Assembly (NCBI GenBank): GCA_963758525.1
Contig: CAVWVQ010000003.1
Coordinates: 2,144,001 to 2,208,000, forward strand
Origin: an uncultured Phycisphaerales bacterium
Lineage (GTDB): Bacteria > Planctomycetota > Phycisphaerae > Tepidisphaerales > Tepidisphaeraceae
Direction: 5' to 3'
DNA: 64,000 nt
Below the pieces are notes generated by a model, which worked only from the letters and a program-made list of their open reading frames with translations, searched no databases and was not told where the DNA came from. The position numbers were made by a program, and so were the translations under genes. Shown here one piece after another: positions 1-64,000 of this stretch; position 1 is the first letter of the stretch; every line of letters begins with the position of its first letter.

Positions 1-254
1 GCCGCGAGCAGGGCAGGGAGATACGACGGCTCGTCGGCTGCGTTTGGCACGACGACAATCATGTCGACGATTGGCTTGGCGGCGAGGCCGGGCACTGACG
101 TGGAACCGACGTGCTCGACCGCGAGAGCCGTATTGCCCAGCGCCTCCTGGATCTTCCGTGCGTGGGGCACGAACTGCGCCGGCCAGCGCGGGTCGTAGTC
201 GACCATCACGATTGCGCGTTTCTCGATTCCACCGATCAGCTTTTCGTCTTCCAT
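1..254 (-). CDS. GrpB family (UPF0157) nucleotidyltransferase-fold protein, partial (runs off window)
   Basis: Manual translation from ATG at 254: MEDEKLIGGIEKRAIVMVDYDPRWPAQF...EHVGSTSVPGLAAKPIVD, the GrpB signature; absent from ORF track because it is truncated by the window edge. Confidence 0.9.
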   Translation of the reverse strand, partial: MEDEKLIGGIEKRAIVMVDYDPRWPAQFVPHARKIQEALGNTALAVEHVGSTSVPGLAAKPIVDMIVVVPNAADEPSYLPALLA

Positions 255-270
255 TTCGGTTGGCGATGGT

Positions 271-589
271 TTACTCGATAGTGACGATGTAGCTCACCAT
301 CCACAATTCCAACTGCTCAAGCTTGGTCTTCCATCGACGCTTGAACGCCTTCATACAAGCCGGTTTTTCGGCGTGTCTGGAACATCGATCACAAGAAGAA
401 CAAGGTTATCCGGTAGACGCTCACACCCTGCTGCCAATGACCTTCAATGCGTTGGGTTTCGTAGCTCGCCGCCCCGAATTAACCAACGATCTCAAGCACC
501 GCATCTGCCAGCCATTCGGCAGGAATATCGCGGCCATCATTAAACTGGAGCGGGAGCAGCACCTCGAATCGCCGCCACTCGCTGCTCAT
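271..589 (-). pseudogene. Small hypothetical protein B (homolog of 58294..58608), interrupted
   Basis: Manual translation MSSEWRRFEVLLPLQFNDGRDIPAEWLADAVLEIVG*FGAASYETQRIEGHWQQGVSVYR/DNLVLLVIDVPDTPKNRL/MKAFKRRWKTKLEQLELWMVSYIVTIE; in-frame TAA at 479-481 and two frameshifts. Confidence 0.75.
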
Positions 590-762
590 AGCTCGCCTTG
601 CCCTTCACCGTGAATGGAATGTTCTCCCGAGCCAGCGCCTCTAACGCCGCTTCCGGCACCAGGTGTACGCCTTTTTTCAAGCACCCGCCCTGAGAATCGC
701 CCCAACAGGTATGCCAGCCCCCGCCGTTCGGTCGCACGATCTGGAAAGGTGATCATGATCAT
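540..762 (-). pseudogene. Small hypothetical protein A (homolog of 58110..58337), frameshifted; overlaps protein B by 50 nt
   Basis: MIMITFPDRATERRGLAYLLGRFSGRVLEK/GVHLVPEAALEALARENIPFTVKGKASYEQRVAAIRGAAPAPV; frameshift at T6 run near 672-677. Confidence 0.65.
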
Positions 763-1518
763 CGAGGTGCGCTTCAGGCGCAGATCAGTTCCGACGGAGG
801 ATCCGTCGGATTTGGGAGATTCTCAATCAAGGTCGATTGCCGTCTGCGGAATTTGTTGGAAACAGGTTCAATGGATAGCTCTTCATGGGCAGCGGAGAGC
901 GCCGCGAGGATTCTCGCGGAAGTTGAGGAATGGTCCGCACGGCGGCTCGACGCCTTCGTCGATTCGGAACGCGCGCTGGAGCCGCCGAGCGGACCCTCCG
1001 TTTCTGGACGGACGGAATCGTCGGCAGCGGAGAAACCGAAGGCCCATCAATGTCGCACGGCTTCGAGCGAGAACGATGCCGTGACGCAAGGACGACAGAT
1101 CCGCCTAGACAGCGGCAGGTTCAGCACCAAGGCACGCTCCGATTGACGACGCAGGCAGACCATGGCCGAGCGAGTGGGGAATCAGTGAGTGAATGGCCGC
1201 AAAAAACACAAAAACACAAAAAGGGAAATAGAGAGGCGACTGGCAATAGTAGAAGTCGCGCGATGTCGCATGGCGGCACCTCTCGCGTCGAAGAACAGGA
1301 CGGCAAGCGGGGGGCAGAGCGCCGGCGCGTGGCGCGAGCCCGGCTGTCAACCTTGACTGCTGCTTGTCAGATACCCATTACACGTAAAGAAATGTCAAAA
1401 ATGTAAAGCCGAAAGCAGTTTTCGGGGCGTGGCGGGGTTACGCCGGCGGATAATTTCACCTTGGGACGCTCTCCGCGTCCGCTTCCAGAAAGAGCGCAAA
1501 AATAGACAAAGTCGGTGT

Positions 1519-2093
1519 CTACTCGACGATCGTCACCGGCAGCCAGCGGCGGCCCCAGGCGATGGCCTGGTCATGCGTGGGGAAGAAGACGTCGATGCGA
1601 TGGCCCTTGATCGCTCGCCCGCGGTCTATGACTTCGACGGGTTGCCCCGCGGCATAACCGGGAATCTTGAGTTGGGTTTCGAAGGGAAGCAGTTTGGTGT
1701 CGGCGGCGACGAAAAGGCCGCCGTTGTACACCGTCGATCGGCCGCTGGCGGTAATTCCGCAGGCGCGCGGCCCGCAGCACTTTTTGCAGCCGCAATACGC
1801 GGTCACTTCCATCCAGATGGTATGCGCATGGGATCCGCGCCGGCCGGTTCGCTCGGAGCGTTCGTCGTGGCCACGGTCGGCGGTGTGTCGGCAACGTCGT
1901 GCAGCAATTCAACGGGCCTGTCCGTGAAGTTAGCGAGCCGCGGTTGAATCGGAGCTGAGTAGAGCGCGGCAGAGCGCGCGGAACGCGAATCGACCGTCAA
2001 CGCGACAATGGTGAAACAACAAAGTCCCAGCGCGAAGGAGCGCGTGCGCAGGATGCCCCAAAAAGGAAGGAGACTGGATCGTTTTTTAGCCAT
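1519..2093 (-). CDS. 3D (Asp-Asp-Asp) domain protein with N-terminal signal/anchor, frameshift near 1815
   Basis: 1519..1812: VTAYC...GITASG...VAADTKLLPF...DRGRAIKGHRIDVF; N-terminal hydrophobic half in ORF 1803..2093. Confidence 0.85.
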
Positions 2094-2509
2094 CCGTGGC
2101 TCGCTGCCAATTGCCCGCTATGGGCCGTTTGCGCCAGACCGAGAATTCCTCAAGAAAGGCAAGGCTGGCTGCCGATCATTCTGAATTGGTAGAGATATCC
2201 GCGGGCGCGTCTTCCGTCAATGGGCGAAAAGCACGAGATACGTGCTCGCATGGGTCATGAACCCCGCCGGGTCGGCGGTACGCGGAAGGCTCGGAGCGAT
2301 TGCGCGCGGACGGCCCCCTGGGCCGCAGGCTCTGCTGCAATTGCAACGGCGGCGGTTTGAGTCACCCATGCATCCCGGCTGGTTGGGCGGGAATGCTCAA
2401 GGTTAGTTTGTGCGAGATTCTCTTCGGCCGAAGTTTGCGGCGCGTTGCACCATCGTGAAGTGGGGATCAGCGGCGATTGTTTGTTGGCTTGCGGGTGCCT
2501 GAGAGCTGT

Positions 2510-4651
2510 TCACGCCGATCGTTTTGCCTTGGCGCGTTCGTCCAGTGCTTCCAGCGAGATGGCCGGAGCGCCCTCGTGCTCGGCGAGGAACTTTTGTGCC
2601 GCAGCTGCGGTCAGGGGGCGACTGAAGAAGAACCCTTGCGCGTATTCGCATTCCATCGCCTGCAGCATGATCGCCTGGTCAATCGTTTCGATTCCTTCAG
2701 CCACCAGACGGATGTCGAGGTTGCGCGCGAGGGCGACGATGGCATGCACGACGGCGGCGTAGTCGCGCCGGTCAGTCATGAAACGCACGAAGGTCCGGTC
2801 GATCTTCAAGCCGCTCAGCGGCAGCCGATGCAGATAGCTCAGCGATGAATAGCCGGTGCCGAAATCGTCCATGGAGATGCGAACGCCCAGCCCGCGGAGG
2901 TGTTCGAGAACCGGGATCGATGCATCCGCATTGCGGATCATCACCGTTTCTGTCACTTCGAGCGTAATCGACGCGGGGTCCGCTCCGGCGCGGCGGATGA
3001 TCTGCTCGACGTTCTGCACCAGGTCGGGGACCAGCAGTTGCTTGGCCGAGAGATTCACGCTCATCGACAACCCGGGAATTCCCGGGTGGCGGCCCTGCCA
3101 TTCGACCAACTGCCGGCACGCCTCGGCCAAGACCCAGTAGCCGATCGGGACGATCGTCCCGGTTTCCTCGCTGATCGGGATGAACTCATTGGGCGGGACG
3201 AGCCCGCGCACGGGATGATTCCATCGCACCAGCGCCTCGAAGCCATGCAGGGCGTTGGTCGCCAGCGAGATGATCGGCTGATAGTGCAACACCAGCTCGC
3301 CCCGGTCCGCAGCCTGACGAAGTTCGCCTTCCATCTCCAGGCGGCCGAGAATTTCCTCGTGCATCTTGCGGTCGAACATCACGTACCGCGCCTTGCCGGC
3401 GTGCTTGGCGTGATACATTGCGGTGTCGGCGTCGCGGAGCATCTCCTCGGCGCGTTTGTATCCGACGGCACTGGTGGTGATGCCGATGCTGACGGTGCTG
3501 GTCACCTTGTGACCCTTCAGATCGTATGTTTCGCTGAGGATGTCCAGCAACCTGGCGGCAACGTCGCCCGCGTCTTTCGGGTCGCGCAGATCGTCGGCGA
3601 GGATGACGAATTCATCGCCCCCCAGCCGCGCGGCGGTATTGCGCTCGGGGGTGCCGACCGAATCGGTGGAGCGGAGCGACTTTTGCAGGCGATGCGCGAT
3701 TTCGACCAGGAGCGCGTCGCCGACGTCGTGACCCAGGCTGTCATTGACCAGCTTGAAGCGGTCGAAGTCCAGGAAGAGAACGGCGAAGTGATAGGCGGGA
3801 TTGCGGCGCTGGCGCAGCAGCCCGTGCGCCAGTCGATCCTGCAGCAGGGCGCGGTTGGGAAGACCGGTGAGCTTGTCGTGCAGGGCGGCGTTCTCCGCCG
3901 ATTCCTTCGCTTCGCGCAGCAATTCCTCGCGCGCAGCCGCTCGGTCATCTCGGCGCGCAGCGCGTCATTGGTCCTGGAGAGCGCCACGGTTCGTTCGACC
4001 ACCTGCGATTCCAGCTCGATATGCGCCCGCTCGAGCACCTCGATCGCCCGCTTTCGGTCGGTGATGTCAAAAGCAATCCCCTGCAAGAACTGCGGAACGC
4101 CCCGCTCATCGCGGATCAACTGACATTCGCCATGCACCCATACGATGTGCCCGTCACGAGCCAGCAACCGATACTCCGAGCGGAAGTGGATTCCCGCGGC
4201 GCAGGTCTGTGCAAACTCGGCGCCCCACCGCTGGCGGTCATCAGGATGGACCCGGTTGTACCAGAGGAACGGATTGTCGAGCCACTCCTGCTGGGAAAAC
4301 CCCAGCAACTGCTCGATCTGCGGGCTGACGTAAAATTCCGTCTGCGATCCGTCGAGCGAGGCGAGAAACGTGACGGCTGGAATCTTCTCGACCAGCGCGA
4401 TATCGCAGCTCCGCGTTTTGCAGACGCATGTCGCCCGGCTCGCCCGAGCCAGTCGCGCGCGGCACGATTAACTGCTCAACCGCCTGCCCTGAGCCGGCGT
4501 TCAAATCGATCATCCCCTTGAGAATCAGCTCGGCCTGCTCGGGGGACAGTTCCGACTGGGTCGTGGAAAAGGCCGTCAGGGCCTCGTGCGCGGAGCGCCC
4601 GAGGCCTTCGTTCTCTGGCGCGGGATGGTGATTTATGCCGGTCTTCGCCAT
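2510..4651 (-). CDS. PAS/PAC-GGDEF-EAL diguanylate cyclase/phosphodiesterase, split by frameshifts near 4395 and 3930
   Basis: PAS ([12 protein letters not shown]...VHPDDR...[11 protein letters not shown]), GGDEF ([27 protein letters not shown]), EAL ([22 protein letters not shown]) across ORFs 4241..4651, 3517..4308, 2510..3922. Confidence 0.92.
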
Positions 4652-5655
4652 GAGGGTTCAACATTCAGGGAGCCGCGTGTGAAATTGCGCAGAGCACGAA
4701 CGGTTCGGCCGTATACTTCCACGGCGGTGGTCGAAAGCTTTGCCCCCGGAGGTTCATCCATAAAGGGCATGAATTTGTCGGGGAAACCCGGCATGGTGCA
4801 GCCGATGCAGATGCCCCCCACGTTCGGACAGCCGCCGATGCCTGCCATCCATCCCCGCTTGGCAACGTTGCAGTTGACGACGGGTCCCCAGCATCCGAGT
4901 TTCACGATGCATTTGGGCGAGCCATACTCTTTGGCAAAATCCCCCTGCTCGTAATAGCCCGCCCGATCGCAACCCTCATGAACGGTTTGTCCGAAGAGCC
5001 AGGTAGGCCGCAGACGATCGTCCAGCGGAATCATCGGCGCCATTCCCGACGCCTGAAACAGCAGATAGAGCAGCGTCTCCATGAAATTATCCGGCTGCAC
5101 CGGACATCCCGGGATATTGACAATCGGCAGCCCGCCCGGCGATTTCCATCCCCAACCCAGATAGTCCGCCAGGCCCATGCACCCGGTGGGGTTGCCATCC
5201 ATTGCGTGTATCCCGCCGTAGGCGCTGCACGTGCCGGCGCACATCACCGCCCATGCCTTCGGCGCAAGCCGGTCAATCCATTCGCAGGTGGTGATCGGCT
5301 GGCCTGTCTTTGCATCGGTCCCCAGCGCGGCCCAATATCCTTCCCTTTTGTTCTTTTCGTTGGGGATTGAGCCCTCGACAACCAGTATGAAGGGGTCCAG
5401 AAGGCCCTGCTCCGCGTCGTACCAATATTTCATGAACTCGTCCCCGTTCTCATAAGCGAGCACGGGATTATGGAGATGAACCTTCGGGAGCCCCGGAATC
5501 GCCCCCATCACGATATCTTCCACGCTCGGCTGCGTGGCCGCGGTGATAGAGACCGAATCGCCATCACACCCAAGCCCGGCGGTGATCCACAGAACATGCA
5601 CCTCCTTGCATCGTGATGCAGTGCCGCGATCCGTGCTGGCTCTTTGCTCGAACAT
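4633..5655 (-). CDS. hhyS: [NiFe]-hydrogenase small subunit, group 1h (HhyS-like), no Tat signal
   Basis: LWITAGLGCDGD, GTCSAYGG, PGCPVQPD, VHEGCDR, KCIVKLGCWGP, GGCPNVGGICIGCTMPGFPD; the CxxD proximal ligand and extra medial Cys are typical of group 1h. Confidence 0.88.
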   Translation of the reverse strand: MFEQRASTDRGTASRCKEVHVLWITAGLGCDGDSVSITAATQPSVEDIVMGAIPGLPKVHLHNPVLAYENGDEFMKYWYDAEQGLLDPFILVVEGSIPNEKNKREGYWAALGTDAKTGQPITTCEWIDRLAPKAWAVMCAGTCSAYGGIHAMDGNPTGCMGLADYLGWGWKSPGGLPIVNIPGCPVQPDNFMETLLYLLFQASGMAPMIPLDDRLRPTWLFGQTVHEGCDRAGYYEQGDFAKEYGSPKCIVKLGCWGPVVNCNVAKRGWMAGIGGCPNVGGICIGCTMPGFPDKFMPFMDEPPGAKLSTTAVEVYGRTVRALRNFTRGSLNVEPSWRRPA

Positions 5656-5723
5656 ATAGTCAATGGCAGTTTGTTGTGACGCTAATCAGGCCTGCGCGGA
5701 TCGTCAAGAGCGTTGGCAAGATC

Positions 5724-7250
5724 TGTCGTCGGCCGATAGTAATGTCCGGTCTTCGGCAAATAGAAATGTCCGGTTGGACGAAGAGAGTGGATGGAGAAAG
5801 ACCGGATCGAGATGACTCAGCGTGAGCGGGACGTTCTGAAGGTGATGTCGCTGGTATTGAAAGGAGATCGGACGCAGGTGGAAGCGGCGCGGCTGTTGAA
5901 GCTGTCTGTGCGTCAGGTGAATCGAATCCGGCGACGGCTGGTGGCTGGTGGCGACGGCGCGATTGTGCATGGGTTGCGCGGCAAGCCGTCCAACCGCCGG
6001 TTCGGCGAGGCGGTTCGGAAGCAGGCGTTGTCGTTGTATCGCCGCAAGTATTTGGGATTCGGTCCGACGCTGGCCTCGGAGAAGCTGGCGGAAGATGACA
6101 AGGTGGTTGTGGCGACTCGGACGCTGCGGGAGTGGATGCTGTCAGAGGGATTGTGGCAGCGTCAGCGGCGCCGGGACAAGCATCGCCAGCGTCGTGCGCG
6201 GCGAATGTGTTTCGGGGAGATGGTGCAGGCGGACGCCAGCACGCATGACTGGCTGGAGGGTCGGGGTCCGATGCTGGCGTTGGTGGGGATGATCGATGAT
6301 GCGACGGACCGGGTGGTGCTGAGGTTTCATGAGTCGGAGACGACCGAGGCGTACATGGACGTGCTGGGGCGTTGGATCAGGAAGTTTGGTCGTCCGGTGA
6401 GTTGGTACAGCGATCGCCACGGCATTTTCCGGGCGGAGGAATCGGTGGCTGGTTACGACGAGAAGCAGAGCGTTTCGACGCAGTTTTCCCGGGCGATTGA
6501 CGAATTGGGAATGGAGTTGATTCTGGCCAATTCCCCGCAGGCGAAGGGGCGTGTCGAGCGATTGTGGAGCACATGCCAGGATCGATTGGTCAAGGAACTG
6601 CGGCTGGCCCAAACCCGTACGCTGGAGGGGGCCAACGGGGTGTTGGACGAGAAGTTCAGCGGTTGGTTCAACCGTCGCTGCACCAACAAGCCCGGCGGCA
6701 ACGACGCGCATCGCCCGATCGACAAGCTGGACCTGGATGCGGTTCTATCGATTCAGCATGAGCGTGTGGTGATGAACGATTACACAATCCGCTTTGAGAA
6801 CCAGGTGTATCAGTTGCTGCCGCCGGCGTTGCCCGGCCAGCGCGGCGGGAAGGTGATTGTCGAGAATCGAGCGGACGGGTCGATGAGGATTCGTTTCAAA
6901 GGCAGATATCTGGCATGGGAGCCGGCGCTCGCGGCGTCGGGAAAAAAGAAGGAAGCGGATGAATTGGGGGCTCTGCCCCCGACCCCCCGGAGTTTGCCGC
7001 ATGGGCTGATCCCCGTGATGAAAGCAAACGACCCGGCCGAAGGCTCGACCGGGTCGATCACGGTACATCAGACCGGCGGGCGCTCGGGTCGCACTCCTGC
7101 GGAGCCCTGTCCTTCCGCCGGCGGCAGTTGTGGTAGCTCAAAACAATCGTGGCGTCCAGCGTCAACCCATCCCTGGCGCAGATCCGCCACGGCGTGAACC
7201 GGACATTTCTATCGGCCGGAAACACCGGACATTTCTATCGGCGCTTGACA
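5724..7250 (+). mobile_element. IS1202-family (formerly ISNCY) insertion sequence with 16-bp direct repeats
   Basis: IRL TGTCGTCGGCCGATAGTAATGTCCGG vs IRR revcomp TGTCAAGCGCCGATAGAAATGTCCGG; subterminal ATAG(A/T)AATGTCCGG doubled at each end; GAGCGTTGGCAAGATC at 5708-5723 and 7251-7266. Confidence 0.92.
5791..7197 (+). CDS. DDE transposase, ISNCY/IS1202 family
   Basis: N-terminal HTH, GEMVQADASTHDWLEGRG, IDDAT, YSDRHGIF, SPQAKGRVER. Confidence 0.93.
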   Translation: MEKDRIEMTQRERDVLKVMSLVLKGDRTQVEAARLLKLSVRQVNRIRRRLVAGGDGAIVHGLRGKPSNRRFGEAVRKQALSLYRRKYLGFGPTLASEKLAEDDKVVVATRTLREWMLSEGLWQRQRRRDKHRQRRARRMCFGEMVQADASTHDWLEGRGPMLALVGMIDDATDRVVLRFHESETTEAYMDVLGRWIRKFGRPVSWYSDRHGIFRAEESVAGYDEKQSVSTQFSRAIDELGMELILANSPQAKGRVERLWSTCQDRLVKELRLAQTRTLEGANGVLDEKFSGWFNRRCTNKPGGNDAHRPIDKLDLDAVLSIQHERVVMNDYTIRFENQVYQLLPPALPGQRGGKVIVENRADGSMRIRFKGRYLAWEPALAASGKKKEADELGALPPTPRSLPHGLIPVMKANDPAEGSTGSITVHQTGGRSGRTPAEPCPSAGGSCGSSKQSWRPASTHPWRRSATA

Positions 7251-7447
7251 GAGCGTTGGCAAGATCAAACGCGACCGCCAACCCCTTTTCGATGTGCAAA
7301 CTGCGCCGCCTCATCAGCAGGATCGGCAATCGACACGCGACCGGTGAATGTTTTGAACAAGAATTGGATAAAAATCGGAAAACGGTCCGCACTGAAGAGT
7401 TCGCCGCGTCGCGCACTTGGAGATTCGCGGCGGCAGTTGCCCTGCGC

Positions 7448-8023
7448 TCACTTCTTCAAGAAGTTCGCCAGCAGTTTCTCGCCCTGCTCGGTGAGAAAGC
7501 TCTCGGGATGATACTGCACGCCCTCCAGCGGCCAGGTCTTGTGCCGAATGCCCATGATCTCGTCGTGCTCGGTTCTGGCAGTCACCTCATACTCGGCGGG
7601 CAGCGTGCCGGGACGGATGATCAGGCTGTGGTACCGCGTCGCGGTGAAGGGGTTGGGCATATCAACATAGATGCTCTTCCCATCGTGGTGAATCCGGTCG
7701 GTCTTTCCGTGCATGAGCCGCTCGGCGCGGACGACTTCCGCGCCCGCGGTGAAGCCGATGCACTGATGTCCGAGGCAGACGCCCAGCAAAGGAACCTGCG
7801 GCGCGAAACGCCGGATCACATCGTTGCTGAGCCCGCCCTCGCGCGGGGTGCAGGGGCCAGGGGAAATGACGATGTGCGTCGGCTTCAAATCCTCGATCTC
7901 CTGGAGGGTCACTTTATCGTTGCGGAAGACGCGGATGTCCGTCCCCCCGACCTCCCCCAGCTTCTGCACGAGGTTGTAGGTGAACGAGTCGTAGTTATCG
8001 ATGAGCACGATCATTGAAGCCAT
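7448..8023 (-). CDS. trpG: Anthranilate/aminodeoxychorismate synthase component II (glutamine amidotransferase)
   Basis: IDNYDSFTYNL, ISPGPCTP, GVCLGHQ, RYHSL, GVQYHPES. Confidence 0.92.
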   Translation of the reverse strand: MASMIVLIDNYDSFTYNLVQKLGEVGGTDIRVFRNDKVTLQEIEDLKPTHIVISPGPCTPREGGLSNDVIRRFAPQVPLLGVCLGHQCIGFTAGAEVVRAERLMHGKTDRIHHDGKSIYVDMPNPFTATRYHSLIIRPGTLPAEYEVTARTEHDEIMGIRHKTWPLEGVQYHPESFLTEQGEKLLANFLKK

Positions 8024-8184
8024 TGAGCGTATGACGCGGCCGGGAAATTGGCAAAGCGCCGTCGGAGCCGGATTTGTGGCGGGTTTGGGAATAAGAAAAT
8101 GTCGCGCATAGTTGGCCCGTTACTTGATCGGATCTTGCCCGACTCTTAATCTCATATGCGGCGGCTCTGGTTGGAGGGTTCCAG

Positions 8185-8436
8185 ATGGCACTCGGTGCGG
8201 AAAAGGATCATCTCGCGCTTATTCGCATCGAAGGCATGCATTGCCATAAGTGCGAACGCGCGATTCAAAAGGCACTTGCGACAAACCCCGGAGTTCACGA
8301 AGTGGAAGTCGACTTCAACAGCGGCCAAGCTTCGGTGCTCTTTGATCAGGGGATGGTGACCATTGAGACTCTTCTGGACTCAGTGACATCGGCCGGCTAC
8401 CGGCCGCTGAGCTGTACAGAGCGCGAGTCGACGTAG
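8185..8436 (+). CDS. Heavy-metal-associated domain protein (CopZ-like chaperone)
   Basis: IEGMHCHKC metal-binding motif and ferredoxin-like HMA pattern ending in AGY. Confidence 0.85.
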   Translation: MALGAEKDHLALIRIEGMHCHKCERAIQKALATNPGVHEVEVDFNSGQASVLFDQGMVTIETLLDSVTSAGYRPLSCTEREST

Positions 8437-8468
8437 GGACAGAGCGTCCGTATCCAGCACGATCACGG

Positions 8469-8726
8469 CTACCCTTCATGCCGGCGGGCGGCCTGAACCT
8501 GGGCGACGAACTCGGGGAAGGTCGGATCCTTCTTGAATCGGCCGGACTGCAGTCGCCACCAGTTGCGTGGCGTGGGGAGCGCCGCTCGAACAGGCGCATT
8601 CAACGCATCAAGCGAGTTCAAGGACGCGGCAAAATCGCGGAGAACCTTGGCCACTTCCTCGGCTTTCCGGGCCGCACGCGTTTGCGGCGTTGGTCGTTTC
8701 GAAGATCGTCGCGCGGACATAGCCAT
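8469..8726 (-). CDS. Small hypothetical protein, possibly antitoxin-like
   Basis: ORF 8469..8765; C-terminal WWRLQSGRFKKDPTFPEFVAQVQAARR resembles tails of small antitoxins (from memory). Confidence 0.45.
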   Translation of the reverse strand: MAMSARRSSKRPTPQTRAARKAEEVAKVLRDFAASLNSLDALNAPVRAALPTPRNWWRLQSGRFKKDPTFPEFVAQVQAARRHEG

Positions 8727-8833
8727 AACGTCCCCGATTATCGGCCCGAAGATTGGGGCAATCAAGGAAAGTTACTCGCGCTCGAAGCCCCGCGGTCTTT
8801 ACTTGGGGCAAGCACCCCGCGGACGCCGGAGCG

Positions 8834-11016
8834 TCATCCCACGCGCACGAGCTTGGCGTGTTCGAGAAAAATGATCTTTCTTCCCGCACGGTCAAAGTCG
8901 ATCTCCGCGCGGCCCCCGCTGCTCGTCTGAGACAACTCGGCAATGCGACCCAATCCGAACATGGGATGGCGGACGCGCTGTCCCAGACGGAAACCGAAAT
9001 TCGCATCATCTTCGCCCTCCTCATCGGGAACATACCTCGGCCCAAGGTCACTGATGCCCGTCCGGTCGAGAATCTTCAGCGACTCGATGGGAAGCTCCTG
9101 AAGGAACGGCGAGGAGATCGTGCGGGATCGCATGCCGCGAATGGTGCGCACGGCCGCCTTCGAGAGCAGCAGGCGCTCCTGCGCCCGCGTGATGCCGACG
9201 AAGCAAAGCCGGCGCTCCTCCTCCAATTGCTTGTGGTCTTCGCGGGCGCGAGAGTGCGGAAGGATCCCATCTTCCATTCCGATCATCGCGACCACCGGGA
9301 ACTCAAGCCCCTTGGCAGCATGCAGGGTCATGAGCGTGACCGCGCCCCCAGCCCCTTTCATGTGGTCGGCATCGCTCACCAGGCTGATGATCCCCAGGTA
9401 GTCGCCAAGCGAACCCTCCGGATTTTCCTGGTCGTACTCGGCCGCGGAAGAAATCAGCTCGTTGACGTTGGCAAGTTCATCCTGCTCGTCGCCGCCAATG
9501 TCCTCGAGAAGTTTCTCGTACCCGCTCTCGCGCAATACGCGCTCGATAAAGCCGCGCACCCCCTGCGCGCGGCGAGCGCACCGCGCCAGGATGCGACAAG
9601 TTGAACAAACTGCCCGGCCGATTTGACGGCCCGCGTCGAAACGCCCGGCACGCTCCCGGCTTGTTCCAGCGCTTCCCAGACGCTGATGCCGCGGACGGCG
9701 GCGAAGTCGGCAATCTTCTGCACCGCCGCGTCCCCCAAGCCGCGCGTCGGCACGTTGATAATGCGGGTCAGACTCACCTCATCAGCCGGGTTAACCACGG
9801 TGCGGAGATAAGCCAGGACGTCTTTGATTTCCTTGCGGTTGTAGAACTCGACGCCACGGGCGATCTGGTAGGGAACATTGGCCCGTCGGAGGGAATCTTC
9901 CATCACGCGCGTCAGGGCGTTCATCCGGTAGAAGATCGCCATCTGGCTCCAGGCATAGCCGTTGTCGTCGTGAAGTTTGCGAAGCTGATGCATGATGACA
10001 TCGGCCTCGTCGTGCTCGTTTTGGCACAGAAAGACCGTGGCATTTTCCCCCTGTGCGTTCTCGGTCCAGAGCTTTTTGTCCTTGCGCCGACGGTTGTTGG
10101 CGATCAGCTTCGATGCAATCTGCAGGATGGTTTTGGTCGAGCGGTAGTTTTGCTCGAGGCGGACGATTTTGGCGTCTGGGTAGTCGGTCTCGAAATCGAG
10201 GATGTTCTGGATGTCGGCTCCACGCCAGGCGTAGATCGACTGATCCGGATCGCCCACCACGCAGATATTGCGATGACGCAACGCCAACGCGTGAGCGAGG
10301 ATGTATTGCACGTGGTTGGTGTCCTGATATTCGTCGATCAGGAGGTACTGAAAACGGTCCTGAAGTTCCCGCAACACGTCCGGGAAGTCGCGAAGTGCCT
10401 GGGCGGTCCGCAGCAGCAGATCGTCGAAATCCAGGGCATTGTTTTGCTTCAGAAGCTGCTGATACTTCGCATAGATCCTGGCGACGGTACGTGGGTAAAA
10501 GTCGCGGGCCGCATCGGCGTATGCCTCGGGCGTGAGCAACTGATTCTTGGCGTTGCTGATCGTTCCATGCACCGTCGCCGGGGGGAAATTCGTGCTGGAA
10601 ATATCCAGCAGCTTGATCGCTTCCTTGATCAACTTGTTCTGATCGGCGGTATCAAAGATCGTGAAGTTGGCAGGCAACCCAATCTGCGGCGCGTAATGCT
10701 TGAGGATGCGCAGACACAGTGAGTGAAATGTGCAGATCATCGGCCAGGGCTGATCGAGCCGGCCGAAGTCGCGCAGCGGGCGCGACATGGCGGCAGAGAC
10801 GCGAGATTTCATCTCGCCTGCCGCTTTATTCGTGAAGGTAATAGCCGCGATCGTGTGCGGTTGAATGCCCTGTGCGATCAGATAGGCGACCCGCCGTGTG
10901 ATGACCCTCGTTTTGCCGCTGCCGGCCCCCGCAATGATCAACAGCGGCCCGTCCACGTGCGTGGCGGCCTGCCGTTGCGCTTCCGTCAGATCTTCCAGGA
11001 GCTCTTCGGCGTTCAT
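8834..11016 (-). CDS. uvrD: UvrD/PcrA family DNA helicase, frameshift near 9560-9600
   Basis: AGAGSGKT, DEYQDTN, VGDPDQSIYAWRGA, QNYRST in 9454..11016; TLHAAKGLEF, EEERRLCFVGITRA in 8834..9559. Confidence 0.93.
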
Positions 11017-11067
11017 TCACCGAACTATAGCGACGCGACGCAGGGGCGGAAACCCTGCTCACGAAAC

Positions 11068-11126
11068 CCGAATGACGAAACCAGAAACGAGAATCAAATC
11101 CAAATGACGAATGATCGAATGACGAA
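11068..11126. repeat. AATGACGAA-rich repeat; 11068-11101 is inverted relative to 12539-12572
   Basis: ccgaatgacgaaaccagaaacgagaatcaaatcc matches revcomp of 12539-12572 at 32/34. Confidence 0.8.
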
Positions 11127-11157
11127 GCGACGACTCAAGCGTATCCTCACGGCCGGC

Positions 11158-11529
11158 CTACTCCGGCGGACAATAGGCTTCCAACTCGGTGAGGAATTCG
11201 TACAGCGCGACAGCGGAGTTATGCTCGGGATCGTCGCCCTGATGAAGCAAGGTGATCCCGTCCGACCGCCCGACACAGGCGAGTTGCTGCAGGACGGCGC
11301 GATACGGGCCGTGGCGGAGGCACTCGTGGTAACGGCCGCGGAAATAGTCATAGCCGTCGGGATGCTCGTCGAACCAGTTCCACAACTCGCGCGGCGGGCC
11401 AAGGTGCGGGAGGACGTGATTGACTCTGCACCAGTCGCGCAGATCGCGCGTCAGTGCGATCGATTCAACCCAAATCCTCTGCCCATCGTCGGACTCAATG
11501 TTGTCCAGGAAATGTTTCACCTTGATCAT
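11158..11529 (-). CDS. DUF488 / YeaO-like protein
   Basis: DDGQRIWVE, LGPPRELWNWF, FRGRYHECL, ITLLH, EHNSAVALYEFL. Confidence 0.8.
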   Translation of the reverse strand: MIKVKHFLDNIESDDGQRIWVESIALTRDLRDWCRVNHVLPHLGPPRELWNWFDEHPDGYDYFRGRYHECLRHGPYRAVLQQLACVGRSDGITLLHQGDDPEHNSAVALYEFLTELEAYCPPE

Positions 11530-11644
11530 GGCTTGGCTCCGCGGGCGTCCGTGCCGAAAGGATTCTCCTGATAATAAGACGCACAAAAGATCGTGAAGTT
11601 ACACACGGTTGCGGAATTTTGTTGGCTCCTCTACAACCGCCTCA

Positions 11645-12349
11645 ATGCCTCTGTTCCATGCAGTCGCCGGGGTAAGCTCACTTCCGCGTCAACCGCTTCG
11701 CACCACTGTCGCGTTGCTTGGCGTCTTCTTGCTAAATGCAAGTTGCATGCCGGGTTTTCCCCCGGCGGGAAAGCTGATTCCCCTGCGCCTGGAAGAGCCA
11801 AAAGACGCCGCTTTGACGTTCGTGCGCGCGATCGGGGCGGGTGACGTGGAGACTGCCAAGGCGGCATCCCTTGGCACGGATCGGCAGAAGCGATGGGCCA
11901 TCGATACGGCCAACATGGTCAATGGACTACGGGCCTTTGACGATGCCATGAACGCGCATTTCGGACCGGACGCGGCTTCCGTTCACATGAACATTCTCAA
12001 CGCGCTCAACTCCCTGACGGTCGATCCTGAAAACGCGGTCACTAACGCAGAAGTCCGAATGAGCGACGACCAGCTCAGTGCCAAGCTGGTGGCAGCCTCA
12101 CAGATCTACGCCACGCATATGTTTTACGCTTCGCGGGTCCGGAAGGATCCCGCGGGTTGGAAGGTCGACCTGCCGGCGATCCTGGCAAATGATCCGCAGT
12201 TCGCCGCGAAAAACGACTCGCCCGATCTGGACCGGCTGGCCGAGATCGGCTCATCAATGCGCAAGCTGGCCGCCCAGATCAAAGCCGGCGCATATCCAAC
12301 TGTGGAGAAGGCCGAGGCCGCCGCGGGGGAGATTGCGCCGCAGGAGTGA
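11645..12349 (+). CDS. Exported hypothetical protein, possible lipoprotein
   Basis: Hydrophobic leader ending LLNASC; about 234 aa ORF with plausible composition. Confidence 0.65.
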   Translation: MPLFHAVAGVSSLPRQPLRTTVALLGVFLLNASCMPGFPPAGKLIPLRLEEPKDAALTFVRAIGAGDVETAKAASLGTDRQKRWAIDTANMVNGLRAFDDAMNAHFGPDAASVHMNILNALNSLTVDPENAVTNAEVRMSDDQLSAKLVAASQIYATHMFYASRVRKDPAGWKVDLPAILANDPQFAAKNDSPDLDRLAEIGSSMRKLAAQIKAGAYPTVEKAEAAAGEIAPQE

Positions 12350-12367
12350 GGGGTTTCGGAACACAAA

Positions 12368-12564
12368 TCCGAATGACGCCACCGTATGTCAAAACCCCAA
12401 TGACGAAGTCCGAATGACGAAACGGGGCGTTGACGAACCAGGCAGGCTTGAGTGATCCGGCCTACCTCGTCAGGAACGCGTTCATGTTCGAGGAACCGGA
12501 CATGCGAAATCCGTCTCGACATTCGTCATACGGGCTTCGGATTTGATTCTGGTTTCAGGTTTCG

Positions 12565-12572
<8 letters not shown>
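12368..12572. repeat. AATGACGAA repeat cluster with inverted arms between convergent genes
   Basis: Several (c)gaatgacg copies at 12368-12422 and their revcomp at 12521-12572; carB stop codon lies inside. Confidence 0.7.
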
Positions 12573-16137
<3,565 letters not shown>

Positions 16138-16344
16138 GGCTTTTTTGTATTTCCGGAGAAAATCCGAGGTACTGTAGCGGGCTGATTCCGGAAGTCCAAA
16201 GCCTTCGTTCCGTGCCGCCACATCAACCTGAAAACTGCTCTAAACTAAATGAGTGTGCGCGAGTAGGCGCACGTGCGCAACACTTCCGCTGACCCTCGGG
16301 GCAGCCACTAACGATTTGGGGAACGCGTTGTCGCGCAAGCTGAT

Positions 16345-17163
16345 TTAGTTTGGCTTGGCCACCTCATCGCAGATCACGGTGAAGCTCGACAGCGTATTGG
16401 GTCCGAAGGTGGTGCTGATGGCCACGTCCACGGCGTCGCGGCCGCGCGCAATCAGCACGCGGCCAATGCGGGGGATGTTGTTTCGCGGGTCGAAGGTGTG
16501 CCACTGGCCGCCGAGGTACGCCTCGAACCAGCCGGCGAAATCCATCGGGCCGTACGGCGGCGGCGTGCCCATGTCGCCGAGATACCCGGTGCAGTAGCGG
16601 GCGGGAATGTTCATGCACCGGCAGAACGCGACGGCCAGATGCGCGTAATCACGGCAGACGCCGATGCCTTCGTTGTAAGCTTCAAACGCGGTGCGCGTGG
16701 CCCGGGCCTGCATGTAGTCAAACTTGATATGGTTGTGAACGAAGTCGCAGATCGCCTGCACGCGCCCCCAGCCGAGCGGCGAACTTGCAAAGAGCTTCCA
16801 GGCGATGTCAGCGAGCAGTTCCGTTTCGCAATACCGGCTGGCCATCAGAAAAACGAGCGAATCTTCCGGCAGTTCCGTGATCAGATGCTGACGCGCTCCA
16901 TACACCGGCGCCGGCTCCGCGAGCCCGGTTGCCCGCACGATCGCTGAGGTGCTGATCGTCGTTCGACCCGCGGGCATTTCCAGCCGGCTGCACCAGTTGC
17001 CGAATCCGTCGCGGTAACTCGAAACACCCACAAGCGGATTCACGGTCAACACATCGGAGGTCACGATGTCATTTGCATGGCTGTAATGGATGTTGAGCAT
17101 CAGCAGCGTTGGCGTCGGCTGCGGGCAGTCGTAGACCAGTTCATAGCCGACTTTGATGTACAT
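16345..17163 (-). CDS. Transglutaminase-like family protein
   Basis: SRYCETE, GVCRDYAHLAVAFCRCMNIPARYCTGYLGD, WFEAYLGGQWHTFDPRNN. Confidence 0.92.
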   Translation of the reverse strand: MYIKVGYELVYDCPQPTPTLLMLNIHYSHANDIVTSDVLTVNPLVGVSSYRDGFGNWCSRLEMPAGRTTISTSAIVRATGLAEPAPVYGARQHLITELPEDSLVFLMASRYCETELLADIAWKLFASSPLGWGRVQAICDFVHNHIKFDYMQARATRTAFEAYNEGIGVCRDYAHLAVAFCRCMNIPARYCTGYLGDMGTPPPYGPMDFAGWFEAYLGGQWHTFDPRNNIPRIGRVLIARGRDAVDVAISTTFGPNTLSSFTVICDEVAKPN

Positions 17164-17374
17164 CACGTTGCTCGCCTTTCGCCGCAGTACGGCAATAAAC
17201 ATCTCTGCCGTCGGCGCGCCCGCCGCGGTGTTTTTTCTCGTGGATAAATGCTTTCCAGAGAAATCCCCGCCGCGGATCATACTCGGAATCGGAGGCTGCC
17301 GCTGAAGAAATCCGAGCCCGCGGCACCGGAGACGCGATAATTTTTTGTGCCGTCAAAAAAGTGCACTCGAATAG

Positions 17375-17650
17375 TTGGTGCCATTTGCATTCGATGGCTG
17401 CGGTAAAATGGAAGTCGATTTTCTTGCGGCCGAATCGCGCTTCGTGATCGAGCTGGACGGGGGCCAGCATCTCGCCGACGCCGATGCGTATCGGCGCGAT
17501 CGGCGGAAAGACCGATTGCTGCAGGAGAATGGTTACCTGGTGCTGCGGTTTCTGGCGGAAGATGTCGGAGAGCATTTGGACGATGTGCTGGATGCGATCA
17601 TGCGGGCACTTTCAAACCGGGATCGTCGACGTGAGCAACGGCAAAAATAA
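17375..17650 (+). pseudogene. DUF559 (Vsr-like) endonuclease domain, N-terminally truncated remnant
   Basis: EVDFL...VIELDGGQHL...RDRRKDRLLQENGYLVLRF; lacks the usual N-terminal part. Confidence 0.7.
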
Positions 17651-17688
17651 ACTTCTCCGCCGAGAAACTTTCGGCCATAATGCATTTC

Positions 17689-17901
17689 ATGCCAGAAACT
17701 GAAGTCATTCAGATACATGTGACTCCTGAGTTGCGTCAGCGGATCGAAACTGAGGCGGCCAAGCTCAATTTGTCGCTGTCGGCGTACATTCTCTATCTGC
17801 ACGCCCGCATGACTCCGGGCCAGGATACGGCGCGCCTCGACCGTCATGTGCATGAAGTTTTTGGGCGTCATGGGGATCTGATGCGAAGGCTCGCAAAGTG
17901 A
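17689..17901 (+). CDS. Putative antitoxin (RHH-like) of a Doc toxin
   Basis: IQIHVTPELRQRIETEAAKLNLSLSAYI; C-terminal HGDLMRRLAK; GTGA overlap with a Doc-like fragment. Confidence 0.7.
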   Translation: MPETEVIQIHVTPELRQRIETEAAKLNLSLSAYILYLHARMTPGQDTARLDRHVHEVFGRHGDLMRRLAK

Positions 17902-18041
17902 ACTCCGCGCCGCGCTTCCTCACCGTCGCCGAGATATTGATCCTGCATGCAATCGCGATCGAAGACCAAGGCGGAGACGCATCCGTTCGAAATCGCGGCT
18001 TGCTTGAATCTGCCGTCGCGGCACCCGGCCAACGGGTGTAA
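17898..18041 (+). pseudogene. Truncated Doc (death-on-curing) toxin, 47 aa
   Basis: Manual translation MNSAPRFLTVAEILILHAIAIEDQGGDASVRNRGLLESAVAAPGQRV*; Doc N-terminus without the catalytic Fic motif. Confidence 0.75.
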
Positions 18042-18074
18042 CTTTTATTTGTGGCGATTGCAGATTTTGCGATC

Positions 18075-18142
18075 GTAGGGCGGGATTCATCCCGCCGTTT
18101 TCTCAGCCGGCCAACAAATCGGCGGGATGAATCCCGCCCTAC
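18075..18142. repeat. GTAG-type REP doublet (REPIN-like)
   Basis: Perfect 23-bp inverted repeat GTAGGGCGGGATTCATCCCGCCG (18075-18097) / 18120-18142. Confidence 0.88.
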
Positions 18143-18245
18143 TCGGAGCCGATCGCCACTTTCGAGCGCCACACCCCGGCCAACAGTTTTCTGGACAATA
18201 CCTTCACGAAGATATCAAGTCATCGGTACCATTCGAAGCTTTGAT

Positions 18246-19046
18246 TCAACTCTCCTTCCTCACCGGATTCTCCAGCCTCCCGATCACATCCAATTCCACC
18301 ACGACCGTATCCCCGTCCTTCATCCACACGGGCGGTGTTCTGGCGAACCCGACGCCGTGCGGCGTTCCTGTGAGAATCACGGCACCAGGTCTTAGCGTCA
18401 TCGTGCTGCTGAGACTTTCGATCAAGGCTGGCACGTCGAAGATCATGTCGGCGGTCGTGTGATCCTGCATGGTTTTGCCGTTGAGATAGCAGCGGATGCC
18501 CAGATTGTTGGGATTGGGAATTTCCTCTTTGGTGACGATGGCGGGGCCGAGCGGGCAGAAGCCGTCGAAGCTTTTGCCGCGGGCAAACTGGCCGCCCCCG
18601 AGGGATTTTTCGCGCTGCCAGTCGCGGGCGGAAACGTCGTTGGCGCAGGTGTAGCCCAGCACGTAGTCCAGCGCGCTTTCCCTGCTGACGTCTTTGGCAG
18701 TCTTCCCAATCACGACGGCCAACTCGGCTTCGTAGTCGATCTGGCTGCTGCGGCGTGGCAGCGGGATCGGATCGAAGGGATTGGCCAGCGTGTTGCTCGC
18801 CTTGATGAAGAGCATCGGATTGACCGGAATGCTCGATCCGCCCTCCTCGGCGTGCTGCCGATAATTGAGGCCGATGCAGAGGATGTCGGTCGGGATGAGC
18901 GGAGCCAGCAGCTTGTCGATTCGGACCTGCGTGTCGGTCAGCCGATGCGGGGCGAATAGATCGCCCTCAATCAGCCTTGCGGACGTGGCGTCGATGGGTT
19001 GGCCGAAATGAACTTCGCCGGCGGAGAGGAAGCGGATGATGCGCAT
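18246..19046 (-). CDS. Fumarylacetoacetate hydrolase family protein
   Basis: CIGLNYRQH, DYEAELAVVIG, NDVSARD, GKSFDGFCPLGP, ILTGTPHGVG. Confidence 0.93.
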   Translation of the reverse strand: MRIIRFLSAGEVHFGQPIDATSARLIEGDLFAPHRLTDTQVRIDKLLAPLIPTDILCIGLNYRQHAEEGGSSIPVNPMLFIKASNTLANPFDPIPLPRRSSQIDYEAELAVVIGKTAKDVSRESALDYVLGYTCANDVSARDWQREKSLGGGQFARGKSFDGFCPLGPAIVTKEEIPNPNNLGIRCYLNGKTMQDHTTADMIFDVPALIESLSSTMTLRPGAVILTGTPHGVGFARTPPVWMKDGDTVVVELDVIGRLENPVRKES

Positions 19047-19079
19047 GCAATGAGGGTATTTGAGAGACCGCGGAGGGGC

Positions 19080-19133
19080 AAAAGAAAAAAACCGGGCCGG
19101 CCTGTTGAATTTGCATTCGCTGGGCCGGCCCGG
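19080..19133 (-). terminator. Probable intrinsic terminator
   Basis: 11-bp stem ccgggccggcc/ggccggcccgg next to an A-tract (U-tract on minus strand). Confidence 0.6.
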
Positions 19134-19240
19134 GTGGGTTGTTGAGCTTTTTCGCTTGTGGCGACCGCAGGGGTTTCGCTTCGAGTAGCTCGATACGCGC
19201 TCCGCTGCGCGTCGCGGCTTACCGGGAAGAGGGTCGTTGC

Positions 19241-20074
19241 CTAGGCTCTGTCTGACGGATCGAGAACCCTCAGGTATTTCAGCATGATAGCGAGTTTGGC
19301 GAAGCTCAAGAAGTTAAGAGCCAGCTTCTCATAGCGTGTTCCCAGCCGACGACATTCCTTGAGCCATCCGATAGCACACTCGATGCGGCTTCGTTTGCGG
19401 TAGCTGCTTTTATCGAATCGCTCGCCCTTTGGTCGTGGCTGATTGGATTTGCGCGGGATGACGGCTTCGATCCCGCAATCGGCCAGGAACTGGCGAACGG
19501 TTTCGTAGCTGTACCCTTTGTCGCCCGCGATCTTCCCCGGCCAGCCGATGTGCAGGGGCGCTGCACCGCGTGCATCACCTTGTGGAGCTGCGTGGATTCG
19601 TGCGTTTGCCCCGCGGTAACGGTGACGGCGAGCACAAGGCCCTTTCCGTCAGTAACCACGTGGAACTTTGATCCCCATCCGCCGCGCGAGCGGCCCAGCG
19701 CGTGGTCGGCCGGTTCGAAGTCGAGGCCGCGCCCCCTTTGCGCGCCCGGCGGCAGCGCGAGAAGCACGCACATTGGAGCCGTCGACGAGCCAGAGATCCC
19801 AATCGATCTTGCCCTCCTTGTTGAGTCGAATCCGCAGTGCTTTGAGGATGCGATCGAAGAAGCCTTCGCGCCGCCAGCGGTTGAAGCGATCATAGACGCT
19901 CTTCCATTTCCCGTAGCGTTCGGGCATGTCTCGCCATGGAGCTCCGGAGCGAAGAATCCAGAGCATCCCATTGAGCGTGATGCGGTGGTCGTTCCATCGT
20001 CCGCCACGTTTTTGTACGGGGAAAAGTGCCTTGATCAGGTTCCAGTGATCATCCGTGAGTTCATAGTGCGCCAT
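19241..20074 (-). CDS. IS5-family transposase in three reading-frame segments
   Basis: ELTDDHW...ILRSGAPWRDMPERYGKWKSVYDRF...DGSNVRA; GRSRGGWGSKFH; GDKGYS...RIECAIGWLKECRRLGTRYEK; shifts near 19740 (AAAGGGGG) and 19545; stop TAG formed by IR end plus target. Confidence 0.85.
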
Positions 20075-20163
20075 GTGTCCTCCATGTGGAGAACATCATG
20101 ACGATCATAGAAGAATGCGCAACACCTAACGAGCGCCGAACATTCGATCCGTCAGACAGAGCC
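19244..20163 (-). mobile_element. IS5-family (IS427-like) insertion sequence, 920 bp, TA duplication in CTAG target
   Basis: Perfect 20-bp IR GGCTCTGTCTGACGGATCGA (19244-19263 / 20144-20163); flanks cTA...TAg. Confidence 0.92.
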
Positions 20164-20552
20164 TAGCGGCCGTAGTGGTAGCGGTAACCGCCGTGGTAGC
20201 CGCCGCCATGGTAGTACCCACCACCGTGGTAGTACCCGCCGCCGTAACCGTAGTGAAAATAGACTGGCGGCGCGAAGTACACCGGAGGGGCAACGACCAC
20301 GGGGCTGGAGTAATAAACCGGCGGGGGCGAGGTGTAGACCGGGCCGCTGTCATATGTCGGCGCGGGGTCGGTGGCTACCGGAGGCGGGCAGTAAACCGGA
20401 GGCGGAGTCACCACAACCGGGGGCGGCGCCACGACCACCGGAACGGGGAGGAACGGGATCGGAATTCCGAAGAAGAAGCCGAAATGCGGGTGTGCGGACG
20501 CGACTGCGGGAACCGCACCAAGCACCAGACCGGCCAGCCATGTGTGTTTCAT
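20163..20552 (-). CDS. Secreted Pro-rich / Gly-Tyr-His-rich small protein
   Basis: Signal peptide MKHTWLAGLVLGAVPAVASA, PPPVY repeats, GGGYYH repeats; AAGGAG RBS. Confidence 0.75.
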   Translation of the reverse strand: MKHTWLAGLVLGAVPAVASAHPHFGFFFGIPIPFLPVPVVVAPPPVVVTPPPVYCPPPVATDPAPTYDSGPVYTSPPPVYYSSPVVVAPPVYFAPPVYFHYGYGGGYYHGGGYYHGGGYHGGYRYHYGR

Positions 20553-20691
20553 AAATGCTCCTTTACAGTATGAAGACACACCACCCTTGCCGGGGGTTAG
20601 TCGCATTCTCAAAGAGGACAGCCGCGGGAATTTGTGCGCGTGCTGGGGCGCAAGTGCCGTTATTCAGATAGAAGGATTTTCTAATCCCTTT

Positions 20692-21828
20692 TTATCCCGG
20701 CGGGTTCTCGATGACGAGATTATCGCGATGCACGACTTCGTCATACGCCGCTTCCGCGAGAAGCTCCCGGACAGCCGGCGTGCGCTTGCCCCGGATCCGC
20801 TCGACCTGCTCTGCGGAATAGTTGCATAAGCCGCGCCCGATCAGCACGCCGTCTCCCGACCGAATTGCGACGACGTCGCCGCGGGCGAAGGAGCCCTCAA
20901 CGCCAACGATGCCGGCGGGAAGCAGACTGCGATGCTGCTGCCTCAGGGCGCGGGCGGCGCCGTCGTCAACGACGATGGCTCCGGCCGGCCGGACGCTGCC
21001 GATCCAACGGCTGCGGCTCGACAGCTTTCGCCCCGCCGGCAGAAACAGGGTGCCGAGCCCTTCTCCGTCGAGCAGGCGCGGGAGAATATTTTCCATCCTC
21101 CCGTCGGCAATCACCATCGCCTCGCCCGATTCGCTGATCATGCGGGCGGCCTCGAGCTTCGAGCTGAAACCGCCTTTCCCCAGCGGCGACTTTTCCGCGC
21201 GCACCAGCGCGTGCGCGTCGGCCACGTGATCTACCAGCCGCAGCGGCTCGCCATCCGGATCGAGCAGGCCGTCCACCACCGAAAGCAGGACCAGCAACTC
21301 CGCCCGCAGCGCGTGCGTCACCAGCGCGGCGAGGATGTCATTATCGCCGAAACTGATCTTCACCAATTCGTCAGTGCTGATCGTGTCATTCTCATTGATG
21401 ATCGGCACAGCCCCCAGCTCGTGGCAGGCATGAATGGTGTTGCGCAGATTCAGAAAACGGGCGCGGTCCTCGATGTCCTCGCGCGTCAGCAGCACCTGAG
21501 CGACGGGAAGCGCGGATTTGGCGAACGCAGCCGCCCACACGTCCATCAGCCGTCGCTGTCCGACGGCGGCCACCGCCTGCAGCTTGCCCAGATCGGTCGG
21601 ACGCGCGGAAAGCTTCAGCTCACGCAACCCTGCTCCGATGGCGCCGGAGCTGACGATCGTGATCTGCATTCCGCGCTGGCGCAGCGATCCGATCTGCTCC
21701 GCAATCCGCCCGATGAACGCGGCATCGAGCTGCCCCGCCGAGTCGGTCAGGAGTTGGGTGCCAAGCTTGACGACCAGCATGCGGACCGAAGCGAGGATGG
21801 CGCGGGGCGGCGAATTCATCTTGTTCAC
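20692..21828 (-). CDS. proB: Glutamate 5-kinase
   Basis: VVKLGT, VSSGAI, PIINEND, FGDND, C-terminal PUA domain ending VVHRDNLV. Confidence 0.95.
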   Translation of the reverse strand: MNKMNSPPRAILASVRMLVVKLGTQLLTDSAGQLDAAFIGRIAEQIGSLRQRGMQITIVSSGAIGAGLRELKLSARPTDLGKLQAVAAVGQRRLMDVWAAAFAKSALPVAQVLLTREDIEDRARFLNLRNTIHACHELGAVPIINENDTISTDELVKISFGDNDILAALVTHALRAELLVLLSVVDGLLDPDGEPLRLVDHVADAHALVRAEKSPLGKGGFSSKLEAARMISESGEAMVIADGRMENILPRLLDGEGLGTLFLPAGRKLSSRSRWIGSVRPAGAIVVDDGAARALRQQHRSLLPAGIVGVEGSFARGDVVAIRSGDGVLIGRGLCNYSAEQVERIRGKRTPAVRELLAEAAYDEVVHRDNLVIENPPG

Positions 21829-22442
21829 GTGCTGCCCAGAATTGCGTCCGCGATCAGGATAATCAAGAAGCCGGTAAGAAACGTGAAGACAAAAATGGCG
21901 GTCACGTCGACGAACTCGGCTACATCCCCTCGCACAGCCGCCGATACCAGCGCCAGCAGGATGAACGCCAGGGGGATGCCGCAACCGATGCGACGCCCCA
22001 TGGCTGCCGCGCGCCGGCCCTCGGGATTGAGCCGCCCAATCGTGCCGAGAATGATTGCTGCCAGGGTCAGCAGCAGCGCGATCGCCATCGCGCCCAGCAC
22101 CACGATGAAGTCAACCGGCGTCTGGCCGATCATTGCATTGGATGACCCAAGGAGGATGGCCGCGACGATCGCACTTGCGATTGCGCAGACGGCGGCAACG
22201 CCGAGCCACATGGCAATCGGACCGACGTTCCGACTCACGCGCGTCGGACGCTGTCCGAGCGGTCGCCGCACGCGTCGCTGGGAATATGCAACCGCCTGAC
22301 CGGGTGCCCACGACAATTCCGGAGGCTCGGACGGAATGGCGTCGGCGGGCCAATCACTGATCGTATCGGAGACGGGATTCGTATCATCCGTGTCGCCCCG
22401 CGGCCCGCTCTCGACAGATTCTTCCCCTGGCATGATCAGCAT
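21825..22442 (-). CDS. Hypothetical membrane protein (about 4 TM)
   Basis: Four hydrophobic segments; stop overlaps the proB GTG start. Confidence 0.6.
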   Translation of the reverse strand: MLIMPGEESVESGPRGDTDDTNPVSDTISDWPADAIPSEPPELSWAPGQAVAYSQRRVRRPLGQRPTRVSRNVGPIAMWLGVAAVCAIASAIVAAILLGSSNAMIGQTPVDFIVVLGAMAIALLLTLAAIILGTIGRLNPEGRRAAAMGRRIGCGIPLAFILLALVSAAVRGDVAEFVDVTAIFVFTFLTGFLIILIADAILGST

Positions 22443-22508
22443 CGTAACCGAGAGTTCAGTTGAGATGGCACGTTACAAGCACGCCTGATCTGCGAAGTAG
22501 ATCGGCGT

Positions 22509-22653
22509 CCCCCGTGGCATGGGCGTCCCGCGCGTCCCGCCCATGCAGGCTGCGCTTGAGGTAAATCAATTCAAGTTCCTGTGATCTTTATTCTGCAAAC
22601 CGCCGCTTCTCTCTCTTCCACGTCGTTCAGACGGGCAGGATGCCCGTGCCACG
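22509..22653. repeat. REP-like element of the same family as the carB insert
   Basis: cccgtggcatgggcgtcccg...cccatgc left arm and acgggcaggatgcccgtgccacg right arm. Confidence 0.75.
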
Positions 22654-22669
22654 CGGATCCCAGAAAAGG

Positions 22670-23899
22670 TCAGAGCCGGTGGCCGAGCTTGGCTTTCTTG
22701 GTTTCCAGGTACTTGCGATTGTGATCGCCGGCTTCGATGCGCAGCGGCAGCTCATCGACGATGTGCAGGCCGTAGCCGTCGATTCCGTAAATCTTCTTGG
22801 GATTGTTGGTGAGGATGCGCACCTGGCGAAGACCGAGGTCGCGAAGGATCTGGCTGCCGATGCCGTAGTCGCGCTTGTCGACGGGAAGGCCGAGCCGCTG
22901 ATTGGCTTCGACGGTGTCAAGCCCGGCTTCCTGCAGCGCGTATGCGTGGAGCTTGTTCGCCAGGCCGATCCCGCGACCTTCCTGCCGGAGATAGAGCAGC
23001 ACCCCTCGACCGGCTTCCGAGATCATCTGCATGGCCACGTCCAACTGCTCTCCGCAGTCGCAACGGCCCGAACCGAAAACGTCCCCCGTGAGACATTCGC
23101 TGTGAACGCGAACGAGCGTCGGCTCGGTTTGCTCGACCACTTTGCCATGCGCGTCCAGTTCGCCCACGCCGCCCTTGCACAAAGCCAGGTGCGGCTGCGA
23201 ATCGACCACGCTGTTGAACGCGTGCAGGCGGAACTCGCCCCACCGGGTCGGCAGCGAGACGCTCTCGATCCGCTTGACGAACTGCTCGCGCTTCATGCGA
23301 TAGCTGATCAGCTCGGCGATGGTGCACATCTTCAGGCCATGCTGCGCACAGAACGCCTCAAGATCGGGACGCCGAGCCATCTCTCCGTCGTCGCGCAGGA
23401 TTTCGCAGATGACCGCCGCGGGCTTGAGCCCCGCGAGGCGGCAAAGATCGACGCTGCCTTCCGTCTGCCCGGCGCGCACCAGCACGCCGCCGTCGCGGGC
23501 GCGCAGCGGATTGATATGCCCGGGCCGGAGCAAATCCTGCGGCTGAGCATCGCGGGCGACCGCTACCTGCACGGTGATGGCGCGGTCTTTGGCGCTGACG
23601 CCGGTGGTCACGCCGAAGCGCGGGTGGGCGTCGATCGCCACGGTGAACGCGGTTCCCAGATGGGCGGTGTTGGTTTCCGTCTGCGCGTGAAGGTGCAGCC
23701 GATCGCATTGATCGGCCGTCAGCGCCAGACACACAACGCCCCTCGCCTGGCGGATGATGAAATTCATCGCTTCGGGCGTGATTTTCTCGGCTGCGTAGAC
23801 AACATCCCCCTCGTTCTCGCGGTCTTCGTCGTCCACGAGAATGATGGGCTTGCCGGTGATCAGCTCCTCGAGAATTTCCGGAATCGGCGCAAATGGCAT
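22670..23899 (-). CDS. ribBA: Bifunctional DHBP synthase / GTP cyclohydrolase II
   Basis: DDEDRENEGD, RAGQTEGSVDL, VRVHSECLTGDVFGSGRCDCG, QEGRGIGL, LTNNPKK. Confidence 0.97.
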   Translation of the reverse strand: MPFAPIPEILEELITGKPIILVDDEDRENEGDVVYAAEKITPEAMNFIIRQARGVVCLALTADQCDRLHLHAQTETNTAHLGTAFTVAIDAHPRFGVTTGVSAKDRAITVQVAVARDAQPQDLLRPGHINPLRARDGGVLVRAGQTEGSVDLCRLAGLKPAAVICEILRDDGEMARRPDLEAFCAQHGLKMCTIAELISYRMKREQFVKRIESVSLPTRWGEFRLHAFNSVVDSQPHLALCKGGVGELDAHGKVVEQTEPTLVRVHSECLTGDVFGSGRCDCGEQLDVAMQMISEAGRGVLLYLRQEGRGIGLANKLHAYALQEAGLDTVEANQRLGLPVDKRDYGIGSQILRDLGLRQVRILTNNPKKIYGIDGYGLHIVDELPLRIEAGDHNRKYLETKKAKLGHRL

Positions 23900-23951
23900 C
23901 CGTATGGCTCCGTTTCAAAGCTGAATTGTATGCCGGATGGCCCCCCGCCGC

Positions 23952-25088
23952 TTAGGCAGAAGCACTGCCAGTTGATTGCTGAAGAATTTCCACGAGCCGA
24001 GAGGTGATCTGCCCCCACGAGAAAGTCGACCGGAAAAGCGCTTCGCCGTTCCGCTCCAGTCGGGCGCGCAATTCGGGCTCGGCAGCAAGGCGTTCCACCG
24101 CGGCCACGAAAGCCTGGGGCGCGTCGCTGGGAACCAGGAGAAATGCCCGATCAGCTTGCGAGGCTAACAGCGGTCCGGTGCTGTGTCCGGTGGTTCCGAC
24201 GGTTGCGAGCCCATGCTGGAGCGCCGCGAGCAATGATCCGCGCCGGGTTGAAACGCCGTCGATGAAAGGAGAAAGGTAGATGTCGATGGCGCGGAGCCGT
24301 CGCGATACCTCCGCCGCGGGCAGCGCCCCCTCGCATCGGACGGGAACGTCGGGAAGAGCCTCGGTGATCGCCTTCTGATCCGGGCCGAGATAGAGCACCA
24401 TCGAATCGGTTCCTTTGGCGCGCAGATTTTCGGCAGCCAGACGAATCCAGGGCAGCAGCCGGGAGACATGGGCTGATCCAAACAACCCAAGCACGACGGT
24501 CGTCGGCTGGATTCCAAGCATTCGGCGGGCGTCGTCGCGCGAACCAGGGCTCAGCGGCAAATTGGAACCGACCGGCAGCAGGTCAGCCGGCTTTCCGGGA
24601 AAGCGCTTCTGGTGATCCGGCACCCACGGCTCGGTGGAGTACAGACAGACGCTGGCCGCCGCGACCAACTGCCGATATTGCCAGCGCTGCCACGCCGCCA
24701 TCGGCGCTCTTCGCCAATCTCCGGCCGACGCAAAATAGCGTTCGTGAAACATCACCGCGACTTTGCTGAATCCGCTGATGCGGCGCAACACGCGGGGAAG
24801 CTGCAGGTTCAATCCGCGACGGCCCCAGCCAAAGGGGTTGTACTGAACGATGACCCAGTCGGGCCGTTCCTCGCGGACACGCTCAACCAACTGCCAATTC
24901 GATCTCGGCCTGGACCAGTCGAACGCTTGGACCACGCGCACCCCAGCAATGGGGTCCGCGACCTGGTCCTCGGACGTGAAGACAACGACCTCATTTGAGG
25001 TCGATAGCTCCGCAGCGAGCTTCGCGCTGTAGTCGCCGATGCCGTCCAGTTGCGGGGGCAGCGCGGGGGAGATTAAAGCAAGTTTCAT
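23952..25088 (-). CDS. Glycosyltransferase family 4
   Basis: DGIGDY, QYNPFGWG, PVGSNL, PFIDGVSTRRGSLLAALQHGL. Confidence 0.85.
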   Translation of the reverse strand: MKLALISPALPPQLDGIGDYSAKLAAELSTSNEVVVFTSEDQVADPIAGVRVVQAFDWSRPRSNWQLVERVREERPDWVIVQYNPFGWGRRGLNLQLPRVLRRISGFSKVAVMFHERYFASAGDWRRAPMAAWQRWQYRQLVAAASVCLYSTEPWVPDHQKRFPGKPADLLPVGSNLPLSPGSRDDARRMLGIQPTTVVLGLFGSAHVSRLLPWIRLAAENLRAKGTDSMVLYLGPDQKAITEALPDVPVRCEGALPAAEVSRRLRAIDIYLSPFIDGVSTRRGSLLAALQHGLATVGTTGHSTGPLLASQADRAFLLVPSDAPQAFVAAVERLAAEPELRARLERNGEALFRSTFSWGQITSRLVEILQQSTGSASA

Positions 25089-25143
25089 CCGTAAGCGGCC
25101 CACGCTCTCGATTGAACTTCTTCCGGCTAAGTTCGACGGGCAA

Positions 25144-25950
25144 TCACTTGCGTCGATCGAACGCCCAGACATCGCCATCGCGCGCGACCGGGCGCATCTG
25201 CCAGCGCTGCTCGATGCGCTGTGCCAAGTCGGCGGGCGTGTAATTCAATGCGCCGCGCGAGCACGCGTGCAGTTCGATAAACAATTGACTGCAGCGACCG
25301 ATGACTTCCAGCGACTCCGACTCGATCATGCCCAGTTCGGCGCCTTCGATATCGCTGATCAACGCATATTCGTCGATCGTTTCGCTGGAAATGATTTGGC
25401 CGAGCGTCGTCGCAGGCACCTCGACCACGCTGCCGGGCACGTCCGATGTTCCGTTTGTGCCTCCCGCCAGCTTGCCCGAAAGATTCGATTGACCGCTCAA
25501 ATCCAGCCGAACGACCGGCTGGCCCGAATAGTCGATTGCGCGGTTCAGGATGACGACGTTTGACGCCTGGTTGGCCGCCAGATTCGCCGCAAGCAGCGGA
25601 AGCAGTTGCGGATTGGCCTCCACAACCCACTGCCGCCGGCCCAGTGAAGTCCGCGCCACCAGCGATGAGACAAATCCCAGGCTCCCGCCCAGTTCGATCA
25701 CCGCAAGCTCCGGGCGCAGATATCGCAGGATCAGCCGGCGCTCGCTGGCCTCGTAGCGATTCCAAAACAGCCCGGCAACGGTCGGATCGTTGATCAACGA
25801 CGATCGAATGTCGATCCGAACCCCGTTCACTTTCAGTTGCCGATAGCCCAATCCGCGGATCAGCGGGCCGGTGGCAAAAAGATACGAGTCAAAGACCCGC
25901 TTGCAACGACGCAGAGCGCGCTGCGCGGGTCCGTGCGAGGTTTCATTCAT
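25144..25950 (-). CDS. FkbM family methyltransferase
   Basis: VIELGGSLG, VEANP, DIEGAE. Confidence 0.82.
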   Translation of the reverse strand: MNETSHGPAQRALRRCKRVFDSYLFATGPLIRGLGYRQLKVNGVRIDIRSSLINDPTVAGLFWNRYEASERRLILRYLRPELAVIELGGSLGFVSSLVARTSLGRRQWVVEANPQLLPLLAANLAANQASNVVILNRAIDYSGQPVVRLDLSGQSNLSGKLAGGTNGTSDVPGSVVEVPATTLGQIISSETIDEYALISDIEGAELGMIESESLEVIGRCSQLFIELHACSRGALNYTPADLAQRIEQRWQMRPVARDGDVWAFDRRK

Positions 25951-27113
25951 GGGGTTACCTGGACAGCGTGACCGGCGACACGGGCGCGCAAAACCGACTC
26001 GTACAAATCCAGCGTTCGTCGTCCGATCCGGCCCCACCCATATTGCAAGGCGGTCGACCGGGCCGCGCGGCGCATGGCCAGCAGCGCCGCGCGATCGGCT
26101 CCGAGCCGTGTTACCGCGGCGGCCAGGGCGGATGCATCATCGACCGGGATCAGCATTCCGTTTGTTCCTTCGTCGATCAGTTGCGGCGCGCCGCCGACGG
26201 GCGTGGCGATCGGAGCCAGACCGCAGGCCATCGCTTCGGTCAGCGCGAGGCTGAATCCTTCAGATCGGCTGGGGAACAGCAGAATCTCCTCTTTGGCCAG
26301 GAGAGCGGGCAACTGCGCGTGCGCGAAAGTGGGCACGACCTCCACGCGCGGACGGACGGCAGCGTCGAACATCCCGATGACCGATTCGGCGCTGATGCGG
26401 GCGCCATAGATGGTCAGCCGGCAGTCCATGCCGCCGGCCGCGATCAGGCGGAGCGACTCGATCACGGTCGCGATCCCTTTGCGGTCGATCCACGAGCCGA
26501 CAAACGCGAGTCTCAGCGGGCCCGAATCCGGGCCGGCCGGCTCGGACGTCTGCTCAAACGCGGGGGCAATGCCGTTGGGAAGCACCGTGATCTTCGTCGC
26601 AGGGACGCGAAGCTGCGCAACGGCAAAGTCCCGGTCGGACTCGTTGAGCAGGATGTTCATGTCCGATCGCAGCAGCGACTGTCGCACTTCCCATTCCCGG
26701 TAGCCGGCCCAGTAAATGGGAAATTTCCAGCTCGGCTTCTCCCCTTTGGCGGCCAGGGCCCGGCGGACCTCGCGATTGAGCACATGTTCAAGACCGTGGC
26801 TGCGCGTGATCAGCGCGTGCGGCGATTTCGCGCCGGGCCGGCCGCGCGAGGCCCACACCCAGTTGTCGCCCGACGTGACGTCCATCACGTCGAAGTCGCC
26901 CGCGCGACGGCGGAGAAATCGCGCCACCAGCCAGGGAAATTTGATTGTCGGCCACGCGCCGTTCAGGGGCGCGCCGCTGCCAAACGCCTCCTCAAACCCG
27001 AAATATTCGACCTGGCACCCCAGCGACTGCAGCACCGCTCCCAGAGAAAGCGTGACTCCCGGTGCGCCGTAGGTGGGATCGAGAGTATGGTGCAGTGCCA
27101 GGAGGATGCGCAT
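25947..27113 (-). CDS. Glycosyltransferase family 4
   Basis: LPNGI, FVGSWIDRKG, PSRSEGFSLALTEAMACG. Confidence 0.92.
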   Translation of the reverse strand: MRILLALHHTLDPTYGAPGVTLSLGAVLQSLGCQVEYFGFEEAFGSGAPLNGAWPTIKFPWLVARFLRRRAGDFDVMDVTSGDNWVWASRGRPGAKSPHALITRSHGLEHVLNREVRRALAAKGEKPSWKFPIYWAGYREWEVRQSLLRSDMNILLNESDRDFAVAQLRVPATKITVLPNGIAPAFEQTSEPAGPDSGPLRLAFVGSWIDRKGIATVIESLRLIAAGGMDCRLTIYGARISAESVIGMFDAAVRPRVEVVPTFAHAQLPALLAKEEILLFPSRSEGFSLALTEAMACGLAPIATPVGGAPQLIDEGTNGMLIPVDDASALAAAVTRLGADRAALLAMRRAARSTALQYGWGRIGRRTLDLYESVLRARVAGHAVQVTP

Positions 27114-27128
27114 GGTTCTGAGGCGGCT

Positions 27129-28041
27129 TTAAACGACTTTGCGAAACGCGGGCAAGGGCGCGGGGACGTCGAGTGGCGGACTGCTGATCGCCTCGGGGTG
27201 CGGAGGCATTGTCGCAACGTCGTATTTGCGGAGCCAGCGGTGATAGTGTGTCGCGATCACCGCCAGCTCGCTCAATGTTGCCGGGATGGCGCAGGGAGTC
27301 GAGAGACAGGCGGCTTTTGAGAACGGTCCTGGCACGCAACTTCGCCTCGCGATAAAGCATGGCCGCCAGCGACAGGGGCGGCTGGTTCCACTTGCGGCAG
27401 AGCACAATATCGCACTCGTGAAAGATGCCAAGCCGTCGCCCCGACGGAACCGGGCGAGGCGGGTGATCGACGACGGCTTGGGGAACGAACGCAACTGCAA
27501 TCCGTCGCGCCGCAATCCGGCGTCGGAAATCGACGTCCTCCATGTGCGGGAAGGGAAAGTCCTCGTCGAACCCGCCCAGTAGGTCGAACGTGGATTTCCG
27601 GACCATCATGTTGCAGGACCAGAGCCAGCCGCCGGTGAGATTGACCGGGGCATGCTGCAGCGGCGAGCTCACGCCTTCCTGGCACGTGGTCTTTCCCTCG
27701 CAGACATCGATCTCGTCGCGGATCGCCGCCTGATAAGCCGCGAGCCAACCGGCGTCGGGGACGCAGTCGTCATCGGTGAACGCGATCCATCCGCCGCGGG
27801 CGCTGCGGGCGCCGTTGTTGCGATTGGGGGCGGGTCCCCTGCGCGGGCCTGCGATCCAACGCGCCCAGGGATAGCGCTGCTCGACCATCTGCTGGGAGGT
27901 CGTTTCAGTTCCGTCGTCAGTCACAATCACTTCGTAGCGATCCTCCGCCAAGCGCTGGATCCCGGGCTGCAGACGATCGAGGCAGTGCGCCAGCAGATCG
28001 TTGCGATGGCGGGTCGGGATGATGACGGATATGAGCGGCAC
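27129..28041 (-). CDS. Glycosyltransferase family 2, frameshift near 27290
   Basis: ISVIIPT, VTDDG, FTDDDC, GGFDEDF, EDVD; C-terminus in ORF 27129..27515. Confidence 0.88.
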
Positions 28042-28074
28042 AAACTCCGTGGAATGCAGATCGGGCCGAACGCC

Positions 28075-29223
28075 CTATCGAACCTGAGCGGCACCCGCGT
28101 CGAGCGCCGACTGAAGCCCCGCGGCAAACGCGCTTCGGGAAAACAGCCTCGACGCGCGTTCCCATGCTTTGCGAGGAAGGTCAGCAGTCCGCGCACTGAG
28201 GGCCGCGGCGATGGCCTGGGCGAAGCTCTCGGGCGCAGCGGAATCGTAGAGGATACCGGCGTCGCCAATAATTTCGTCAAACGGCGAAATATCGGGCGCG
28301 ACGACAATCATTCCCTGGCTCATCGCCTCGATCAGGACGTATCCCCAGTCGTCGCGCGAGGAGGCAAAGACAAACAGGTCGTTTTCGCCCATCAGCTTCG
28401 AAAGCGTCTCCCGAGGAACACGCCCCGTCCACTCAACGGGAATGCAGCGGGCGGCGACCCAGCTCTGGAACTCCGCGGACGCGCTTCCGACGAGCGTGAA
28501 TTGACAGTTTTGCGCCAATGCCGTCGGGAAATTTGCCAGGGCCCAACGGATTCCCTTTCGCGGCTCGTCCAGCACGGTGGCGGCCAGGAGCACCTTCGAT
28601 CGACGGTCCGGGAGGCGGGTTGGAAAAGAGGGGGAAACGCAAGTCCCGGGATGCACCACGCAAGCACCGACGCCGCGGCGTCGCAGACTGTCGGCAATCC
28701 GATGCGTCACCGCAAGATTCAGCGTTGCCGAGCGATAGGCACGCCAGTCTTTCGCCCACCACCCCATCAGCTCCAGGAACTCGCGAACGGCATGATGATT
28801 CCACCGCGATCGCAATGGATCCAGGGCTTTGACGAAATAGCCCGTGAACGTAGTCGGATACGCCCAGGCGACGACGAACTGCGGCACCGGCACTGAGGGA
28901 TCCTGCAACGTGCTCTGATTGAGCAGGCAGGCGATCGGCGTAATGCCGCGCTCGCGCAACTGGTCGTACAGCCGTCGCAACAAGCTCGTGGAAGCGGCCG
29001 ACAGACGCCCCAATTCCCCGCGCACTTTAGCCATGACGCCCGTCGCACGGGGAGCCGACTGCTCGTCCAAACGGATTACTTCAAATCCCGGTGATCCGGG
29101 AAGCTCGATTGCGGTTCCCGCCACGAGCGTCACGGGGATACCCGCCTCGTGCAATGCACATGCGGCCTCCCAGCACCAGCTTGCCATGCCATTGGTGTTC
29201 GCGAGGTGGGCGACGACGATCAA
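28075..29223 (-). CDS. Glycosyltransferase family 4
   Basis: PRKG, SSRDDWGYVLIEAMSQG. Confidence 0.85.
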   Translation of the reverse strand: MIVVAHLANTNGMASWCWEAACALHEAGIPVTLVAGTAIELPGSPGFEVIRLDEQSAPRATGVMAKVRGELGRLSAASTSLLRRLYDQLRERGITPIACLLNQSTLQDPSVPVPQFVVAWAYPTTFTGYFVKALDPLRSRWNHHAVREFLELMGWWAKDWRAYRSATLNLAVTHRIADSLRRRGVGACVVHPGTCVSPSFPTRLPDRRSKVLLAATVLDEPRKGIRWALANFPTALAQNCQFTLVGSASAEFQSWVAARCIPVEWTGRVPRETLSKLMGENDLFVFASSRDDWGYVLIEAMSQGMIVVAPDISPFDEIIGDAGILYDSAAPESFAQAIAAALSARTADLPRKAWERASRLFSRSAFAAGLQSALDAGAAQVR

Positions 29224-29270
29224 GCTGCATTCCTTCGCATCTTCAGAACCCGTGCGCGAGCTGCTCGCCT

Positions 29271-29380
29271 GGTTAGCCGCGACGCGCAGCGGAGCGTGTA
29301 TTCGGTGCGCGGGGGTTACTCTGCTGACACTGCGCTATTTCTCGTTCCAATACGCGCTCCGCTGCGCATCGCGGCTAACC
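29271..29380. repeat. Palindromic repeat doublet (GGTTAGCCGCGACGCGCAGCGGAGCG family)
   Basis: 32-bp inverted arms 29271-29302 / 29349-29380 with 2 mismatches; single copies at 19193-19223 and 62933-62964. Confidence 0.85.
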
Positions 29381-30550
29381 CCCGGAAGGGACGCACAACG
29401 GCGTATGCGGGTCGAGAGTCCGGCCCGCGCAGGCGTACACCATCCGCACGTACCCTGCCGCAAGCGCCTCCCAGCCGAAATGCTCGCGAACGAAGTTACG
29501 CCGGCGGATACGATCGGCGTCAGTCTCATCAGCCTGGAGTTGGGCCGTGAGCGCCTGGCGGAGAGCGCCGGGTTGGCGCAAATCGGCGAGCAGCCCCTCT
29601 TCACCGAGAACAAAGCGGGCGACGTCGTAGTCGTGAGCGATGCAGGCCAGGCCGCGCGCAAGCGCTTCGGGGAGCACTCGCCCGTAGCCCTCAAAGAGCG
29701 AAGCCAGGACGAACACATCGGCAGCGTCGTAATAATCCGCGACTTTCGACTGCTCGACAGTGGCGATGCGATACGTCCCCGGCGCCAGCAGTTGAGCGGC
29801 AAGCTGCTCGATGGCGTGCGTCTCGTGATCGCGCTGGCCGAGGATCACCAGCGTCGGACGCGGCTCTGCCATCGAGGCCACCTCGCGGACGACATAATCC
29901 ATCCGCTTGTGCGATGCGTTGATCGCGCCGATCGACAGCACGCAGGGGCGCTCCGTCGGCAGCCCCAGCGCCGACCGCAGTTGCCCGCGCCGCGCCGCCG
30001 ACGGAAATGTTTGTTCAGCAGGAATATCGAAGCCGTACGGCAGCATGCTCATCGTTGCCGGCGGTTGCCCCGCCGCCGCCGCAGCGTCGAAATGAACCGG
30101 GGCGACCTGCTGCACGTGATCCCATCTCGGGAACGGCGGGCCCAGCGGTCCGCCGTTGGAAAACAGCAGCCGATATTTCTGGCCCGTGCGGTTGCGCCAG
30201 TGCCAGAGAATATTGCCCACGCTGCAATCGCTGAAGAAAATGACGTCCGGCTTTTGCCTGGTCACGTGCCGCAGCAGGCTGAGCGTAAACGTGAGTTGCT
30301 CGACGAAGTACGGGCCGCCGCGGGTGAATCGCCCGATCCATCGCGCCAGCGGGCGCTCGCGCAGCAGCGTGAAGACTGTCCGGTCCTGTCCGGAGGAGGC
30401 CCCCGCTCCCTTATAGAGAGTCACATCCAGCTCGGGGCGGTGGCGCAACGCCTCGAAGCACTCGCGCGTGAATGACTCGTAGCCCCGCTGGATGTGCCCC
30501 AGGCCGCAGCACGCGATGAAAAGACGAAGTGGAGTTCGTTGTACGGCCAT
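29375..30550 (-). CDS. Glycosyltransferase family 4
   Basis: HKRMD, ASLFEGYGRVLPEALARG. Confidence 0.9.
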   Translation of the reverse strand: MAVQRTPLRLFIACCGLGHIQRGYESFTRECFEALRHRPELDVTLYKGAGASSGQDRTVFTLLRERPLARWIGRFTRGGPYFVEQLTFTLSLLRHVTRQKPDVIFFSDCSVGNILWHWRNRTGQKYRLLFSNGGPLGPPFPRWDHVQQVAPVHFDAAAAAGQPPATMSMLPYGFDIPAEQTFPSAARRGQLRSALGLPTERPCVLSIGAINASHKRMDYVVREVASMAEPRPTLVILGQRDHETHAIEQLAAQLLAPGTYRIATVEQSKVADYYDAADVFVLASLFEGYGRVLPEALARGLACIAHDYDVARFVLGEEGLLADLRQPGALRQALTAQLQADETDADRIRRRNFVREHFGWEALAAGYVRMVYACAGRTLDPHTPLCVPSGG

Positions 30551-30716
30551 CTGCAGTTTCAGGGGACGCGATTCACGATCGCTGGCTCAAGAACCCGTTT
30601 CGCAGTCGGACGCCCAATTTGAGGTACTTCGCGGGCTCGAATCGAGCGACGGAGAATCCGAGCCTTGGGAGTACCGCAGACTCGGGGTGGCGCCGTGAAA
30701 TGGGGCGACGGGTCGA

Positions 30717-31931
30717 TCACGATTCCGTGGACGGGGCGACCCGCGGGGTGTCTTCGAAGAAGCGCTTCAACTGGAGGAAATGCTTCTCGTAGAGATGCCA
30801 GCTTGTGTACGCGACGGCGAACGTTGCCAGCGTCACGATCAGGGCGTTGAGCAGGTCGTCTGCACGCGCGATCCGATCCGGAAACCAGTGAATGGGGAAG
30901 GCGGACAATCGCCCTATGATGGAGCCCACGGCATTGTGGAAGACGTACATGCCATAGCTGTATTTGCCGACCGATCGCAGCCAGGGGGTTTGGAGCGCCC
31001 AGCGAAGCGGCGCCCAACGCGAAGGACCCGCCACGACAGCGATCAGCGACGCATAAGCACAGGCAACCAGGGGGAACCCCACCATCTGCATCGTCGAGTC
31101 CCACGCGACGCTGTGCCGCCAGAAAGCGACAATTACCGCCGCGACACCTGAGAGCAGGCAGATCCAGACCGCGCGCGGCGCCAGAGCCGCGATACCGCCC
31201 GGCCCGCGTGCCGCCAGTGCAACCAGGCCTCCCGCCGCCAGAGCATCGAGGCGGCAGGGCGTCAGCAGGTAGGGGGCGAATTTGTTCCCCGCGAGGATGA
31301 ACGCGGCCCGCGAGACGGACGCAATGATGATGCAGCCGATGGCAACTTTCATTGCCGACTTTCTGCTGCAAAAATAAATGATCGTCGGCCACAGAAGATA
31401 GAAATGCTCCTCGACGGCGAGCGACCAAAAAAAGCCGAGCCAGCCGCCCTTCAGGTCCGGCATGAAGGCTGAGCGGACGTTGGACAGATAGAGCCACCAC
31501 CACCAGGAGCTGCCCGGCGGAACCGCATCCGGAAATACTCCAAGCCTGGGAATCACGATCGTGCAAAGAAAGATCATCCCGTAGTACAGCGGGAAGATGC
31601 GAAGCGTGCGGCGGGCATAAAAGTTGCGGAAATAGGCGTTGGAGCCCTTTGCGTCGAAGAGAATGCCGGTAATCAGAAACCCCGACAGGACAAAGAAAAG
31701 ATCGACACCCGACCAGCCCATTCCAAGCGCGCCATTGATGAGCTTTCCGGTCATCGCATGCGTCGGGCGGTAGGGAAACATGTGATGGCAGAAGACCATG
31801 AGAATGGCAATTCCGCGCAGGCCGTCGAGCGGCTTGATATGCCGGGGAAGGCCGGAGGGATGCATTCCGTGGGCGCGAGCCCTGGGCGTCTGGATTACCG
31901 CCGCTGCTTCGCTGATTGCGCTCTCACTCAT
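30717..31931 (-). CDS. Acyltransferase family 3 (OafA-like O-acyltransferase)
   Basis: LDGLRGIA, GVDLFFVLSGFLIT, RRTLRIFPLYY, WSLAVEEHFY. Confidence 0.93.
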   Translation of the reverse strand: MSESAISEAAAVIQTPRARAHGMHPSGLPRHIKPLDGLRGIAILMVFCHHMFPYRPTHAMTGKLINGALGMGWSGVDLFFVLSGFLITGILFDAKGSNAYFRNFYARRTLRIFPLYYGMIFLCTIVIPRLGVFPDAVPPGSSWWWWLYLSNVRSAFMPDLKGGWLGFFWSLAVEEHFYLLWPTIIYFCSRKSAMKVAIGCIIIASVSRAAFILAGNKFAPYLLTPCRLDALAAGGLVALAARGPGGIAALAPRAVWICLLSGVAAVIVAFWRHSVAWDSTMQMVGFPLVACAYASLIAVVAGPSRWAPLRWALQTPWLRSVGKYSYGMYVFHNAVGSIIGRLSAFPIHWFPDRIARADDLLNALIVTLATFAVAYTSWHLYEKHFLQLKRFFEDTPRVAPSTES

Positions 31932-32066
31932 TGCCGCGATTCCAATTTCACACAGAGTTCGGATTGGCGCTGAATGACACTATTTCAGACCCTGTCCATA
32001 GCCTGTTCGGGAACCCGTGTTAGCCGACGGCTGGACGCGGTCTTAACCTGGCTTTAGGCCCAATGG

Positions 32067-32618
32067 TTAGCTCGCCGGAGCTTGTACCGGCGGCTGCGCG
32101 CCGTCGATTCGCTTCTGGCGGATGAGGCGTCCGGGTACGCCGGCAACGATGCTATGGGGCGCGACGTCGGCGGTGACGACGCATCCCGCCGCGATGACGC
32201 TGGACCGGCCCAGCCGGACACCTGGCAAGATGACGGCATGACTGCCGATCCACACGTTGTCTTCGATGATCACTTTCTTGCGGATGTCGGAGACGTCGCC
32301 GATGAATTCCACGTCCGCGTCGTGGGTGATGCTGATAATTGATACATGGTTGGCGATCCAGACCGCATCGCCGATCTCGACTCCGCCCCCGCCGAGAATA
32401 TGGACATATTCATTTATCGCGCACCTGGCGCCGATACTCACCATCTGCGGCGAAAGCACGGTGATGTCGGGGGCGAGGTATAAGTCGTCGGCGCAGCTGC
32501 GGAATCGACTGCGAAGAAGCTGGTTGCGCTTCTCGACCATCGCATGGTCCCATCCTTCCAGGAGCAGAGGAGGAATCAGATGGCCCAGCGTCCGACCGAT
32601 ACGATACAAGCCCTTCAT
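32067..32618 (-). CDS. Hexapeptide-repeat (LbH) sugar O-acetyltransferase
   Basis: VIIEDNVWIGSHAVILPGVRLG, VAGVPGR. Confidence 0.88.
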   Translation of the reverse strand: MKGLYRIGRTLGHLIPPLLLEGWDHAMVEKRNQLLRSRFRSCADDLYLAPDITVLSPQMVSIGARCAINEYVHILGGGGVEIGDAVWIANHVSIISITHDADVEFIGDVSDIRKKVIIEDNVWIGSHAVILPGVRLGRSSVIAAGCVVTADVAPHSIVAGVPGRLIRQKRIDGAQPPVQAPAS

Positions 32619-32697
32619 TTTGCGCTCAGATCCGCCCACGAAACCGCTCTCACCGATGTCTCAGAGGCACGTAACGTTGCCGGCGTCGTTAGGATTT

Positions 32698-33420
32698 TCA
32701 TTCCGGCATCAATGCCGCAATCGTGTCATAGGTCGAACGGCAAATGTGATACTTGCGTTGCAGAAGGAATCGCAAACATGCATTGCTGTCCTTTCGGCTA
32801 AGGTGCTGATGTTCGTACCGTATCACCGTGGGCCTGATGCCGATGCCGTCGACCATCTTTATGACCTCGAAATCGAAACCCTCGGTGTCAACCTGAAGCA
32901 AGTCCAGCTTCCCCAAGTTGGCGCGTGCCATGCACTCGGCAACGGTAATGCAATCGACCTGAAACGATTCGATCTCAGCATCCGTGACCGAGGGATAACG
33001 AAGAACTACTTCGCGATCGAATGATGCGAGTTGGGGGCTATACTGATCGGTATGATTTGCGGCCTTGACCGCGAACATTTCCCGGGTGCCGCCCGCCCAA
33101 TCGAGCGCGGCGTTTATGAGCGTTACCTGTGGTTCGTCACGGTATGCGTCAACCAGGCTCCGAAACGCGAAGGGCTGAGGCTCAAGGGCAATACCCCGCC
33201 AATGGTGCTTCCGCACGAGAGGGTACACTTCGTCGTTACTGATCCCATCGAACGCGCCCACGATCAAAAACGTCTTTTCATTGCCCTCCAGCAAGTGCTC
33301 CGCAACCATACGGAAGTTCGGTTCCAACCATTGCTCTCGAGCGAATATTAGAGGAGATGGCTGAAATATCACATTTCTATCAACCAGCGAGAGGATGTTT
33401 CGCAGCAAGGTCTTCATCAT
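32698..33420 (-). CDS. FkbM family methyltransferase
   Basis: VGAFDG, LEPQP, QVDTEGFDFEV. Confidence 0.88.
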   Translation of the reverse strand: MMKTLLRNILSLVDRNVIFQPSPLIFAREQWLEPNFRMVAEHLLEGNEKTFLIVGAFDGISNDEVYPLVRKHHWRGIALEPQPFAFRSLVDAYRDEPQVTLINAALDWAGGTREMFAVKAANHTDQYSPQLASFDREVVLRYPSVTDAEIESFQVDCITVAECMARANLGKLDLLQVDTEGFDFEVIKMVDGIGIRPTVIRYEHQHLSRKDSNACLRFLLQRKYHICRSTYDTIAALMPE

Positions 33421-33495
33421 TGGTCAACCAGCGCAACCGCTTGGGAAATCTCGTATCTCATCGCAGACGCACTTACCATCGCTCCCTCGCGGGCG

Positions 33496-34842
33496 TCAGC
33501 GGAGCGCTGCGACAGAAACCGCAGTTCCCTCACTCGACGCAGACACCGAGCCCCGTTCACCACGCGTCAAACCGAATGCGCCGGCGGCTGCATGGACCAG
33601 GAACGTCGCCGCATTGGTGATCAACATGAAGTAAAGCACGTTGCGTGTTGTGCTCAAATCCAGAAACAGGATACAGAGGAACTGGCTGATCAGAATCACG
33701 GCGATGTAAGCACCGGTGTACCACCAGTAGAGAAACTTCCGCGAACTGTTCATGACCCACAACACGCCCGCGGCGTATCCGAAACAGGTCGCCCCGACGA
33801 CCCACCCGACGTCGGAGCGAAGATTCTTATAGCTGTGTCCCAGGAGCATGACGAGCGGCCCGGGAAACAAGAACGCGGCGGCAGTGACCAGCCCCGCAAC
33901 GGCTAACCCGCACAGGGCAATCTGCACGTAACGACGCGGCACCATCGACCTGGGCAGCCGGGCCATGTGCGGCTCGATCATGACGGAGTTGAAGGCCGAA
34001 AAGATGAGAAACAACTGACCCAGACGCCCCAGGGCGGAGACCTCGGCGATGTTCTTGGTTCTGCCGAACAGCGTGATCAGCCCGACCGCGATCTGGGTCT
34101 GAAAGGCGGTGAAAATAATTCCGGGGATCAAGGGCGTGATCAACTGAATCATGTCCCGATTGAATTTCGAATCCGCATGCTTTGGCTCGCGAATCAGGGG
34201 ACGGGCCTGCATGTGGTAAATCAGACCGGTCATCGCGATGGAAAGGGTCGTGAGCCAGGCGGTGGCCACCGCCGTCAGCGCGCCAAGGCGAAACAGGATC
34301 AGCGCCAACCCGAGCCGGACAGCGGCGGCGGACAACTGAGAGACATAATACGGCGTGAGCCGGCGGTGGATCAGCAGTGGAGCGCCATACATGATCTGGC
34401 GCTGCAGAAGCACCGAGCACATGATGGCCGCGAAGAGCCAGGCTTTTGTGGCAACGCCCCAGTGTTGCGCATGCGTGACGAGAGGGAAAGCCACCGCCGC
34501 AAGAACAGCGATGACCAGGAACATGCGATTGCGGTAATGCTGGGCCGAACGGAGGAATCCGCCGACGACGTCGGGGTCCGATCCGCGCTCGCCGACGAGG
34601 GCCACGATTGAGTTGGAGAATCCAACGTCAACCAGCATGGAAATCGTGCTTTGGAAAGCGAAGGCCACGCTGAACTGCGCGTATTGCTCGACGGGAAGCC
34701 AGCGCAGCAGGAGCAGTCCCGTCGCAAGATTGACAAGCTGGATCGAGATCTGCCCCGCGAGAAAGTGGCTGATGAGCCGCGCCCACCGGCTGAGCCGGGA
34801 GGGATGGGTGCGCTCGAGTGGTTTCGTCATCGCCGCGTTCAT
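33496..34842 (-). CDS. Polysaccharide flippase (Wzx-like)
   Basis: About 12 TM segments, DVGFSNS motif, position within glycan cluster. Confidence 0.72.
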   Translation of the reverse strand: MNAAMTKPLERTHPSRLSRWARLISHFLAGQISIQLVNLATGLLLLRWLPVEQYAQFSVAFAFQSTISMLVDVGFSNSIVALVGERGSDPDVVGGFLRSAQHYRNRMFLVIAVLAAVAFPLVTHAQHWGVATKAWLFAAIMCSVLLQRQIMYGAPLLIHRRLTPYYVSQLSAAAVRLGLALILFRLGALTAVATAWLTTLSIAMTGLIYHMQARPLIREPKHADSKFNRDMIQLITPLIPGIIFTAFQTQIAVGLITLFGRTKNIAEVSALGRLGQLFLIFSAFNSVMIEPHMARLPRSMVPRRYVQIALCGLAVAGLVTAAAFLFPGPLVMLLGHSYKNLRSDVGWVVGATCFGYAAGVLWVMNSSRKFLYWWYTGAYIAVILISQFLCILFLDLSTTRNVLYFMLITNAATFLVHAAAGAFGLTRGERGSVSASSEGTAVSVAALR

Positions 34843-35695
34843 TGAGCTGCCAGCGCACTTTCGTGCACGAACAACGCTTCAAAGACATCAAGAGGCGCGA
34901 ACTCGGGAACCGGGATCTTGTGAACGGCGGTGCCGTCGAGCCTGGCGAAATGAAATCCCAGGGAGAGCATCAAATCTGCAAGGGCTTTGGGGGAGGTTCC
35001 GCTGGGCACGAGGTATCCGCCATTGATTTCACAGACCACGTGCTGGACTTCTCCCCGGCGCAGCGCGCGGCCCCGCCGGCAAATAGCTGCGGCTCGGAAC
35101 CCTCGACATCCACTTTCATCAGCCGCACCGGTCCGGAAACCCATTCGCCGAGCTTGTCGTCGATCGTTTCGACGGGAACATCGATCTGCCGGTAGCCGTC
35201 GAAGCGGACGACCGAGACGTTGAAGTCGCGATTTTCCTCGGCAGGCGGCGCATACAGCGTCAGAACGCCTTTCTCCTTGCCGAGCGCCACCTGTTGAGGC
35301 TTTACATAGCCGAGGTTGTTTCGACTGATGTTGTCCGACAAGGTGCGAAAATTGGAGGGAAACGGTTCGATGGCAACCACCCGGCCGGAGGGTCCGACCA
35401 AATGGGCGCCATAGAGGGTGAAGAAGCCGACGTTGGCGCCGGCGTCGACGAAGGTGTCGCCGGGCCGAAGCAGACCGCGCAGCCACGTCCGAACGTTCCG
35501 CTCGAAACATCCGACATACATCATCCGCTGGTGTCCGTTGGCCAGATCAATGCGGATGCGGACGCCAGGCGCGACTTCCATGAATCGCTCGCCCGCGGAG
35601 GGGAGGAAGCGCCCCAAAACCCGGTTTGTTCCGGGGATATCCAGGGGACGCAAGGCCTTGATGATGGCTTCAATCATATTGCAAACGCTCCTCAT
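34839..35695 (-). CDS. FkbM family methyltransferase, frameshift near 35055
   Basis: FVDAGANVGFF, IEPFP, KVDVEGSE; C-terminus in ORF 34839..35510. Confidence 0.88.
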
Positions 35696-35767
35696 TGTCG
35701 CGCGCCGTTTGGCAGGGAGTGAGATTCCCCGTCCGCGCGGGTGGTCCAAGACGCGCGCGGCCGCGAG

Positions 35768-36157
35768 TTAAATTTCGGGGGCAGTCACTTCAGGGGCGGG
35801 ACCGGAGTCGACCAGGCGATAAGAGTCTTGCGGCGCGTCGTGTGTGGAAACCTCGAGAAATTCGCAGACCTCGCCAATGGCCCAGAACCGGTGCGGAGTG
35901 AACGGCGGCAGCGTCAGCGAATCGCCGCAATGCAAAACCGACTGCTCGCTCAGCGTGCCGTCGGTGGTGAAGAGCTGGAGGTGAAGCCGGCCCTTGAGGA
36001 TGTGAAACGTCTCGGTTTTCTTCTTATGGTAATGAATGCTGCATGCCATCCCGTTGGGGACCGCCACGAGAATCTTGCCGCAATAAAGTTCCGTGTTGAC
36101 GAGGTGCTTTTCGTACCCCCAGAGTTTCTGAACAATTTTTACCCGAATTAGCTCCAT
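35768..36157 (-). CDS. Cupin domain protein (mannose-6-phosphate isomerase-like)
   Basis: KLWGYE, SIHYHKKKTETF, PHRF, EVST. Confidence 0.82.
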   Translation of the reverse strand: MELIRVKIVQKLWGYEKHLVNTELYCGKILVAVPNGMACSIHYHKKKTETFHILKGRLHLQLFTTDGTLSEQSVLHCGDSLTLPPFTPHRFWAIGEVCEFLEVSTHDAPQDSYRLVDSGPAPEVTAPEI

Positions 36158-36246
36158 CTACCTCTCATCTCCTATCAACTCATTCCTGCCCTACTGTCCC
36201 GCATGAATAACTTGATCCATTTCCAAACGATCAGCGACGTAATCCC

Positions 36247-36315
36247 GCAGCACGGCCGTCCGGGCGCCGTTTCGGCTGTGGGTCCGGGAGAACACAGCCG
36301 GGACGGCTGTGCTAC
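36247..36315. repeat. REP-like element (CACAGCCGGGACGGCTGTGCTAC)
   Basis: Imperfect inverted arms with the same architecture as the carB-type element. Confidence 0.65.
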
Positions 36316-36333
36316 GAAAAAATCGCCGTCGCG

Positions 36334-36984
36334 CTAGGCCAGAAGATCGGCCAACGGGACGGAATATAACTCTGCATCGCCGACGCGCAGATTGATTGAA
36401 CCGTCGATTGGCACCACTTGGGCGGTGACATACGTGCCTGCCTTCATATCGGGGTCGGCGTAGACTTCGGCGGTTCGGTTGCGAATGTTTAATATCACGT
36501 ACTGCGGTATGCCGGCTCTGGCATAAATTGGCGACTTCTCGTGGCGATCGCGCTCCAGCGATGAGTCGGCCACTTCAACTACACAGAACGCGTCCGCTGC
36601 GCCAGGCAGCCGATCGGTGTACGCATCGTCGCTGGCGCGAATCACCGCAAAGTCCGGCTCGGGCATTTGCAGCGTGGAGCAGACAATCGGCGACTGGATC
36701 TGCACGTGCCGATCCGCCGTGTCGATTCCCGCCACGAGCGACGTGAGACGACGGACGGCCTTGCGGTGCGCCGGACTGTGCATCGTTGGGTCTCCCCCGT
36801 GGGCGCTGCGGTCTGTGTGGACGATGTAGCCGTTGAGCAGTTCAGCCGAGGCGTCCTCGGCCACTGAGCCATCCCGGATCATCCTCATCAGATCATCGAC
36901 CGTGAATTGCACCAGCCCGCCGCGGCCCGCCAGTGCGGACTGAGGAATCGGCGGCGTGGGGTTTTGGGTCAGGCTGGCGACCAT
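36334..36984 (-). CDS. Uma2 family (DUF820) endonuclease
   Basis: ELLNG, SPAH, PEPD, VEVADSSLERDRHEKSPIYARAGIPQY. Confidence 0.9.
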   Translation of the reverse strand: MVASLTQNPTPPIPQSALAGRGGLVQFTVDDLMRMIRDGSVAEDASAELLNGYIVHTDRSAHGGDPTMHSPAHRKAVRRLTSLVAGIDTADRHVQIQSPIVCSTLQMPEPDFAVIRASDDAYTDRLPGAADAFCVVEVADSSLERDRHEKSPIYARAGIPQYVILNIRNRTAEVYADPDMKAGTYVTAQVVPIDGSINLRVGDAELYSVPLADLLA

Positions 36985-37093
36985 AGCTGGCTCTGCAAAG
37001 TTAAGTTGAAAGTCGATATTAGAAAGCGGACGAACGCCCGCGCGACTTCCTTTTCCCGATATCCACTGTCAATTCTCCATTATCCACTGACCA

Positions 37094-38313
37094 CTATCCG
37101 CGGACAACCGCTTCGCGGTAGACACCGGCTACCGCGCGGGCGACGGAACTCCAATCGAAACGGTCGACCGCGTACTGGCGACATGCCTCGGATGAGGGCA
37201 GCACTCGTCGGCTCGCGAACACGTCGGCCAGGAACGCGGCAATCCCCGGCGCATCGCCGGCGGAAACAATCAGGTCCTGCGAGAGCGAGGCGACGACTTC
37301 TGGCAAACCGCCGACGCGTGTCACCGCGGAAGGAGTCCCCGCCGCCAGCGACTCGGCGGCGACGAGACCGAAACCTTCGAGCGACGCGCTGGGGAGGATC
37401 GACAGATCGGCGGCGCGAAACGCAAGCGGAAGATCAGCGTCGGAGATGAATCCCGCGAGCTGCACGAAATCGCCGGCGCCGGCCGCGGCGATCTGCTCCT
37501 TCAACTCGCCGGACAGCGGTCCGGTGCCGCCGATGATCGTCAGCGCTTCCGGATGCTGACGGCGCAGCAGCGTTGCGGCCTCGATCAATTTTTCCAGGCC
37601 CATGCGGCGCACCAGGCGGCGCACGCAAAGGACAATCTTGCGATCGGCCGGCCAACCGAGGCGCTGTCGCGCCTCGGGGCGCGACAGGCGGGTGTTGAAT
37701 CGCTCCAGATCGACCCCGCCGGGGATGACGCGGATCAGCTCGCGCGGGACGCCGTAGTCTCCCGCGAGAATTTCCGCAAAAGCGTTGGAGAGCACGATGC
37801 AGCGGCGCGCCCGGCGATAGACGGTCTGTTCCATCCGCTGCTTCGTCCACACCGCAAGCCGGCCGGCACCCTCGGCGCGCGACTCGGCCGCCCAGGGGCC
37901 GTGAAAGTGCACGACCAGCGGCGTGTTGCCCAGCGAACGCAGGACCGGCCGCGCGTACGGGGCAAAATGGGCAACGAGCAGATCGACCTGTTGCCGCGAA
38001 AGCTCCTCGTTGACCGCTTGCCGCATCGCGTGCCAGCGGCTTCGCATCGGCGCGTCGCTGCGCCCCACCGCGCGGGCCGCGCCGCGCGACTCGGCGGCGA
38101 TGCCGTCGGACCCGACGAGCAAACCGCGGCAACTGACGCCGGCGGCCGGCAGCCGCTGGATCAGTTCGGCGTAGTAGCGGTTGAGGCCCCCACCACGTTC
38201 GCTGAACCATCCCTCGCCGATCTGGATGGCGTTGATTCGACCGCTTTGCAGCGCCGCGGCGCACTGGAACTCTCAGTTGACGTCGTCGGCGCGGCGGTTG
38301 GTGCGGTGAGCAT
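37094..38313 (-). CDS. Glycosyltransferase family 4, frameshift near 38255
   Basis: QIGEGWF...GGLNRY, HFHGPWAAE, VRRLVRRMGL, EGFGLVAAESLAAG. Confidence 0.9.
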
Positions 38314-38355
38314 GCTTTCGTCCAGCCGAAACTAAAACCGAATACAGGGAAGACG

Positions 38356-38708
38356 GACCGCGGATGACGCGGATTTCACGGATAAAAACAAGAGAGCGGA
38401 AATTCATGCTCTAATCTGCTTCCCCATCCGTGCCACAACCCATTGAGATCTTCGCGCGCTGCGCAAATTTTCCCGGGCAGGCGATCAGCCAGAAGATCAA
38501 GAGCCGCGAAGACGCGAAGACAAACGCGAAGGAAGACAATTCAATTGCACCTGAAACCCGAAGGCGCAATTCCTTGGGCTTCGATCCCGCATTTTTGATT
38601 TTCTTACCTTCGCGTCTGTCTTCGCGTCTTCGCGTCTTCGCGGCTCTTCGTTTTGGTTGCGGCCGAGCGAAGCGAGGCAGCGCTGGGTCATCTGTGTCAT
38701 CCGTGGTC
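38356..38708. repeat. Nested inverted low-complexity repeats
   Basis: Outer arms 38356-38374 / 38690-38708; inner (CGCGAAGA)n arms 38499-38532 / 38607-38648. Confidence 0.75.
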
Positions 38709-38728
38709 GAGTCTGCCGGCCGAGCCGC

Positions 38729-39877
38729 TCAGGCGATTGCGGGGGACGCAGGACGCCGGGACGCGGCGGCGGCTTCGAGGAGCGCGAGATACTGTGCCGC
38801 CATTTGTTTCCAGCCGTAGTGCTCGGCAGTGGCGCGGGCGGCGCGGGAAGCGGCAGCCCGCGCCGCCGGGTCGCGGATAAAGCGGTCGATCGCCGCGGCC
38901 AGCGATGAAACATCGTCGGGGTCCTCGAGGATCGCGCCGCAGTCTTTTCCCATGATCTCGCAGCCGCCGGCGGTGCGGGCCGTGACTACGGGAAGGCCGC
39001 TTGCCAGCGCTTCGATGAGCACCAGCGTCCCGGCTTCGTAGCGCGAGGGGAAGACGAACAGATCGCAGGCCTGCATGAACCGGGCGACATCGCTGCGATA
39101 GCCGGCGAAATGGACGCGGTCGGCGATTCCCAACTCGCGGGCCATTGCGGGGAACGGGCTCCGCGAGGCTTCGCCAACCACCGCGAGTCGCAGACCCGGA
39201 ACTTGTGCCACCGCCTTGAGGACGCTGTCGAGGTTTTTTCGCGGCGTGCGGATGTCGCCGCAGAAGAGGGCCAGCGGCCCGTCCTCGGGGAGCCCCAGCG
39301 ACGCGCGGGAGACTTTGCCCGGCTGGAATTCCTGAAGGTCGACGCCGTTGTAGATCAACTCGATTTTCCCCGACGGAATCCCGATGCCCAGCAGCTCGTC
39401 GACGATCTTGCGCGACGGGGCGACGATCTTCTCCGCCATCGAAAACGACTGGCGTTCCCATCGCGTGTTGCAGCGGCTGTAGAGCCACTGGTACCACGCC
39501 CGCGGCCCGCGCTGCACGCGCGATACATGCACCGGCGAGCGAATCCACGCGCCGTGAACGAACTGGCAGATGCTCAAATCGTGTCGGCCGCGCATGGTGA
39601 AGCCGGCGGCGACGATCGCGTCGAATTGCTCGCGAGAGCGAGCCAGGGCGCGGTCCGCAGCTCCGGCGAAATGATAGACTCCCAGCAGATTCGGACGGCG
39701 CGGCGCCTGCGAAACCGGGATCCAGCGCGCCCCCCACTCGACTATTTCCGGCGCCACCCGATCGGCAAAAAGCACCGCCTCGTGGCCCTGCTCGAGCACG
39801 TGGCGGCAGATCTCGTATTGAATCCGGCCCTGTCCGTTCCCACGGATCAGGTTGTGCATGACGAAAGCAATTTTCAT
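38729..39877 (-). CDS. Glycosyltransferase family 4
   Basis: GNGQGR, YNGVD, RKNLD, PSRYEAGTLVLIEALASG; ATGA-coupled to upstream gene. Confidence 0.92.
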   Translation of the reverse strand: MKIAFVMHNLIRGNGQGRIQYEICRHVLEQGHEAVLFADRVAPEIVEWGARWIPVSQAPRRPNLLGVYHFAGAADRALARSREQFDAIVAAGFTMRGRHDLSICQFVHGAWIRSPVHVSRVQRGPRAWYQWLYSRCNTRWERQSFSMAEKIVAPSRKIVDELLGIGIPSGKIELIYNGVDLQEFQPGKVSRASLGLPEDGPLALFCGDIRTPRKNLDSVLKAVAQVPGLRLAVVGEASRSPFPAMARELGIADRVHFAGYRSDVARFMQACDLFVFPSRYEAGTLVLIEALASGLPVVTARTAGGCEIMGKDCGAILEDPDDVSSLAAAIDRFIRDPAARAAASRAARATAEHYGWKQMAAQYLALLEAAAASRRPASPAIA

Positions 39878-41367
39878 GATCGCCTTGCATTTACCGTAGC
39901 CGTCGGACGTATCGGCCGGCGCCGCGGTTGCACCGGGCGCGCCGCGGCATCCGTCGGGAGCATCACACCGGCGGGAAGCCGATCGAGCGATCCAATCGCA
40001 AACCAAACGATTGGGGATGTTGCATATGACCCGCCCGCCAGCCAATGCCCTAGCCCTAATGTGATGATTCCTAGGGCGTAGAGAGCTATCGGATCACGTC
40101 GCTCGCGCCACCGGGCAATCGCAGTCAGGTATATAACGGCCATCGTAAAAATATAGAAGATGCCCGCTGGAGCGCCGCACGCGAGGAAAATGTCGCCGAA
40201 GTCGACTTCGCTGCTGAAACCGCCCGCGCGGAGTCCTGCCTGCGTCGGGAAACCTAGCCCATATCCTGCGGGGTGCGTGAAGCCCTCCACAATGCCATTC
40301 CGTAAAAGCTCGAGGTGGGTTCCGGCGGTGGAATTTTGAACATCGAGAAAGCCGTCGGCGGTATGCGCGAGGTTTTTGTTGACTTGATCGGAAACGTCGG
40401 CTTCCTTCAACTGAGACATGCCGACGGCAGCCACTCCGCCGGCGACGAGCATTGCAAGTATAAGGCGGCCACCGATGGAGCCGGTGGATTTCCCCTGCAC
40501 TGCCCAAATAATCGAAGCAGCCAGCAGAGTCCCGTAGATCATCTCTCGCACGCTCTGAACCACGAGCGCAAATACGAATAACGGCACAATTAACAGTGAC
40601 AGTTGCATGCGCCGCCGAACCAACGGCACCAATATCGCGATAAGCGCCGTTGCAACATACCATGGATATTCGCCCCACGAGCAGAAGAAAGCGAAGGGGC
40701 GTATGTCGGGACGGATCGAGGATTCCATTGCAATGCGAAACCATTTCGACTCATAAGGCAGGTAGCCCCAAAAGGCCTGCATTAGTCCGAGCGTAGCGGC
40801 GAGAATCGCAATGGGTGTAACTATTCGTGTCAGCAGCATGTGGAAAAACTGAGGGCTCCCCCAAACGCTCCCGACCCAATACCACGTGAGTGGCACTGCG
40901 AAGAATAACAGGCCAGCCAGCCCAACGGCAATTCCACCCTGCAGTGGATTCATCACCTCAACGCCCATGATTACCGTAAGGGCAAGTACAAGCTTTGAGA
41001 TGCGAGATCGAAGGGAGATCTCACGCCTCACCATCGCTATGGCGACAAGGAAGACCAAGATCGCCGGAGCCACAAGCAGCAGCGGATCATTGGCTGGGAT
41101 GCCTGATTGGACCACCAAGTAACGGCGTAGATCCCCCATGAATGCCAGGTAAATGAACGTGACTGCGATCGCCGTTTGGGGACGCAGCAAAGCCAGTCCC
41201 GCAATCAACAACCCAATAATCGCTGCTGAGAACGTTTGGTCCAGTTCAACGCTGACGATCAATAACAGCGCAAATAGCGTTGCCGCTGCGGCGATGATCG
41301 AGATTCCCTTTGGGTCGGCCGTCTTGGCGATGTAGGTCAACCTAGCAGGGATTGTGTTAGCGCGCAT
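39874..41367 (-). CDS. Wzy-like polymerase / O-antigen ligase-fold membrane protein
   Basis: About 12 TM segments with a periplasmic loop (HPAGYGLG), inside glycan cluster. Confidence 0.65.
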   Translation of the reverse strand: MRANTIPARLTYIAKTADPKGISIIAAAATLFALLLIVSVELDQTFSAAIIGLLIAGLALLRPQTAIAVTFIYLAFMGDLRRYLVVQSGIPANDPLLLVAPAILVFLVAIAMVRREISLRSRISKLVLALTVIMGVEVMNPLQGGIAVGLAGLLFFAVPLTWYWVGSVWGSPQFFHMLLTRIVTPIAILAATLGLMQAFWGYLPYESKWFRIAMESSIRPDIRPFAFFCSWGEYPWYVATALIAILVPLVRRRMQLSLLIVPLFVFALVVQSVREMIYGTLLAASIIWAVQGKSTGSIGGRLILAMLVAGGVAAVGMSQLKEADVSDQVNKNLAHTADGFLDVQNSTAGTHLELLRNGIVEGFTHPAGYGLGFPTQAGLRAGGFSSEVDFGDIFLACGAPAGIFYIFTMAVIYLTAIARWRERRDPIALYALGIITLGLGHWLAGGSYATSPIVWFAIGSLDRLPAGVMLPTDAAARPVQPRRRPIRPTATVNARRS

Positions 41368-41452
41368 GGCGGAAATCGAAAGAAAAAAATAGAACGTCAG
41401 GGGCTATCGCGCGGTTCATGAAGCGCCGGGGAATTACCGAGCATACCGTCTC

Positions 41453-42550
41453 TCAGGAGCGGCAAGACGGTGCTGTTCCGACGGCAAGCGACATTCCCGA
41501 TTGGCGCCCTGCGGCGGAGCGTTGCCTCGTGTACCGAGCTTTGAGACGCAAAAACGCACGCTCGTACGTGAAGTAACTGACGGCCGCAATTCCCCCGACG
41601 CACAGAAAAGAGCAGAGAAGGTAAATCAATCCCTCTGAAGGCAGGAAGCGATGCACGAGTTCAATCCCTATCACATTAAACAGATACATGCCATAGCTTA
41701 TGGTACCGAAGAAGGACACCAAGGGATTGCCGAGTAGCACGGCCCACGGCTGCCAAGGGCAAACCACCGCGCAGCCAACGATCAGGGCCGCCAGAAACTC
41801 GATGAGCCAATCGGGCGTGCCGCGAACCGCTAAAGCGGCCGCCGTTGCCGCCAGCGTCAACAGCAGACCAGGTATTGTCCCAAGCAGCAGGCGAATCGCC
41901 CGGAAGCTGGTTCTGATATGCAGCGCATACCCTAAAATGCACCCGAAGCATATCGCCGGAGACATGCTGGTGGCAGCACGGTTCCCAATTGAGCCAAAGT
42001 TCACCAGGTCGGCACCGATGAGCGTGCGCATGGCTATCACATACGCGGCCGTGCTTGTGATTAACAGCAGTGGCAACGTGCTCCGACGTGATAGACTGAC
42101 AGCGAATGGCCAGAAGAGATAGAACTGCTCTTCAGTAGCGAGAGACCATGCCTGATAAAAGTGCGCACCCGGGCGAACGCCCCAGTTGGACGTGTAGCTG
42201 AAAAAGTATCGCAGATTATAGAAAAACTCGTGAGCTTTGGGAGTTCCACGATCGTAACGCCATGTCATTATGCAATAGAGCAAAAGTACCGCGTAATAGA
42301 GCGGAAAAATGCGGAGTGAGCGACGGGCATAGAAGTTGCGCAGCGAAATTGTGCCGTAGGTTTCGCGCTTGCGCAGCAGGAGGGTGGTGATGAGAAAGCC
42401 GCTAATGGCAAAAAAGAGCGTCACCCCGTACCCGCCCCAATAAGCCAAACCGCAGTGACGCGCAGTGACAGCGAAAATGCTCGCGCATCGCAGTCCGTCC
42501 AGCGTCCTAAAGAATCGCGTCTCGTGATATGTTTCAAACGTAATTGCCAT
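41453..42550 (-). CDS. Acyltransferase family 3 (OafA-like)
   Basis: LDGLR, GVTLFFAISGFLIT, RRSLRIFPLYY, WSLATEEQFY. Confidence 0.92.
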   Translation of the reverse strand: MAITFETYHETRFFRTLDGLRCASIFAVTARHCGLAYWGGYGVTLFFAISGFLITTLLLRKRETYGTISLRNFYARRSLRIFPLYYAVLLLYCIMTWRYDRGTPKAHEFFYNLRYFFSYTSNWGVRPGAHFYQAWSLATEEQFYLFWPFAVSLSRRSTLPLLLITSTAAYVIAMRTLIGADLVNFGSIGNRAATSMSPAICFGCILGYALHIRTSFRAIRLLLGTIPGLLLTLAATAAALAVRGTPDWLIEFLAALIVGCAVVCPWQPWAVLLGNPLVSFFGTISYGMYLFNVIGIELVHRFLPSEGLIYLLCSFLCVGGIAAVSYFTYERAFLRLKARYTRQRSAAGRQSGMSLAVGTAPSCRS

Positions 42551-42582
42551 AAGCGGCGGATATCTACGAGCTTCCGGGTCCG

Positions 42583-45517
42583 TCAGCGAGTTGTCGGCGC
42601 GGCGGCACCGACATGGCCCGCCATTGGTTCGGGCATTCTGGTCAACTGACTACGCTCGGGTGGCGACTCGACGAGTTGCGGTAATAGCGGAAACCCAGCA
42701 CCTGCGTCTCGTGCCTGCGCCTGGAAGGCATGCCACGCCCTGTCGACGGTCTGGCGGAATTCTTCGCGGAAGCGCTCGGGTGAAAACCGCTCGGCGTTCA
42801 GACGGATTGCCGCGGCGTCCCACGGGCCGGCGGCTTCGAACGCGTTGACTGCGGCAATGATGGCTTCGACGGATTGCTCGTTGAAGAATATCCCCGTCCG
42901 GCCCGGCAGAACGCTTTCGCTTACCCCGCCGGCGGAGTAGGCGATCACCGGCGTTCCGCAGGCCTGCGCCTCCACCGGCGCGATCCCGAAATCCTCCTCG
43001 GCGGCAAACACGAACGCACGGGCATGTTGCAGGTAATTGGTCAGCCGATCCTGCGGCTGATGCCCCACCATCCGCACGTTGAACGTCGCGCGGGCGTGCA
43101 GCTTTGCAAACTCGGGTCCGTCTCCGACGACCACCAGCTTCTTCTCGGGCATGCGGGCAAACGCCTCGACGATCAGATCGATCCGCTTGTAAGGCACCAG
43201 CCGCGACGCGGTCAGGTAAAAGTCGCTCTTCTCCTCGTGCAACGCAAAATGCGTGGTGTCCACCGGCGGATAGATCGTCGTGGATTCCCGGCGGTAGGTT
43301 TTGCGGATGCGCCCGCCGACGCAGTTGGAATTGGCGACAAACAGATCGACGCGGTTGGCGGAGAACGCATCCCACTGGCGGATGTAGTGAAGCAGAATGC
43401 GGGCGCCGATGGAGCGGACGGCGCTGATCAGGCCGGGCCGTTTGAGATATTGGTTCTGCAGATCCCAGGCAAAACGCGCGGGCGTGTGGCAGTAACAGAC
43501 ATGCAACTGCGTCGGCCGGCTCAGAATCCCCTTGGCGGCGACATATGAGCTGGAGATGACAATGTCATAGGCGGATACGTCAAGCTGCTCGACGGCCAGC
43601 GGCATGAGCGGGAGATAGGCCCGGTGCATGCGCCGGGCGAAGGGCATGTGCTGGAGAAAACTGGTGTGAACCGGCTTGTTGCGAATGAAGTCGCGCTGTC
43701 CGGGGGGAAGAAAGTCAAAGAGGGCGAAAACGTCAGCATCGGGATAGATCTCCAGAATCTGCTCCACCACGCGCTCGGCGCCGCCGTAGACGTAGAGAAA
43801 GTCGTGTACGAGGGCGACGCGCGGCGCCGCCCCCGGGACGCGCGGCAGCGCCGGGGAGGGCGCAGTGGGTATCGCACGGGAGACTCCCGGGGCGCTGATG
43901 GCGGGCGGTCGCGAGACGCCGCCGGAGCGCGCGGGAGGCTGGGCGAAAACGGTGGCGGGACGCCGCGAGCGTCCGCGGCGCGGGCCGATCTGGACGGGGT
44001 GATCGCCAAACGCTACGTCACCCACCTCCGCCATGTGCGCCAGCGGACCATGACTGATATCGGCAACCTGCGCGAGGCTGTGATCGACCACCAGCCGGGA
44101 GAAGAGTGCGATGCGATGGCCCGCCGATTCCAGAAAGGTCGCGGCGGCGACTTCCACTTCCGCACGGAGTGGCCCCCCGGCGCGGCGCTGATGGATGGGG
44201 AGCATCGCCTTGGCGGTTTCGCAATGATCCAGATCGCCGTCCCCGCGCCGCCAGTGGAGAATGCGCGGGGTTCCGTCGCGATTGACCAGCGGGACGGTCA
44301 GCGCGACAAAATCGAACATCTCGGCGGCGACGCAGAGCTGCGCCCACCAGGCGTCGAAAGTGGTGACGAGCTTGAAGCGCGTCTGCATTTCGTCGAAGAC
44401 GCTGCGATAGCGGCGCGATTCGCGTCCGATGGCGCGGTTGCGGCGCAGGGCGGTAAGCGTTTCGTGCAGCCGGGTTGAACCGGCGGTGCGGAAGACCAGC
44501 CCGAGCCCGACCGCCAGGACAGTCAGCGCGCCGGCCATCGCCAGGCCGCCCCAATAGAGCACCGCCAATCCGACCGCCGCGCCGATCACGGTCAACGCAT
44601 AGATCAGGAGGACGGCCTGCAACTGCGTAAGGCCCTGATCAAGGAGGTTGTGATGAATGTGACCGCGCTCGGCGGCGAAGAGGGAACGACGCTGCAGGAC
44701 AGCGCCGCACCAGCGTGAGTCCGGCGTCTGAAAGCGGAATCGACAGCGCCAGCGCCGGAACGACGATTCCCAGCGTCGTGCCGCCGTGCACGGCGCACAT
44801 GACGCTCGACGCGGCAAGCATGTAGCCGATAAACATGCTGCCGCTGTCGCCCATGAAGATTTTCGCGGGGTAGAAATTGAAGATGAGAAATCCGCTGAGG
44901 CTTCCGACCAGACAGACGCACAAGACGGCGACCACCGGATCGCTGTGAAAGCGCGAGGCGCTGATGGAGAGCACCGTGGCGGCGATCGCGACAACGCCGG
45001 CGGCCAGACCATCGAGGCCGTCGATGAAGTTGATGGCGACGGTCACCCCGACGACCCACAGAATCGTCAGCGGCCAGGATGCAAGGCCCAGATCCAGCGT
45101 GTGGTGGCTGCTGAGTTGGACGGCATGAATCCGCACGCCTGCCGCGCAGAGGGCCACCCCGGCGCCCAGCAGCGCGACCAGCTTATAGGTCGCGGGCAGA
45201 TCGAAGACGTCGTCGGCCAATCCCACCAGCGCGATGAAGAACGCGGAGCCCAGCAGTGTGGTCAGACGACTGTGATCCAGAACGTCATTGAGCCTGATAA
45301 TATCGGTGAAGAGCAGCAGCGGGACCAGCACCACGAACATGGATGAGGAGATGGCGACGCCGCCAATGCGCGGAGTGGGAAGCGCGTGAATCTTCCGCGC
45401 GTTTGGCATGTCGACGATGCCCCATCGCCGCGCCAATTGCCCCACGAGCGGGGTCAATACAACCGCAGCGAGAAACGTGCCGAAATAGCACAATGAATAG
45501 GCGGTGGTGACGCCCAT
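42583..45517 (-). CDS. WecA/MraY-family polyprenyl-P sugar-1-P transferase apparently fused to a WbaZ-like GT4; frameshift near 44705
   Basis: RKIH...PRIGG, NFIDGLDGLA, FNFYPAKIFMGDSGS, HIHH, then a continuous frame into VALVHDFLYVYGGAERV...ASRLVPYKR...EEDFGIAPVEAQACG. Confidence 0.82.
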
Positions 45518-45654
45518 AATAACTCTCTTCCAGAGCCGCCAGCGGACGTGGCGACGATCTCACGGCGCACTCCGTCCCCGTCGGTGCACGACGCTGCTCA
45601 GTATGACCCCAATCTGGCGTTTGACAACCGGTCATTAAACGCCAAAGGAGTCTG

Positions 45655-48256
45655 CTATGGTCCGTGGGCGTCGTCGCGATGCGACTCCGCGTCGGAAATC
45701 AATTGCTCCGCGCCGGGAAAATGCGGCTGCAGCCGCAGGCAAATTGATGCTTCCTCGACCGCTTCGCGGGAGCGACCGGCGGCGAGGAGGGCCCTGGCGA
45801 GATTCATCCGCCAATCTGAGCGATCATACTCTTTAACCAACGCGTGCTGATAATATTCGATCTCCCGGTTCAGATCATGTTCAGAACCGTATATCGCGGC
45901 GAGCGCTGCCAGATCGGCGCCGGAGGCGTCGGGGTTTTCACATGCGGATTCGAGTTGCGAACGGCGCAAGGCCGTGGACCTGACCTTTGTTTCGGACGCG
46001 AGCTTTGCAAAATCCGCACGATCGGTTTCCGCTAGCAGAAGCTGAACAATCTCATCCAGGCGGTCGGGATTGTCCCCCGCCAGTTGAATCGCCAGGTCGG
46101 GTCGCTTTGCCTCGTGCACCAGAATTGACAGAACATTGGCGGGCACAATGGGCGGCGGCGGCTGGCCCTCCAGCGTGAGATAATGGCGGCACACCGCCAG
46201 GGCGCTCGGCAGATCGCCAATCTTGACGAACATCGAAGCCGCGATCTCTGCCACCCATGGGTTGTTACGGGCAGTTTCGTTGGAAATTCGGATGGCGTCC
46301 GCTCCGCGCGGATCGTCCAGGACCTGGAAGGAAATCATGCCACCCAGCGATGCCGGCAGCCCGTAGGTCGGACAGAGCCGGCGAGTGGCGTTGAAGTCGT
46401 CGACGAGGCGTTTGAGTATGCTGCGATCAGCTTCGCTGAAGGCATCGTCCGGCAAATGGGGATCGTGCCGGCGAAGCACTTCGTTCCATTGATAGAGTCC
46501 GAGCCAGTAGCGGTACTCGACGTTCTCCGGGTCGATTTGTGCGGCCGACCATGCGGAATTGGTCATGCGGGCATAGGTGGAGTCTGACCCCTGCCACCCG
46601 TTCTTGATGACCGGCTCAGCAACGCGCTGAGCATCCAGATATGCCGCGGTGGAACGGCGCGAACGATCCGCGGCGAGCAGCCCCCAGGCAAATACAGCTA
46701 AGACCGATGCCAGCAAGGCCCAGCGTGCCGCCGTGTGCAGATACGCTGGTTGAGGCGAAAACACGGGCGGTTCCGCAGGGTCGTGGCGTCCGCGGTGATG
46801 AAGGCGGGCGATCGAAACGATGAGAGACAGCACGATCGAAAATAAAATCGCGTCCGCCAACAGGTGTTGGCCGAAGTCGGCGCAGCTCTGGATATTGACC
46901 GCGAGAACCGCCAGTCCCAACCCGTAGACTGCAGCGTGGAGCGGGCGCTCCGGACGCCGAACAAGTCGGGAAATGGTCGCCCAGATCATTGCCAGGAAGC
47001 AGATCACCAGAGAGAGCCCGGCGACGCCGGTTTCTTCCAGCATCTGCGCAAATTCGTTCTCGGCGTGCGTGTAGTTGTAGATGGACGGGAAGCTGATGAA
47101 TGAGGGATAGACCCACATGTGAGTCCCCAGGCCGGTTCCAAAAACGGGGAAACTCCGCCATTCGACCAGAATATCCTTCACCATCTGCCATCGCCCGCCG
47201 GAGACCTGCACCGGGTGGCGAAGGGTGACCAGGCGGCTGGTGAACGATTCAAATCCCGCCATCAGAATGAGCGTGAAAACAACCGCCGCCAGCGACAGCG
47301 CTGTCCAACCTGCCTTGGTCCGGCCCCAGCGTCGCCCGACGGGGATCAACGCCGCGCACAGCGCAACCGTCAGCGCTAAAGCTCCGCCGCGGCTCCTCGA
47401 CAAATAAACGCTCGCAATGCCGATGGCGACAAAAGCTCCGAGGCAGATCAAGCCGATCGTTTCGCGTTGGAGCATGCCGCCGTTGGGCGCAATCCGCGGC
47501 TTGTGCCCAGCGCCTTTCCTCCAGCAGAACCAGCAGCAGGGCAATCCCGCAACCCACCATCACGTTCATGAACTGACAGTAGGTATTGTAGTGGATGAAG
47601 GGGCCGGCGGTCGCCTTTCGAATGTATGCGTCTTCAAGTATCCAGTAGACCTTGTCCGTCCCGCTGACGTCCTGCGCCAGTGCCAGAAGGCTTACCAATC
47701 CTCCCACGACACAGAGACCCGCCAGCAGACGCTTCACGCGACGGCTGGTGCTGAAGACATTCAGGCAGACGATATAGATCGCCACGATTGCCAGCAGGAG
47801 CCGAAGGTCGTGAAGCGTGGCCCAGGAATAGAAGCTGATCGGCATGGTGCGCGGGGGCGACGCGGAGATGTCGGAGAGAAGATGGGTCTTGAGAGCGACG
47901 GTTCCGGGTGAGAGAAAACGGATCACCCCCAGCGGCAGCGGCAATAGCTGGAAGCAAACCAGGAGCAGAAACAGCGCGATGGGAACGTAGGTCCACGACC
48001 AGATGAACGGCGTTTGGGGATAAAGCAGGAGCTTGAGGCAAAAGCAAATCGTCGTGAGAGCCACGACCGCGATGACGATTTGCTCGCTCCACGGCTCAAC
48101 TGCGCCGAACGCGGCAGGCGCGAACAGCGCCAATCCGATTAACAGCAGTTCAATGGTACGGTCGAAGAGCGTGTCGCTGCTGCCCGGCGGATCAACCGCC
48201 CCGGCGCGGCGGTGGTGATGGCGCGGCGAGCTCGGCGCCGCTATCCTGCTCGACAT
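45655..48256 (-). CDS. O-antigen ligase / oligosaccharyltransferase-like membrane protein with C-terminal TPRs; frameshift near 47510
   Basis: FGAVEPWS, GPFIHYN, SRSRGG, FGTGLGT, HAENEFAQMLEETG, TPR-like helices. Confidence 0.85.
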
Positions 48257-48338
48257 TGCACGCACCTTTTCCCACGCAATCCCTCTCAACCCTCACCAAC
48301 AGCAGCATGCGGATCGGTCACTTGCCGCGGCCTCGAAG

Positions 48339-50699
48339 TCAGGTCAAATCCCCATTGTGCGCAGCTTCGGCTTCCACGGCCGGCTCCGCGCCGTTGACCG
48401 GTCCTGCGGCATCCTTTTCCGGAGTTGATCGGCTCTTGTGACCGCCATAACCGTATTGGTAATAGCCGGCGTCGTAATAGCCCCGGCCGCGCGACAGACC
48501 ATTGATCAGGACACCGAGAATGTTGGTCCCCACACTCTGCAAAACATCACGGGCGAACACGCTGACCTTGCGGGTCGATTTCTCGGCGCGAACGACAAAG
48601 ACGGTGGCATCGCAGACTGCTCCCAGAATGCGGGCGTCGGTCACAGGCATGACCGGAGGAGAGTCTACGACGACATGGTCATATCGCTTGCTCAGCTCCT
48701 GCAGCAGATCGGCAAATGCCTGGCTATTGAGGATTTCAGCCGGATGTGACGGGGTCGGACCGCAGGGAAGCAGATCCACGCCCTTGATTCCCGTCGGCTT
48801 GATCGCCTGCTGGAGCGTGGCGGAGCCGTTCAAAACGTTGGTGCAACCGATCACGTTTTCCTGCTCGAAAATGCGATGCTGATTGGGCCGGCGGAAGTCC
48901 GCATCGAGAATCAGCGTCTTCTGGCCCGCCTGCGCCATTACGATTGCCAGGTTGCTGGCAGCAGTTGACTTGCCGTCGCCGGGAAGCGGCGAAGTGACCA
49001 GCAGCGTCTTTGCCTGCGAGTCGGGCATGCCGAAATAAATTGCCGTGCGAATCGCGCGACAAGCTTCGGCGAAATCGGAAACCGGCTGCAGATGTGCCTT
49101 TTGTCCGCGAACGTTGATCGCCTCGCGCCCGGAGATCTGCGGTACAGCGCCCAGGATCGGCAGATTGAGGCTGCTTCCCACGTCTTCCGCGGAGCGAAAG
49201 CGCTGGTCCATCCAGCCGTTGAGGAAGGCAAGACCAAGTCCAAGACTCAGGCCCAGCATCAGCGCGATACCGATCGTCTTGGGCTTCTGCGGCTTGCTCG
49301 GGGCAATCGCCGGCCGGCCCACTTCCAGGATCGAGATGTTCATCGAGAGCTGAGAGTCCTGGCCGATGTGAAGCTCCTTCATGCGAGAATCGAGCGCATT
49401 GCACAAATCTTCGGCTCGATGAAAATCCGCCACCAGCAACGCGTAGGCGGCCGCTTTGTTATTACTGGCGATCGCGCGTGCACGCTGCGCGTCGTAGCTC
49501 TTGCCAAACGACTCCTGAAGCGACTGAGCCTTGGTCTCCGACAGGCGCCAGCGCGATTCGGCCGTGCCGAGATACGAGTCGGCAAAGCTCTTTTCCGCGG
49601 GTGTCATCGAACGTCCGCCAACCCCCCGCGACGCGGTCGCTCCCATCGCGCCCAACTGCGCTTCCACGCGGGCGATCTGGCGCTGCACCCGCTGCACGTC
49701 GGGATGATCTGGAAGCAGCCGCAAACGAAGATCGTCGAGCTGCGCCTGCAATGCGTTCCATTCGGCGCGAAGCTGAGCCTCTTCGGGATTGATCGATTGC
49801 GCCGAATCATTGAATGCTGCAGCCGGATTGCTCATCAACCGCTCGGCCGCCATCAACTGCCGCAGTTTGACCGGATCGGAGACGTAGGTTTTGGCCATCA
49901 GATAGCTGGCGTGGTCCTCGGCTTCGCTGAGCTGCGCGGCCGTCAGGGCGGCGTTGATCCCGCTCAGTTGCTGCACTTCGACGCTCTGGTTGTTGTCGCC
50001 GTGCTCGTCGAGCTGCACATCGCTGTTCTGCTCGCGATATGCAAGCATCGCCTGCATCTTCTGGTCGCGCTCTTTTTCCCGGTCCTGAAATTCATTTTCC
50101 AGAATCTTGAGGACTTCGCCCGTAGTCGACTTCCGCGCCTCAGCAGTGTAGGTCTGGTATGCATCGACGATCGCATTCACCGCCTGGGCAGCGTCTTCCG
50201 GCGAGGGGGATTCGCACGACACCGTGATGATATCGTTCATCTTCCCCAATTCGACAGCCAAAGAGCCCTTTAGCACGCTGACGGGACTGTCGCTCATCTC
50301 AAACGATCGGACGTGACGACTCCGCAACTGGTCGGCGGCGATGTTCAGGATGGAGCTGGACTTGATGATCTCAACCTGCGTGGCCAGGTAATAGGCGTCC
50401 TGCGGGCCGTTCTGCGAAACCCCGTCATTGTTCAAATACTTCGGTGTGCTCTGGGCCACGTAGATTGACGACGAACTCGAATACAGCGGTGTGGTGCTTT
50501 GCAGATAAAGCACTGCGGCTCCAACGGCCACCACGACCGATGCGAGGATGATCCAACGTCCGCGCCAGAAAATTTCCAGCAATTCTCCCTTGGAGCCCTC
50601 GGTCGCGCTTGGGGGCATCTGCCCCTGAGCCTCTGAGGCTTCGCGAGGCTTGCTGGGATAGATGGACTCGCTTGTGTTGACCTCGCCGAACGTATCCAC
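48339..50699 (-). CDS. wzc: Wzc-type polysaccharide co-polymerase / tyrosine autokinase
   Basis: Two TM segments with coiled coil, TSPLPGDGKS Walker A, DADFRRP, VDSPP, Tyr-rich tail GYYDAGYYQYGY; GGAGGA RBS before GTG 50699. Confidence 0.92.
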   Translation of the reverse strand: MDTFGEVNTSESIYPSKPREASEAQGQMPPSATEGSKGELLEIFWRGRWIILASVVVAVGAAVLYLQSTTPLYSSSSSIYVAQSTPKYLNNDGVSQNGPQDAYYLATQVEIIKSSSILNIAADQLRSRHVRSFEMSDSPVSVLKGSLAVELGKMNDIITVSCESPSPEDAAQAVNAIVDAYQTYTAEARKSTTGEVLKILENEFQDREKERDQKMQAMLAYREQNSDVQLDEHGDNNQSVEVQQLSGINAALTAAQLSEAEDHASYLMAKTYVSDPVKLRQLMAAERLMSNPAAAFNDSAQSINPEEAQLRAEWNALQAQLDDLRLRLLPDHPDVQRVQRQIARVEAQLGAMGATASRGVGGRSMTPAEKSFADSYLGTAESRWRLSETKAQSLQESFGKSYDAQRARAIASNNKAAAYALLVADFHRAEDLCNALDSRMKELHIGQDSQLSMNISILEVGRPAIAPSKPQKPKTIGIALMLGLSLGLGLAFLNGWMDQRFRSAEDVGSSLNLPILGAVPQISGREAINVRGQKAHLQPVSDFAEACRAIRTAIYFGMPDSQAKTLLVTSPLPGDGKSTAASNLAIVMAQAGQKTLILDADFRRPNQHRIFEQENVIGCTNVLNGSATLQQAIKPTGIKGVDLLPCGPTPSHPAEILNSQAFADLLQELSKRYDHVVVDSPPVMPVTDARILGAVCDATVFVVRAEKSTRKVSVFARDVLQSVGTNILGVLINGLSRGRGYYDAGYYQYGYGGHKSRSTPEKDAAGPVNGAEPAVEAEAAHNGDLT

Positions 50700-51168
50700 G
50701 CTTATCCTCCAAAGGCGCTGTCCGCGCAAAAGTACTTCCGGATCAAGATTCAGGATTGATGTGCGAATTTCCGCCGCTACTACTCTACGTCGTGAAGCGG
50801 GCGAGGTGCGAAAAAAACGATTTCACGGCGAAATAAAAATTGGCTCGGAAGTCAGGTCTGACCATTCCGAGCCAATGAGATTTCAAGAATGTTGTATCGG
50901 TCCTTAGCCTTACATCGAAGGCTGCCGCAACATTATCGGACCGACGCACAGGCAGTCGGCTCCATAATCCAACACTAGTGTGTCGGGTTTGTTCCGGTAC
51001 CCGGATCACCCGTGCCGCCGCCAGTGTGCAGGCCGGCAAGGCTTTTCTGGGCTGAAACGAACAACACTGCCGCAACTACCAAAAGAATCCACTTAGATAC
51101 CTTCATGATGAATCTCCAATGTTCCGTTATCGTCTTTCAATGACGGGATTTTCCCAAAATTTTCGACA

Positions 51169-52071
51169 TCAGGCAACAACTGCGAAACGGCGGGTGCGAC
51201 GCCCGAGCAGAGCAACTCCTGCGACACCCAAAAGGCCCAAGCTGGCAGGCTCGGGAACTGACGAAGCACCGGTCGCCGTGATGACATAGTTGTCAAAGGC
51301 GGCAGTTGCGCTCGTCGGATCGGTCCCGCCCGTGCTGCCACCAAAGAGGTAGCCGGCATAGAAGCTTGATGCGGAGAAAGTGCTGCTGTACATGGCGCTG
51401 ACTGGCCCGCTGACGGTCTCGGTAACGCTGCCGGTTGTGAAATTAAGGGCAACGGTCAAATGAGCGTAGGTGCCAGCCGCAAGTGTCGGATCGCCGGCGA
51501 AGATGTTGTATCCGGTCGTGGGGTCGAGCAGAACCAGTTCGCCCGAAGTCGCGTCAACGCCAACGCCACCGAGCAAAGCCGCGCCGTTATTGCCAACCAA
51601 CCTGAGGCCCAGGAAAGGCCCGTCGACGGTGGACGGGTCCGCCCCGGTGCTGGTGTAGGAAATATCAGTGCTGACGGTCACAAGCGGTCCATCGATGGCA
51701 ACAATATTGTTGCCAGGCGTCGCCAGCGGGGGCACCGCGTACAGGGGCGAATAACCCACGTCCCCGTCCGCGGCAGTCCAAGTAACAACCGCAGCGTTAT
51801 TGGTCGCATCACCGACCGTGACGCCAGTTCCTGCACCAGCGGTGACAGTCGAGTGTGCGGTGGTGGAATTCGTGCCCAAGCTGCCAAACGCCTGTCCGGC
51901 AGCGGGCTGATTGTAAAGATTTGAACCGGTCGTGTAACCGGCGGTGCTCGAGAAACTGTTGCTGTCAAAGACAGTAGTCGCACGCGCGGTCTGTGTCGAC
52001 AACGACCCGATAGCCAAAGCGGCGGCAGCCATCAGGGCCGACCGACGAACCATTCGTTGAATCCTAAGCAT
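51169..52071 (-). CDS. PEP-CTERM sorting domain protein
   Basis: Signal peptide, Thr/Ser/Gly/Ala-rich body, C-terminal VPEPASLGLLGVAGVALLGRRTRR. Confidence 0.93.
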   Translation of the reverse strand: MLRIQRMVRRSALMAAAALAIGSLSTQTARATTVFDSNSFSSTAGYTTGSNLYNQPAAGQAFGSLGTNSTTAHSTVTAGAGTGVTVGDATNNAAVVTWTAADGDVGYSPLYAVPPLATPGNNIVAIDGPLVTVSTDISYTSTGADPSTVDGPFLGLRLVGNNGAALLGGVGVDATSGELVLLDPTTGYNIFAGDPTLAAGTYAHLTVALNFTTGSVTETVSGPVSAMYSSTFSASSFYAGYLFGGSTGGTDPTSATAAFDNYVITATGASSVPEPASLGLLGVAGVALLGRRTRRFAVVA

Positions 52072-52379
52072 TAACGCCTCCAAGAAAGGCGAGACACGCT
52101 CGCCGACTTCGTGCATTTCAGACCCATTCGACCCCAAAATCAGCCGGGCACACGCCACAACCGAGTTTTGCCGCGAAAGAAACCTAGAAGACACCATCCA
52201 TCGGCGCCTGCAATCTTTTCGCAGCCATTGACATTAGTTAAATTACTCGAAGCTGAAACAAAAGCAAGGAAAAAGCTTTAAAATTTTCTGTGGTGCCTTT
52301 GACTAGACATCCCACTCAGAACGAGGCGGGTTATCGCTGGTAAATACTTATAGATCATTTAGATAACAATTAAGTTGCG

Positions 52380-53033
52380 CTACCCCGCATTGGTCGTCGG
52401 CGGGGTATGCGGCAAGGGGAAGCGCGCTTCTAACGGAGAACGAAGTACACCAGACCGTTCCAAATGGTATTGGTAAGTTTCCCATTTTCCCTGCTCCGCG
52501 TAGATGGTCGCCAATAACGCGTGAGCCGTTTCGTTGGTCGGCTCGGATTCGACGACCCTCAGCAGATTCTGCTCTGCCCGCTCCACCATCACAGGCGTTC
52601 GCGACGGAGCCGCGAGCAATTGTTGCGCGACGAACAGCCGCGCCGGCACATACCCTGGCCGATCTGACGGGGTGAGCCGCGCGAACAATTCCGCAGCCTC
52701 GCGCTGCCGCCCCACCCCCGCCAGACTCACCGCCAATCCGAATTCATTGGCCGGGTCCTCCGGCTCGTCCGCCAGGAGGCGCTGGTAGCAAACGGTCGCC
52801 AGCGAAAAATCACGGTCCGCCATCGCGTGCTCTCCCAATTCGCGGTACCAGGGAAGAACGTCGTTTGGAGACCGCGAGGCAATGATCGCCGCCAGCGCCA
52901 CACTGGTGGTAAGCGCAATGATTGCCGGTGCGGCCGCGAGCCATCGCCAAACCGCGGATCCCCCGCGCGGCGCATTCTCCACCCGGATTGCGCGGCGGCG
53001 CGGCGCGGGGGAAGGTCTGTTTACCTCAGTCAC
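52380..53033 (-). CDS. Membrane-anchored TPR protein
   Basis: One TM segment then TPR-like helices; overlaps the exosortase stop. Confidence 0.75.
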   Translation of the reverse strand: MTEVNRPSPAPRRRAIRVENAPRGGSAVWRWLAAAPAIIALTTSVALAAIIASRSPNDVLPWYRELGEHAMADRDFSLATVCYQRLLADEPEDPANEFGLAVSLAGVGRQREAAELFARLTPSDRPGYVPARLFVAQQLLAAPSRTPVMVERAEQNLLRVVESEPTNETAHALLATIYAEQGKWETYQYHLERSGVLRSPLEARFPLPHTPPTTNAG

Positions 53034-54790
53034 TTTGCCTCCACCTGCTGAACCAGTTGTCTGGCAAATTCCGCGCGGGTCGCCAGAAAAAGACTTTCGA
53101 TCTGCTTCTTCTCGTCAGCTCCGGGCGCCTGGAACCCCTGAGCCAGCACCTGCACCTGGTATGCCTGCGGCGCCTTGGCTCGCTGATAGGAGAAATACAT
53201 CGCCAGCCTCAGTCCCCGCACGTCTCCGATGGTGTCGGCGGTGAGCCACCGCCCCTGTTCGTCGCAACATCCGTATAACAGATACGCGTATGCCGGCGAC
53301 GGCCGGTCCATCTCCATCTCCATATAGGCGCCGTCGGCCCCACTCACGTCTGATTTGCCCCGAGGAGTAGCGCGTGCGAGCTGCCAACCGGACGCCTGAT
53401 AACATGTTGCCAGCTCGTGGTACCCCGGAAACGGGTAGTCGAATGCGATCAGGACGCTGTGCGACCCCCGCCGGTAGTTCCAAATGGACGAATATTGCCC
53501 AAGCACTTCCGGCCGTCCGATGACCTGCTCGCTCCCTTCCACGCGTTCCCAGCCGGCGAGGGTCGCCGGCAGGTTGAACCTGGCCGACGCACCCAGACTC
53601 GGAGCCACCCAAAGTCCAGCGACGCGATACTCCGCAAATCCGCCGAGTAGCGCAAACGCCCCGGCAGCACACCAAGCCAGCGCGACAAAATACCTTCCGC
53701 CGGTCCTCCTTGAGACGGTGAGAGTGGAGGCCGTTTTGGCGCTCGACGCTGATTTGCGCCCGCTGCTGCTGCCCCCCCCGTGATTATTTAGGGAAGAGGC
53801 GGGCATTGGCGCTGGGTCATTTGACTTGGACGTCGCGCCGTTCTCGTCGCTGGCCCGGCGCCCGGGGCTGAGGATGTCGAGGAACTGATCCAGACTTGCC
53901 GCCAGCCCGATGCAGATAAGAAACAGCACCAGACCTAAAAGCTCGTGGGCAGATCCGGAGAGGATGTCGATCTTCCAGTCGATGATCAGATACGCCCCCA
54001 GGGCGATTCGGAGGATATTGGCCCATACTACAAAGATGATTGAACAGATCATCAGTGCCGCGATCCGCCACGCCGGCCTGCGCCAATAGAAACCGAGCAT
54101 CAGCGTCACCGCAACAACGGCCATGAGCGAATGAATTCCGCTGCAGGCGTCTTCAACGCCGAGACGATGCCCGGAGATATTGATGAGCGTTCCGGTCAGC
54201 ACGTGAGGAATCTGCACGAGGTCGAGCACACGTCCGCTGGCCCAGACTGCCCATTGCCGCAGCGTCAGGGCGATCGTCTCGTCCTTCTTCATCGGCGGCG
54301 GAATGATCGTCAGCAGCAGCACGAGGGAGGGCGACACCACGCGCAACAGCCTGAATCCGCCGATCCAGCAGACGCAGCCCGCCAGGGCCAGCCATGCCGA
54401 GACCCCGCCGAGCCAGCGGACCAGAAAGAGCACGCCCGCCGCCAGCGCGAGAAATGCGAGGGCCAGCACGATTGCGCCGACGACGCGCGATCTGCCATCC
54501 TGCTCGATGGCAGGCGCGTCTCGCAGCCGGTCCCAGGCCAAATATGCCGCGCCAATCAGAATCAGCGGGAAAAAGTCATATTGCGGGCGCGTCCACAAAT
54601 CGGCGAAGAACTTGATCAACAGCGGCAGCTCGCCGAGCAAAACGCAGAGCGTCAGCAGCGCATTTAGATCCCACCGCCCCGGCCACGGCGCTGTTCGACC
54701 CCGGTGCTGGCATTGATCGTGGACAATGGTATCTGGCCCTCCGCGGCGTTGGGCGCACCGCTCGCCGCGCGCACGGCCTGCCTGCCGCAT
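53030..54790 (-). CDS. Exosortase with C-terminal EpsI-like domain (possibly XrtU type); start uncertain
   Basis: LWTRPQY, VEDACSGIHSL (Cys), ANILR (Arg), AHELLG (His); C-terminal HELATCYQASGW. Confidence 0.9.
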   Translation of the reverse strand: MRQAGRARGERCAQRRGGPDTIVHDQCQHRGRTAPWPGRWDLNALLTLCVLLGELPLLIKFFADLWTRPQYDFFPLILIGAAYLAWDRLRDAPAIEQDGRSRVVGAIVLALAFLALAAGVLFLVRWLGGVSAWLALAGCVCWIGGFRLLRVVSPSLVLLLTIIPPPMKKDETIALTLRQWAVWASGRVLDLVQIPHVLTGTLINISGHRLGVEDACSGIHSLMAVVAVTLMLGFYWRRPAWRIAALMICSIIFVVWANILRIALGAYLIIDWKIDILSGSAHELLGLVLFLICIGLAASLDQFLDILSPGRRASDENGATSKSNDPAPMPASSLNNHGGGSSSGRKSASSAKTASTLTVSRRTGGRYFVALAWCAAGAFALLGGFAEYRVAGLWVAPSLGASARFNLPATLAGWERVEGSEQVIGRPEVLGQYSSIWNYRRGSHSVLIAFDYPFPGYHELATCYQASGWQLARATPRGKSDVSGADGAYMEMEMDRPSPAYAYLLYGCCDEQGRWLTADTIGDVRGLRLAMYFSYQRAKAPQAYQVQVLAQGFQAPGADEKKQIESLFLATRAEFARQLVQQVEAK

Positions 54791-55036
54791 GGTAACTACT
54801 TATTATCGGACAGCTCAGCGCATACCTCGAAGATGCGCAGTTTCAAGCATCCCCGATTTTCAGAGGCCTATCATCCAATATTGTAGTGCGGGCATCCAGC
54901 CTGCCCTCTTGTCTTCGCAAACCCAGTTTGCTGCTTCTCCTGGCGAATACTTGACACGTGTTGCAACGCGGCTATTTTTTGGCGGCGGAGTCTGACGACC
55001 GCGCAGGTGCGCCGGTTGCTTTCACTAAGGAAATTC

Positions 55037-55717
55037 ATGAATCGATTCACAGCCATCTTTTGCGCCGGTGCGCTGGCGCTTGCAGCCGGTCTTCTCTCCG
55101 GCGGGTGTCAAAAGGGCGATGCCGGCGATGGCGGCACGAAGGTTGCCGTCTACGATATCGACCGCGTTGCCCACGATTTGGGTTGGGCAACCGACATGCA
55201 GTCGAATATGGACGGGCTGAAAAAGAAGTTCGAGGAAGATCTCGCCCACTCGAAGGAGCAATACACCCAGCAGATCATCAATCAAAAAAAGCAGTGGGCG
55301 CCCAAGGATACCGACAAGCTTACGCCCGATCAGCAGCAGATTCTCAATTCCATGAACTCCTACGCCAGCCAGGTGCTCAATCAGCTCAATCAGAACGGCG
55401 TGCAGCAACTGGGAGCCTATCGGCAGCAGTGGATCATTCAGTATCACCAGGCACTGCGCCCGATTCTCGAACAGGTGGCCGAAGAGCGGAAACTGGCGAT
55501 GATATTTGAGAAGAATGACTCGATTCAGTACAGCCAGCCCTCGTCCGACATTACCGATGCGATCACCGACGCCGCCCGGGCGCACCCACCGGTCATCAAT
55601 CCCGTCCAGGTGCCGCAGTTGCCCAATCCGGGTCCGATGACGATCAAGTGGCCTGATACGCAGCCGACGTCCAAGCCGGCGCAACCCGCCGCGCCTGCGG
55701 CTCCCGCGCCGCAATAA
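55037..55717 (+). CDS. OmpH/Skp family protein, lipoprotein-like
   Basis: Leader ending LSGGC, VAVYDIDRV, Gln-rich coiled coil, VAEERKLAMIF...DITDAI. Confidence 0.75.
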   Translation: MNRFTAIFCAGALALAAGLLSGGCQKGDAGDGGTKVAVYDIDRVAHDLGWATDMQSNMDGLKKKFEEDLAHSKEQYTQQIINQKKQWAPKDTDKLTPDQQQILNSMNSYASQVLNQLNQNGVQQLGAYRQQWIIQYHQALRPILEQVAEERKLAMIFEKNDSIQYSQPSSDITDAITDAARAHPPVINPVQVPQLPNPGPMTIKWPDTQPTSKPAQPAAPAAPAPQ

Positions 55718-55762
55718 GCCGGGGCGCGGGCCGGAATTTCGCGGTTCAATCCCCATGAAACC

Positions 55763-57904
55763 ATGATAGTCCGGGACAAGCTCACGTCCGTGCTGGCCGC
55801 GGCGGACGACGCGCCGTATTTCCCTTCCGACGCGTACGAACAACGCCTGGGTCTCTTCCTGGTCCGCGGCGCCGCGCTAGTTCTCCTTGCGGTGATGGCC
55901 CACCTGCTGGGAATCGAGTCTCCCTGGATCTGGACGGATCATCGCGCCATCGCCGACAACATTCTGCTCCACTCGGCGCGCGGAATGGCCCAGTTCTGGT
56001 TTCATCCGTTTGCCACCGGCCGCACTCCGCTGGGAGGGACGCTGCTCTACTTGCAGTATCTTGCTCCAGCGATGCTGGCGCCCGCCGCCATCTATCACCT
56101 CACGACGCTGCTGGCCCATGCCGGAAACTGCCTGCTGGTCTGGGTGATTCTCAGGCGTCTGCAAACGCCCGGGGCCTGGCTCGCCGCCGCGATCTTTGCC
56201 GTGCATCCGATCGAAGTGCAGTCGATCGGCTGGGCGAGCCGCCAGGCCGATGTCCTGGGCGCGACCGCCGGACTCGCGTCTCTGCTCTGCTTCCTGAAGT
56301 TGAAGGAGATTCATCCTCCCGCTCCGCCGGATTTTGGCGTGGCGCCGCCAAACGAAAGGCGCCTGCGCATCACGATGACCCTGCTGTTCGTCGCGGCGGC
56401 GTTGTTCCAGCCGTCGATCGTCACCCTCGCCGGCGTCTTCCCGCTGATCCTCTGGTGGAAGCGCGGCAAGGTCGAGCGGGAAGACCTGACGGAGCTCGCT
56501 CCCATCCTTGCGTTTGCCGGGCTGCTGGCCGCCATCGGGCTGGTCTACCCCGAGTTTCACCACGAGGGAGGGCCTGCCGCCGCCCTCAATCCGCTCGATC
56601 GGCTCATCGTCTCCGGCCGCGCGGTCTGGTTCTACGTCGAAACCATCCTCTGCCCGCAACCCCTGCTGTTCGTCTACCCGCGGTGGGAACTCACCGGCGA
56701 CCTATGGATGTTGGTCTTCTCGCTGGCGCTGGCGGCGGTAATCACCGCGATGTGGCGCACGCGCAATCGGCTCGGCTCGGGGCCGCTGGTGGCGGTCGCC
56801 GCTTTTATCATTCTGATCCTGCCGCATCTTCCCTTCGTGCGTTCCGAGTGGATGGGCTACACCTTTGTCGCCGACCATTTGCAATATCTCCCGGGCATGC
56901 CCCTCATCGCCCTGTTCGCCGCCAGTTTGACACGATTGGCAGACCTGATTCGGTGGATTCCCCTCCGGCGCGGCGCGCGGCTCGCGGGGATAGGGCTGGT
57001 CGTCGCGGGGCTCGGCACCCTCGCCGTCTTCAACACCCTGATCTATGCCAGCGAAGTTGCGGTCTGGAAGTACACGCTCGAGAATGACCCCCTGTCGCTC
57101 ACGGCGCGGGCAGTTCTCTCGGAGTATTATCTGCGGCTTGGCAAGCTCACCAGCGCCGATCAATTCCGCTGGAACGTCCTGGATCGAATCGAGCGGATGA
57201 CAAGCCACGGCGGCGCCGACGCCGGCGCGACCGTCATGATCCAGATGTCGCGCGCCTCCTTCTTCGAATCGCAGCAGCAATACACTCAGGCAGCGAAAAT
57301 CTACCGGCAGGTGCTCTCGATCGATCCCCGCAACCATGAAGCGGCGATCCGACTGGCCCTGGCATACAAGCGGAGCGGCGACGTCGCCAACGCCCTGCGC
57401 AGTTTCGCGGACGCGGCTCTCCACTACCCCACCGACGACGCGCTGCTCAACGAATACGGCCTCGCCCTCGTCGAGAGCGGCCGAATCGACGACGGCATCG
57501 AGAAATACCGCGACGCCATCCGCCTGAATTACAATTTTGTCGCCGCCCATCTCAATCTGAGCAACGCCCTCTTCGCCCAGGGCAAATTCCCGGAGGCGGC
57601 CGAGCAGCTGCACATTGCCGTGCAGATCGACCCGCGCAGCTTCGAGGCGTTCATGAACGCCGGGATCATGCTCGCCAATCTGAAAAACTACCCTGCCGCC
57701 GAACGCCAGTTCAAGGCCGCCGTCCAACTCCACCCCGACTCCGCCGAGGCCCGCGACGACCTCGGCGTCAGCCTGGCCGCACAGGGATACCTCGACGAGG
57801 CGATTGACAACTTCATCCAGGCCATCCGCCTCAAGCCCGATTTCCAACACGCACGCGATGACCTCGCCAGAGCCCAGGCCGAGCGCGACGCGAAACGGCA
57901 CTGA
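55763..57904 (+). CDS. TMTC-like multi-TM protein with TPR repeats (GT-C fold, putative)
   Basis: YHLTTLLAH, AAAIFAVHPIEVQSIGW, ADHLQYLP, several TPRs at C-terminus. Confidence 0.82.
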   Translation: MIVRDKLTSVLAAADDAPYFPSDAYEQRLGLFLVRGAALVLLAVMAHLLGIESPWIWTDHRAIADNILLHSARGMAQFWFHPFATGRTPLGGTLLYLQYLAPAMLAPAAIYHLTTLLAHAGNCLLVWVILRRLQTPGAWLAAAIFAVHPIEVQSIGWASRQADVLGATAGLASLLCFLKLKEIHPPAPPDFGVAPPNERRLRITMTLLFVAAALFQPSIVTLAGVFPLILWWKRGKVEREDLTELAPILAFAGLLAAIGLVYPEFHHEGGPAAALNPLDRLIVSGRAVWFYVETILCPQPLLFVYPRWELTGDLWMLVFSLALAAVITAMWRTRNRLGSGPLVAVAAFIILILPHLPFVRSEWMGYTFVADHLQYLPGMPLIALFAASLTRLADLIRWIPLRRGARLAGIGLVVAGLGTLAVFNTLIYASEVAVWKYTLENDPLSLTARAVLSEYYLRLGKLTSADQFRWNVLDRIERMTSHGGADAGATVMIQMSRASFFESQQQYTQAAKIYRQVLSIDPRNHEAAIRLALAYKRSGDVANALRSFADAALHYPTDDALLNEYGLALVESGRIDDGIEKYRDAIRLNYNFVAAHLNLSNALFAQGKFPEAAEQLHIAVQIDPRSFEAFMNAGIMLANLKNYPAAERQFKAAVQLHPDSAEARDDLGVSLAAQGYLDEAIDNFIQAIRLKPDFQHARDDLARAQAERDAKRH

Positions 57905-58109
57905 CGCCCTCCGTTCATTCATTCAGACGCCAGCCTCGCTGGCAAAGCTTTTCGCGGAACTGCGGAAGGCCTGTTCAGCGAAAAACGGGGACTTGCGTGG
58001 CGCAGAACGCTGGTCCCAATGAGGGCGCTGATTTGCCGCCCGGTGGTTCCGCCTCTACAATCGGCTGTTGGGAAAGTTGCGCGGCGGCGCCGCAGTCGAG
58101 AGTTCTCCG

Positions 58110-58337
58110 ATGCAGATGGTGAAAATTCGGATCATTGATGGCGAGAAGCGAGCTGACGCGCTCCTGGCGTTGATGCGCCGTGGCCGGGTTGTCTGCTTCC
58201 CCGATAACGTCTTCATCGTGCCTGAGCCAGGACTGACCCTTCTCCAGGGGATGGCGGTTTCATTTGAAGAGCTTGGCCGGGGGGGAATCGATTATGCCGA
58301 GAAGGCGTTACGAGATTCTGTTACCGCTCCGGCATAA
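58110..58337 (+). CDS. Small hypothetical protein A (75 aa) of overlapping two-gene module
   Basis: MQMVKIRIIDGEKRADALLALMRRGRVVCFPDNVFIVPEPGLTLL...; similar to 540..762. Confidence 0.7.
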   Translation: MQMVKIRIIDGEKRADALLALMRRGRVVCFPDNVFIVPEPGLTLLQGMAVSFEELGRGGIDYAEKALRDSVTAPA

Positions 58338-58608
58338 CGATGGCCGTCCCATGGAGGCCGAAAGGTTCGATCAGACCCGCCAAGATTTGATTCTCCGCTT
58401 TGGAGCTGTCTCTTTTCATCCCAATTCGATTTTTGGCATTTGGGTCCACGAGGGAACCCGATACGAGGATGAACTGATCCGCTTGGTGGTCGATGTCGAA
58501 GATGCGCCGGAAACCCGGCGGTATTTTGTTGAGTGGAAGCCAACGCTTTTGGAGCGGTTCGAACAGATCGAGATCTATATTGCCTCGTACCCCATCGATA
58601 TCCTGTAG
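58294..58608 (+). CDS. Small hypothetical protein B (104 aa) of overlapping two-gene module
   Basis: MPRRRYEILLPLRHNDG...RFGAVS...GIW...VDVED...RFEQIEIY; similar to 271..589. Confidence 0.82.
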   Translation: MPRRRYEILLPLRHNDGRPMEAERFDQTRQDLILRFGAVSFHPNSIFGIWVHEGTRYEDELIRLVVDVEDAPETRRYFVEWKPTLLERFEQIEIYIASYPIDIL

Positions 58609-59070
58609 CGAGGAAACGCAGAACACGACGCCGGGGTGGTCGGATCGGTCTCGGTCAGATGGTTGTCAGCGGGCGCTGCGGCCGTGTTCGGCTGCGACGT
58701 TGCGGCCTGCGCCGGAGCCGTATCAGGAGAAACGGTCGCTTGCGTGGTTGCCGGCACTGGTCCGCCAAGCCCGGGCGGCTGCGCAAGCGAGGCGCCGGCG
58801 CAAACCGGCAGAAGGAGAACTCGCGTCAGCGATTTGCCCGCGGGGAAGACCGATTTGCCGCGCATAAAGATCCCCATCTGTCGACTTTCGATCGAACGGG
58901 AAAGTCCATCGTAGCGACCGGCCGGCACGGTTCCAGCAGGCGCTTTTTGTCAGGCGCTTTCGTCGACCCGTGTCTTCTTCTCTCATAGAGTTGCGGCGAA
59001 TAGCTGCTATTCGCCGCAATTTTTGCGGCGAATATCTTGATCGGGCCGGGAGTGCTCTTATAATCGGCTC

Positions 59071-60177
59071 GTGCAGCGACGAACGAAATACATTCACCAA
59101 CGGGCCGATTGGCCCCAGCTCACCTGGGAAGACGCCGCGCTCTCTTCGGTGCTGGCGGACGTACGCCATCAGCAGGGCCGGCTGCTGGGCAGGATGGAGG
59201 CGCTGGGTTTTGATCTTCAGTCGGAAGCAAGCCTTGCGGTCATCACCAGCGACGTCGTGAAGTCGTCGGCCATTGAAGGGGAGATTTTCGACTCCGACGA
59301 AGTGCGGTCGTCCATCGCCCGGAGGCTCGGATTGCCGGAGGCAGGACTGAAAAAGGGGTCGCGCGATGTTGAGGGCGTGGTCGAGATGATGCTTGATGCG
59401 ACGCAGCGCTTCCACTCGCCGCTGACCAAAAGACGGCTGTTCGCCTGGCACGCCTCGCTGTTCCCGACCGCCCGCACCGGCATGGGGCGCATCGCGGTCG
59501 GAGGGTGGCGGAGCGGGCCGATGCAGGTGATCTCAGGGCGTTACGGGCGCGAGACGGTGCATTTCGAAGCGCCCGAGGCAGGCCGTCTGGAAGCGGAAAT
59601 GAGGCGATTCATTGACTGGTTCAATCTCCCGAGTGCAACCGACCCGGTTCTCCAAGCTGGGATCGCGCATTTTTGGTTCGTGACGATCCACCCCTTCGAG
59701 GACGGCAACGGGCGCATCGCCCGGGCCATCGCCGACATGGCGCTGGCACGCGCCGACCGAACCACGAACCGCTTCTACAGCATGTCGTCTGAAATTGAGG
59801 CTCGGCGGAAGGACTACTACTTCCAACTCGAAGCTTCCCAGCGTGGCGATGTGAATATCACACGATGGTTGGGCTGGTTCCTGGCCTGCCTCGGCAGCGC
59901 CATCAATAGCGCCGAACAAACGCTCGCAGCCGTGCAGTACAAGGCCAGGTTGTGGCAGCGCATCAACCGCGCTCCGGTGAACGATCGGCAGCGGCTGGTC
60001 ATCAACCGCATGCTCAACGGGTTTGTCGGCTTCCTCTCAACCTCGAAGTATGCCAAGCTTGCAAAATGTTCGACAGACACGGCTCTGCGCGACATCGGGG
60101 AACTGCTCGAGCGCGGCATCCTCGTGCAAAATTCCGGCGGCGGGCGAAGCACGAGCTATCGGCTTGCCGAGGTGTGA
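59071..60177 (+). CDS. Fic family protein with N-terminal DUF4172 and C-terminal HTH
   Basis: YIHQRADWP, SSAIEGE, HPFEDGNGRIAR, KCSTDTALRDI, GGRSTSY. Confidence 0.93.
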   Translation: MQRRTKYIHQRADWPQLTWEDAALSSVLADVRHQQGRLLGRMEALGFDLQSEASLAVITSDVVKSSAIEGEIFDSDEVRSSIARRLGLPEAGLKKGSRDVEGVVEMMLDATQRFHSPLTKRRLFAWHASLFPTARTGMGRIAVGGWRSGPMQVISGRYGRETVHFEAPEAGRLEAEMRRFIDWFNLPSATDPVLQAGIAHFWFVTIHPFEDGNGRIARAIADMALARADRTTNRFYSMSSEIEARRKDYYFQLEASQRGDVNITRWLGWFLACLGSAINSAEQTLAAVQYKARLWQRINRAPVNDRQRLVINRMLNGFVGFLSTSKYAKLAKCSTDTALRDIGELLERGILVQNSGGGRSTSYRLAEV

Positions 60178-60273
60178 TCGCTGGGGTTCCGACAAAGGAT
60201 CATTCAATCGTGAGTCGACGCGCGCCTTGGCGACAGATGCAAGAGCCCGTTGGCTCCCCGCTGCGTATGCTCT

Positions 60274-61754
60274 TCATGGGCCGCCTTCGCTGAGCATCTT
60301 CACGTGATTCAAGACTCTGATGTGAATCCGGTGAATGATGAAATCCGACCAGAGCCGCCAGTATTCGGCCGGCCACATGTGATGCTGATACCACGTGGTG
60401 CCCTCGAGACGGGTGCGGCCCCCGGGGAGTGCGACCAGGCGAAATTGGCCGCCTTGCGACACCAAAAAATTCTCCAGGTGCGGCGGGTGGATGTCGTGCC
60501 ATGGGCTCCATTCCTTCATCGGTGGCGGATTCGACGCGACATCGAATTTGAGCAACTTCGGCTCGTCCCAGACGCGGATCGGTTCGACGAACGGGCCGGT
60601 GGAAAAGACGCAAAAACGCACCGCGCCCACGCCATGGCCGCTGATCTGTGCGCGGATCGGGTAGGCAACGCCGGTGCGGAAGATCCAGTCGGTGGGCGGG
60701 GGAATTTCCCGGAACCCGATCACATTCGCCCAGACGCGGCTCGGCGGCGCTTCGATTTCGACGGACGTGGTGACCGAATAGACCGGTGCCGGCGGTTGGG
60801 TCAACCGCTCGGCGCCGGTAAATAGCGGAAGGAAGCACAGCATGAGCAGCACGACGCGGCGCGCGTCCGCAATCCCGGTCGGGCGCATTGCGGCCATCGA
60901 CGCGCCAACCGCGGCTCCGAGCATCGCGAGCGGGTACGCCAGGGCGCAGCCATGATCAGGCATCCCGCCCCTTCAAATGCGATGAACAGGAGCAACACGC
61001 CGTAAGCGGTGAGGGACAGACACGCGACGCCGATGCACCCTCGCAGCCCGCGCGGCGTACGAGCCGCATAGAGCGCGGAAGACATCAACCCGATTGCGAA
61101 CGGCACCCCGACAAAGACGCCCCACCCATAATTCAAGAACCAGTGGATCGAAACGAACGTCGCCGCAAGTGCGATCGGCACCGGCAGCAATATCGCCAGT
61201 GCCTTGGCCGCGCCCGGATCAACCGGCAGAATGCGGTCGAACCACGGCTCCCGTTGCAAGGCATCGCGGCCGTAGTCGAGTACCGGTGCGACTGCGCCCC
61301 CAGAAGCGCAAGGCGCCTCGTTCCCAGGGGCGACCGCAGCGAGCGGAGGATCACGACGACTCGGCGTGCCGACCAGAACGACAAAGAGCGCGAGATTGAT
61401 CCCCGGGACGAAAAACAGCAGCGTCCAACCGGCGGACAAGCCGACCGCACGCAATCGCATCGCCGTCAGAGAGACCCCCGCGTAGATGAACGGAAGCGCG
61501 ATCAGGAGCATCGTGAGATAGAACGCCCGGTCGCCTCCACCGCCGAACAGCAGCGCCAACGAAGATCCCGGGGCAATATATTCTGCCGGCGACCACGACC
61601 GCCCGAACACCAGCCGCGACATCGACCAATCCGTCAGAAACTTCACGGCCAGCAGAACTGCGCCGAACGCGACATAGGGAATGCGGTCAATCGCTCCTCT
61701 GCAACGCAACAGCTTTCCGAGCGGGATGATCATCGCGCGGGATTGTAGCGGCAC
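60274..61754 (-). CDS. DUF805-containing membrane protein fused to SRPBCC domain; frameshift near 60945
   Basis: GAIDR..Y, RLRAVG, FVPGIN; EGAGCLIMAAP; TTSVEIEAPPSRVW, GVGAVRFCVFSTGPFVEPI. Confidence 0.78.
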
Positions 61755-61818
61755 AAGGGGACATTCTCGGCGTTAGTGATTTGTTCGCTATCTCGATCGG
61801 CGTTGCTAAAATGAGAAG

Positions 61819-62907
61819 ATGGCAGCCGCTGGCTCCAACATCTCGCTTGCCGTTCATGGCCGGGGCGCTGGGCTCAACCCGGCGAATCGTTTCGAGCCGA
61901 TCGCGTTTGAATTGGATGGCGATGCGCTCGACGCGCTTGCTCCCGACGAACGACCCGCGCCCACGACTCAATTTCTCCGCGACACCTCGAAGACCATTAT
62001 CGCCCACAACGACAGCCCCGACGTCGGCTTCAGCGACAGCATCAATGCCTACCGCGGCTGCGAGCACGGCTGCATTTACTGTTACGCCCGGCCCTCGCAT
62101 GAATACCTCAGCTTCTCGGCGGGTTTGGACTTTGAAACCAAGATCATGGTCAAGGAGCACGCTCCGCAGTTGCTGCGGGAGGCGATGATGGCGCCGAAGT
62201 ATCGGCCGACGACGCTGACGATGAGCGGCGTGACGGACTGCTATCAGCCGATCGAACGCAAACTCCGGCTGACGCGCGGCTGCCTGGAGGTAATGCTGGA
62301 GTTCGGCAACCCCGCGGCCATCATCACCAAGAATCATCTGGTGACGCGCGACATCGATCTGCTCTCCCAACTCGCGAAGCTCGATGCGGCAATCGTCCTC
62401 GTATCCGTCACCACGCTCGATCACGAGCTGGCCCGGAAGATGGAGCCGCGTACCAGCGCGCCGCGACGCCGATTGGCGGCGATTCGGGAGCTGAACGATG
62501 CCGGAATACCGGTCGGAGTGATGGTCGCACCGGTGATTCCCGGGCTGACGGATCATGAGATGCCCGCGATTCTCAAAGCCGCCGCGGACGCGGGCGCTCG
62601 CTGCGCGGCGTTCACCCCGGTTCGATTGCCGGGCGCTGTTGCTCCGCTGTTCGAGCAGTGGCTCACCGATCATTTTCCCGGCCGCAGGGAGAAGGTGCTC
62701 AATCGCATCCGCTCGATCCGCGGAGGAAAGTTGAACGATCCGAATTTCGGGAGCCGGATGAAAGGGCAGGGACCGTGGGCCGAGCAATTGAAAGCCATGT
62801 TCGACATCGCCAAGCGCAAGGCCGGGATCACCGGCGGTTTTCCCGAGCTTTCCGTAGCTCACTTTCGACGGCCCGGCGGGCCGCAGATGGAATTGTTTCC
62901 GCAGTAG
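61819..62907 (+). CDS. PA0069 family radical SAM protein (SplB-related)
   Basis: GRGAGLNPANRF, YRGCEHGCIYCYARPSHEY, TDCYQPIE. Confidence 0.93.
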   Translation: MAAAGSNISLAVHGRGAGLNPANRFEPIAFELDGDALDALAPDERPAPTTQFLRDTSKTIIAHNDSPDVGFSDSINAYRGCEHGCIYCYARPSHEYLSFSAGLDFETKIMVKEHAPQLLREAMMAPKYRPTTLTMSGVTDCYQPIERKLRLTRGCLEVMLEFGNPAAIITKNHLVTRDIDLLSQLAKLDAAIVLVSVTTLDHELARKMEPRTSAPRRRLAAIRELNDAGIPVGVMVAPVIPGLTDHEMPAILKAAADAGARCAAFTPVRLPGAVAPLFEQWLTDHFPGRREKVLNRIRSIRGGKLNDPNFGSRMKGQGPWAEQLKAMFDIAKRKAGITGGFPELSVAHFRRPGGPQMELFPQ

Positions 62908-63140
62908 CGAAATGCCCCTTGCGCTCTCCACGAATACTCGCTCCGCTGCGCGTCGCGGCTAACCGGTAAGGTCCTGCTCGCGGAAAATTCGTTGCCGGTT
63001 GCGAGTTGCCGATGGACGATATACGCTTCGTAACGGATGAGGCGAATGCCTCCGCTCGGCCTGATGGCGGTTGCCGTGGTGAGGATTCTCCTTATAATCC
63101 CACACCCCGCCCGACGCGGGTTTCGTTTCAGGAGTAGAAG

Positions 63141-63401
63141 ATGGCCCACATTATTGCCCAGCCGTGCATCGGCACGAAAGACACCGCTTGCGTGACGGTC
63201 TGCCCGGTCGATTGCATCCATCCCACGAAGGACGAGGGGGAATTCGCCGCCGCCGAGATGCTGTACATCGATCCGGACACCTGCATCGACTGCGGCCTGT
63301 GCGTGGATGAATGTCCGGTAACCGCCATCTTTCCCCAGGAAGATCTGCCCGCCGAGTGGGCATCTTTCATCGAGAAGAACGCCGCCTACTATAAGAAGTA
63401 A
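63141..63401 (+). CDS. Ferredoxin (dicluster, FdxA-like)
   Basis: CIGTKDTACVTVCPVDCI and CIDCGLCVDECP; AGGAG RBS. Confidence 0.95.
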   Translation: MAHIIAQPCIGTKDTACVTVCPVDCIHPTKDEGEFAAAEMLYIDPDTCIDCGLCVDECPVTAIFPQEDLPAEWASFIEKNAAYYKK

Positions 63402-63435
63402 CACACACTGCGGGATCCCCTAAGGAATTTCGAAG

Positions 63436-63466
63436 TCGGGTTCGAAACGTTCGAGCCCGATTTTTT
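63436..63466 (+). terminator. Intrinsic terminator after ferredoxin
   Basis: tcgggttcgaa-acg-ttcgagcccga hairpin followed by T6. Confidence 0.75.
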
Positions 63467-63551
63467 ATTCACCGATGAGCCATTCGGGATGACTTCTTCC
63501 CTTGACGCGCCTGCGCCCGCAGTTAAATGCCGCCACTTTGCCCGGAGGACT

Positions 63552-63920
<369 letters not shown>

Positions 63921-63949
63921 TTCCGAATTGCCGACGATCTGAATGTTGC

Positions 63950-63977
63950 AGGGCGCCTCCGGGCGCCCTTTTCTTTG
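63950..63977 (+). terminator. Intrinsic terminator
   Basis: agggcgcc-tccg-ggcgccct hairpin followed by T-rich tract. Confidence 0.7.
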
Positions 63978-64000
63978 ACGTGGCACTTCGCACAAAGAAC

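What the first reader, a model, noticed from the sequence alone, without database searches (positions are those of the whole stretch)
58110..58608. Uncharacterised overlapping two-gene module, present twice (also 271-762), with a conserved dual-coding junction
Seen: about 75-aa protein A followed by about 105-aa protein B at two loci 57 kb apart on opposite strands. B copies share RR(Y/F)E(I/V)LLPLxxNDGR, FGAxS, GxW, V(V/I)DVxDxP, EQxExxxxSY. A copies share xVPExxLxxL and end in R....AP(A/V)*. In both, the B start ATG is built from a Tyr codon of A (TAT-G), and the genes overlap by 44 and 50 nt, so the A tail is dictated by the EILLPL motif of B. Inference: size, order, tight coupling and dispersed diverged paralogs fit a novel type II toxin-antitoxin or small regulatory pair. 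B has a beta-alpha-beta-beta-alpha-beta pattern reminiscent of DUF3574/PII-like or Cas2/VapD-like ferredoxin folds (unverified).
Basis: partly seen in the sequence, partly recalled or inferred. Interest (0 to 1): 0.8.

Follow-up and report, generated by a model that had tools for sequence, protein, structure and literature searches.

The report
SAM-lyase-like toxin with capping antitoxin
Two small overlapping genes, found together in many soil and groundwater bacteria, likely form a new toxin-antidote pair: the second protein resembles phage enzymes that destroy the cell's methyl donor SAM, and the first is predicted to sit over its active site; neither activity has been measured.

Summary
The module is real, but only the copy at 58110-58608 is intact. 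Two more remnants lie elsewhere in the genome.

Neither protein matches a named family. A sits next to B in 76 of 80 genomic loci from many phyla, and one genome holds 19 B loci. B is often broken or lost beside an intact A (9 of 80 B-found and 34 of 75 A-found loci). A broken A beside an intact B was never seen.

B has a PII-type fold whose best match is the phage SAM lyase Svi3-3 (Z 9.7). It links to Svi3-3 by sequence through DUF3574 and keeps the Ser, Gly, aromatic and Gln site residues, but has Asp for the catalytic Glu. A 3:3 model scores 0.85 (controls 0.00), with A over the inferred substrate cleft.

Best reading: a new type II toxin-antitoxin family with a SAM-lyase-like toxin. Against it: stand-alone B relatives exist. 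The scan noted the DUF3574/SAM-lyase link before in phages, but not this pair.

The parts
58033..58061 (+). sigma70-like promoter match (TTGCCG-17-TACAAT) 48 nt before gene A
   Evidence: 2 sites in the region, shuffled mean 0.3; such a match within 100 nt upstream of A in 16 of 60 related loci vs 2.4 in shuffles. Consensus match only.
58110..58337 (+). gene A, 75 aa, small ferredoxin-like fold plus C-terminal helix; likely antitoxin
58280..58287 (+). purine-rich, Shine-Dalgarno-like stretch for B, inside A's Gly codons
   Evidence: a match of 4 nt or more upstream of B in 42 of 61 loci vs 7 of 61 control stretches
58294..58337 (+). 44-nt dual-coding overlap: A residues 62-75 over B residues 1-15; both stretches fall in the predicted interface
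58294..58608 (+). gene B, 104 aa, PII-type fold, SAM-lyase/DUF3574 relative with S40, G48, W50, D59, Q91; likely toxin
540..762 (-). copy 1 gene A, frameshifted near 680 (likely pseudogene)
271..589 (-). copy 1 gene B, in-frame stop at 481-479 and frameshifts near 411 and 358 (likely pseudogene)

Best explanation
The two genes likely form a type II toxin-antitoxin module in which B, a protein with a predicted SAM-lyase-like fold, would harm the cell by cleaving or sequestering SAM or a related adenosyl metabolite, and A is predicted to neutralise it by binding over the cleft between B subunits. Steps: (1) shown: A and B are conserved, coupled genes in a self-contained cassette inserted at unrelated sites; (2) shown as a pattern: B is lost while A stays, not the reverse; (3) predicted: three A bind three B, A's strand 27-31 and helix 15-19 packing on B helix 22-33 and strand 37-41, A's tail 58-71 also in contact; (4) inferred by transitive alignment: the B residues A touches (40, 61, 67, 91) correspond to ligand-contact residues S50, S71, I77, Q104 of Svi3-3; (5) inferred: free B lowers SAM or a SAM-like compound and arrests growth. 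I put the toxin-antitoxin logic at about 0.7 and, given that, the SAM-type target at about 0.6-0.65.
For: Co-occurrence: A adjacent in 76 of 80 B-found loci, always the same frame offset. One-sided loss: B-found sample, 65 both intact, 9 A intact/B broken, 2 both broken, 0 A broken/B intact, 3 no A, 1 split by an insertion; binomial P 0.008-0.011 for 9:0. A-found sample of 75: 20 both intact, 34 A intact with B broken or absent (29 vs 19 clusters plus 1 mixed after merging near-duplicates), 6 A broken and all of those with B broken or absent, 15 at contig edges. Same pattern in this genome. Expansion: 19 A-like and 20 B-like matches in G304; 17 of its 19 B loci have an A-like gene directly upstream. 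No conserved third gene among 150 flanking ORFs (150 of 153 nearest ones scanned); one copy sits inside a nuo operon. Fold: AF2 pLDDT 95.6; top VIA hit 6zm9 Z 9.7, rmsd 2.8, 102 aligned; SAM-AMP lyase 9gab Z 8.0. Sequence bridge: B vs DUF3574 probability 94.9, E 4.6e-8; DUF3574 profile's top PDB hit is Svi3-3, E 0.0066, aligning G56/Y58/E69/Q104/E105. Site residues in 55 paired B: S/T40 51, G48 55, W50 54, D59 53 (E 2), Q91 54; kept in copies down to 22% identity. Complex: score 0.85, best of 3 controls 0.00; that mark was reached by 116 of 157 solved complexes and 2 of 215 mismatched pairs; runs share at least 85% of contacts, partner pLDDT at least 86. The A-less sister clade has a CxxC-bearing insertion in the helix A is predicted to bind. 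T3 SAMase is toxic at higher expression (PMC7877911, passages).
Against: The catalytic Glu69 position is Asp, and the Glu105 position is variable; in Svi3-3 E69Q/E69A cut activity 1500-4500-fold (PMC7877911 passages). The fold lead is slim: DUF3240 (Z 9.0) and CutA (Z 8.9) tie within 1 Z, and Foldseek ranks CutA first. B profiles do not hit any SAM lyase directly (vs T3 family E 0.26). Intact B without A exists: three close relatives whose genomes show no A, four in the phylum sample and six plasmid loci; the 12 put in the tree all keep G, W, D, Q. A has no recognisable DNA-binding domain and upstream inverted repeats are not clearly enriched (13 of 60 vs 8). Known TA or defence genes are rare neighbours (about 5 of 80 loci). 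The A-found sample favours intact A by construction, and kin are not independent. No toxicity, binding or activity has been measured.
Confidence: 0.45

Rival explanations
1. Toxin-antitoxin pair, but B no longer works as a lyase: it poisons by binding a host protein (for example SAM synthase, as T3 SAMase does) or by acting on another nucleotide or modified RNA.
For: All genomic and complex evidence above. Glu to Asp at the catalytic position. Extra conserved charged residues R5, E7, N15, D16, R63, D67, K82, R88 in the core clade. Catalytically dead T3 SAMase still binds MetK (bioRxiv 10.1101/2023.02.27.530186, passages).
Against: The deepest-conserved residues are exactly the ligand-site equivalents, while the extra charged residues vary in the diverged copies. 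A B-like gene with the same G-W-D-Q pattern lies next to a DNA methyltransferase in this genome (one case).
Confidence: 0.27
2. A non-toxic PII-like sensor and its partner: B binds an adenosyl ligand and the ligand switches its binding to A, which regulates something else.
For: CutA, CPII and SbtB tie with the lyase in the fold search. Stand-alone B relatives are intact. Some distant B relatives carry hydrophobic N-terminal extensions.
Against: It does not explain the one-sided loss, 19 loci in one genome, patchy presence (B-like match in 10 of 301 genomes of the phylum, 2 of them DUF3574) or the lack of any conserved target gene. B has a 2-residue hairpin turn, not a long T-loop.
Confidence: 0.18
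3. A regulated anti-restriction or defence enzyme rather than an addiction module: B lowers SAM transiently to disarm SAM-dependent restriction or to block phage DNA modification, with A as the brake.
For: Phage SAM lyases do this (papers). B's fold matches many small uncharacterised phage proteins; 14 of 99 B relatives hit phrog_3543.
Against: No B homologue in viral contigs (0 of 192 candidate stretches) or annotated phages; no PADLOC match for 8 proteins apart from one weak hit; flanks are mostly housekeeping genes. Overlaps with the best explanation in chemistry.
Confidence: 0.07
4. Reverse polarity: A is a Cas2/VapD-like nuclease toxin and B its antitoxin.
For: A is ferredoxin-like; a Cas2 chain scores Z 6.0, tied with the top rows.
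Against: 43 loci keep an intact A with B broken or absent. A has one invariant residue, R68, which the overlap dictates.
Confidence: 0.03

Closest known systems
Phage SAM lyase Svi3-3 (PDB 6ZM9; PMC7877911) and T3 SAMase
   Same: PII-type ferredoxin fold, short hairpin loop, equivalents of S50, G56, Y58, Q104.
   Different: Asp for catalytic Glu69, no fixed Glu105, chromosomal and bacterial rather than phage, and paired with a dedicated binding partner.
DUF3574 (PF12098)
   Same: Homologous by profile comparison (probability 94.9); 12 of 99 B relatives hit it weakly.
   Different: DUF3574 keeps R-E and Q-E-S, forms its own branch (100/100) and B does not reach the family cut-off.
SAM-AMP lyase of CorA-type III CRISPR (PDB 9GAB; PMC12255297)
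   Same: Bacterial member of the same fold, shared acidic and Gln site residues; Z 8.0; 2 of 99 weak hits to PF23780.
   Different: It has Glu71 and lies in CRISPR loci; no cas gene appeared among the scanned flanks.
VapWD / VapXD type II toxin-antitoxin systems (PMC11980593)
   Same: Ferredoxin-fold toxin that also occurs stand-alone; VapW is a ferredoxin-fold antitoxin.
   Different: VapD is a nuclease acting as a dimer; B's closest folds are PII-type trimers, and no sequence link to VapD/Cas2 was found.
CutA / PII-like proteins
   Same: Fold (Z 8-9).
   Different: 6-17% identity, no long T-loop, mobile two-gene cassette.

Membership tests
Type II toxin-antitoxin system | two small adjacent co-oriented genes, antitoxin first, own promoter | tested here: met
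   76 of 80 loci; promoter-like sites 16 of 60 vs 2.4 shuffled
Type II toxin-antitoxin system | antitoxin binds toxin directly | tested here: inconclusive
   model supports binding, 0.85 vs best control 0.00; a prediction, not a measurement
Type II toxin-antitoxin system | toxin can be lost alone, antitoxin cannot (genetic proxy of toxicity) | tested here: met
   9:0 and 34:0; exception: 3 close and several distant B without any A
Type II toxin-antitoxin system | toxicity of B and rescue by A in cells | not testable with these tools
   needs expression tests
Type II toxin-antitoxin system | autoregulation through a DNA-binding antitoxin (common, recalled; not universal) | tested here: inconclusive
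   no DNA-binding family matched for A; inverted repeats 13 of 60 vs 8 shuffled
SAM lyase (Svi3-3/T3 type) | PII-type ferredoxin fold with short T-loop | tested here: met
SAM lyase (Svi3-3/T3 type) | invariant Gly56 and Gln104, aromatic at 58, Ser50 | tested here: met
   G48, Q91, W50, S/T40 by two-step alignment
SAM lyase (Svi3-3/T3 type) | catalytic Glu69 | tested here: not met
   Asp in 53 of 55 and 83 of 99, Glu in 2 and 5
SAM lyase (Svi3-3/T3 type) | acidic residue right after the Gln (Glu105) | tested here: not met
   position 92 variable; D/E one residue later in 54 of 55
SAM lyase (Svi3-3/T3 type) | oligomer with active site between subunits (trimer in Svi3-3) | tested here: inconclusive
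   three copies were imposed and only A-B was scored
SAM lyase (Svi3-3/T3 type) | SAM cleaved to MTA and homoserine lactone | not testable with these tools
   needs an enzyme assay
DUF3574 (PF12098) | score above the Pfam cut-off; R-E and Q-E-S motifs | tested here: not met
   no hit for B; best E 0.0024 among 99; motifs differ
VapD/Cas2 nucleases | family match and catalytic Asp7-type residue | tested here: not met
   no Pfam/NCBIfam hit for A or B alignments; no conserved Asp in A; B's strand-1 acid is Glu7 and varies in diverged copies
Canonical PII signalling proteins | long T-loop (over 20 residues per PMC12255297 passage) | tested here: not met
   strands 40-52 and 55-69 joined by a 2-residue turn in the model

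The most novel reading that the evidence does not exclude
A widespread, undescribed toxin-antitoxin family whose toxin is a domesticated SAM-lyase-type enzyme using an Asp-based site to drain SAM or a SAM-derived signal, and whose antitoxin is a small ferredoxin-fold cap. In the main clade the 44-nt overlap encodes parts of both sides of the interface, so the two genes are locked at DNA level. It would add cofactor SAM destruction as a toxin mechanism and define an Asp-type branch of the SAM lyase superfamily.
Probability: 0.4. Interest if true: 0.87.

Novelty: new variant of a known kind. Interest (0 to 1): 0.72.

Why it matters
SAM lyases are known as phage weapons against restriction and BREX, and as signal-clearing enzymes in one CRISPR type. 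My literature searches found no toxin-antitoxin system built on this fold. If B is toxic through SAM, bacteria use the phage's trick on themselves, with a dedicated protein inhibitor, the first for this enzyme class as far as those searches reach. Both proteins are tiny and the key residues and interface are mapped, so the idea can be tested in weeks. It also gives a handle on about 1,400 unannotated protein clusters.

Tried and rejected
Library scans gave no family for A or B at curated cut-offs: Pfam, NCBIfam, PHROGs (only unnamed phrog_3543, 14 of 99), PADLOC (100, 8 proteins). ESM Atlas returned unnamed clusters, with DUF3574 at rank 19 for B. Direct sequence search of PDB with B or its profiles found nothing; B vs the T3 SAMase family was not significant. 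A's fold search gave no clear family, best Z 6.3. PF23780 rang in none of 251 genomes or the controls, so that search says nothing. An A-B fusion was looked for among 15 longer hits and not seen; the 'longer' search mode was not run. Sequencing runs: no RNA holder listed; three DNA runs did not span copy 1, one short related contig suggests a relative without the extra base in A: inconclusive. Operator-like inverted repeats were not clearly enriched. A six-frame script timed out. The host's taxonomy was not determined (one search was an uninformative look-up); the nearest B homologues are from Planctomycetota MAGs. The tree (61 rows, 106 columns) is poorly resolved and does not give an order of events. 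Literature searches without a describing paper; most subscription journals are not covered, and no supplements were read (the SAM-AMP lyase paper's supplementary alignments could bear on the Asp question).

Full report
Observation. Copy 2 is as described: A 58110-58337 (75 aa), B 58294-58608 (104 aa), B in the +1 frame with a 44-nt overlap. Copy 1 (762-271, minus strand, 50-nt overlap) is homologous but broken. Against two intact relatives (68% identical) it has an extra base near 680, missing bases near 411 and 358, and a TAA at 481-479. This assembly has some indel errors: 5 frameshifts in 45.9 kb over 40 conserved loci, one of which was a wrong-frame match to the module itself. Three indels in 492 nt is far above that (P about 2e-5), so copy 1 is likely a pseudogene; public runs did not cover it well enough to confirm. 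The genome has two further remnants: intact A with a frameshifted, truncated B on C1, and a shortened A alone at C3:2766503-2766324.

Both are real families. B has 438 near homologues and 1,395 representatives at E up to 0.001; A has 376. Non-overlapping parts of both are under purifying selection. Neither matches a Pfam, NCBIfam, PHROGs or PADLOC family at curated level.

Coupling. Of 138 genomic relatives of B the best 80 were fetched; their titles span Planctomycetota, Nitrospirota, Verrucomicrobiota, Acidobacteriota, Latescibacterota, Chloroflexota, Proteobacteria and others. A is adjacent in 76 (75 overlapping), always at the same frame offset; the overlap is 44 nt in 35 loci, range 38-92. 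B codon 6 (Tyr/Phe) ends in C in 72 of 72 overlapping loci against 298 of 584 such codons elsewhere in B; a T there would put TGA into A, and the one TTT is in the locus where A ends before B. So A's tail is kept open by selection; its Arg68 is the only invariant residue of A. B has its own Shine-Dalgarno-like site inside A in 42 of 61 loci (control 7 of 61). In the very diverged copies of genome G304 the overlap shrinks to a few bases, so the long overlap marks the main clade only.

One-sided loss (intact = profile covers at least 58 of 75 positions of A or 90 of 104 of B in one frame). B-found sample, n = 80: 65 both intact, 9 A intact and B broken at different places, 2 both broken, 0 A broken with B intact, 3 without A, 1 split by a transposase insertion. 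Four loci counted as intact B lack a clear start, so B loss may be undercounted. 9:0 gives P 0.008 to 0.011 depending on target lengths. A-found metagenome sample, n = 75: 20 both intact, 22 B broken, 12 B absent, 6 A broken and all with B broken or absent, 15 at contig edges; after merging near-duplicates 19 intact, 29 lost, 1 mixed. This sample favours intact A by construction. The pattern is what a toxin (B) and antitoxin (A) give.

Context. 150 of the 153 nearest flanking ORFs (my own greedy ORF calls, so some are wrong frames) show no conserved partner: gidA, lepA, dnaJ, a nuo operon and others. Known TA-type genes flank about 5 loci. Promoter-like sites precede A in 16 of 60 loci (shuffled 2.4; window site). 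G304 holds 19 A-like and 20 B-like matches, with an A-like gene directly before 17 of 19 B loci. In a sample of 301 genomes of the host phylum 10 had a B-like match (2 were DUF3574) and 4 an A-like one. No homologue was found in viral contigs or annotated phages.

What B is. The model is confident (pLDDT 95.6). The best VIA match is SAM lyase Svi3-3 (Z 9.7, rmsd 2.8, 102 aligned), tied within 1 Z with DUF3240 and CutA; SAM-AMP lyase scores Z 8.0; Foldseek ranks CutA first and Svi3-3 third. Sequence breaks the tie in two steps: B aligns to DUF3574 (probability 94.9, E 4.6e-8) and a 14-sequence DUF3574 profile has Svi3-3 as top PDB hit (E 0.0066). This maps Svi3-3 S50, G56, Y58, E69, S71, I77, Q104, E105 onto B S40, G48, W50, D59, L61, D67, Q91, I92. 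The Svi3-3 paper names G56, E69, Q104 as strictly conserved and S50, E69, S71, I77, Q104 as ligand contacts from two subunits (PMC7877911: passages; structure section). B keeps S/T40, G48, W50 and Q91 almost invariantly, has Asp at 59 and a variable 92; G48, W50, D59, K82, Q91, P11 and F36 survive in copies down to 22% identity. B is thus a SAM lyase relative but fails membership on the catalytic Glu. The D59=E69 equivalence rests on alignments, not on a residue-level superposition.

What A is. A small ferredoxin-like domain with a C-terminal helix (pLDDT 83), no clear structural family, poorly conserved in sequence. A 3:3 model with paired alignments scored 0.85 against 0.00 for the best of three controls; the mark was reached by 116 of 157 solved complexes and 2 of 215 mismatched pairs; runs share at least 85% of contacts, partner pLDDT at least 86 (counts hold only roughly for this job). 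The surest contacts join A 15-19 and 27-31 to B 22-41, including S40. B residues 9-17, 60-62, 67-69 and 91-95 and A residues 58-71 are also listed. These include ligand-contact equivalents from both subunits, so A would cap the cleft (inferred; which A residue touches those B residues was not printed, D59 itself is not listed, and three copies were imposed).

Results against. Three close B relatives (Chloroflexota, Actinomycetota) are intact with no A in their genomes and group with the window's clade (97/89); they carry a CxxC insertion in the helix A would bind, which fits the model but shows B-type proteins can live without A. Four phylum hits and six plasmid loci in rhizobia and Deinococcus are also stand-alone, and the 12 stand-alone proteins in the tree all keep G, W, D, Q. 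VapD sets a precedent for a toxin family with stand-alone members and a ferredoxin-fold antitoxin (PMC11980593: abstract, introduction, start of methods; passages). A shows no DNA-binding domain and no clear operator.

Mechanism and verdict. Most likely a type II toxin-antitoxin cassette (about 0.7) whose toxin acts on SAM or a close adenosyl compound (about 0.45 overall) or binds a host protein as T3 SAMase binds MetK (bioRxiv 10.1101/2023.02.27.530186, passages; about 0.27). SAM-AMP lyase (PMC12255297, passages) shows this fold can switch substrate. Literature searches found no description of this pair or of a SAM-lyase TA toxin (listings only). Earlier scan notes had no look-alike of A or B; four notes link phage DUF3574-like genes to SAM lyase, which agrees, obtained before I saw them. 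New variant of a known kind; interest 0.72.

Noticed in passing
L257:1492-1890 minus (G000:C3, about 1631300-1631700): A further B-like, SAM-lyase-like gene (phrog_3543 match; same G-W-D-Q pattern; no A) lies directly downstream of an N6/N4 DNA methyltransferase and upstream of a 310-aa unknown gene. One case; conservation of the cluster not tested.
   Followed up: partly
L126-L139: Bacterial DUF3574 proteins keep the full SAM lyase set (G, aromatic, E, Q-E) and hit Svi3-3 by sequence: likely SAM lyases.
   Followed up: partly
L029:4001-4321, L067:3995-4312, L068:4001-4321: A-less B subclade with a CxxC insertion in helix 1; a redox or metal switch might replace A.
   Followed up: partly
G304 (L216-L256): One 9.1-Mb genome with 19 highly diverged A-B loci, some with doubled or orphan A-like genes, one A-like gene directly before a small gene and a PIN-like ORF (PIN label by eye, not scanned).
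   Followed up: partly
P0255, P0271, P0326, P0248: B relatives with hydrophobic N-terminal extensions that look like signal or membrane anchors; context unknown.
   Followed up: no
window 59071-60177 (+): Fic/DUF4172 gene with its own sigma70-like promoter 463 nt after copy 2.
   Followed up: no
window 3-254 (-): GrpB-family gene starts 17 nt after copy 1 on the same strand.
   Followed up: no
window 2510-4308 (-) and 60274-61754 (-): Two longer genes look split by single frameshifts (a GGDEF/EAL-like signalling gene and a membrane-plus-SRPBCC-like gene, named by eye); probably assembly errors.
   Followed up: no
L026, L031, L035, L037, L039, L071, L076, L081, L085 upstream of A: The -10-like element ends within about 6-10 nt of A's start, suggesting leaderless transcripts in many copies (read by eye).
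   Followed up: no
L258-L263: Stand-alone B relatives on rhizobial and Deinococcus plasmids, next to DUF4142, DUF2934, YetF, SDR and ligD genes; one is fused to a KTSC-annotated part.
   Followed up: partly
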